From Eledone cirrhosa (Eukaryota): 64,000 bases of DNA. Every line of letters begins with the position of its first letter. Position 1 is the stretch's first letter. Shown piece after piece: positions 1 through 64,000 of this stretch. The notes beneath the pieces were generated by a model, which saw nothing but the letters and a program-made list of their open reading frames with translations, did no database searches and was not told where the DNA came from. The stretch covers positions 295,988,001 to 296,052,000 of the forward strand of contig OZ024743.1 in the NCBI GenBank assembly GCA_964016885.1. The letters run 5' to 3'. The translations under genes and the position numbers were made by a program.

Positions 1-3000
1 TTGGTGTTGGTGTTGGTGTTATTGTTATTGTTATTGTTGGTGTTGGTGTTGGTGTTGGTGTTATTGTTATTGTTATTGTTATTGTTATTGTTATTGTTGG
101 TGTTGGTGTTGGTGTTGGTGTTATTGTTATTGTTATTGTTATTGTTGGTGTTGGTGTTATTGTTATTGTTATTGTTGGTGTTGGTGTTGGTGTTGGTGTT
201 ATTGTTATTGTTATTGTTGGTGTTGGTGTTGGTGTTATTGTTATTGTTATTTTTATTGTTATTGTTATTGTTATTGTTATTGTTGGTGTTGGTGTTGGTG
301 TTGGTGTTATTGTTATTGTTATTGTTATTGTTGGTGTTGTTGTTGGTGTTATTGTTATTGTTATTGTTGGTGTTGGTGTTGGTGTTATTGTTATTGTTAT
401 TGTTATTGTTATTGTTGGTGTTGGTGTTGGTGTTATTGTTATTGTTATTTTTATTGTTATTGTTATTGTTATTGTTATTGTTGGTGTTGGTGTTGGTGTT
501 GGTGTTATTGTTATTGTTATTGTTATTGTTGGTGTTGGTGTTGGTGTTATTGTTATTGTTATTTTTATTGTTATTGTTATTGTTATTGTTATTGTTATTG
601 TTATTGTTGGTGCTGGTGTTGGTGTTGGTGTTATTGTTATTGTTATTGTTGGTGTTGGTGTTGGTGTTATTGTTATTGTTATTTTTATTGTTATTGTTAT
701 TGTTATTGTTATTGTTGGTGTTGGTGTTGGTGTTGGTGTTGGTGTTATTGTTATTGTTATTGTTATTGTTGGTGTTGGTGTTGGTGTTATTGTTATTGTT
801 ATTTTTATTGTTATTGTTATTGTTATTGTTATTGTTATTGTTGGTGTTGGTGTTGGTGTTGGTGTTGGTGTTATTGTTATTGTTATTGTTGGTGTTGGTG
901 TTGGTGTTATTGTTATTGTTATTTTTATTGTTATTGTTATTGTTATTGTTATTGTTGGTGTCGGTGTTGGTGTTATTGTTATTGTTATTTTTATTGTTAT
1001 TGTTATTGTTATTGTTATTGTTGGTGTTGGTGTTGGTGTTATTGTTATTGTTATTTTTATTGTTATTGTTATTGTTATTGTTATTGTTGGTGTTGGTGTT
1101 GGTGTTATTGTTATTGTTATTTTTATTGTTATTGTTATTGTTATTGTTATTGTTGGTGTTGGTGTTGGTGTTATTGTTACTGTTATTGTTATTGTTGGTG
1201 TTGGTGTTGGTGTTATTGTTATTGTTATTGTTATTGTTGGTTTTGGTGTTGGTGTTATTGTTATTGTTATTGTTATTGTTATTGTTAGTGTTGGTGTTGG
1301 TGTTGGTGTTATTGTTATTGTTATTGTTACTGTTGGTGTTGGTGTTGGTGTTGGTGTTATTGTTATTGTTATTGTTATTGTTGGTGTTGGTGTTGGTGTT
1401 ATTGTTATTGTTATTGTTATTGTTATTGTTGGTGTTGGTGTTGGTGTTATTGTTATTGTTATTGTTGGTTTTGGTGTTGGTGTTATTGTTATTGTTATTG
1501 TTATTGTTATTGTTGGTGTTGGTGTTGGTGTTGGTGTTATTGTTATTGTTATTGTTGGTGTTGGTGTTGGTGTTATTGTTATTGTTATTGTTGGTGTTGG
1601 TGTTGGTGTTGGTGTTATTGTTATTGTTATTGTTATTGTTGGTGTTGGTGTTGGTGTTATTGATATTGTTATTGTTGGTGTTGGTGTTATTGTTATTGTT
1701 ATTGTTATTGTTATTGTTATTGTTGGTGTTGGTGTTGGTGTTGGTGTTATTGTTATTGTTATTGTTATTGTTGGTGTTGGTGTTATTGTTATTGTTATTG
1801 TTGGTGTTGGTGTTGGTGTTGGTGTTATTGTTATTGTTATTGTTGGTGTTGGTGTTGGTGTTATTGTTATTGTTATTGTTATTGTTGGTGTTGGTGTTGG
1901 TGTTGGTGTTATTGTTATTGTTATTGTTATTGTTGGTGTTGGTGTTGGTGTTATTGTTATTGTTATTGTTGGTGTTGGTGTTGGTGTTATTGTTATTGTT
2001 ATTGTTATTGTTGGTGTTGGTGTTGGTGTTATTGTTATTGTTATTGTTATTGTTGGTGTTGGTGTTGGTGTTATTGTTATTGTTATTGTTATTGTTATTG
2101 TTGGTGTTGGTGTTGGTGTTATTGTTATTGTTATTGTTATTGTTGGTGTTGGTGTTGGTGTTATTGTTATTGTTATTGTTATTGTTATTGTTGGTGTTGG
2201 TGTTGGTGTTATTGTTATTGTTATTGTTATTGTTATTGTTATTACTATTGTTGGTGTTGGTGTTGGTGTTTTTGTTATTGTTATTGTTGGTGTTGGTGTT
2301 ATTGTTATTGTTATTGTTATTGTTGGTGTTGGTGTTATTGTTATTGTTATTGTTGGTGTTGGTGTTGGTGTTGGTGTTATTGTTATTGTTATTGTTATTG
2401 TTGGTGTTGGTGTTGGTGTTGGTGTTATTGTTATTGTTATTGTTATTGTTGGTGTTGGTGTTGGTGTTGGTGTTATTGTTATTGTTATTGTTATTGTTAT
2501 TGTTGGTGTTGGTGTTGGTGTTGGTGTTATTGTTATTGTTATTGTTATTGTTATTGTTGGTGTTGGTGTTGGTGTTATTGTTATTGTTATTGTTATTGTT
2601 GGTGTTGGTCTTGGTGATATTGTTATTGTTATTGTTATTGTTATTGTTGGTGTTGGTGTTGGTGTTATTGTTATTGTTATTGTTATTGTTATTGTTATTG
2701 TTGGTGTTGATGTTGGTGTTATTGTTATTGTTATTGTTATTGTTGGTGTTGGTGTTGGTGTTGGTGTTATTGTTATTGTTATTGTTATTGTTGGTGTTGT
2801 TGTTGGTGTTATTGTTATTGTTATTGTTGGTGTTGGTGTTGGTGTTATTGTTATTGTTATTGTTATTGTTATTGTTGGTGTTGGTGTTGGTGTTATTGTT
2901 ATTGTTGGTGTTGGTGTTGGTGTTGGTGTTATTGTTATTGTTATTGTTATTGTTGGTATTGGTGTTGGTGTTATTGTTATTGTTATTGTTATTGTTATTG

Positions 3001-5586
3001 TTATTGTTGGTGTTGGTGTTGGTGTTATTGTTATTGTTATTGTTATTGTTGGTGTTGGTGTTGGTGTTATTGTTATTGTTATTGTTATTGTTGGTGTTGG
3101 TGTTGGTGTTATTGTTATTGTTATTGTTATTGTTAGTGTTAGTGTTGGTGTTGGTGTTGGTGTTGGTGTTGGTGTTATTGTTATTGTTATTGTTGGTGTT
3201 GGTGTTGGTGTTATTGTTATTGTTATTGTTATTGTTGGTGTTGGTGTTGGTGTTATTGTTATTGTTATTGTTATTGTTAGTGTTGGTGTTGGTGTTATTG
3301 TTATTGTTATTGTTGGTGTTGGTGTTGGTGTTGGTGTTATTGTTATTGTTATTGTTATTGTTATTGTTGGTGTTGGTGTTGGTGTTATTGTTATGTTTAT
3401 TGTTATTGTTGGTGTTGGTGTTGGTGTTATTGTTATTGTTATTGTTATTGTTGGTGTTGGTGTTGGTGTTATTGTTATTGTTATTGTTATTGTTATTGTT
3501 GGTGTTGGTGTTGGTGTTATTGTTATGTTTATTGTTATTGTTGGTGTTGGTGTTGGTGTTGGTGTTATTGTTATTGTTATTGTTATTGTTGGTGTTGTTG
3601 TTGGTGTTATTGTTATTGTTATTGTTGGTGTTGGTGTTGGTGTCATTGTTATTGTTATTGTTATTGTTATTGTTGGTGTTGGTGTTGGTGTTATTGTTAT
3701 TGTTATTTTTATTGTTATTGTTATTGTTATTGTTATTGTTGGTGTTGGTGTTATTGTTATTGTTATTGTTATTGTTGGTGTTGGTGTTGGTGTTATTGTT
3801 ATTGTTATTTTTATTGTTATTGTTATTGTTATTGTTATTGTTATTGTTATTGTTATTGTTATTGTTGGTGTTGGTGTTGGTGTTATTGTTATTGTTATTG
3901 TTGGTGTTGGTGTTGGTGTTATTGTTATTGTTATTTTTATTGTTATTGTTATTGTTATTGTTGGTGTTGGTGTTGGTGTTGGTGTTATTGTTATTGTTAT
4001 TGTTATTGTTGGTGTTGGTGTTATTGTTATTGTTATTTTTATTGTTATTGTTATTGTTATTGTTATTGTTATTGTTGGTGTTGGTGTTGGTGTTGGTGTT
4101 GGTGTTATTGTTATTGTTGGTGTTGGTGTTGGTGTTGGTGTTATTGTTATTGTTATTTTTATTGTTATTGTTATTGTTATTGTTATTGTTATTGTTGGTG
4201 TTGGTGTTGGTGTTATTGTTATTGTTATTTTTATTGTTATTGTTATTGTTATTGTTATTGTTGGTGTTGGTGTTGGTGTTATTGTTATCGTTATTTTTAT
4301 TGTTATTGTTATTGTTATTGTTATTGTTGGTGTTGGTGTTGGTGTTATTGTTATTGTTATTTTTATTGTTATTGTTATTGTTATTGTTATTGTTGGTGTT
4401 GGTGTTGGTGTTATTGTTACTGTTATTGTTATTGTTATTGTTGGTGTTGGTGTTGGTGTTGGTGTTGGTGTTATTGTTATTGTTATTGTTATTGTTGGTT
4501 TTGGTGTTGGTGTTATTGTTATTGTTATTGTTATTGTTAGTGTTGGTGTTGGTGTTGGTGTTATTGTTATTGTTATTGTTACTGTTGGTGTTGGTGTTGG
4601 TGTTGGTGTTATTGTTATTGTTATTGTTATTGTTGGTGTTGGTGTTGGTGTTATTGTTATTGTTATTGTTATTGTTATTGTTGGTGTTGGTGTTGGTGTT
4701 ATTGTTATTGTTATTGTTGGTTTTGGTGTTGGTGTTATTGTTATTGTTATTGTTATTGTTATTGTTGGTGTTGGTGTTGGTGTTGGTGTTATTGTTATTG
4801 TTATTGTTGGTGTTGGTGTTGGTGTTATTGTTATTGTTATTGTTGGTGTTGGTGTTGGTGTTGGTGTTATTGTTATTGTTATTGTTATTGTTGGTGTTGG
4901 TGTTGGTGTTATTGTTATTGTTATTGTTGGTGTTGGTGTTATTGTTATTGTTATTGTTATTGTTATTGTTATTGTTATTGTTGGTGTTGGTGTTGGTGTT
5001 GGTGTTATTGTTATTGTTATTGTTATTGTTGGTGTTGGTGTTATTGTTATTGTTATTGTTGGTGTTGGTGTTGGTGTTGGTGTTATTGTTATTGTTATTG
5101 TTGGTGTTGGTGTTGGTGTTGGTGTTATTGTTATTGTTATTGTTATTGTTATTGTTATTGTTGGTGTTGGTGTTGGTGTTGGTGTTATTGTTATTGTTAT
5201 TGTTATTGTTGGTGTTGGTGTTATTGTTATTGTTATTGTTGGTGTTGGTGTTGGTGTTGGTGTTATTGTTATTGTTATTGTTGGTGTTGGTGTTGGTGTT
5301 GGTGTTATTGTTATTGTTATTGTTGGTGTTGGTGTTGGTGTTATTGTTATTGTTATTGTTGGTGTTGGTGTTGGTGTTGGTGTTATTGTTATTGTTATTG
5401 TTGGTGTTGGTGTTGGTGTTATTGTTATTGTTATTGTTATTGTTGGTGTTGGTGTTGGTGTTGGTGTTATTGTTATTGTTATTGTTATTGTTGGTGTTGG
5501 TGTTGGTGTTGGTGTTATTGTTATTGTTATTGTTGGTGTTGGTGTTGGTGTTATTGTTATTGTTATTGTTGGTGTTGGTGTTGGTG
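1..5586. repeat. Compound hexamer array of alternating (TTGGTG)n and (TTATTG)n blocks; runs off the window start
   Basis: Directly visible. Hexamer phase is kept throughout, which explains the 1873-aa L/V ORF. Confidence 0.97.
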
Positions 5587-5732
5587 ATTTTGTTAAGGCT
5601 GTACTTGGTGGTGGTGTTCTAGTATATGTTAGTGTTGCGGGTGTTGTTGTTGATGTTGATGTTGTTGGTGTTTGTGTTCATGTTGTTCTTATTGATGTTA
5701 TTGGTGTTTACGTTGATAGTGTTGATGTTGTC

Positions 5733-6019
5733 GGTGGTGGTGGTGGTGGTGGTGGTGGTGGTGTTGGTGGTGGTGGTGGTGGTGGTGGTGGTGGTGGTGT
5801 GTTGTCGGTGGTCGTGGTATTGATATAGATTTTATTGGATTTGTTAGGAGTTTTTGATGTTGTTGTTAATGTTGTTGTTATCAGTGACAGAGTGGTTCAC
5901 CGTTCATTTGAATTGGTTGCTTTTATGTTTTGGTCATCGTTATGATTTGTTTATGAATTCAGTACTACTGTGGCTAATGTTGTTACTGTTATTGTTGTTG
6001 TTTGTGGTGGTGGTGGTGG

Positions 6020-6056
<37 letters not shown>

Positions 6057-6313
6057 CGTGTAGTTGTTATTGTTGTTGTTGTCGTTATGTGTATATTGTT
6101 GGTGTTTGTTAATTAATCAGAACGAATAACTAATGCATTATTGTAAACCATATGGAGAAGTTAAATCTCGTCAGTCCATGATTTTGATTGCTAGAATAAA
6201 ACCTCAACAACAACAAAAATAACAACAGCACTACCACCACCACCACCACCACCACCAACACCAACAACAACAACAACAACAATAACAACAACAAAAACAA
6301 CAACAACAACAAC

Positions 6314-6359
<46 letters not shown>

Positions 6360-6406
6360 GGACTTTCCAGTGAACCAACATCAATGACTGAGATTCAAGG
6401 AATAAC

Positions 6407-6440
<34 letters not shown>

Positions 6441-6510
6441 GTGATGATGATGATGATGATTGGTTATTAATGATAAATATTATTATTATCATTATCATCA
6501 TTATTATTAT
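5733..6510. repeat. Cluster of trinucleotide microsatellites: (GGT)n, (CTG)n, (CAC)n, (CAA)n, (AAT)n, (GAT)n
   Basis: Directly visible. Confidence 0.9.
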
Positions 6511-6740
6511 AAACATAGCTTTTAAATGTGCTATTTTGAAACAATCTTTAATTGCTACCACGTCAACTGAGGCCAAGGATTCATGTCCGTCACAACTCAA
6601 TCTATTGATTAGAAGGTGGGGGAGGCGATAAAACTAAACACTACTTCCTACTTAACATTTTGACAAGAATTAGGGAATGTCGAATGTTTCCACATAATTT
6701 AAGGGGCTTAGAATCAATTCTAAGATTTTAGAATATCATT

Positions 6741-6882
6741 AGGCAGCGAATTGGCAGAGTCACAAGGGCGTTAAAATGAATGTTTTCTGTTTTTTCTTTC
6801 GACGTTCTGTGCTCTTAGTTAAATCCTACCGAGGCTAAATTTCATCCTTTCAAAGATAAAAAAAAATACCAATTAAATACTG
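6741..6882 (+). mobile_element. Degenerate tRNA-derived SINE (same family as 19618 and 20652)
   Basis: GGCAGCGAATTGGCAGA head, AAATCCTACCGAGG, TTTCATCCTTT...ATACCAATTAAATACTG match the intact copies. Confidence 0.6.
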
Positions 6883-8712
6883 ATGTTGTAAGATACAACT
6901 AAAGGATTGGAATCAGGAAGTGCATCTGGACGTAAAAGATTGGCTTTAAAATGACTCACGATGAGAATAACGCCTCTCGTGGGAACAGCAGGATTAACTC
7001 CTGTTTAACAGGAAAATGTCCTTAACATACTTACTGTTGTATATATGTGTGTCTGTGTGTTGTTGAAAGTCCACCTACATCCGAATTTCACTTTTTTATT
7101 AGAAGCTTTACCAATTTCCTGAGGTCCATATTTTGTCAACGCTTCTAAATCCCATCGCTTCTCTATCTTGTGTTTATTCCCTTTTTTATTTATATTCAGT
7201 TCCTCTTAGTTCGGCAGCACTCTATGCCTTTTATCCTAATATTTGAATCATAAAATTTGACCATTAGACTCATGCGTCGTGAGTTACGTGTTCAGCTACT
7301 CGTATGGCTAGCACCACACTGATATTGTTCTTGGCCCACATTGCTATACGATTATTGCTTCCATATATAATTCCCTATGTTTATTCAGGATTGTCTATGA
7401 TATAGTCGTATTATCCGTTAATATTATTCTATCTAACTTTATTTTGTGGGATGTGATGTAATGTGTTGCAATTGCTCTTCGTAAATGCAAGGTGAAACAA
7501 TTCTTTTCATGAAGCCTACAATTTTCATATTTACTTCGAAGTTTTAAATCACATTTGCCGATGGTATCTTGTTTTCGGCTTGAATGTTTGTGGCTTGCTG
7601 TTAATATTGGTTTAATATTGGTGTGGTGTGTTGTTTGTTACGATTTATGAGATTAGATTGGAGAAATAGTTGTGTTAAGATCAATATCCAGTATAGCGCC
7701 AGTCACACGGGTAGCATACACATATGATGAAAACTTAACTTGAGATATGTTAAACTCGAAAATTAACATTTTAGTATGGAAGACATAGAATGCGGGAGAA
7801 GTCGGAAGAATTCCATGCTTTTAATGAATAAATATACCTACAATATAAGAGGCAATAAAATTAACACAACACTCCTGGTAATGAGATGGAAATATTAACA
7901 AAATTACGAAGGTTGGGAAAATTGTTGTTTCAAAATTGAAACTCGTGAGAAGTCGTGTCTTCAATAGCAGCACACACACACACATTTTCTGTCCCCATGA
8001 GTACTTTACCCGGTTTATTCAACTGCTATTTATAGTTGTCAACTAATAGTGTAGTTATCTGCATTGTAACGATTATTATTTCGAATTTCACATATTTAAA
8101 TTCTTCATAACTTAACCAAATTTTGTTTATATTGAAAATGCGAATTTGATCCAATTCAATCATTTAAAATTTCATACTTTCTTAGTTCTTTTTATCTAGT
8201 AAAGCTTCCATAATTACTCGCCTCCTGGTAATTATGGAAGCTTTACTAATATCAAATTATAAGCCAAACATTAACACACAGTGGCAGCGTACGTGAAATC
8301 AATTAAGAAACTAATATTCTTCAACCGTTGAACATAATTCAGTCCTTCTTGTTTTCCTAGTACTGCCAATATTCTTTATGGTCCCCACTGACCAGGAACG
8401 AGATATGCAATTAATATTACTATTGTTATTCTGAAGATGAGGTTGTGGAAATCTCGAAAATTTAGTAGACATGTGGATTTAGGAAAGCTATTGTTTCAAT
8501 CCAAGCATAAAGAATACGTAAGGAAATTTAAAAAAAAAGAGATTGAACAGGAACACAGTGCTCTTTGCAATGTCAAATGTTTGAAAGAAAAGCTATTATC
8601 TAGAGATACACACATACACACATGCACGTATATGCATATATTTATATATATATATATATATATGTGTTGGGGGGGGGGGGCGTTTGTGTGTGTTTATACA
8701 TATATATTGCGT

Positions 8713-9110
8713 ACAATGCGAATACGAGCGGCCGAAATGGGGTTCCTCCGAAGGGTCTTTGGTGTAACGTTACTGGATAAAGTGCGTAGCTCGGAGATTA
8801 GAGAGTCACTTCAGGTAGAACCTCGACTTACCCAATTGAGATATCACAGTCCCAATATCATGAACTTGTGGCTAGAATATCTCAGGTAAAAATCACTGGA
8901 TAGATTTTACGGACAAAAATAAACGGCAGGAGACCCAGGGGTAGACACCGACCAAGATGTTGGAATAACATCTATGAGCCCAGCTGGTCACGCCAAGGGA
9001 TGATCATGCCGGATCAAATGGAAATGGTTGCTTCTGACAAGACCCGCTGGAAGAAGTGTTTGAGGACTCTTCCACCACGAAACTCTCAAGAATAAATGGG
9101 CGAATAAGAA
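8713..9110 (+). mobile_element. RTE-clade (Expander/Rex3-like) LINE 3' fragment
   Basis: Translation RIRAAEMGFLRRVFGVTLLDKVRSSEIRESLQVEP followed by GRRPRGR. The 3' part matches 13990-14120. Confidence 0.75.
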
Positions 9111-9296
9111 TACACACACATATATATACTTCGTTTATGAATTTATTTTGCAAGATTATATGGCTATTTCAGAGCACCAATTCTAATTTTTAATTTCTGC
9201 TTGACCGGCAACCGCTCTGTATAATCAGTTCCTGATTATTTACTAGAATTCTATAAGAAAATAACATCCGTAATCTCAGCAGACGGGGGAGTACTT

Positions 9297-9342
9297 GGCT
9301 TTGATGAGCATCAATAAATGCAGAAACAAGGCCTTGTCAGCT
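9297..9342 (+). ncRNA. Type I hammerhead ribozyme motif (U3/G8 core)
   Basis: GGCT-TTGATGA-GCAT caataa ATGC-a-GAAAC aaggcctt GTC-AGCT; palindromic helix III. Confidence 0.65.
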
Positions 9343-9503
9343 TTATCTCCCCCTGTTTGCTGAGATTAAACTAAGTGAGTCTGTCACTACTCTAAAACAA
9401 TAGCATACGGTCTTCAAAATGCTTTTAATTAAGCATAAAGTGTATTGCAAAATACACTATATATACATTCATATATATATATATGGCTATTTCAGAGCAC
9501 CAA

Positions 9504-9561
<58 letters not shown>

Positions 9562-9718
9562 TTGGAGCTCTGAAATAGCAATATATATATGGATGTATAT
9601 ATAATGTATTTTGCAATACACTTTATGCTTAATTAAAAGCATTCTGAAGACCGTAAGCTATTGTTTTTTAGAGTAGTGACAAATTCACTTACTTTGATCT
9701 CAGCAAACAGGGGAGATA

Positions 9719-9763
9719 AGCCGACAAGGCCTTGTTTCGCTTTTGTTGAAGCTTATCAAGGCT
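9719..9763 (-). ncRNA. Type I hammerhead ribozyme motif (U3:A8 core)
   Basis: Reverse complement: AGCC-TTGATAA-GCTT caacaa AAGC-GAAAC aaggcctt GTC-GGCT. Confidence 0.8.
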
Positions 9764-9892
9764 AACTACTCCCACCTGTCTACCGAGATCACTGATGTTA
9801 TATTCTTATAGAATTCTAGTAAATAATCAGGAGCTGATTATGCAGAGCGGTTGTTGGTCAGGTAGAAATTCTGTAAAAAGCTGGGAGTAGTT

Positions 9893-9937
9893 AGCCTTGA
9901 TGAGCTTCAACAAAAGCGAAACAAGGCCTTGTCGGCT
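9893..9937 (+). ncRNA. Type I hammerhead ribozyme motif (U3/G8 core)
   Basis: AGCC-TTGATGA-GCTT caacaa AAGC-GAAAC aaggcctt GTC-GGCT. Confidence 0.75.
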
Positions 9938-10065
9938 TATCTCCCCTGTTTGCTGAGATCAAAGTAAGTGAATTTGTCACTACTCTAAAAAATAATAGCT
10001 TACGGTCTTCAAAATGCTTTTAATTAAGCATAAAGTGTATTGCAAAATACATTATATATACATCC

Positions 10066-10671
<606 letters not shown>

Positions 10672-10672
<1 letters not shown>

Positions 10673-11070
10673 ACCAGCAGCGACTGAAACTTTTTGAGTC
10701 TCACACAGAATACAAATAGGTTGCGTATGAAATTTTGTCTGTGAAATCTATGTTCTTCCAGTGCTAGCCAGGATTCACGATCTAAACAATTTTTCGTTTC
10801 TTTTCGGAGATACTTAAATTTGCTGTACTCAGGCGTTTTATGAAAAATTAAGAAACTCGAGAGTGTTCATGTATCTGCAGTTGAAATGCTTGACTCCAGC
10901 AAAGATCCATAAGGACCTACAAGACACATTCGAGGAAGATTATCCGGGATCTGGGAGGCCATCAACAGTGACCACACCAGAAAACATTGACCTTGTTTCG
11001 GGGATGGTGATGGAGGATCAACAACTGTCATCTCGTCAGATAGCAAATATTTTAGCCGTTTACGATTGAT
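10672..11070 (+). mobile_element. Internally deleted mariner-type DNA transposon remnant (N-terminal HTH region)
   Basis: ORF 10863-11069: TPAKIHKDL...EDYPGSGRPSTVTTPENIDLVSGMVMEDQQLSSRQIANIL, typical of mariner transposase N-termini. Confidence 0.7.
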
Positions 11071-11591
11071 TTGATGTTTACATATGCATGTACCATTATC
11101 ACCTGTAGAGAAACGAACGTAGAAATTAAGATAGATTTATTTGATAACCTTGGTTTTCTTCATTTTAGATATGTTATGTTCATATAAAGATTGATAGTAC
11201 ATTGCTAGATTGCCAGGACACCATTAGTTGACTTATATATGCCGATGACCGCTAGGTACCTACGTATCTCTCTGGGCTCTCGCGTGATATAATTCGCAGC
11301 TGTAAGCAGAAACATAATTGTAATCTCTTCAACGTTCTAGTAACTTTATATACAAGTGTTACACCTCCGTGGTCATCTACTATCATATGACTAAAACGTA
11401 AAAAACTACAAACAATTGTATTGTGTCAGAGAAAACATTGTAGTAACCAGATGGCAAATGGAAATATGTGCTATGTAAACATATTGTTCATCATGTACAT
11501 ATTTCTAAATTAATATTTCTAATTAATCTTAAATGAGATGGTATGTATAGATAAATAAGCTTTATCGATCATCATATAAATAAATAAATAA

Positions 11592-12519
<928 letters not shown>

Positions 12520-12520
<1 letters not shown>

Positions 12521-13050
12521 GGCATTTTTTTTACCTCTTCATTGAACCAAGGGGTACTCCTGCCATCCGGGACTACACCAAGCCTTTTTCGCCTGCAGCA
12601 TTTAATAGGTGAAGCAGCAACTGCTGAGCTGAATATTCTCCACTGTTTCAACGTCCTCGCTTTGCTCTGGGTGTTCTCTGATTTTGGATGCAATAGTATC
12701 TGCATACCTTGTCCTGACTTCCTTATCTACCAACACTTCCCACTTTACCTTGTAGATCGACCTGGACGTGTCAGTTTTGTCGGCTTTTTTGGATTTTGAT
12801 TGTCTCAAGTTGCAGATATTTAGATGGTGGTCAGTTGACAGCTCAGCCCCTCTGTTAACACAGAATCAAAGAGATCAGAGATACTAACAAAATCAATTAT
12901 TGATCTCTGTCCCTAATTCCCCTTATACCATGTATATTTATGGACGCCCCTTTACTGGAAGAAGGTTTTCATAATAAATAACTCATTGCACAGAAATCTA
13001 ACAAGACCATTTCATAAAAAGGAGTCCTCCTCCACACCTAACAGGAACGC
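12520..13050 (-). mobile_element. RTE LINE APE endonuclease C-terminal/linker fragment
   Basis: Minus-strand motifs KTFFQ..GVHKYTWY, QRSIIDFV, LSTDHHL, TPWFNEEVK. Confidence 0.7.
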
Positions 13051-13184
13051 GTCTGTAGTTCTCTTCCCTTAGGGAGGTACATCCTAGCAAGATGGAGAAA
13101 ATACTTTGCTTATCTCCTACACCCGATCAAGGCAGCATCTTCTGATGTACATAAGATGCATCTGGGAGCGATAACTATATCCTC

Positions 13185-13695
13185 GGAGGTTAAGGTCACA
13201 AGAGCAATTAAATAGCTCAGATGTAACAAGGCCACCGGGAAGGATAAAATTCGGTCTGAGATGTTAAAACTCTTAAACAGAGAAGGTATTTTCTGGCTAA
13301 TTCATGTGTGCCGGATGGCCTAGATCTTTGGGAAGGCACCTAAGCAATGGCAATCGGGAGTGATAATCTCAATTTTCAAAAAGGGAGACGAGAGATTGCT
13401 TCAATTATAAAGGTATCTTCTTGTTAAGCCTCCCCGGTAAAGTCTATACTAAGTGTTTGGCAAAGAGATGTAGGGAATTTGACGAATCCATACTAGCTGA
13501 TGAGCAGTGTGGTTTTCGCCCTGGGTGCAGCACAGCGGACCAAATATCCACACTACGACAGAGCTAGAGAAATCGAAAGAGTACTGCTAAGAGGTGTATT
13601 CTTGCTTTGTAGACCTCGAAAAGACATATGACCGCGTTCCTCGAGACCTGCTGTTGAATCTTCTGCAGGAGTATGGGATCGACAGTCAGCTTTTT
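13185..13695 (+). mobile_element. RTE LINE reverse transcriptase N-terminal fragment
   Basis: KATGKDKIRSEMLK, IFKKGD, LLSLPGKVY, EQCGFRPGCST, CFVDLEKTYDRVPR. Confidence 0.8.
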
Positions 13696-13975
13696 ACCTA
13701 GTTCTCCTCAAATTACCCAGTGTTCTGGGATGCAATGCAGAGATCATCTGCATAGAAGAAGCTTCTAGTATTTGGGTGGATGGGCTGATCATTAGTGTAG
13801 ATAATGAAGAGGAGGGAACAAGCATGCTACATTGTGGGAGGTCATTCTTCTGTGACCGCCATCGGTTGCGTTTCCCGCTGAGGTCCACAAAGAATCGTCA
13901 ATTTGACAACATGTTCCTGATGCTGGGGAACACTGAAGGAGCGTTCACGTGGCGGTCCTCGTTATATGAGTTCTC
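13696..13975 (-). mobile_element. Vingi/Ingi-like LINE RT fragment
   Basis: FFVDLSGKRNRWRSQKNDLPQ, then after a frameshift FIIYTNDQPIHPNTRSFFYADDLCIASQ. Confidence 0.65.
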
Positions 13976-13984
13976 TCATTTGCC

Positions 13985-14197
13985 AATTTTCATCCATGAG
14001 CTCAGCTGTTCTCGCTTGGGGCAACCAGCCGGATCAGTTGGAAACGGTTGCTCTGACAGGATCCACTGGAAGTAGTGTTTGAGGACACTGCTACCAACCA
14101 CTAACACCACCACCCCCTCAAGAAGAAGAAGAAGAAGAAGAAGAAGAAGAAGAAGAAGAAGAAGAAGAAGAAGAAGAAGAAGAAGAAGAAGAAGAAG

Positions 14198-14227
<30 letters not shown>
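13985..14227 (+). mobile_element. RTE LINE 3' end with (GAA)n tail
   Basis: Similar to 8965-9095; followed by a (GAA)n tract at 14119-14227. Confidence 0.65.
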
Positions 14228-14228
<1 letters not shown>

Positions 14229-14925
14229 TCGTAAAAAAGATAGCCCCCGATAATAAACACATTAAAAGCTACAGCAATGTGGAAGACATCCACATACATA
14301 ATATGAAAGAGTACTGGTGGAATGTTCCAGTAAAAACACCAATAAAATGCAGGCATAACAGAACAGATATTATGATATGGGACAGGGAGAAGAAAGCATG
14401 CACAGTAGTGGAAATTAGCTGCCCAGCAGATGCCAATATAATATCAAAGATTAGCGAAAAGGAGAATATTTATGCAAAACTGACGAGAAATCTGCAGATA
14501 CTCCACCCTGATTACACCTTCAGATATATGCCTGTGTTTATTGGGGCACTGGGGTATGTTAGTAACTGCCTCAATACAAATCTTGAGAAGCTAGGCTTCA
14601 CAGGAACAGAAAGAACACAGCTAGTTAGGAAATTACAAGTACAATCCATTAATGGAACAGTAAAAATATGTAAAACATTCCAAAAATGTTGCATCTAATA
14701 ACTGCATATACACATGTACAGATACAAAGCATATACACATGCGCACATACAACTCAAATCATACACATCCACACATACAATAACATCCATATCTGCACAT
14801 GCATGCATGCATAATCTACCTAGTTGATGTTGTGTAAATTCCAATGAGAGATTGTTGTGTCTATGTTAGAAACCGACCCTCTCTCTATGGGGAAAACATT
14901 TGTGAAATTATAAAACCAGAAGAAC
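14228..14925 (+). mobile_element. 5'-truncated RLE-type non-LTR retrotransposon (R4/Dong-like), endonuclease domain plus 3' UTR
   Basis: ORF 14279-14698: EYWWN..HNRTDIMIWD..VVEISCP..KENIYA..IGALG, homologous to 18700-19090. Confidence 0.8.
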
Positions 14926-15108
14926 ATACATATATACATACATAGAGGCATACATACAAACATACATACAAACATACATACAATCGCGACCTATGTGGGC
15001 AGTGTCCGATAATCGGACGTGTGTAATTACGGCTTACATGAAGGCAACATACCATATATTGGAAAAAGTTGAGCTACATTACGCGGTAAGATTACATACA
15101 ATAATTTT

Positions 15109-15430
15109 ACATAAGTGTTTGAACTGTAAGTGTGTTGTAAAACACCTATTTATATGAACGATACATACACTTATGATATATGAACGATCATACACTTTAA
15201 CATATAAATGCAACGTTGTTATATTACATTTATAAAGAAATATACAAGTAACGTTTTCGATTCAGAAACAAAAACATAAGTGTTTGAACTGTGAATATGT
15301 TGTGAATAAGTTATAGAACACCTATTTATATGAATGATACATAAACTTTAACATATAAATACAGCGTTGTTATATTATATTACATTCATAAAGAAATATA
15401 CTAAGTAACGGTTCTTTTTGTTCTCGATTC
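15109..15430 (+). repeat. Diverged tandem duplication (~165 bp x2)
   Basis: ACATAAGTGTTTGAACTGT...ACACCTATTTATATGAA...CATTTATAAAGAAATATAC begins at ~15110 and again at ~15274. Confidence 0.75.
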
Positions 15431-15611
15431 AAACGATTCAAGAACAACGGTTAAAACACAGTTGTAGAATTAAAAACTAACTGAAAAGAAATATTACCCA
15501 AGCTGTGAATAACTTTAAATTTGATTCTGACAGAACTTTGTCGAAACTTTTAAAGATCATCGACTATTTTGAAAAATAAATACGAAATATTAGTGAATAG
15601 ACGAACTCATC

Positions 15612-18600
15612 ATGGCAAAAAGTACAAGTCTCCTTCGACCAAATCGCAACTACAACCGTTGTATACAGTGGAGCTACGAGCTTAACAAAGAATTATATGA
15701 AGCATACAAACAAGCTGAACCCCAAAAGTTCGGTTTTATGCAAAGGCTAAAACTTTATGGAACTCCAAACACCCAGAATTAGACTTTTCTCCAAAGCATT
15801 TAAATGAACAGGCAAAACGTATCATTAGATGTAAATTGATACATCTAACGGAATTGAGTGATACTACAAATACAGCCCTTGTAGACAACCACCCCTCCTC
15901 CACTGACAGACAAAGAGAATGGCTAGCTAAATCTAACAGTGAACAGCTCACCAACAATTTTGCTGAAATCCATCCCACTTCCACTGAAGAACAGCTAGAA
16001 AGGTCCGCTAACTCTAGTAGTAATTGCCACCACATCAACAACGAGGCTGAAATTCATGACTCTACTGAACAAACAGAACACCAAAAACTTGTGGACACCT
16101 TACAAGTGATATGGAACGATATGTTTCAAGAGATACACAGCCTTAATGTGAGTGACAGACCATACAACACCAGAATCAGTAAAGAACCCACTAAATTGGA
16201 ATTGGAAGCGGTGAACGAAATAGCTGGCAATTATCTGAAGGCTATACGATCTAAAGGTGTAGAAACGACATTTGAAACACTTAATATTTTGTTATATGTT
16301 TCAGCTGTCACATTGCTATCATATAACACACATCTAAAACCACGCAATCAAGATACAAACAGAAAGCCTGAACCAGCGTGGATGCGAAATTTAAAAACCA
16401 AAATTTTGTCCCTGAGACGAAGTATCTCTCACATCGCAGTCGTTATGAAATGCAACATAGAGAGCAACTTCACACGACACCAGGAAGACCTAAAAAAAAA
16501 AGTTAGAGAGACGATTTGGAGATACAAAATTTAAAACTTTGAACTCCAAATTACACCAGTTACAACAGAAAGACTAAAATATAAGTCAACAGCACATAAA
16601 CGACAAGTGCTAAATAGATTGTTTGCCAGAGATCCTAAATCAGTTTATCGCAGCTTCGGTGGCAAAAGCTCAATCCCTGTAAATGACACCCCTTCAAAAG
16701 AACAGGTTGAGAGCTACTGGAGATCTGTATGGGAAACGGATGACGGATTCAACAGACAAACTAATTGGCTAAAAGAACTGGAACAGGAATACTGCCAACA
16801 TGTCCAGACAAAACAATATGACATTGATGGGTCAATACTGGAAAAAGCTCTAGAAAAAATGTCGAATAGGAAATCGCCAGGCCCAGACCTCATTACAGGA
16901 TACTGGTTGAAGAATTTCACTTTCTATCGGCAAGATCTCATACAGAAACCATTAAAGGCACACAAGAACTGCCCAGATGGTTATCAACTCCCACTACTCT
17001 CCTCATTCCCCAAAATAGCCAAACCACCCTTGCTAAAAATTACCGCCCAATAGCCTGCCAAAACATCATGTATAAATTATATACTGGGTGCCTTAACCTG
17101 TCCTTACAGGATCACTGTTCTACCAACAACATCATAACACCTGAGCAAGCTGGTGGAAAGAGGGAGGTGTGGGGTTGCATAGATCACCTACTAACTAATA
17201 AAATGATTCAGGAAAAAACAACAAAGAATCGCAGAAAACATGACTGTGGTGTGGCTGGACTATCAAAAAGCATTTGATAGTGTACCTCATGGGTGGATTA
17301 TTAAGGCTTTACAGTTAGCCAAAGTCCCACAACCATTGGTAGCTGCTGTTGAACGCCTGACCAAAAACTGGTACACCAATTTGATCCTTAGAGGTGAGAA
17401 GGAGCAGGTTAAGACTGATAAGATACATTACCAGAAGGGCATCTTTCAGGGTGATAGCTTGTCAGTGCTACTCTTCGTTCTCTCACTAAATCCACTATCT
17501 TACCTACTCAGGAAACAAGGTGGACGAAGAAGTGGGTCCAGAAGTATCTCCAATCTTTTCTTTGTTGATGACCTGAAGTTGTATGGGTCAAATATCAATG
17601 ACATCAAGAAACAATTGGATCTCATTACAGAATTTTCGACCGACATCAAAATGAAATTTGGTGAGTCCAAGTGTGCATATTTGGCAGTAAAACGTGGAAG
17701 AGCTGTGCCCTCCTCTAGAAATCTAGAGATGAACGGCCTGACAATACAACCTCTACAGTCAGGTGACAACTACAGATATCTTGGACAGGATGAGAATGAC
17801 AGATATGATGGACCCATAAATAAGGAGAGAACCAGAACTGAATACCTCAGAAGAGTAAAGAAAATATGGTCATCAGAACTGTCAGCGTACAACAAATACA
17901 TTGCCCACAATACTTATGCTGTGCCAATTCTAACGCCAACATTTGGCCTGCTGAACTGGTCATTGCAAGAACTAAGTGAGATGGATGTTAGAACTCGCAA
18001 ACTTCTCAGTGTTACTGGGAACTTTAACATCAATGGTAATGTGGATAGGCTATATTTCTCACGCAAGGAAGGTGGCCGGGGTCTAAAATCAATATTAACA
18101 ACATATGAGACCCGGATAGTAACACTGAAGCAACACCTTCAACAGAGGAAAAAGGTTGGCAACCATCTTGCCCAGGTTTATGAGCATGAAAAAAAAAATC
18201 ATTAGAATAGCGACTGATCTGGAGGAGAGATATGGAATAAAGCCTGATATAAATATCTCACCCAGAGAAATCGGAAGATCCTATTCAATGTTCAAACAAG
18301 ATGAAAAAATTGACCAATTTACAGAAAAAGTTGTGCATGGATACTTGAGATGTAAAACACAGACCATAGAGGGGATAAACCACTCAAAAAGCCTGGCATG
18401 GAGTTCCGACAAGTTTATGACATCACACCTTGAGGGATATCTCTATGCAATACAGGAACAAGAACTCCCTACCAAATATCTGCTGCACAAAAGAGGAGGG
18501 CCAGCAGCTGACAATAAATGTAGGCTATGTAAAACAAAGATCGAGGATGTAAGCCACATTATTGCCAGCTGCGAAAGAATGTCATCTCGCTACTACCTCC

Positions 18601-19091
18601 CCATGAGACACGATGGGGTAGCTAGAACCATCTGGAATGCACTTCGGAAAACAAAATTAACAACAAACGAGGAAGAATATATTGAGACAGATGGCACTAA
18701 GGAATACTGGTGGAACCTGAAAATAAAAACTGCCACCAAATTAAAGCACAACCGGCCTGATATTGTTGTTTGGGACCACACATTGAAAACGTGTTCTGTT
18801 GTGGAAATCAGCTGCCCACTTGATGTAAACGTTGTCAGAAAAATACAAGAGAAGGAGGACATCTACGCACCATTGATGAGGAGTTTACAAATCCAGTATC
18901 CAAGATACACCTTTAGCTTCATACCCATCATTATTGGAGCTAAGGGTTATATACCAACCCGCTTGGACCAAAGTATGACTGAACTTGGATTTGCGGGCAA
19001 AAAGCACAGCTCCCTAATTCATAGTCTTCAAATGCCTGCGATAGCTGGCACCTTCAAAATTTGCAAAACATTCTTGCGATTCAAGGGATGA
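15612..19091 (+). mobile_element. Near full-length R4/Dong-like non-LTR retrotransposon; single ORF (RT, CCHC, restriction-like endonuclease) broken by frameshifts
   Basis: ATG at 15612; KSPGPDLITGYWLK, EQAGG, WLDYQKAFDSVPH, GIFQGDSLS, FFVDDLKLY, REGGRGL-like, CRLC..HIIASC, RHD, RPDIVVWD..EISCP. Confidence 0.9.
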
Positions 19092-19175
19092 CAATTTCTT
19101 TTCTTTTACAACCTTGCCACGGGAAGGTGGCCGGTCAAAAAAAAATATACTCGAAATTAAGAGAAAGAGATAAGA

Positions 19176-19325
19176 TACATACATACATACATACATACAT
19201 ACATACATACATACATACATACATACATACAGGCATACATACATACATACATACATACATACATGCATACATACATACATACATACATACCCCCCTCGTT
19301 ATCGAGTATGGCCATTGCACGATAT
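19176..19325 (-). mobile_element. Short RTE 3'-terminal remnant with (ATGT)n tail
   Basis: 19291-19322 is the reverse complement of 33401-33433, adjacent to (ACAT)n at 19177-19290. Confidence 0.65.
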
Positions 19326-19617
19326 ACCATTATTAATAATTATTAATTAATTCTATCGTGCAATGCCTGTGCGTGAAGATATTTTTTAAAGTGAGGAAAG
19401 ACTGTGCACTGAGCCAAACCCACTCGCTGAGCGACAGTAGCTATAACCCGAAAAGAAGAAAAGATCAACATCATCGGTATCTACTGAGTCGCAGGTTTTA
19501 TATCGGAGTTATCCCAAAAGGCAACTCAGGAAACTGGGATAACATACATACATACAATAGAAAGTCAAAACAAGTTATATCTATGACTAACAGTGAATTA
19601 TTAATTTACAACAATAC

Positions 19618-19808
19618 AGAGGGCGGTGAATTGGCAGTATCGGTAGAGCGTCAGACACCATGCTTTACAGCATAGAGTTATGGCCCTTTACGTTCTGTCT
19701 TCAAATCCCGCCGAGGTTAACTTTGCCTTTCATCCTTACGGGGTCGATAAAATAAAGTACCAGTAATGCTCTGGTATAATTGCTGGCCTTGTGCCAAAAG
19801 TAGAAACA
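19618..19808 (+). mobile_element. Full-length tRNA-derived SINE with 18 bp TSD
   Basis: A-box-like TGGCAGTATCGG, B-box-like TTCAAATCC, conserved GCCTTTCATCC..GGGGTCGATAAAATAAAGTACCAG; TSD ATTAATTTACAACAATAC at 19600 and 19809. Confidence 0.9.
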
Positions 19809-20108
19809 ATTAATTTACAACAATACTTTTTGAAATATACTTTGGTATCACAATATGAAGAATAATGCAATGTGTTGTAGAAATCTATTAGCAAGGATAG
19901 ACAAACGGACTATTGCGAAGAATATGACTGATTAACATCTTACGTGATTTTGTGTGAATTTGCCATTCGTATTCTGACTTTGGCTACTTTGTGAATGTTG
20001 TAAATTCTATCTTATGTATATTGCAGAGAACAAAAGACGCAGGCATATTAATTCAGACAGCACTCTTAATTTGACTAGGAATTTAGTATAAACTAGCAGA
20101 ATGGCCCG

Positions 20109-20152
20109 GCGTTGTGGCCGTGGTAACCCAGGTTCGAATCCTGGTCAGGGCA
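20109..20152 (+). pseudogene. trnH-GUG: tRNA-His(GUG) 3' fragment (anticodon arm to acceptor stem)
   Basis: CGTTGTGGCCGTGGTAACCCAGGTTCGAATCCTGGTCAGGGCA matches the metazoan tRNA-His 3' half; D-arm and 5' acceptor strand are absent. Confidence 0.75.
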
Positions 20153-20249
20153 GCTAATAGGGTTACGTTTCTCTTCTTATGTATATATATATATGTATGT
20201 GTGTGTGTGCGTGTGTGTGTGTGTGTGTGTGTCTGCATGTTTATGTGTT

Positions 20250-20301
<52 letters not shown>

Positions 20302-20302
20302 A

Positions 20303-20345
<43 letters not shown>

Positions 20346-20405
20346 CAAACATATATATATATATATATATATATATAAACACACACACACACATATATAT
20401 ATAAA

Positions 20406-20452
<47 letters not shown>

Positions 20453-20651
20453 CATAAGAAACGGAGAATCAGTGTTGCGACGAATAAAATTTATTAGACA
20501 TATTACAATCCTTTCTCTGGCGACCAGCTCGAGGCACGATCGATGAAATGATCGAACCTGACTCTGAAATCGCAAGGTCCTCAGATACGTCTCGATTCTA
20601 CGAAGGTGAGTTTCCATATGTATATGAGAGGCATTAATATATAAATACATA

Positions 20652-20838
20652 GGGCTGTGGATTGGCAGTATTGGTAGAGAGTCGGACGCCATGCTTTGAC
20701 GTATAGAGTTACGGCCCTTGCCATTCTGAGTTCAAATCCCGCCAAGGTTAACTTTGCCTTTCATCCTTATGGGGTCGATAAAATAAAGTACCAGTAATGC
20801 ACTGGGTAATTGCTGGCCTTGTTCCTAACGTAGAAACA
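20652..20838 (+). mobile_element. Full-length tRNA-derived SINE with 19 bp TSD
   Basis: Same family as 19618; TSD ATTAATATATAAATACATA at 20633 and 20839. Confidence 0.9.
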
Positions 20839-21145
20839 ATTAATATATAAATACATAAATTGCCATGGTTATTAATTATAGCAAAGTATTATAATATTTT
20901 GCTATAATTAATAACCATGGCAATTTATGTATTTATATATTAATGCCTCCCATATACATATCTATAACCTATACCTCCAATATTATAGCTTCATTATAAT
21001 TTTTCATTACAATTTTTATATATGTTCAGTTTTTATATTCTTGCTCTATAATATATTGATGTTAATACTTATACTTATTCTCACCTATAATGTATCCTGC
21101 TAAATGTTCAAGTGAATAGGATTATATTTGTTTTAACCTTTGTAT

Positions 21146-21191
21146 GCTCTGATGAAAACAGACTTATGTCTGAATGAAACGATCGTAAGCT
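21146..21191 (+). ncRNA. Canonical-core type I hammerhead ribozyme motif
   Basis: GCT-CTGATGA-aaa CAGAC ttat GTCTG aat-GAAAC gatc GTA-AGC; palindromic helix III. Confidence 0.8.
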
Positions 21192-21357
21192 ATTACATGT
21201 TTTAAACACCATTTGATTGTAACTTATTTTGTATTTCTGCTCTGTATTATACTTGATATCTTACATTGAGCTACTTTCTTACTGGTAATCGGGTAACATA
21301 TAATTTTACCCTTATTTTATATATATTCTTATATATAAATATTATGATAATAATAAT

Positions 21358-21595
<238 letters not shown>

Positions 21596-22180
21596 AAGAT
21601 ACTTTAACTTGAACCCACCCATGTTTGTAGATTCAAACCATCATGCTTTGGTTATGCTTGCTGCTAGTTTAACAGCGTCAAATATTTAAGCAATGGTTCT
21701 CGTGGCGCACTAATATTTGTTGCGATATTTTTTCTTTTTATTTACTGTCTACTTAATCTCACGCAACTCAGATCACTGACTTATTGGTGCCTTATTGGTG
21801 CCTCATAGAGACAGTGGACTTTTGTTAGTTTAATTAGTCAGAAAACGTGGAATAAGCAAGAACATTTGACCTCGATATGATTTGAATTCAGGGAAAAAAA
21901 AACAGAACAAGTCGCGCAAACAATTTCTCATGACACTCAAACTATTCTAATATTTCACCGCCTTAAGATATAATAATCGGGCCGTACTAATTCACCAACA
22001 TGGATTAAGAAATTTTAAATTGCGATTCTTACACAACCTCTTCCAAAGATGGCAATATTAAGAGCAACTCTTATTGTAAGGTTTTTAATACATAAATGAA
22101 GGGTTTAGCCATTTGTTATGTTTTGATCTCTTAGCATGATAACGGATTAACGCTTGTTTTGTTGAAGCGGAATAATAATA

Positions 22181-22361
22181 ATTGTTTCTACTTTAGGCAC
22201 AACGCCAGCAATTACCCAGTGCATTACTGGTACTTTATTTTATCGACCCCGTAAGGATGAAAGGCAAAGTCAACCTCGGCGGGATTTGAACTCAGATTGT
22301 AAAGGGACGTAACTATGCTGGAAAGCATGGCGTCCTACCCTCCACCGATACTGCCAATCCA
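22181..22361 (-). mobile_element. tRNA-derived SINE, same family, with AATAATAATA TSD
   Basis: Reverse complement of the 19618/20652 SINE. Confidence 0.88.
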
Positions 22362-22554
22362 CAATAATAATATTTGCGATGATGATGATAGAGAGCCGAA
22401 AAGATTGCCTTATAGGTCAGAGAAATAAACAGGTAAACTGAAAAATATTTGAAATAAAGACAAAGGCAGAGAGCTAGACACCATTGGAAAAAGAACATAC
22501 ATGAGTGTGTGTCCGTGAAACATATACACACATTTATTATGATGATGATACAAA

Positions 22555-22722
22555 GCCGTCAATTTGGGGAGTGGGGAAAGTTGATTATATCGACCTCAAT
22601 AATTGACTGGTACTTAATTATATCAACCCGAAATGATGAATGACAAAGTTGATGTCGAAGGAATTTGAACTCAATATGTAATGAGCCGGGACAAAGAACG
22701 CAAATCTTTTTCCCAACGCTCA
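22555..22722 (-). mobile_element. Older related SINE copy (a further fragment lies at ~28695-28765)
   Basis: GACTGGTACTTAATTATATCAACCC..GATGAATGACAAAGTTGA..GGAATTTGAACTCA. Confidence 0.65.
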
Positions 22723-23487
22723 ATAATAATATTGAATCTTTTGATGGAAGCTGAAGGACAGAAACCTAGTTGAATCTTTATAATATAACAGTTATCTATC
22801 AGTCAATGAATTAAGAAAAATAAATAAATTTAAAACAAAATGGAAAAAAGTGTTGTGAAAATTGTTTTGTTTTGCTTTTTTTAATCATATAAAAATAGAC
22901 AAGAAATAGTTCGTAGTTATATTTGTTTATATCTGTGTTATTGTGTTTTTGTTTTCATTTATTATTGATGGGGTTTCTTCGGTGTTTGTAATCCGTCAAT
23001 TAATTGTCCGTTTGATAGCAAACGTTGCTGTCCTTTTGTTAAAACTACAATGTATATATTTCGTTCTTTATTGTTTTTATTTTGTATTAATATTATTATT
23101 GTTATTATTATCACTATTATTTTGATAGTTGTTATTATATTATTGGCCTTCTTCTTTTACTTATTATTATTATATTGTTATTATTATCATTATTATTATC
23201 ATCATCATCATCAACATCATCACTAATTATTACTATTATCTCTTTTATTATTTTTATTGTTAGACACATCTTTATAATAAACATTATTATCATTTTCTAA
23301 ATTGGTATCACTGTGCCAGATAAAAGAACACTATATATATATGTGTGTGTGTGTGTGTATATAAGTATTGATATATATATATAATTATTTCTGTGTTCAT
23401 GTGTATGCATATATCTATAGATATACATATGTATATATCTATACGTACATATAAGTACATATATACATATATATATGTGTATGTATG

Positions 23488-23551
<64 letters not shown>

Positions 23552-23736
23552 TACATACATACGTACCAATAAAAGTTTCGAGGTGATCAATAAATGTTAA
23601 CATTACTGGTCTACTCTAGAAGATTTTGAAGGAAAAAAAATTGAAAACGTTTGAAAGCGCAACACACAGTTACGCGCGCACACACACACATACTAGACAC
23701 ACACACATATATACACACACATACTACACACACATA

Positions 23737-23793
<57 letters not shown>

Positions 23794-24294
23794 TACTCAT
23801 AGAAAATAATTTTAAAAATGTATTGAAAGCTTCAAATAAAGATATAAATAAATTGCTTTAGAAAACAAATAAAACTTAATAGGAATGAATTGAGAAGACA
23901 ATGCGATGTCGTATAAAAAAAACTACGGCAAGATTCCTTGATTAAAAAAGAAAGAGAAGCAATCTAAGACATTACAATAGTTGTTGATTATTGAAGCAGT
24001 GAGAAAGAATTCACGGGTTTATATAGACACTTTCTTTCTCCCCGATTCTGTTCGCTTGCCTAACTATTTATATTAATTATTTTATTGTATTCTTACACAG
24101 AACCGTGATATTATAATTATATGTCTGTATAGTTATACACACACAACAATATATCCATACATATATATATATATATATATATTAGAAAGTGAGGTTTTTT
24201 TTGGGGGGGCTGGGGTTGTAGAATGAAAAATAACCGAGGTGTCCTACAGGAGTGAAAGTATAAAAAAAAAAAAAAGATGAAATCGAAAACTCTA

Positions 24295-24330
24295 CTTTTG
24301 AAAAGCAGAAGAACTGCGAAACCGGTAAAG
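24295..24330 (+). ncRNA. Minimal type I hammerhead ribozyme motif (U3:A8 core) in a ~215 bp island between (TA)n tracts
   Basis: CTT-TTGAAAA-GCAG aagaa CTGC-GAAAC cg GTA-AAG; palindromic helix III (ACCGGT). Confidence 0.75.
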
Positions 24331-24391
24331 GAACCAAATAAATATATATATATTTTTTTAAATAAGACTCCAGTTGCATTTTCGATTTCAT

Positions 24392-24432
<41 letters not shown>

Positions 24433-24445
24433 CACATACGCACAC

Positions 24446-24483
<38 letters not shown>

Positions 24484-24574
24484 GGGGTAACAAATAATAG
24501 TTATATGCAGTCCACTTAGGTGAGGTTAAAAACCTTTTTTGTATAGCAAACCGTGTCAATCTTCTTTCCTGATT

Positions 24575-24606
<32 letters not shown>

Positions 24607-24607
<1 letters not shown>

Positions 24608-25762
24608 TGTTATACTTTGGGAGGGTCATATTTGTGTAATAATATTGCCAGAATTAATAACAGAACACACTCACTGTTTGGTTGGTTTTCGCTTCTGTGT
24701 CTTTTATATCGGTTAATTTAATTTATTCGGTCCTCACTGTTACCATTGACTGACCAACGGTCAAAAATACAGATACAATATAGACACAAACACATATATA
24801 TAGTCTAACAAAGTTCTTTCGTTGCACATCTGCAACATCGTCAGTGGTGCTTTTATGTTTCCTCCTGTTGTATTTTATGCCTACGCCATCTTTATTTAGT
24901 CTGTTTATTTATTTATTTATTTATTTATTGTATTCTCTGCGCATGCGTTTGCGTGTGTGTATAGTGTTTGATGTGTGTTCGTGTTTGGGTGACTGTATAT
25001 TCTTAGGTTACTACTGTGTGTTTATATGTGTTTGTTGTTATTGTGCTTGTGTATGTATTTATTTTTTTATTTATACTTCTCTTAGGTCAGTATTGTTTGT
25101 TTGGGTGTTGTTGTTATTCCATTTATTTTTTTCTGTTTAGCCTTGGTCTTCTAAGTTCTATTTCGCTGGCCTCTCTGATTTGCCTGTCTGCTGGGTCATT
25201 TCTATCTTTCGATATTATTCTAATTTCTATGTTGTCTATGTTACCGTGGAGTTGTTGTCTGGCATGTTCGTATAATACTGAAACGTTTTTTCGTCCTTTT
25301 ACTTCCCCCCAGTGTTGGTCTATCCTTTCACCTATGCTACGAGCTGTCTCGCCTATGTATGTTGTTGTCATGTTTCTTCAAGTACCCTCTGTACATCTTA
25401 TGCTATAGATTACGTTTCTAGTTTTACAGTTTATCCGGGGGTTTACTTTACATATAATACATTTCCTATTAGTACAGTGGATTTTCTTAAAAGGGTAGGT
25501 TTTGCTGATCAGGGATTTTATGGTGGTACCTGGCTTTTCTACCACCTTAATCTTTAAGTGGGTCTTTCTCAGGGCCTTTCTACACTGATTAGCTAATTTC
25601 CCTCCAGGGGTAGCGTCCACAAACATGACACTCTAGTATCTCTGTTTGTTGTACCATGAGGTGGCTTTCCCTATCTTATGTCTAGTCCAATCTAAGCTAT
25701 TCCTGTATAATGGGCAAATTCCTTTCATGTCCAGTTCTATGAGGGTCTTATACTTCTCCGAT
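24607..25762 (-). mobile_element. Inverted copy of the PLE 3' part (GIY-YIG endonuclease plus pseudo-LTR)
   Basis: Reverse complement of 27190-28354; NVIYSIRC..YIGETARSIGERIDQH. Confidence 0.88.
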
Positions 25763-26169
25763 AGACAGAACAACAACAACAACCACAATGATAATAATAG
25801 AAACATTAACGACAGACACAGCAGCAGCGACCACAGTATTAATAATGGTAGTAATACGAGTAACAACAACAACACCACAGTGGTAATAATAGAAATAATA
25901 CATGTAGCAACATTAATGATAGACACAACAACAACAACAAAAACAAGAAACATAATAAATGTAACAACCACAATGGTTGAAATAACAGTAACAACAACAA
26001 CAACGGTGGAGAAAACAACAACAATACATCTAACAATCACAGCAACAATACATCTAGCAATCATAACAATAATAATAATGTTAATGATAGGAATAACAAC
26101 AACCACCATAATAACAATAATAGCAACACACACAACTATGACGATAGATATAATGACAACCCCTTAGAG

Positions 26170-28354
26170 AAACTATTCTTCAATCCAGCTGACAAAACAT
26201 ATAAGATTGGCAATATCTATCCTACGAGGTTACCCTTTAATAAAAGGGTATGTATACCACAACAAATAGATGACGAGACAGAGGCACAGTTCACCATAGC
26301 TAGAAATAAGATTAGACAAATAGTAGACCGGTAAACTAAGAGACAAAGCAGACCAGATGTCCAACAACTTGGGAGGAAACCTGTAGAAGGCTTGGTTAGC
26401 CTCAAGCAGCGCACAAGAGATGGTGAGGTAGTATGTCTACCCACGGATAAGTCTGGTAGGATGTCAATAGACAGCATGCCGAACTACTTCAAGGCTATGT
26501 AACCCCCACATCACCAACACGAGCGAAATTGCACAGCAAATACATGATGGGAGAGAGAAACTCCTCAACGATCACATGATGATGTGGACCGACATCCTAA
26601 AGCCAAGCTGACGCACTGCCAACAACTTCCAAGCGTCTAACAATGGCATACCACCCTTGTATGGGCTCCGCAAAGACCATAAGACAGTCGACGGCCCGAC
26701 AACAGAACCACCAACAAGAGCTGTATGCGGAGCAAATATAGTTAGCAACTACAGGATCTCCTACTTCCTCTCAATGGTTTTACGCCCCATAATCAAGATG
26801 CCCCCAGATGTATGTGACAGTACAGAGAACCTCCTCAGCAGAATCAGTGAGTGCAACAAAAACAAAAACCTATCCAACTGCATAATAGGCAGTATGGATG
26901 TGGTATCAGTGTACCCATCCATTAAGATTGATATTGCTGTGGAAAAATGTGTGGAGATGATCATTGAGAGTGAGGTGGAGTTCTGCGACGTCGACACAGA
27001 CTAACTGGGCCTCCTACTTAGACTTACCTATGACACTGACTACCTAGACAGCAATGACCTTAGACGTTTCTGCCTCAGTAGACCCATAAGGGGTAGACCC
27101 CCCCCCCCGCCATAACCTCAATGGCAAAAAAGACTCCCATGGGAAGGTGGATTGGGTGGACCAAAGCTATACGGACCCCCAAAACAATGATCAGAGAAGT
27201 ATAAGACCCTCATAGAACTGGACATGAAAAGAATTTTCCCATTATACAGGAGCAAATCATGGAATAGCTTAGATAGGACTAGACATAAGATAGGGAAAGC
27301 TACCTCTTGGTACGACAACCAGAGATACCAGAGTGTCATGTTTGTGGACGCTACCCCTGGAGGGAAATTAGCTAACCAGTGTAGAAAGGCCCTGACAAAG
27401 ACCCACTTAAAGATTAAGGTGGTAGAAAAGCCAGGAACCACCATAAAATCCCTGATCAACAAAACCTACCCTTTTAAGAAAACCCACTGTACTAATAGGA
27501 AATGTATTATATGTAAAGTAAACCCCCGAATAAACTGTAAAACTAGAAACGTAATCTATAGCATAAGATGTACAGAGGGTACTTGCAGAAACATGACAAC
27601 AACATACATAGGCGAGACAGCTCGTAGCATAGGTGAAAGGATAGACCAACACTGGGGGAAGTAAAAGGACGAAAAAACGGTTCAGTACTATACGAACATG
27701 CCAGACAACAACACGACGGTAACATAGAAATTAGAATAATATCTAAAGATAGAAATGACCCAGCAGATAGGCAAATCAGAGAGGCCAGCGAAATAGAACT
27801 TAGAAGGCCAAGGCTAAACAGAAAAAATGAATGGAATAACAACAACACCTAAACAAACAATACTGAAACTAAGAGAAGTATAAATAAATAAATAAATAAA
27901 TAAATACATACACAAGCACAATAACAACAAACACATATAAACACACACTAGTAAACTAAGATAGAATACAATAACCAATACACAGTCACCCAAACACGAA
28001 CACACATCAAACACTATACACACACGCAAACGCATGCGCAGAGAAGACAAAAATAAATAAATAAATAAACAGACTAAATAAAGATGGCGTAGGCATACAA
28101 TACAACAGGAGGAAACATAAAAGCACCACTGACGATGTTGCAGGTGTGCAACGAAAGAACTTTGTTAGACTATATATATATGTGTTTGTGTCTATATTGT
28201 ATCTGTATTTTTGACCGTTGGTTAGTCAATGGTAACATTGAGGACCGAATAAATTAAATTAACCGATATGAAAGACACAGAAGCGAAAACCAACCAAACA
28301 GTGAATGTGTTCTGTTATTAATTCTGGCAATATGACCCTCCCCAAGTATAACAA
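26170..28354 (+). mobile_element. Penelope-like element, decayed: partial RT, GIY-YIG endonuclease, pseudo-LTR
   Basis: PTDKSG, YGLRKDHK..PTRAVCGA, GSMDVVSVYPSI; C..C..C..RNVIYSIRC..YIGETAR..R..H. The catalytic DD region appears deleted. Confidence 0.85.
28124..28168 (+). ncRNA. Hammerhead-like motif in PLE pseudo-LTR (mirror copy on - strand at 24805-24849)
   Basis: CTGACGA-t-GTTGCA ggtg TGCAAC-GAAA; helices I and III imperfect. Confidence 0.55.
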
Positions 28355-28410
28355 TGTTTGTTTTAACCCACGATTTCATATAAAAAACCTCGCAAACTAT
28401 TTCATCGCTG

Positions 28411-28461
<51 letters not shown>

Positions 28462-28779
28462 AGAATTAGTATGCAAATTGGGTTTTTACAACACTTTATT
28501 CGGAAATCTTCTATTACAAATGCTTCGACGGGTTTGACACCTATGCAGTGTGTTGGTTTCATAGTATCAATTCGGCCTCATCAGATGGTCTTCTGAAGTG
28601 AAGAGATAGGGGAAAGGATAAAATTGTCTGTTGAAACCAAATAATAATACTAATATTTATTATGATGATGATGATTTCTTAATTTAAATGAACTGCCGCC
28701 AATTTGGTGAGTGGGGAAATTGATTATATCGACTTCAATATTTGACTGTTACTTAATTTTATCATCTCATATATATCTG

Positions 28780-29497
28780 GTCTCCTTTTAGTCCATTGAG
28801 CACTTGCCGCATATCTCGAAAATTGCGTTTCGCTTTGTTTTTGACCACTGCCGAAATTCGATCTCGCTGAAATTACATTTGTATTAATCTCCCGGACCTA
28901 GCAATTAGCCAGTTAATTATATTAGATAATTCTATTGACTGATTAATTGCTTAAGTTTATTTTAAAAACAACCCGGCCGAGAGCTTAATTCGATTTTTGC
29001 AGTTTTTGCAATTCTTGCATTAATTTTACACATTCTGAATCCATCCGCCAAAAACAGGGGATACCTCCCTAGTAGGGTAAAGTAGGGTAATACACGTGGG
29101 GTAATCACTCCAACATTGCAACTGCTAGGAGCCCGCTCGTTGGCTGAGAACAAAATACCTGTTGACGAAGTGGAAGCCTTGTTTGATCATTATACCAAAA
29201 GCTTAATATGGAAGAGGGTAGTATAATTGATTTAGGTGTCGCAGAAATTATACCATCAATTCCAGAGGATCCAGGTAAATTCTTTCGTTTGGCCTGTTTA
29301 GCTTGCTTCGTTTTTTTGGCTTAGGTGGCTGATAGCTTCATGACCACCGTTTTCAGTTTGTTTGGCCTCTATAACCTATGTTTATTGCTCTAGTCTTCTT
29401 TTAGTCCATTGAGCGCTTGCCGCATATCTCGAAAATTGCGTTTCGCTTTGTTTTTGACCACTGCCGAAATTCGATCTCGCTGAAATTATATTTGTAT
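28780..29497. repeat. ~105 bp direct repeats (28780-28885, 29392-29497) flanking a ~500 bp spacer, bordered by TA
   Basis: CTTTTAGTCCATTGAGC..GCCGCATATCTCGAAAATTGCGTTTCGC..GCTGAAATTA occurs twice. Confidence 0.8.
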
Positions 29498-29521
29498 ATA
29501 TATAGAGAGAGAGAGAGACAG

Positions 29522-31939
29522 TAGGGAAACATCCAACTTCGTACAGTTTGACATTAATGACTGCTACTCCTCCATCTCCCCAGTTACCCTAGATAAAGCG
29601 CTAGCCTTTGCCAAAAAAAACTCGGGCCTAACCTCTGATGAAATTAAAATAATACTAGCTACTAGGACTATCATTAGATTCGAAAATAGTTACTGGGAAC
29701 GAAAAAACACACAGAATAGCATCGATATCACAATGGGATCTAGTGACGCAGCTCAGGTAACAGACATAGTTGGAACATATATAGCGCATAACTTACATAA
29801 GGAATTTAATAACCTCCAAGGAGGAATTTATAGAGACGACACACTTCTTTTAGCTAAGAACTTAAATAATCAAAACATGGAAAATTTATGGAAAAACATC
29901 AGAGTCTTCTTCAACAAACTAGGCCTAGGTATCACTTTCGAACTTAACTCTAAAAAAGCAAACTTCTTAGATGTAACACTCAACCTAAACACATGATTAA
30001 TAGAGCCCTTCCATAAAAATAACAAGAATCTAATCAACATTAGTTATAACTCAAACCACCCTCGATCCATAATTAACTCCATAGCACATAGTATATCTCT
30101 CAGAATATCCCGCCTATCTTCTAACCCAGAGAATTTTAACGAACACGCAAACTATTATAACATAGCTTTACATAAGGTAGGACATAAGGAGGGTCTCATA
30201 TACATACCAGATAGAGACAGCAACAACAAACCTAACGATAGCTACACTACCCACACCTATAGAAATAACAAACATAGGACTAAACATAGAATTAGACAAC
30301 GGGCACCAGAAATAACTGAACCGGATACTAACATAAGGACCCCTAGGAACTATAGAAAATCCAGAGATAGGAAATACATATGGTTCAATCCAATATTCAA
30401 CTCCTCTATAAAAAACAAACTACCTTCTACATTCTTTAAGCTAATTGACAAACACTCCCCTAAACTACACAAATACCATAAAATCTTTAACAGAAAAACT
30501 ATCAAACTATCTTACTCCACTGCAGCCAACATAGAATCACACATGCATAAAATCAACTACAAAAGAATCTCTAAAGAAAATAACCTACCAACATACACCA
30601 TAGCACCAAATACAAAACGCAAACACATAACAACATCACAACCACACACACACATCAGGGCGCATCACAACAAAACATTAATAGGCCTAAATATCAACTC
30701 ACCCATAACAACATGCAAAACCGCAACTGAGAACCTGCACACAGGAAGGCCTCCAATTGTAACTACCACCTACCGGATAAGTGCCCACTACAAAATAGGT
30801 ACCTGGATTCAAACATGGTGTACCTGTGTACTATAAATTTAGGCAACTTAACATGGCACTACATAGGTTCCACGGCTGGGGAGTTCACAAAAAGATGGTG
30901 TGTTCACAGACATTCCATGAAGAACCGTAAACTGGAGAACTCTACAACGCTGGCCAATAAAATCTGGCAGCTTAAGAACATAAACCAAGAATATGGGATT
31001 AGGTGGTCAAAATTAGTGGGAGCAAGGGCCTACAACAATGGAATGTGCCACTGCGGACTTTGCAATATGGAGCTATTCCATATTTTAAGGTACGATAAGA
31101 TGCTGCATAACAGCAAAATAGAAAGATCAATTTTCTGCAGGCACAAAGCAGCTACCAAGTTCACAAATTTCAAACCACCATGATTCGACCCAGCAATCCC
31201 AAAATTCGAACTGAACCACCCGAATTTTAACGTACGGAATATATCGTACCGCACTGTTATTAGCTGTCAACTAACCGACTGGTCACTAGATCATAAATCT
31301 GCTAATTCTTCTTTCACTCTCTCTCTCCCTGAAGCCACATCAACACCATTAAGATAAGTCAATCAGCAGGCCAAATATTTACCACACACACATATCAAAA
31401 TCCCCCTTCCCTATCCATCCTTAGCCCTTATGTCTCATGCTCGTATCTCTCACTTAATTTTTAATTTATTGTTTTCTCTTTTATCTGTCATTCTCTACCT
31501 GTATGTATGTATCGAATATTGCTTATCATGTTAGTACTGCCTCCAATCCCCATCCTTATACAGACACTTACTCACCACCACCACTATTATCAACTATCGT
31601 ATTCTGTACTTATATACTTTTACTTATTTTTTATGTATTTCTTTATTTTTTTATTTTTCGTCTTTTTACATCTGTAACTTCTTTACCTATTTATCATTAT
31701 ATTTTATTATTGATGATATTGTTTTGATTCTACGCTGTATCTCTATATATACCATTGCCATATGTGAGTTCTCTAGTATTCTGAGGATTTCATCAGAGGT
31801 AAATAGTGTATTGAAGGTCGAATGACGCAACTTCGAGTGATTAGCGGCCTTTAGACTCACCTGATCAATGAAACAATTGTTAATACTTGAAATAAAGCCC
31901 CTTGTTGTACAGCCGACCATGTATTCTTCAATCTTTCAC

Positions 31940-31945
<6 letters not shown>
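29522..31945 (+). mobile_element. 5'-truncated Penelope-like element (probably Hydra clade): RT, CxCx5C-like linker, C-terminal GIY-YIG, pseudo-LTR
   Basis: FVQFDI..YSSI, ITMGSSDAAQ, GIYRDD, NFLDVTL, WFNP, CNYHLPDKCPL, MVY..YIGST..FTKR..H, STTLANKIWQLK, CGLCNME. Clade assignment is from recalled motifs. Confidence 0.85.
31775..31887 (+). ncRNA. Type I hammerhead motif with ~80 nt helix II extension
   Basis: AGTATT-CTGAGGA-[long hairpin ATCAG..CTGAT, AAGGTCG..CGGCCTT]-GAAAC aatt GTT-AATACT. Confidence 0.75.
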
Positions 31946-32236
<291 letters not shown>

Positions 32237-33525
32237 TAGGAAAGCAAGTGATGCTTTCGGAAAGCTAGAAAGGCGACTCTGGGGTCGGCGAGACATATGC
32301 AGGAGGACAAAGGTAAAGGTGTACAGGGCATGTGTGCTCTCTTGTCTTCTTTATGCCTGCGGGACATGGGTCACATATCGACACCACCTTAAGTAATTGG
32401 AGCGTTTCCATCAGATGTGTCTCAAACGGATCCATGGCGTTCACTGGAGGGACCACATTAGTGATGTCGAGATTTTGGAAAGCTCTATGTGTGACAGTAT
32501 AGAAGCTCTTGTGCTTAAGCAACGACTCCGTTGGAGTGGTCACCTTGCCAGGATGAAGGATTCTAGAATACCAAAACAACTCTTTTATGGAGAGTTGGTT
32601 AAAGGAAAACGACCGCCACATAAACCAAAAAAGAGGTATAAGGATTCCTTGAAAGCCTCTCTGAAAGACGCTAACATCTCTGCTGATACATGGGAGAATA
32701 TTGCTGCTGATCGTAATAAATGGAGAAAGACTGTATATGAGGGAAAAGTTGCCTTTGAGGCATCTCGAATCGCATACGAGAAAGTAAAGCGGGATGTGAG
32801 GAAGGGCATTGCTGTTGCACTTCCAGACGGCGAGGGTCCTCCTATGGTGCTGACATGCAGCGTATGTGCGAGACTCTGCCTAAGCAAAGCTGGACTCAAA
32901 AGTCATCTTCGCAGTCATAAAGTAAGACCAGTGGTTGACTACCAGGCTGCTGTTGGAGATGCTACTCATCATGCTTGCCAAACATGTGGTAGAGAATGTA
33001 AATCAGCAGGAGGGCTCAAGCGACAATGAAAAGTACACGAACTCCAACCACAGCCGACTATTCCCAGTGACTGTTTTGGTTGCCGACTCTGTGCAAGACA
33101 TTTTAGATCATTGGCTGGGCTAAAAAGCCACATTCGATCGCAGCGCTGTTAGTTGCTATCGTGTGTGTGTAGATATGCTTATGTGTGTGCGTGTGTGTGT
33201 ATATATGTATATGTATATTATTATTGTTGTTGTCTTTATTATTATTGTTGTTATTATTATTATTATTGTTATTAATGTATGTGTGTGTGTATATGTGTGT
33301 GTGAGTATGTGCGTGTGTGTGTATATATGTATGTATATGTATATATATATATATTTTTTTTTTATTTATTTATTTATTTTTTTTTTTTTTCTCTTTCTCC
33401 TCGTGCAATGGCCATACTCGATAACGAGGGGGCAGCCATCATGTATGTATGTATGTATGTATGTATGTATGTATGTATGTATGTATGTATGTATGTATGT
33501 ATGTATGTATGTATGTATGTATGTA
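32237..33525 (+). mobile_element. 5'-truncated RTE (BovB-like) LINE with C-terminal C2H2 fingers, microsatellite-interrupted 3' UTR and (ATGT)n tail
   Basis: KASDAFGKL..TKVKVYRACVLSCLLYAC, LERFHQMCLKRI, LRWSGHLARM, RIPKQLFYGEL, CSVC..GLKSHLRSH, CQTC, CRLC..GLKSH. Confidence 0.85.
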
Positions 33526-33639
33526 TGTGTATATATATATAAACAAAGCGTGAGAGAGAGAGGCCAACGGTGAAAATAAGACAGTCAGATTTGGAGTGTC
33601 AAAATAATCAAAGCTTGACCATCGGGCTTACATAATAAT

Positions 33640-33940
33640 TACAAAATAATATGAGTGTATGGGTATGTAGGTAAAGGTGTGGGAAGCGACGAAATTTACA
33701 TCGGCACTACCAATAATAAAGAATGTAAATACTTAAAACCATTACCTAATCTCAACAGAGAAAACTCGGCGTCCCTATCAAAATACACTAGGGTCCCACT
33801 GGAGTATTATCTAAATATAACTATACACTGAACAAAATAATAAATGCCACCCATACATGATTGTTTCTAACGCTAGCCCATGTGCACCGCAAAAAAATTA
33901 TCATAATTACTAAATAAATATATTTGTTCAACAGTGAAAT
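33640..33940 (+). mobile_element. Highly degraded PLE GIY-YIG fragment
   Basis: EIYIGTT and ENSASLSKY resemble 30860-30970. Confidence 0.35.
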
Positions 33941-34299
33941 GAAATAATATAGTGGATCAGACAGCAGACCAAACATTGTTAGCAAGTGGTGTAATCTGCA
34001 AATAGGATAATTGTCTATGATGTGACTGCAATGGGAATAACATTATATGCACTACAATACCTCTTCCAATTGGATAATGAAATATTAATCTAGAATAGTA
34101 AATTATGATTTAGAAAAATCAGATGTAATTCATCATGAACTGTCAACTTGAATATTCGACAATATCAAAATCATATTTATCGAATTAGTACTAAACCTGA
34201 TAACTGGGACAAGAAGATATAACGGAAGCAATCAACGCAAATATACAAGACAACTGCTGTACTAACAAACGAATAAGTGTTTTTCTTTCTTACCGTGTC

Positions 34300-34620
34300 C
34301 ACAAGAGTGTCAGCTACAAAGCTTGGCTAGATGTGGTTCCACCGCAGCTTAACATATTGTTGTCCTTTCTCATTAAAATCTGCCAAGACCAATGCTGAGC
34401 AAGGGTTTTTTTTTCCAGCAGGGGGCATATCAGGAGATGCTGCGTAGTCTGCGGTTCGTTGCCGCAGTCGCACAGATTTTCCCGATCCTTTAAATATCCC
34501 CATTTTCCCAGATTAACGTTTGCACGACCAACACCAGATCTTAATCTGTTGAGGCATTTCCACACTGCATAGTTTATATCTGCTCCCGGGGGGCAGTGCC
34601 ACTCTCGCCTTCAGCTCCAT
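34300..34620 (-). mobile_element. Vingi-like LINE 3' fragment
   Basis: WKCLNRLRSGVGR..KWGY..CDCG..QTTQHLLICP. Confidence 0.7.
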
Positions 34621-34943
34621 TGTTGTTACACATGCAACCACAAGCAACGAATAGGTAATAAACTGATAAACAACTGTATCACATTACTTTAGATTTCTAT
34701 ATACACCTCATTACAAGAAATATAAACTGTTTGCGTACAGAAGAAATATAATTTTCAATTTTTTAATGTAATTCTGATTTTAAATGTTCAAGAAATTTTA
34801 CAAAGTTGAAGTTATTTTTGTTTTAATGTTTCGCTTTGATTCTTTACAGCAAAACATATTTGTGGCTGTTTTTATCCTCCACTGATACAAGTATCAAGAG
34901 GTCATAGACTTATATGTGCACCTAGGTTTATATGTGAAGAAAC

Positions 34944-35060
34944 ATGGTTTAGGGGTTAGAGTTGAATTCCCAATCATGAGGTTGTGGTATTAAACCCACA
35001 ACCTCATGATTGATGCATTGTGTCCTTGAGCAAGATGTTTTATTTCACGCCAACTGCCAG
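34944..35060 (+). mobile_element. Degenerate SINE of a second family
   Basis: tRNA-like head followed by CATTGTGTCCTTGAGCAAGA..TTTATTTCAC. Confidence 0.5.
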
Positions 35061-35816
35061 GAGTTGCGACCAGTAGATAGTATCAGCAATTGGAAAGACC
35101 AATAAAAACATTGTTTCCTTGGTCCAATTTGTTGATTCTCACCTCATTCAGTAAGAGAATGAGGTCTGAGAACTTGTCGATTTGGATGTATATATCTATC
35201 TATCTATATATCTGTGTGTGGGGGGGGGGGGGGGGGGTACTTAATTTACACAAACACAAATTGTGGTTTGTGTGGTTAAAAGGTTCGGTTAGCAACTACG
35301 TGTTTCTGCTGCATGCCACCTAAAACAAGACTCATCTTCTATAGCTTCAAGTTAACAGCTTGTGATTAGAATTTAGTAGGCGGAAACTGAAGATGTACGT
35401 GTGTGTGTATGTATGAATATTTCAATTATATTCTCTATTAATTATTCCACTCTATTCATTCTTATGGTATTAGAGAGTCAGTTCCTTCTTACCTATTGTT
35501 ATAGTTGTTCTTATTTTAGAGATAAAAATATCGATATAACAGCAGGCAATGTGCAAAAATAGCCCCCAACACACACAGACATTATGCATATAGAGGGGTC
35601 TACAAGGAGTAGACAATTATAGGAGAGAGTAGATGATTTATCTATAAGAGATATGAAGAAGTTTTAATTAATACTGAATTAGCCTGACCACGTGTTCTAA
35701 TTAACTTGGCCTTCAACACAAAATACACTTCACAGCATGACTAATTACGTTTACATAGACACAATATGCAGAATAATAAATTGTAATACATATATATATG
35801 TGTGTGTGGATGTGTG

Positions 35817-35854
<38 letters not shown>

Positions 35855-36689
35855 TATATGTGTGTGTGTGTGTGTGCGTGTGTGTGTTTGTGTTTGTGTT
35901 TGTGTTTGTGTTTGTGTGTGTGTCTGTGTGTGAACACGCCTATGGTATGAATAACGCCCATACACAATATGTGTTCTAGTGAAATTCTAGGTAAGGTACA
36001 AACAAATGCGATAGTTACTCTCACAATCTTCACAAGGCTCGTCTCTACCAATCTGCAACTCTACCACTACAAATGTGATCTCTTCCATGATGACTACCAT
36101 TGCAACCATCACACTTTCTCTCACTAGCAACAACCTATGTCCACAATCACAATCACTATCAATAGTTATATTAGTATCACCATCATCTTTACCGGTACCC
36201 TCTCCATTATCTTCTTCGTTGTCACCTTTACTACAATTACGCGTCAAACATCAACAACCTTAATCACTACCGTTACTGCCATGAACATTTTCATTAATAC
36301 TGCCTCTAACACACACATATTGACACAAAACCTCATATACACACTCGTACACATAAACTCATTTAAACATACTGTCAATATTTGCAACTACAACTGTATC
36401 ATGATTTTATGATTTGGGACAATATGTCTCATTACTAGCTCTCGTTACTTCAGTGATATTGACTAAGGTATGAGAGGCGATATATGTGTGTATATCTATC
36501 TGTATCTGTAAGTGTATTTCTGCATGCCTGTTTTGTTCTTCTATGTGTGTATATCCTCGTAAATATACATGGATCGTTAGCGGTCTTCTAGATCCACATG
36601 CAAAAGAATCTAATGCAAATAAAGCATTGATGTATTAACAAATCATTAACGGTATACCAGTGACAGTCAACAATATACGCAGAATTTAA

Positions 36690-37880
<1,191 letters not shown>

Positions 37881-38221
37881 CGATTTTATAGTGACAAGCG
37901 CTTGTGAGACATAAGAGCCACTCGCAAAATGTTTGAAGTTAAACTAGAAACAAGCAAAAACAAGTCAAGCTGTTCAAATCGCACAAGCACCCTAATATTA
38001 AAGATTTTTAATAAGATTTTTCGAAATTTCCTAAATATTTCATACGTATTTACATTGATATGTATAAACATATAAATATACATATACACATATTTTCTTC
38101 CGCCAAAATGCATTCCAACACCAACACCACGCGTGCATGGTGGGTTTGTCTGTTCTATAGCCGTCGATCTGACTATCCATGGAATTATATTTCGATACAC
38201 ACTACCTGTAGCCTTCCAGAG

Positions 38222-38252
<31 letters not shown>

Positions 38253-39474
38253 ACGAAGGAAGTGTGGTAAGGAACCAGGTGGACCATAACACACCAGAAT
38301 ACTCGATACTTTAGGTAGTAGAGTGGGTAATAGGAAAAGGATCAAACCCCGACGGCAGAGCTCAAGCCGTTTCGACGGCTATTTCTGGACTAAATTAAAT
38401 TTTTAGCGTGGTAATAATGTAGCCGAATTTTTCAAGGGTAGTTCCATATATGGGCATGCGATAATCATACATTTTTGAAGGTTGTAGTTGTCAAAGGCAT
38501 TGGTTGAAGTTTCTTGTAAACACAGTTAAATCTTTCATGGGGTAAGGGGTGGGGTGGCTGAACTTGCCTGTAGAACAATGGGGGAGTGGGTGAAGCCGGT
38601 CAAGCGTTGAAAGTAAATTCTATACAGAAAATTCTAAGGAGTGTTGATGAAGTAGGCTAGCTAGAAAGCAAGCGAAAATAGAATTCTACAGCAATCTGAA
38701 AAGGGGAAATTATAAAATTAAAAAATAAAAAAATTTAAAAATTTAAAATTTAAAAAATTAAAATTTTTTTTTTTTTTAAATAGAGTCTAAAACAGCTGCT
38801 ATATTTTTAGCTGGTATTGCGTTTTCAGCCAATGCTATATAGAATTCACAGGGTGGGGTACTGAAGCTACAAAAGCCGATGGGCTGCCTCATGGAAAGCG
38901 AAAGAGGAAAAAGAAAAAGGAAGAGAGGGAGTGAAGGACCAACTCCTAAACAAAAGAGAAGAACTTGTAACTGCATGTAAACACCGATTGCATAGGACTT
39001 ACCTTGCCTTCAAAGCCCCTCATGACCTGGGTGGGTAGACAGACAGGGCTGTAACATCCCTCTTTTCCCCACTTGCCGAACAAGATAGGAGAAACCCCAG
39101 CATACATAGGTAGATGTAATTCTTTTCTTTTTTTCCCTTTTATCTCTTCTTCTCACTTCCTTCCACTCCCTCTCCTCTTCCTTTTTCTTTTTCACAGCAC
39201 ACACATCTTCCCCTTATCAGCTCTCAAAGCAGTAAAATGGTTTCTCACGATTTAATTGAGAGCACCCTTTTCAAATGCTGGATCGTGCAACAGAAAAATA
39301 AATCTTTCTGTTGGTATGATGTGTGTGATAAAACAAACAGCACTGGTAGAAGGACGAAAGAAGACAAAGAAAAGAAAATAACGGGATAGCGAACTTCAAG
39401 CTGCGTTGTATGTTCTAAATAGAAAGGTAATCATAGATATGATAAAGTTAAATGAATAAACATTGTTGTCTCGG

Positions 39475-40075
39475 GTCGAATGATATACGATATGTTTACG
39501 AATAAACATTTGAAAGCCTTTACAATTTTATGAATTTTAAATTAACCTTGAGTTCCAGTACGAGGAAAGGTGCGCATGACATTGACAACGGCTACACAGT
39601 CAGAAACAGCAGTTGGTTGCTTCCCCCTTACTTCTGCTGGAATTAGATAGGTGGCGCCAGCCAGCACCTTTAAAATTCATATCTAAATGCTTTTAAATGT
39701 TTATTCGTAAACATATCGTATATTAAACAATATACGAACTATTTTCTCCAGCTGTATACATGTATGTATACAGCTGGAGCAAATACCTTAATTCTATTTC
39801 TTGTTCAGGCCGAACTAGCCGAATGCTCGGTATGCAAATAAGGCTAATCAGCCCATATACATAATCGTTAAAAATATGTTTGCGGTTTATTTGCGTTCCA
39901 GAACGAGGCGAGTAAAGGAGTGCGTAACCTTGGCAACGATGAAACATCCAGAAACAACTGTCGGTACCATTCCTCCCTTGCTTCTGCTGGAACTAGGTAG
40001 GTGGCTCCAACTAGATGGCTCCAAATGCTTTCAAATGTTTATTCGTAAACTTATCGTATATTATTCGATATACAC
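39475..40075. mobile_element. Two diverged tandem ~345 bp units, each with a decayed U3:A8 hammerhead (39578-39618, 39927-39965), plus an inverted partial copy
   Basis: ACA-TTGACAA..GAAAC agca GTT-GGT and ACC-TTGGCAA..GAAAC aact GTC-GGT. AAATGTTTATTCGTAAAC at ~39696 and ~40033, inverted at ~39494. Confidence 0.6.
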
Positions 40076-40169
40076 ATTTGACATATATATATATGGGTGG
40101 GGCACTTCCTGGTACGTTGAGGTTTACCATAAACAAAAATTCATGCCGTCAGCACTTTCTTCTATTCTC

Positions 40170-40253
<84 letters not shown>

Positions 40254-41129
40254 GTGTGTGTGTTTGCACGCGCATGCATATGCATTTATGCTCCTCCGTG
40301 CTTTTCTGTGTTTAGTATGTATGCATTAATAACAATAGTAAAAATATTCGTTGCCATACCAACTGACTTGAAGTTGTTGTGAGTTATGTGTTATATATTG
40401 AGGCTTTTGTTTTCTTTGGTGTGAGATCTGAGGTTATTTTTAGTCGCTAGACTGCTTGCCGACTTTGTTTAGAACATATTTCTCTAATATGGAGATTGGT
40501 GTTTAACATGGTGCATTTATAATTTATTATGGTGATATGGTTTGGTATCTAATGTTATCTCTACTAGAAAGTCGTATCTGCTCTCTACCCAGATATCACT
40601 GTTAAGTTGATGTGACTGCTAGTATAGTGTCACTAACAATAGTTAGCATCATTCTTTTTTCCTTCTCTGATCTGCATTTAGTCTTTACTATTGCTACAGA
40701 GATTTCGACACTATCTGATTCAATGACGAGATATAATGATGCTTCGCTTTATGAGAAAACACATTTTTTTGTTATCTCTGGATCAGAATATTTGATGTGT
40801 TGTTTGATTAAGTACTTTTGTTTACGGCGTTGTTAGTGGTGGTGTTAGTGTTGGTGGTGATAGTAGTGGTTATGGTAGGAGAGGGGGTAGAGGTGATGGC
40901 ATAGGTTGCTGAGAAGTATGCAAATACAATCCATGTATGTGTAATGCTTATAATTATGTAGTATAGTTTTTTTTATTGTTTCCTGGTTTCTAAATTATTT
41001 TCTGTACGTGTTATCACAAACACACACATACATACATACACACACACACATACACACACACACACACACATACACACATATATATATATATACATATACA
41101 TATGCATACATACATACATACATACATAC

Positions 41130-41160
<31 letters not shown>

Positions 41161-41166
41161 CATACA

Positions 41167-41267
<101 letters not shown>

Positions 41268-41323
41268 ATATATATTGTTATACTTTGGGAGGGTCATGTT
41301 GCCAATAAAGAAATTCAGAAACG

Positions 41324-41375
<52 letters not shown>

Positions 41376-41753
41376 ATATATATATATGTGTGTGTGTGTA
41401 TGTGTGTGTGTATGTATGTATGTGTGTGTTTGTGATAACACGTACTGAAAATAATTATATATATATATATATATATATCAAGTAAAAATAACGGAGCAAA
41501 GGACTCGCGTATAATCCTGTGATTAAATGAGCTCAAAGGAAATAGTTTTCCTGGGCTCTTTAAATACAATATATAGAGGGGAAAGACACAGGAGAGTGTG
41601 TTTTTCATTACATGAATTTGGTTTTTCATTTCAATTCATACTTTTAATTTTAATGTTTTACCAATGCCTCTAGTAGCTTATATTCTTCTCACGCTGGTGG
41701 TTCTAAATTCATGTAATGAAAAACACACTCTCCTGTGTCTTTCCTCTCTATAT

Positions 41754-41821
<68 letters not shown>

Positions 41822-41828
<7 letters not shown>

Positions 41829-42695
41829 GAAAGGTATAGAAATTGTTGCAGCGAGAAGCTAACATTATTCCTTAACATATATGCGACTATAGCGTCAAAA
41901 TGGGAAAAATAGTTAACGTAAGATGCGGGAAAAAACAATTCAAACTCATCTCAAAGAGAATCAGGATATAAATTCATCCACAGAATTTAGTGAAATCCAG
42001 GGAAAAATCAATAGAGCCTTAACTCATGATAAAATAAAGTCTAAAATACCCATCCTTCAATTTGGAAAAACTTCAAATGCTCTGTATAGTCTTAAAGACT
42101 ATTTCATGAAAACTTTCAGTGGAGATGGTCACGGTTGGATTTCAAACGTCAGCAGAGCTCAACTCGATAACCAGGACTCTCACAGATTTATATGCCAAAA
42201 AGGGAATTTTAAAACTGGCTAGTTCACCATCATGCGTGATTATGAAAAACGCACATGAGGAAAAACAGGGCTAGTGACGTCAGAATGAGACAAATGTTTG
42301 TTTACAAGAAACAACAGTCAAAAACATTCCGAAAAAACTCTACAGAAGAAGTTCAGCAAAAAGCAATATTATCGCAGTTTTTATTTAAAAAACCGGGATT
42401 AGTCACAAATAATTTAAGCACTCTAGGAAAAACTCCGAGTATAAATATATAAATGAAAGGTATAGAAATTGTTGTAGCGAGAAGCTAACAGTATTCCATA
42501 ACATATATGCGACTATAGCGTCAAAATGGGAAAAATAGTTAACGTAAGATGTGGGAAAAAAACAATTCAAACTCATCTCAAAGAGAATCAGGATATAAAT
42601 TCATCCACAGAATTTAGTGAAATCCAGGGAAAAATCAATAGAGCCTTAACTCATAATAAAATAAAGTCTAAAATACTCATCCTTCAATTTGGAAA

Positions 42696-42699
<4 letters not shown>
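41822..42699. repeat. ~250 bp direct repeats (41822-42072, 42447-42699) bounded by (TA)n
   Basis: AAATGAAAGGTATAGAAATTGTTG...TTTGGAAAAACT occurs twice; PLE-like partial tandem architecture. Confidence 0.8.
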
Positions 42700-42794
<95 letters not shown>

Positions 42795-42867
42795 TATATA
42801 CATAGATATAGATATAATAAGCAGGCTAGAATAAAGTGTCAAGATTGTATCATATACATACTTTATT

Positions 42868-42933
42868 CACACATGACATGTGTTTCGTTATTGATTGACT
42901 CGAGGTACGATCGGTCATGTTCTCAGATGTGTG
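42868..42933 (-). ncRNA. Type I hammerhead motif (C3/A8 core)
   Basis: Reverse complement: CACACAT-CTGAGAA-[33 nt helix II]-GAAAC acat GTC-ATGTGTG; 7 bp helix I. Confidence 0.65.
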
Positions 42934-44745
42934 TTCGTGCTTACATCCAAATGTGTATGAAAAGGTTAGACATCCTTTTTGTATATGTAGCTTCGGTCTG
43001 AACGGTGTTATTTGCCGCAAACACACTAAAAAGAACAGATTGAATATAAATACAATTAGTTATAGATAAGTAGATAAAAAAGAAAAAAGTAAAAACGTAA
43101 TTGTTGAAAAAAGCGAATGATGAAGCAATTAATAATAGAGAAACGGGAGGACAACAGGTGTTCGTTGATAAACTGGCTATAGAAATCATATATAGCCATA
43201 GGCTTTGTGTTACTAGAGTTGTTGGAAATGTCATATTATCAGATCAGTCTGTGTCGGTTATCAATGTGTAGTGTCAAGCCTACCGAATGTTATTGAGATT
43301 CAATGGGGAAGAGGTCACAACAGCTATAATAGCAATAACAACACTAGCAAGGTCACCGACCATGGATCAGTGTTAATGAATTTAGAAGTAGCAACACCAA
43401 TACCAACAACATAAGCACCACCAACAACGACAACCAAGTCACCGACCACAGGTCAATTTAGGCGAGACAGTGGGAATTCGTCTCTTTCGTGTTCGGTCAC
43501 ATTGCACCGGGCATTGACTTCTGCCTGGTACTAAGTAATTTTTGTCAATTTATTTGTCAATTTATCAACATTCAAGGTGTAATACAGGTCAGTTTCACCT
43601 AGACAGCGTCAGGAACAACAACACCCTCAGCATCAACTTCACCATCACAAACAACAACTTCAGCACCAACAACTGTTTTTTTTTTTGCTAATTGCCCGAA
43701 TAGTAAGCAGAGAAGCTTCCCTGTGGAGATTGTGATCGTGGGACTGATCAACAGCAGCAGCAAGAACAACAACAACAATCCAGCCCCCCAAACAACAACA
43801 AGAGCAACAACTACAATTCCGCCGGATTCCAATCATTTTGTTGGTCGCACAAGAGCACCATCTACGATCATGTTAGCAGTCGTGGTGTCATGTGCCGTGT
43901 GTTAGTACAAGGGAATTAATAATTTAAACAAAAATACATTAAATGAAACTCGGGACAGCGATAGGTTGTTGGGTGTAATGGTTATTAGTGTGTAGCTGCT
44001 TGTTTAGATATAAAAATAGTTACTAAAAACAGTATCGTACCGGTGATTAGAATAGTGTATCCAAGTATTAAGATATTTCAATATACATAATTATTCAAAC
44101 GTTCACAAGGTGTTTAGATATATTCCAAAACAGGAGGTACACAGGGCAAAGACAACGGAAAAACGGAGTCCCAACTTCTCAATCAGCCTCTGGAAATCAC
44201 TATAGTTTCAATGCATTAATATTTTTACTGTTCATTCCAATGCACATTGGGACGCAACAAAACAGGTAGAAACAACCACAGGATAAGTTATACATTTTGG
44301 TGAATTATACAAGTAAAAAGACAAAAAGAAAAATACTATAAATCAAAGTGTGTCAACTGAAAAGGAAGGGTAAATGAAAGGAAACGACTGCGCTTAATAT
44401 TGACGTTCACATAGGGATTAATATTTTCTTTGTTAAGGCCACTTTATAGTATAGGATTATGAGACAAGATGATAGATCAACAGAGTTCTAACTTGGCCTT
44501 AATATATATTATTTTATTTATTATTTTATTATTTTTCTGATTTGAGTTTTTAGTATGCGGTCATGTTAGGGCATCGTGTTGAAAGGATTAATCAATATCT
44601 AGCAGCAGTACTTAAGTTTTTCAAAAACCTTGTATTTATTTTATCGATCTTGTTTCTTAACTCCTAATTTACGGGACATAAACAAACAGTAAACGTAAAC
44701 ATAGTCACGGACACACTATCTATGAAGTGAAGAGGAGAGAGAGGA

Positions 44746-44801
44746 AGATAGATAGCTAGATCGATCGATCGATCGATCGATCGATAGATAAATAGATAGA
44801 T

Positions 44802-44866
<65 letters not shown>
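44746..44866. repeat. (GATA)n/(GATC)n microsatellite, left boundary of the Tx1 array
   Basis: Directly visible. Confidence 0.95.
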
Positions 44867-44867
44867 T

Positions 44868-45064
44868 CATTATTTGCCACTGGGGCGTACCTAATGGGAC
44901 ATTACAAGACGGGGGTTTTACATAACAATCATACAACTTTAACATTAATAAATAACAATAAACTATATGTAATAAAATAACAATTGAAATCCCCAATAGG
45001 GGGGAACGTTACTGCAGGGTTGTTTTACACCCCGAGGATAGAACAACCCTCAACACCAGGAACA
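44868..45064 (-). mobile_element. Tx1-clade LINE copy 1 (3' UTR only)
   Basis: Similar to 47522-47722. Confidence 0.8.
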
Positions 45065-45076
45065 ATAGATAGATAT

Positions 45077-45930
45077 GTTTCTTTATTAGCCACAGGGGCA
45101 CAAAAGAAGAGGACAATTACAAAGGGAGGAGTTTACATACAATAAAAACATGTAAAATATTATCACAAATGCAAATTAAAAGTTAATCGATTTTCCCCAA
45201 TAGGGGGAGACAGTTCATATGGGTAGCACATACCCCCGAAAAAAATGTGCAACCCTCATCTCCAGCAGTACGAAGAGTTTGTACCCCTTTCCTCTCTTCC
45301 TCTTTTCCCTCAAACTACAGTCTGATATAGAGAGAAGGCCCATTCACTCGGGCCATTCTTGCCACTTTCACCGACCTTTCATAAAACTTGCTGGGGTACA
45401 GCACCTCTCTCTCCATCCTGATTCTTCTTCCAAAGTGGTATTTGAAAAAAATAATCAGTTGTTGGCCGGAGAGATGGGTGTCTGACCTCAGCCCTTTTAA
45501 CCTCGTCCACCATGCAACCTCTTTCGCCATAGCTATCACACAAAGGAAAACCGCCTGTCCTTCGTTTTTTGAAGAAGGATGGCGGTTTGATCATGACAAT
45601 GGACTCGGTGGTCAATCGGATTGGTCCTACCCGCGACAATAGTCGTTCTACATAGCCCCACAGGTCGGTAACGCCCGGGCAGTGTATGAATGCGTGCGCG
45701 ACGGTTTCTTCGTCTCGCACGCATCTCGGACAGATCTTTTTCGAAGGGTCCCTGCTCGGGCGCCCATGTCTGTAGAGCTTGTCACGAATTGGTAGAGCTC
45801 CTCGGTAGCACTGCCAGTCCAGGGACTTTTGGAAGTTGTCCATCGGTCCCGGGCGGAAGGTCCTACCGAATAGACTGGCCAGTTCGTCTTCTTCCGCGCC
45901 TAGAGTTTTTCCGAGCGCGTCGTCGCACAC
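45077..45930 (-). mobile_element. Tx1-clade LINE copy 2 (5'-truncated)
   Basis: ORF2 C-terminus: WQCYRGALP, CPRC..ETVAHAFIHC. Confidence 0.88.
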
Positions 45931-45952
45931 AATAGATAGATAGATAGATAGA

Positions 45953-47484
45953 TTTCTTTATTTGCCACAAGGGCGCACAAGAAAAGGGTACAATACAAAG
46001 ACACATGCCGGGGATTTTACATACAATCGTGTAAAAATATTATTAAAACAAGAAAATTTAACAATTGAAATCCCCAATAGGGGGGAGACGTTACAAATAG
46101 GTTGTTTAATACCCCTTTGATAGAACACCCCTCAACTCTAGGAGCGTGTTGTGCAAAAGCTCCTTTCTTCCTTTTGCTCTCATCTTCAACCTACAGGTTT
46201 ATATACAGAGAAGGCCCAATCACTCGGGCCATTTCTGCTACATTCACCCCACCTTTCAGTAAATTTACTGGGGTGCAGTGCCTCTCTCTCCCCTTTGATT
46301 CTCCTTCTAAAGTGGTACCTAAAGAAGGGAATGGGTTGTTGTCCGGAGAGAAAGGCATCTGTCCTCAGTCCTCTCAATCTCGTCCACCATATAATCTCTT
46401 TTACCATAGCCACTATACAGAGGAAAACCGCCTCTCTTTTGTTTTTGAAAGAAGTTGGCGGTTTGATACTTACTATGGACTTGGCAGTCAACTGGATTTG
46501 TCCCATACGTGACAGCAGTTGTTCTGCGTAGTTCCACAGGTCGGTTACGCCCGGGAAGTGTACAATTGCGTGCAAGACGGTTTCAATGTCCTTCTCGCAT
46601 CTTGAACACGTCCTCTTGGAAGGATCCCTGCCGAGGCGTTCGTGCCTGTAGATCTTGTCTCGAACTGGTAGAGCTCCTCGGTAGCACTGCCAGGCCAGGG
46701 ACCTGGATAGTTGTCCATAGGTCCCGGGCGGAAAGTACTACCAAACAGTCTGGTGAGCTCGTCGTCTTCGATGCCCAGAGTCTCTCCGAGTACGTCGTCG
46801 CACTTGTAACGCACTAACCCTCTATAGAATGTCGAAGTGGAGTCTCCACTGATTGCTGTGCCCGCTTGAAAGAGGATTGTGGGCGCCTGAGAGCATTCAA
46901 TGTGCCAGGCGCCCATTTTCTTCGGTCTCCGCTTGACCCAGGACTGCAACTCCGTCAGCGAGACAAGTTGCGGGAAGGCTTGTCTCAGAAATGGGGCCCA
47001 CACCGGTTGTTCGGTGAGGAATACCTGTAGATGTCGTAGCCTCAGCGCGTGTTTGCGCATCATCAGCCACGGCATTCTCAGCCCTCCGTTGGAAGGGTGC
47101 TGACAACAGACGGATCTCCTCACCAGTGGAGCCTGGAAGAGCATGCGTTCCATCTTGGTGAGGTATTCACGGGGACAAGGCACGACGGTCAAGCGGTAGT
47201 AGATGACGGACGCTATAAAAGTGTTCGCCACCTCCGCTCGACCTTTCAAGGATAGTTTGCACTCTGCCCAATTCTGGGTGAGTGCAAATACCTTGTTTCA
47301 ATTTTTTTCCACCTGGAGGTCCGGACCGAACCAGACGCCAAGCAATTTCACCGGTCGTTCCGTCCAGCGTCCGGCGATGCTGTCGGACGGTATCGGTTTG
47401 CCACTCCACGTTCCGAGTTGCAAACCTACAGACTTGTCCGGGTTCAGTTTTGCTCCTGTGAGCCTTTCGTATTCCTGCAGTAAG
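45953..47484 (-). mobile_element. Tx1-clade LINE copy 3 (5'-truncated)
   Basis: LLGVWFG, LSLKGRAEVANTF, GGL.MP, C-terminal zinc-binding region. Confidence 0.88.
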
Positions 47485-47518
47485 GATAGATAGATAAGTG
47501 GTTAGATAGATAGATATC

Positions 47519-50500
47519 TTTCTTTATTTGCCACAGGGGCGTACAAAAATGGGACATTACAAAACCTGACGGTGGGGGTTTTACATAAAAATAACTTTAA
47601 CATTAATAAATAACAATAAACTATACATAATAAAATAACAATTGAAATCCCCAGTAGAGGAGAACGTTACTGCAGGGTTGTTTTACACCCCGTGGATAGA
47701 ACGACCCTCAACACCAGGAACACGTTTTGTAGGTGTTCCCGTCTTCCCTCTGTTTATCTTCCTCAACTTACAGGTTTATATACAGAGAAAGCCCATTCAT
47801 TCGGGCCATTTTTGCCACATTCACCCACCTTTCAGCGAATTTACTGGGGTGTAGCACCCCTCTCTCCACTCTCATCTTCCTTCTGAAGTGATACTTAAAG
47901 AAGGGGATAAGTTGTTGTCCGGAGAGAAAGGTGTTTTCCCTCAGTCATTTTAACCTCGTCCACCATATTACCTCTTTCACCATAGCCACCAGACAGAGGA
48001 AAATCGCCTCTCCTTCGTTCTTAAATGAAGTCGGCGGGGTGAACCTCACGATGGACTCGGCTGAAAACTGGATGCGTCTCACACGTGACAGCGGCTGTTC
48101 GACATAATTCCACAGGTCGGTCACCCCTGGGCACTGAACAATTGCGTGCAGAACGGTTTCAATGTCCTGCTCGCATCTTGGACAGGATCTCTGCCAGGGC
48201 GTCCATGCCTGTAGATTTTGTCTCGAACTGGTAGAGCTCCTCGGTAGCACTGCCAGGCGAGAGACCTCTGAAAGTTATCCATAAGCCCTGGACGGAAAGT
48301 CCTCTCGAACAGACTGGTCAGTTCGTCCTCCTCGATGCTTAGAGTCTCCACGAGAACGTCGTCGCACTTATCCTCCACTAACTCTGTATAGAATGTCGAA
48401 GTAGAGTCTCCGCTGATTGCCGTTTCCCCTTGGTAGACGGCTGTGAACGCCTGTAGGCACTCGAGGTGCCAGGCACCCATTTTCGGTCTTCGCTTGACCC
48501 AGTACTGCAGCTCTGTTACTGAGACGAGTTGTGGAAGAGCTTGTCTCACAAACGACAGCCACACCGGTTCACCGGTCAGGAATACCTGGAGATGGCGTAG
48601 CCTCAGCGCATGTTTGCGCATCATCAGCCACGGCATGCCCAGCCCTCCGTTAGAAGGGTGTTGACAGCAGATGGATCTCCTCTCCAATGCAGCCTGTTTC
48701 TTCCAAGGAACTTGAAGTGTAGGCGTTCCATTTTGGTAAGGTATTCGCGGGGGCAAGGCACGACTGTCAAGCGGTAGTAGATGACGGGCCCTATGTAAGT
48801 GTTCGCCACCTCCGCTCGACCTTTCAAGGAGAGTTTGCACTCAGCCCACTTCTGGGTGAGTGCAAACACCTTCGCCGTGACCTCGTTCCAGTTCTTGTCT
48901 ACCTGGAGGTCTGGACCGAACCAGACCCCGAGTAATTTCACCGGTCCTTCCGTCCAGCGTCCAACGACACTGTCGGAAGGCATGTGTTTGCCTCTCCATG
49001 TGCCGAGTTGTTTGGGTTTAGTCTTGCTCCTGTCAACGTTTCGTATTCCTGTAATAGGTTGCTGATTACCCTGATTTCTGAGGTTTTCGACACCATTACC
49101 GTTGTGTCGTCGGCATAGGCTGACGTTGCTTTCCGCAGTGCGGGTTCGATCGGGATGCCCTGCAACAGCTCCAATTTCCGCAGTAACGGCTCGAGAGTCA
49201 GTACATACAGAATGGAGGAGAGAGGGCATCCCTGACGGATGGAACGTATGATTTGGAATATCTTTGATAGGTAGCCATTCACCTTGACTGCCGAGCAGAT
49301 GGTGGTGTGCATGGCAGCGATCCAGCCTCTGAAGACGGACCGAAGCCGGCCGCCTTGAGAACTGCTTCCAAGTATTGATGGTCGACCCTATCAAATGCCT
49401 TAGACTGATCTAAATTGATCAGAGCTCCACCAAAGCCAGGTTTACACCCAACCCTCTCTATGATGTATCGCATGAATTTGAGGTTGTCGTGTATGGAACT
49501 GGTCGGGATTGCACACATTTAGAATTCCCCTACTAGGTTCTCGACGACAAGCGCCAGCCTTACTGCTAACACCTTGGCCAAAATCTTTAACTCTGGTTTG
49601 AGTAGAGTTATGGGCCTGAAATTGCTTATCTCATCCCCCTTGTTCTCATCTTTCCTGATCAGCGTTACTACGCCTCTGCCTACAGAACTGGGAATCCTCC
49701 CGTTCTGCTGCCAGTTGCAGTAGACCGCTTCGAGGACGCCAGAGAACAAGTCTGGTATGCCTATGTAAAACTCATAGGGTAACCATCTAAACCGGGAGAT
49801 TTGCGTTTCCCGCAGCGGCCTAGAGCATCTATTTCGCCCGCTGTGATCGGCCTTTCGCAGCTCTCCGCATACCTGCTCGAGAGTCGCGGTACGCCGTCGA
49901 GGTAGGAGCTGAAGTCCATCACCTCGCTCTATGTCCCGCTTTGCCCGAACAGTTGTGCAAAATGCTGCTGGAAGGCCGCGCACATCTGCTTGGATTCAAG
50001 TATAATGCGTCCATCTTTGTCTTGCAAAGACCGAATTGTGGATTTGTTGCCACTCTTCGCCTCTGCCACTCGGGCCAGGCTAACAGCTTTGGCTCCCTCG
50101 TTTCTTAGAGCACGTGTTCTACTTCTGACAATACAACCTTCGTGTTTCACGTTGAAGAACTGGTCTAGTGCCGTTTTCGCCGCTAGTACGTCAGCTGTAC
50201 TGCCATCCCTAAGTGCCTCTTCTATTTTAGCTACCAGTTCCTTTTCAGTTTTGTTTTTTTCTAAAGCTACTTCCTTGCTAAATGCTATTGATTCTATTCT
50301 AATTGCTTTCTTGAGAGAGCTCCACCACCTGTTGTTGACGATCGCCCCCGTCAACTGGCACTTAACTAAGGTGCTAATCCGTTTACTGTAGGCCTTACGC
50401 GCTGGGAGCGACATGTTTAGCTTCCAGTATACGGGTCCCTGTCTATGTATTCTATCAAGGTTGACTACGCAGGTTTTGGGGGTTCCTCTTCATTCTCACT

Positions 50501-52023
50501 TGGAGATGTAGAGGTTCCCGTATCTGAGACTTCTGAATCAGGGGTAGGTGGGAGGGTATGTTGTGTGGTGGAGTGTTTGTGCAGGTGTTTGTGGAAGTAT
50601 TTGACAGAGGGGGAGAGGCAATGGAGGGTTTTTCAGTGGGATTTTGTGTGGGAGATTGTCTCTGGTCTGTGGTGGTGTGGGAGTGGATGTTGCAGGTGTT
50701 TGTCTTGTGTTTGGTTTGGAGTGTTGATGTCGGGGTTTTGGTGTTGGTAATAACACCTTGTTTGTCCTCGGTTTGTTTTAGAGGGGGCAAAAGGCCTTTA
50801 AGTGTGTGGTTTTCCCACACTTATGGCACTGAGGTCTTTTCCCCTCCACTAAAATGGAGATGACATCTTCCTCAAGGACGATCCTGTCCGGTATTTTCTC
50901 AATTCTCTCTGGCCTCATTTGTACCAGAACCTCGATGCATGTTCCAAACCAGTTATGCCGGTCTGTCCTGTCTACAGATAGGAGGGTGTCCTCATCCTCC
51001 TTCGGGATGCAGCGTAGGATCCACCATATGTTGACCTCTGCTGGGATCCTGGTTATTTTTATTTTGTAGAATGGTCTTCCCATGTATGTGGGGAAGAAAA
51101 TGTGTTGATCCGTTTTTATTGGGTGAACCGAGTGTTTTTGTGCTAGAGTTTAGCTCTTAAAGAGCACTGACACACTTCCATACTGTTTACCTCTTTGGAG
51201 ATATGCGACGTCTGGCTGATGTCATTTAGTGCAGCTTTTATAGTGCTTGTTGGGAGCGTTATGGGTTTTTTGGTAGTGATGTCAACTTTTCTATAAATTA
51301 GCTTCTTTTTCTGTGTAATTTCTCTTACTTGTGGGGGTATGTGTGTGTGGGGGGTGTCTCCCACAAACGTCACATAGTTGGAAGCTTCTTCCAAATATTG
51401 GGACTTTTGGGAAATGTCCATGGAGTAGTATTTAAAATCATGTTGCTTAGCAACTGTTGCTGCAAATGAAATTTTGTTATTGTTGTTGTTGGTGGTGATG
51501 GTGGTCTCATTCGTTGTGTTGCCACTGATTCCTTTTATTGTGTTGTTGTTGTTCTCATTTATTGTGCTGTTGTTGTTGGTTGTGGTGGTATTCGTGTTTG
51601 CTACATATACTTCCTTCTGTGTGTGGATACATGTGACGTTTGTGACGTCAGGCGTGTTCAGTTGCTTACAAGCAGCTGAAGCTTGTTTCTCTTCTAAATG
51701 TTGAGGCGATAATGTTGGCATTCCTTTGTCCATGTCTGCTACTACCTGCTGGTCAAGTAGGCATCTTCTTGTTTTGACAAAAAAGTAGGTGCCTTTACTT
51801 CAGCCATTTTAAAAAAATTGAAGCGTTTTCCAAAATCTTTTTTTCGAAAATATTGTGGATGTTTTTGCCCTGAGGGGCACGGTATTTTGGGAGAGTGACC
51901 AGATCAAAATTTGACCTGTCAGTCCCTCTACAAATTGGTATAAAAATAAAAGTTCACAATGACGAATTTCTAATGAAATTTAAACAAAACTTACCGAGCA
52001 AGTTTAACACATGTGTCCATCCC
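47519..52023 (-). mobile_element. Tx1-clade LINE copy 4: intact 5' end, ORF1 with CCHC knuckle, endonuclease largely deleted, RT retained
   Basis: CHKCGKTTHLKAFC; NFRPITLL, INLDQSKAFDRVDH, IRQGCPLS, AYADD; 5' end GGGATGGACAC. Confidence 0.9.
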
Positions 52024-52036
52024 AGAGATAGATAAC

Positions 52037-55000
52037 TTTCTTTTTATTTGCCACCAGGGCATCAAAAAGTGGGACAAGTACAATGGGGGGAGTTTACATA
52101 AAAAGGCGTCCTCAATAAGGAGGAGGCAATAACAATATATAAAAAATAATATATAAAATATAACAAAAATAAATTTAATAACAAAATCCTCAATAGGGAG
52201 GAGGCGCCTTGGGGGGTCGCACCCCCCCCCCCACCGAAAAAAGTGTGCAACCCTTCTCCTTAGGAGCACAGAGAGGGGGTGCTCCCTTGATCTTTCATCT
52301 TCCTCACCTATAGTCTGATGTAGAGTGAAGGCCCATTCACAAGGGCCATTCTCGCCACTTTCACCCATCTTTCATAAAAACGCCTGGGGTGCAGCACCTC
52401 TCTCTCAATTCTGATCCTTCTTCCGAAATGATATCGGAAGAAACGGACCAGTTGTTGGCCAGAGAGAAAGGTGTCTGACCTCAGTCCTTTCAGACACGTC
52501 CACCATACAACTTCTTTCGCCATGGCTATTACGCACAGAAACACCGCCTCTCCTTCGTTTTTGAAGAGGGGAGGCGGCTTGATCGTTACATTAGACTCGG
52601 TAGTCAACCGGATCGGTCCCACCCTTGACAGCAGACATTCGACATAGCCACACAGATCGGCAATGCCCGAGCAGTGTACCTATGCGTGTGCAACGGTTTC
52701 CTCGTCGGACACGCATCTGGGACAGATCTTTTTCGAGGGGTGCCTGCCCGGGCGCCCGTGTCTGTAGAGCCTTTCTCGAGCAGGCAGAGCCCCTCGGTAG
52801 CACTGCCAGGCCAACGACCTCTGGAAGTTATCCATGGGTCCCGGGCTGAATGTCCTACCGAACAGGTTGGCCAGTTCGTCTTCCTCCATGCCTAGGGCTT
52901 CTCCGAGGGCGTCGTCGCACCTGCTAACCACCAGCCCTCTATAGAATGACGAGGTGGATTCTCCACTGACATCCGCTCCGCCTGCCAGAGAGCCGTAAGC
53001 GTCTGGGCACACTCGGTGTGCCAGGCGCCCAGTTTTCTTGGTCTTTTCTTGACCCAGGATTGCAGCTCGGTGAGCGAGACGAGTCTCAGAAAGGCTCGCC
53101 TCACAAACGGGGCCCTCACGGGTTGACCAGTGAGGAATACCTGGAGGTGCCGTAGCCTTAATGCGTGTTTACGTATCATTAGCCACGGCATCCCCAGCCC
53201 TCCTTTCGAAGGGTGTTGACAGCAGATGGATCTCCTCACCATAGGAGCCCGCTTCTTCCAGAGGAATTGTAAGAGTGCGCGCTCCATTTTGGCGAGCGTT
53301 TCCCTTGGGCAAGGCACGACGGTCATGCGGTAGTAGATGACGGACGCTATATAAGTGTTCGCCACCTCCGCCCGACCTTTCAGGGACAGTTTGCACTCGG
53401 CCCACTTCTGGGTCAGTGCAAGTACCCTGTTCGTGACCACACCGCAGTTCTTCTCCACCTGGAGATCTGGTCTGAATCAGACCCCGAGCAACTTCATCGG
53501 GCCCTCCGTCCAGCTCCCGACGACGCCATCGGAGGGCATCGATCTACCCCTCCACGTGCCAAGTTGCAGACTGATCGACTTGTCCCGGTTCAGCTTAGCC
53601 CCTGTAAACCTTTCGTACTCTTCCAGTAAGGTGCCGATCGCTCCGATTTCCGAGGCCGTCGACACCATTACTGTTACGTCATCGGCGTAGGCCGACACCG
53701 CTTTCCGCAATCCCGGTTCCAACGGGATGCCCTGCAACAACTCCAACTTCCGCAGCAGTGGCTCTAGAGTCATTACATACAGAAGGGAAGTGAGAGGGCA
53801 CCCTTGTCGGATGGACCGCGCGATATCGAACGGCTCCGAGAGGTAGCCGTTCACCTTGACCCTAGAGCAGATGCGGCTGCTGTGCATGGCAGTGATCCAG
53901 CCCCTGAAAACGGGTCCGAAGCCTGCCGCATCTAGCACCGCATCCAGGTAACCATGGTCGACCCTATCGAACGCCTTAGATTGATCCAAGTTGATCAGGG
54001 CCCCACCAAAGCCGGGTTCTTTCCCAACCCTCTCTATGATGTATCGCATGAGGTGGAGGTTGTCGTGGATGGACCTGGACGGGATAGCACATGTCTGCGC
54101 ATCTCCCACCAGGTTGCCCACGACAAGCGCCAACCTCTTTGCTAGCACCTTGGTCAAAATCTGTAACTCTGTATTAGCAGAGTTATGGGCCTGAAATTAT
54201 TTATATCGTCCCCCTTGTTCTCGTCCTTCCTCACTAGCGTGACTACACCCTTGGTCACAGCACAGGGAATTCTCCCGTTCTGTTGCCAGTTGCAGTAGAC
54301 CGCCTCGAGGAGATCGGGGAACAAGTCCAGCATAGCTAGATATAGTTCGTATGGAAGACCATCGAGACCCGGGGATTTACGTTTGCCGCATTGGCTCAGC
54401 ACGTCCTCTATCTCAGCGGTTGAAATCGGCTCCTCGCAGGACTTCGCCTCCCTGTCCGAGAGACGCGGCAGGCCGTCGAGGTATGGATCGAAGTCCACTT
54501 CCCCAACCGGTTCCTCGCCCCTTCCGAACAATCTGGCCCAGCTAACAGCTTTGGTCTCCTCGTTTCCCAGAGCACGTATTTTGCTTCGGACTATGCAGCC
54601 TTCGTGTTTCGCGTCGAAGATCTGGCCCAGGGCCGTTATCGACGGCCACGTCGCCGCTTCTAATTGCCTCTTCTACACTATCTACCAATTCCCTTCCCTT
54701 CCTATTTCTACTAATTTCTACTACAAATCCTTACTAAATTCTATAGAGACTACTCTAATCTCTCTTTTGAGAGATCCCCACCACCTGCTGTTGACGATGG
54801 CGCCCGTCAACCGCTCCTTAACTAAAGTGTTAATCCGGTCCCTGTAAGCCTTACTTGCCGGTAAGGACAAGTTAAGCTTCCAGTAACCGGGTCCCTGTCT
54901 ATGCGTTCTGTCAAGGTTGACCATGCAGGTCACTAACTTGTGGTCTGAATAGCCAACCATGAGCATTTTTGGACAACTTAAAAAGTCCTTATCCTTATTT

Positions 55001-57622
55001 CTAACTAAGAACCTATCTAGGTACGACCTCGATGATCCGCTACGGTTTGCCCAAGTCCAGGTTGGCGCAGTCGGAAAATCTAGTCGATATCTATCGGCCA
55101 GGTCAAATCGACCGATTATCTCTATCGGGACAGGCCCCTACGTAGTCCCAACGTGCATCTAGGATACCATTCCAGTCCCCCACTAATAGCAAGGAGCGGG
55201 ACGTCCCTAGAAAAGTCTCCAGACGATGGAAGAAGTCCGGCCGCGTTGACCCGAAAGGGCCGTAGACGGCTACCAGCCTAAACGCTCCGCCTTCACCACT
55301 GCCAAGGTCCAGAACCACTAGTCGACCCTCCGGGTACAAATGTACCGTCTGTGTTGCGAGACCCAGATGTTTTTGCAGCAGAACGACAACTCCACCCCCA
55401 CCTCCGGGCTGACAGAGAGATGCCTGCATCTCAAAGTCATTAAAGGTGGGGGCCAGCTGTCGCACGTTGCTGATCCGGGCCTCGCAAATAACCATCACAT
55501 CTATATGTTGTGACCTGAGGTCATTTAGAAGCATTGCTTGCTTCCAAGTTGAGCCCAGGCCACGCGCATTTAGACAGCCTACTCTTAGCATAGCCATGTT
55601 GGTGGTGAAGAGAAAAGGCACTTACCTCTCTGCGTCCCGGGTATCGGGCTGCACAATTTCCATGAGGGTGGGGGATGGGTTGTTGGGTGGGGTGGTGGTT
55701 TGTGGAAGTGTAGGGGCATCAGTGTGTTGTGTGGTTGGGGTGTTTGGAGTTGTATGGGTGTTTGGGGAGGGGGTGGGAAAGTTTTTTTAGGAGGACGCTA
55801 TTAATGGGCCCTACGCGGGGGAGGAGGGGGGAGGGGGGCACGCCCTCTTTAAAGTTGTTTTTTAGTGTTTTATATGTGTCCTCTGGGGCCTTAATCATTT
55901 TGAGGTGGGGGAAATCTCCTGCCTGGGTGAAGTTAGGCTCTTGGGTTACTAAATTGTTGTTGTATACAATGTTTAGCAGTTTTTTTATTTCTTGTGTTTC
56001 TGTATGTGTATGCATGTTTTTGTTTCTGTGTGGTGTTTTTTGTTTGCTGTTGTTGTGTGCTCTTTTGTGTTGGTGTCAGTGTTATGTTTTGGGGAGGGGT
56101 TGTTTTCATTTGTGTGTCTGAGTTGTGTTTTCTTTGTTTTCTTTTGATTGTGTGGAAGTGCTCCTCCTCGTCTGACGACGAACGAGGGTCATCTTCCGCG
56201 TTGAAGGGGAGGGGTAGATTTTCGGGTTGTGTTTGCGGTGCGGGTATTTTGGAAATTGTTTTTTTTTAGTGGGGGGATGGGTTGGACAGTGTTTTGTTTT
56301 GGTTTGAGCTGTGGTTGTTGTTTTTGTAGTGGTGGTTGTGGTGATTGTGTTGGTTGTGCAGTTGTTGGTGGTGTAGGCAGGATTGGGGTTTTCTTTTTAA
56401 GTTGAGGACAGACAGCCCTCATGTGACCTCTGACTCCACAGAGGTAACACGAGGGCCGCCTACCCTCAACGGTAATGTTGATAAAAGTTTGATCATCCAG
56501 TATGACGTGTTCAGGGATCTGGGCGATCCTTTCGGGCCTCATTTGAACTACAAGTTCGAGGCCCAGTCCACTGAACGCGTCACCCGATGCCTTTCCCATG
56601 GATATTAGTGTGTCATCGTCTAGGTCCAGGAAACCTGTCAATACCCACCATATGTCCATAATCAGAAGGATTGTGTGCATTTTTATTTTTTGTAACCTTC
56701 TACCCATGTACGTAGGGTAGAAGGTGTATGCGGTGGATGTGATTGGTTTTATGGACAGTTTCACTGCTGTGTCCCTGTCCTTCATGAGAATGGATAGACT
56801 CCCGTAGAGTCTATCCTTCTGAATGAATATGATGTTTTTCATGACATCTTTTAAAACCAGCTCTATCTAACTCTGTGATGGTTGAGCTGGTTTTTTGCTT
56901 TTGTTTGAGACTGTCCTAAACATGTTTAGGAGTCACTGGCATTTTAGTTCCGGGGGAGGGGGGATAAAAATGATCCATTTTTCCCCGTATACTGTATTTT
57001 TTGGCAACTGCCAGTAGCTCCTTCGCTTTGCTTATATCTACTGGCAGATAGTCGAGGGTTTTCCTTGCCGTCTGGGCGAAGGAGACCTTTTCCTTGTTTG
57101 TGTTGCTGTTGTAGTTGGTGGTGTTGTTGTTATCACTGTTGTTGTTATCATTGTTGTTGTTATCATTGTTGTTGGTGTTGTTGTTTCTGTTGTCTTTATT
57201 GTTGCTGTTGTTGTCGTTGTTGTTGTTGTTGTTTTCGGTTTCTTGTGTCGTTGTGGCTACATCAAGTTGTCGGTCAGCAGGTGGAGAAAGTTCTCCCTCT
57301 GGCTGACCTCTGCTTTTGGCAGCTGCTGCTGTGCCAGTGGCAGGGGGAAGCTGTGAGTTTAGCTTCCCTTTTCTTTCTTTGAATGTTGGTGAAGCTGCTT
57401 CAGCCATTTTTATCAAAGAAGGAAATTTTTCGAAAGATAACAATTTTTTTTTTCAACACAATTTCGCCTAAAGGCGTAGAATAATTTGAGAGACTGACCA
57501 GATCAAAATTTGACCTGGCAGTCCCTCTACAAAATGGTACAAAAATGAAGGTTTACAGTCAAGAATTTCTGTAGAAATTTAAGCAGAACTTACTCAGCAA
57601 GTTTCACGCGTGTGTCCATCCC
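52037..57622 (-). mobile_element. Tx1-clade LINE copy 5, full length (~5.6 kb), frameshifted
   Basis: ORF1 ~57407-55622 (CYLCGVRGHMRAVC); ORF2 ~55597-52308 with APE endonuclease (CLNARGL, GDWN, SDHKLV, GPGYWKLN), RT (QSKAFDRV, RQGCPL, YADD) and CPRC..H..C. Confidence 0.93.
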
Positions 57623-57624
57623 AG

Positions 57625-57655
<31 letters not shown>

Positions 57656-57656
57656 T

Positions 57657-58438
57657 GTTTCTTTTATTTGCCACAAGGGCATCAAAAGTGGGACAAGTAC
57701 AATGGGGGGAGTTTACAAAACAAGGCGTCCTCAATAGGGAGGAGGCAATAACAATATATAAAAATAAAATAAAATATAACAAAAAATAGAATTATAACAA
57801 AATCCTCAATAGAGGATTTTGTTATAAAATATAACAAAAAATAAAATTTATAACAAAATCCTCAATAGAGAGGAGGCGCCTTGGGGGGTCGCACACACCC
57901 CCGAAAAAGTGTGCAACCCTTTTCCTCAGGAGCACAGAGAAGGGGTGCTCCCTTGGTCTTTCATCTTCCTCACCTATAGTCTGATGTAGAGTGAAGGCCC
58001 ATTCACACGGGCCATTCTCGCCACTTTCACCCATCTTTCATAGAAACGGCTGGGGTGCAGCACCTCTCTCTCCATCCTGATCCTTCTTCCGAAATGATAT
58101 CGGAAGAAACGGACCAGTTGTTGGCCAGAGAGAAAGGTGTCTGACCTCAGTCCTTTCAGACGCGTCCACCATACAACCTCTTTCGCCATGGCTATTACGC
58201 ACAGAAACACCGCCTCTCCTTCGTTTTTGAAGAGAGGAGGCGGCTTGATCGTTACAATAGACTCGGTGGTCAACCGGATCGGTCCCACCCTTGACAGCAG
58301 TTGTTCGACATAGCCCCACAGATCGGCAATGCCCGAGCAGTGTACCAATGCGTGTGCAACGGTTTCCTCGTCGCACACGCATCTGGGACAGATCTTTTTC
58401 GATGGGTCCCTACCCGGGCGCCCGTGTCTGTAGAGCCT
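57657..58438 (-). mobile_element. Tx1-clade LINE copy 6 (5'-truncated, close to copy 5), followed by (GATA)n at 58440-58478
   Basis: Highly similar to 52037-52770. Confidence 0.9.
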
Positions 58439-58478
<40 letters not shown>

Positions 58479-58789
58479 CATGATGGGACGGAGAGAGGTA
58501 GAATAGTAGTGGAATATATAAAGAGGTAGGGAATTAGGTAAATAGATAGACAGTTATAAAGATAGGCTAGTATGTAATTACGATTGTATGTAATTTGATA
58601 ATTAGTTATATTGGCAATTAGATAGTTTGGCAGATGTGCAAGACAGAAAACAGATTGAAAAGTTGTATGTATAAGTTATACAAGATAGCAAAAATAAATA
58701 ATAGTTGTAACATATGAGAGAATATAATTTAAAAGAAATAGCAAAACAGGAGAATGCTATTTAGAAGGAATGACAGATTAGAAAAATAG

Positions 58790-61666
<2,877 letters not shown>

Positions 61667-61671
61667 GAATA

Positions 61672-61915
61672 GAGAATACAATTTAGAAGTGGAATATCAG
61701 AATAGAAGAGAGAATACAATTTAGAAGTGAACTACCAGAATAGTATAAAGAATACAAATTAGAAGTGGAATATCAGAATAAAGGAGAGAATACAATTTAG
61801 AAGTGGAATATCAGAATAAAGGAGAGAATACAATTTAGAAGTGGAATATCAGAATAAAGGAGAGAATACAATTTAGAAGTGGAATATCAGAATAAAATAG
61901 AAAATACAATTGAGA
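61672..61915. repeat. 38 bp minisatellite, about 6.5 copies
   Basis: Unit GAGAATACAATTTAGAAGTGGAATATCAGAATAAAGGA. Confidence 0.92.
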
Positions 61916-61935
61916 AGAAATGAATTTAGTAGTAA

Positions 61936-62458
61936 CTAGCAGTAAAGCCCGGCGTTGCTCGGGGTCGCTCAGTAGCTGTGTTAAAGTTACAATGTTAAGT
62001 TTCTTTCTTGGCTTAAAAACTGTAGTGTCTACTGTGCAGACTTGCATGTGGTGTTTTTGATTAATATTCCCTCAACCAACAATATGCCTTATGAAGTTAA
62101 GAAAACATAACGATAACCCGAATGTTATAACAAAAGAGGATGCTGGGGATAAAAACTGCACTGGTTATTTATTAACAAAGATCGAAAATGTAAACACTGC
62201 AACGCAGAGAAAAACAACGTAAGACGCTCAATGTAAACAGAACAAAGGGAAATAACTCGTCACTTACGCTCAAAAATCGATACATTAGATTCGATTTCGT
62301 CACATAGGGTGGGTCAATTTGAAATTTTTTTTCCGATGTCTTCGCTAGGGCTCAATGTACAAGTATAGCAATTTCGGTGCAATTCCGTGAGAGATTCTAA
62401 GAGGAGATGTGTGCCAAAAATCGATAGACAGACAGACAACCACAGCTTTATATATATA
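61936..62458 (-). mobile_element. Non-autonomous Helitron (~520 bp)
   Basis: Minus-strand 3' end CCCGAGCAACGCCGGG hairpin plus CTAG|T; 61936-62216 duplicates 62459-62739; 5' end ATATATATAAAGCTGTGGTTGTCTGTCTG. Confidence 0.8.
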
Positions 62459-64000
62459 CTAGCAGTAAAGCCCGGCGTTGCTCGGGGTCGCTCAGTAGCT
62501 GTGTTAAAGTTACAATGTTAAGTTTCTTTTTTGGCTTAAAAACTGTAGTGTCTACTGTGCAGACTTGCATGTGGTGTTTTTGATTAATATTCCCTCAACC
62601 AACAATATGCTTTATGAAATTAAGAAAACATAACGATAACCCGAATGTTATAACAAAAGAGGATGCTGGGGATAAAAATTGCACTGGTTATTTATTAACA
62701 AAGATCGAAAATGTAAACACTGCAACGCAGAGAAAAACATTAGCGTAACCAAATTATCAGTTATTTTGAAACAAAGAAATTGGATGGACATGAAGAACAA
62801 AAAAAAAAATGCGTTATCTGAAGTCGAGGGGCAGGCAGCATCAAATAGGTTTGCACTTGTGATAAAAAATATTGACAATGTAATAGCTCAGATGTTTAAG
62901 TATAAAGTATGAAGAGCTCATAACATACCCATGGTGAGTTTGACGGGCAGATTATAGACAGCCACAGCATGCGAAATGGATAGCTGCAGCAAAAGCCATA
63001 TTCACCAAAAAGAATCACTAAAATCAACAAAACAGAAATGCTGATTCCATTGCATCTTCAGGTGCAACTGAGAATGATGACGAAAGTTTACTTTGACGCA
63101 CCAGAAATGCTGTTGTCGCTTGTTGTCCATGTCGGAATGCATATTGAAACAATGAAAGAAATGACGGAAACAATCTGTGTATGTATGCGGCAAGTTGTGT
63201 GTGTCTACGTATTAAACGCCGGACTTGTCAGCGACTGGAGGGTGTCCTTAACAATCGAAAGCATCAATTCCAGAGTCCACTTTGACTTGCAAGCAATGCC
63301 GGGCCTATAGGTCTCGTGATGTGTCCTATGGTGTCAGAGGCGTTGTGCTTGTTAAGAAGTTGGCGTCATGTCGTCAGTTTCGAAGTTGCTGATGTCGCGT
63401 GTGTGTTAATGCATGAGCACGCATGTATGTCGTTCTTTTAACTGTGTGTGGGCGTATGTGTGGGTGCATATGATGGCGGTGTGTGCAAATACGAAGTGCG
63501 AATAAGTTTGTATATAGTTCTGTTGTTTGACATATATTTGTACAATGGTAGAAAATTCAAATGAGAAGTGATTCACTGTTGCATTGGTAACTGTAATTTA
63601 CTCTGCAAATGCACTGAAAGGTATGTCTAGGTGTCAATAGAATGCACTGCGTCAATGTTGAATAAGTCTCCTTTTTTCAGGTTTCGTAGATGCTATATAT
63701 TTAAGGCAGTTGGTGTAACATTGCCATTTTGAACATAAAAACTCTATAAAACCTCACGGTATACAATATTCTTTGTTTTTCCATTTGGAGCAAAGGCAAA
63801 AAGGTTATTCCGGCTGCCAACTCGAGAACATCCAACGTAGAATTGTCCATGTGAGAAACATGGTTCCTCCAGGTGAAGTCCTGCAACAGATAAAGTCTGA
63901 CCCTGGGACTTGTTGATGGACATAGCAAAGGCAGCACGAAGGGGAAATTGAGTTCTTTTAAAAGAATAGGGTGCATCCACTCCTGATGTAGTAAGAGTTA
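62459..64000 (-). mobile_element. Helitron 3' portion with PIF1-like helicase C-terminus (ORF 63744-63980); continues beyond the window
   Basis: RTQFPLRAAFAMSINKSQGQTL..CFSHGQFYVGCSRV..TKNIVYREVL; terminal hairpin plus CTAG. Confidence 0.9.

Follow-up and report, generated by a model that had tools for sequence, protein, structure and literature searches.

An abundant lineage of APE-type non-LTR retrotransposons in the octopod Eledone cirrhosa shows an insertion preference for (TATC)n, with a fixed orientation, target-site duplications and same-orientation neighbours. We consider it probable that the lineage, likely a member of the Tx1 clade, owes this one-orientation preference to an endonuclease (EN) that likely nicks the GATA strand. 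The window, the whole 64-kb stretch of DNA analysed here, carries six copies head to tail, an arrangement that we attribute to preferential insertion of the family into (TATC)n/(GATA)n.

All six copies lie on the minus strand, and plus-strand GATA-type runs flank them at all seven boundaries, as the initial annotation had described. In the rest of the window the plus strand holds just two 8-bp GATA runs, at 11129 and 26143. The array opens with an outer (GATA)n/(GATC)n tract (44746–44867) 3' of copy C1, a 197-bp piece of 3' UTR of the C4 subfamily (44868–45064). Roughly three GATA units (45065–45075) separate it from copy C2 (45076–45930), which is 5'-truncated, retains ORF2 residues 948–1150 and the 3' UTR, and is 93.8% identical to the intact copy L322. 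A (GATA)5 tract (45931–45953) leads to the 5'-truncated copy C3 (45954–47484; ORF2 residues 710–1145) and an interrupted GATA repeat (47485–47516) to copy C4 (47517–52023), which has an intact 5' head but has lost the last part of ORF1, together with the EN, to an internal deletion. Beyond a junction tract that reads TTATCTATCTCT in element sense (52024–52035) lies copy C5 (52036–57622), near full-length and degenerate. Its ORF1 remnant (55640–57404, minus strand) has an Asn-rich N-terminus and a zinc knuckle, and its ORF2 remnant (52311–55612, minus strand) comprises the EN (~55600–54860), the reverse transcriptase (RT) and a C-terminal Cys/His region. About eight GATA-type units (57623–57656) precede the C5-like copy C6 (57657–58439; ORF2 residues 992–1150), whose 5'-truncation point abuts an outer (GATA)9–10 tract (58440–58478).

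In element sense, every window copy has a conserved terminus of the type TGG(C/T)(A/T)AATAAA with TATC repeats behind it, and the 5' breakpoints differ among all six. All are defective. With an intact ORF2 from another locus of the genome as reference, C5 spans residues 1–1150 and is interrupted by frameshifts and stops, C4 begins at residue 236 and has lost residues 1–235 with the EN, and the remainder are 5'-truncated. Pairwise, C1 is 88% identical to C4 and C5 is 92–94% identical to C6; C2 and C3 stand apart, and identity between groups is 74–85%. This grouping fits four subfamilies, in agreement with the earlier estimate of about four.

The elements have the features of the L1 group of APE-type non-LTR retrotransposons, namely an ORF1 and an ORF2 with an N-terminal APE endonuclease and an RT. 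They also show 5' truncation, a fixed 3' end and target-site duplication, and 91 of 100 sampled copies have no 5' head. The RT domain matches PF00078 (E = 3.1e-20); the matches of the EN to PF03372 (E = 9.5e-5) and of ORF1 to zf-CCHC (E = 0.0054) fall under the cut-offs, in the case of the EN a curated one. A PDB sequence search with the degenerate EN frame gave no match. The modelled EN of an intact copy (pLDDT 92.2) has L1 EN as its best structural match (E = 5.5e-19, TM 0.80). Residues E39, D141, N143, D202 and H227 are invariant in 62 sequences and align with L1 EN, at positions that we take to be its catalytic set.

Exact matches to the 27–30-nt 3' termini number at least 8,138 for the four subfamilies together across the 3.0-Gb genome. 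The C2 type is the most abundant (5,846), followed by C3 (1,133), C4 (612) and C5 (547), all of them lower bounds; reversed-pattern controls for these searches gave 0 matches. Two adjacent intact copies, L322 and L323, are 99.95% identical, with open reading frames 643 and 1150 codons long, and the ORF2 frame is whole in L326 and L328 as well. The presence of intact, near-identical copies elsewhere in the genome points to recent activity of the lineage.

Placement in the Tx1 clade is likely from sequence comparison. The nearest named protein to the intact ORF2 comes from Argonauta hians (63%), followed by a group at ~40% and then by Xenopus Tx1L (P14381), which is the best-scoring named and characterised protein (309 bits, ~30% identity). 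A partial ORF2 scores 201 bits against Tx1L versus 107 against human L1. A rapid RT tree with 63 rows, built from an unfinished search and without vertebrate L1, Kibi, Koshi or Keno, groups the lineage with Xenopus Tx1L (SH-aLRT 83–92) and separates it from the L1 elements of plants and fungi. The tree and the scores lend moderate support to the Tx1 assignment made in the initial annotation.

The 5' junctions of dispersed copies were surveyed in the first 100 of the 547 C5-type copies by position (contig C1 and the start of contig C2), with up to 6.5 kb upstream and a search pattern that contains no TATC. Nine retain an intact head. Ten of the 91 headless copies were set aside as ambiguous, since the element continues, is inverted or abuts a piece of another element. 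The initial annotation had named a lack of the repeat at this end in most dispersed copies as grounds against its proposal, and the junctions do not refute the proposal in this way: 45 of the 81 resolved truncation junctions have (TATC)2 no more than 25 nt upstream, against a background of 0.23% of 279,300 windows from 14 arbitrary 10-kb stretches. When ambiguous junctions are counted as misses the figure is 45/91; both this and the 57/100 of 3' flanks exceed the level of >20% of flanks with one sequence type that PMC4494074 uses to define a target-specific Tx1 family. After removal of 18 copies with the 3' end of another element just upstream, the repeat is present in 30 of 63. The other three subfamilies, judged by rougher calls on the first 30 matches each with 1.5-kb flanks, have TATC at 10/25, 6/11 and 8/20 resolved junctions, 34 of the 90 being ambiguous.

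GATA on the same strand occurs at 0 of the 81 C5-type truncation junctions, (TA)4 at 8 of 81 (background 8.9%) and (TC)4 at 0 of 81; the junction listing shows no evident TTC, TTCC or TTTC, units that had no score of their own. On this evidence the lineage does not have the (TC)n, (TTC)n, (TTCC)n or (TTTC)n targets by which Kibi, Koshi and the crocodilian families are recognised. The strict TATC test fails at 36 of 81 junctions, and 15 of 81 have no duplication score whatever. Later deletion or a miscalled end may account for some of these.

On the 3' side, the first bases after the C5-type terminus are nearly fixed (T in 99, T in 100, A in 100 and T in 95 of 100), and at base 5 the same 100 copies have C in 81 cases and A in 15; among C2-type ends, 5,230 of 5,846 continue NNTATCT. 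Base 5 agrees with the opposite flank. Copies of the 3' C type have TATC in the 5' flank in 50 cases, TA in 1 and something else in 23, and the corresponding counts for the A type are 1, 6 and 5; for the TATC and TA counts alone, Fisher's test gives p = 1.2e-6. Because the repeat type agrees on both sides of a copy, the repeat is target DNA and not only a tail. Informative target-site duplications, defined by at least three matching non-repeat positions, occur in 16 of 146 resolved copies (swapped pairs: mean 1.0, maximum 2). They are 11–23 nt long, with one of 30 in a repeat, and 11 of the 16 start with TATC on both sides. The notation TAT(C>A)TAT describes the target best. The proposal that the lineage targets (GATA)n/(TATC)n thus holds as a genome-wide preference and gives way as a strict specificity: TA-type sites hold ~15% of the C5-type subfamily, and targeting is preferential and relaxed.

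The targeting is likely steered by the element's own DNA-cutting EN. The EN would nick the GATA strand at about 5'-GATA/GATA-3' (±1–2 nt), and target-primed reverse transcription would start from this nick, where the RNA 3' end (UAU/UAUC) would pair over a few bases with the freed DNA end and so assist priming. At the fourth base, recognition would be relaxed (C ~81%, A ~15% in one subfamily).

The same preference could instead arise mainly because a (UAUC)n tail on the RNA pairs at nicks that a loosely specific EN makes in AT-rich DNA, which we regard as unlikely though the most serious of the alternatives. Priming by tail microhomology is known for L2 and RTE elements, and the near-fixation of the first bases after the terminus would suit it. 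The four bases upstream of the informative duplications (T 12, A 11, T 11 and C 9 of 16) show no excess over those before genomic TATCTAT (T 54, A 63, T 59 and C 42 of 84), as tail pairing would also allow; this comparison used per-position counts only and, since the two sets are equal, does not separate EN recognition from RNA-tail annealing. Copies at TA sites, however, end in TTATA with no TATC added (the 15 of 100 with A at base 5), so no long tail was copied, and the perfect 3' run is at most 8 nt in 52 of 100 copies. Three or four paired bases would also be unlikely to yield the ~250-fold enrichment. Our preference for the EN rests on the small amount of copied tail and on the view that target choice in the Tx1 clade is due mainly to the EN (PMC4494074).

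A second alternative, to which we give very little credence, holds that there is no target preference and that the element makes the TATC itself, as an encoded 3' tail and as sequence added at the 5' end. It draws on long repeat tracts: on contig C1, nine of the first ten distinct (TATC)6 tracts, a small and local sample, adjoin an element, eight of them in the expected orientation; counted by separate locus, six of seven do so. As these tracts mostly adjoin an element, the element may lengthen or seed them. It also draws on the intact heads, where TCTCT looks element-borne. Genome-wide, 526 exact intact heads were counted, of which 301 follow TCTCT and 108 TATCT, so the bases immediately ahead of GGGATGG probably belong to the element and not to the target. 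The GATA noted earlier at both intact 5' ends in the array is present as tracts, but the TCTCT there is probably element head, and intact heads count for less as evidence than the initial annotation supposed. At 25 of 28 other loci with a C5 head, judged by eye among the top matches by similarity, two TATC units lie just upstream. Against an element-made origin stand the duplications of unique sequence that start at TATC and the finding of 5' TATC at truncation points along the entire element. A fixed encoded tail would not make base 5 predict the 5' flank either, which disfavours a tail-only origin.

The preferred reading, targeting by the EN, also accounts for the arrays. TATC would be left on both sides of each insertion, so that later copies of any subfamily would insert next to those already present, and head-to-tail arrays like the one described here would grow. 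Of 190 sampled copies, 70 have a same-orientation neighbour within 300 nt downstream and 1 has an opposite one, which is weak; upstream the counts are 31 and 0 of 139. On either side together, 82 of 190 have a same-orientation neighbour, and the background is 23 of 462 windows, split 11/12 between strands. The neighbour count leaves out three library entries with other repeats nested inside. Mixed-subfamily arrays joined by TATC are common at many other loci and, with the neighbour counts, bear out the idea that arrays grow by repeated insertion.

The region of the window from ~22.9 to 64 kb, which takes in the array, is found again 55.25 kb further downstream at 96–100% identity, and the second array copy has the same seven junctions except for one repeat unit in the first tract. 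This 55-kb tandem duplication copies the finished array and leaves its interior unexplained; the finished array would have been copied once in this way, or doubled by assembly. Segmental duplication, a possibility that the initial annotation had raised, or unequal crossing-over of GATA tracts is the least credible origin of the array and is rejected for its interior despite this repetition, given six copies in four subfamilies at 74–94% identity, six different 5' ends and the mixed-subfamily arrays elsewhere; near-identical tandem pairs such as L322/L323 could still fit it.

Related sequences occur beyond this genome. In sequence runs of seven other organisms, a fraction of 0.21–0.69 of the sampled ORF2 words is present, and among the joints listed, one each in the runs of two other organisms (X5 and X9) goes from a 3' end across TATC or TATCTCTCT to a truncated copy. 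These joints give a weak hint that the insertion habit is shared with other organisms. A metagenome scan for sister lineages returned 18 loci, with longer matches 26–34% identical, and no TATC runs were seen in the 12 examined.

Microsatellite targeting is established for the Tx1 clade. In fish, Kibi targets (TC)n and Koshi (TTC)n (PMC4494074, PMC3812793). Like them, the present lineage is an APE-type element in a short microsatellite with a T…C unit, but it differs in its (TATC)n target, octopod host, thousands of copies and relaxed specificity. Crocodilian Tx1 families prefer (TTCC)n or (TTTC)n (PMC4494074), likewise tetranucleotide microsatellites and likewise preferentially rather than strictly; the unit differs, with A in second place here, and the present lineage has intact, near-identical copies. 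Other Tx1 elements have other targets, such as U2 for Keno and the Tx1D transposon for Xenopus Tx1L (PMC4494074). SINEU-3/Tx1-Mar offers a parallel to the arrays, with tandem copies that flank a duplicated target and are read, for SINEU-3, as sequential insertion, although the target there is a Mariner element (PMC4494074). Microsatellite targets listed elsewhere are ACAY, AC, TC, TTC and TAA (PMC3812793), and Togen inserts into (TG)n (PMC4640811).

Thirteen recently active L1-Tx1 families with 421 insertions are described in Octopus vulgaris (PMC13282606) and may include the present lineage; in the main text of that paper the words "target", "GATA" and "TATC" are all absent. The available parts of PMC8869645 and PMC9115989 hold nothing on a (GATA)n/(TATC)n target. 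We found no Tx1 or non-LTR element with this target in the literature covered, which stopped short of Repbase, Kojima and Fujiwara 2004, and Fig. 3 and the supplements of PMC4494074, where further Tx1 family targets are given; an earlier record in Repbase or Kojima and Fujiwara 2004 is possible. Within that coverage, the suggestion of an undescribed target stands for (TATC)n and is narrowed by published tetranucleotide targeting in Tx1 (PMC4494074). What appears to be new is the (TATC)n target unit; the microsatellite-targeting Tx1 type was already known.

With this lineage, the Tx1 elements that target microsatellites gain a new target unit and likely a new host phylum. The choice of microsatellites by APE endonucleases has been described as poorly understood (PMC3812793), and the intact copies permit a direct test of it. 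We tentatively entertain a wider scenario, in which a recently active octopod Tx1 lineage with an EN that reads (GATA)n both occupies and generates the majority of long (GATA)n tracts in the genome. Insertion would duplicate the target, the seeds would expand and new copies would land in them, which would make the target self-renewing. If so, the intact copies would offer a system for studying how APE endonucleases are retuned among TC, TTC, TTCC, TTTC and TATC. If most long GATA tracts do adjoin an element, GATA microsatellite markers and repeat annotations would be tied to a mobile family.

At least 41 kb of the assembly is duplicated in tandem: the window from approximately 22,900 to 64,000 is matched at 96-100% identity about 55.25 kb downstream on the same contig (OZ024743.1, loci L062-L067). 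This may be a real duplication or a doubling introduced by assembly.

The window begins with a 5.6 kb hexamer array of TGTTAT/TGTTGG units (positions 1-5,700) that contains open frames of approximately 1,870-1,940 codons. One minus-strand frame translates into a Thr/Pro/Ile repeat that would be mucin-like if coding. Outside simple repeats, open frames of 271-332 codons occur at 15,719-19,091 and 29,997-30,836.

Many of the retrotransposon copies, both at loci elsewhere in the genome (L003-L030) and in window copies C4 (47517-52023) and C5 (52036-57622), have lost internal stretches that range in length from tens to hundreds of bases. Two further copies (L120 and L145) have an inverted 5' part, as is known from L1 twin priming. 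In all four subfamilies, inspection by eye identified GCC-N5-GG(C/T) immediately 5' of the AATAAA at the 3' terminus (e.g., window 52047-52057), a possible 3-bp hairpin common to the subfamilies.

ENA and JGI assemblies furthermore encode a large sister lineage of the element with approximately 40% identity and an ORF2 of about 1,150 aa (P0001-P0016 and P0182-P0247). Within the Eledone cirrhosa genome, loci L319-L332 represent further subfamilies that differ in their 5' heads. Since one 3' UTR is joined to different heads among these loci, their sequences suggest that element subfamilies have exchanged 5' and 3' parts.
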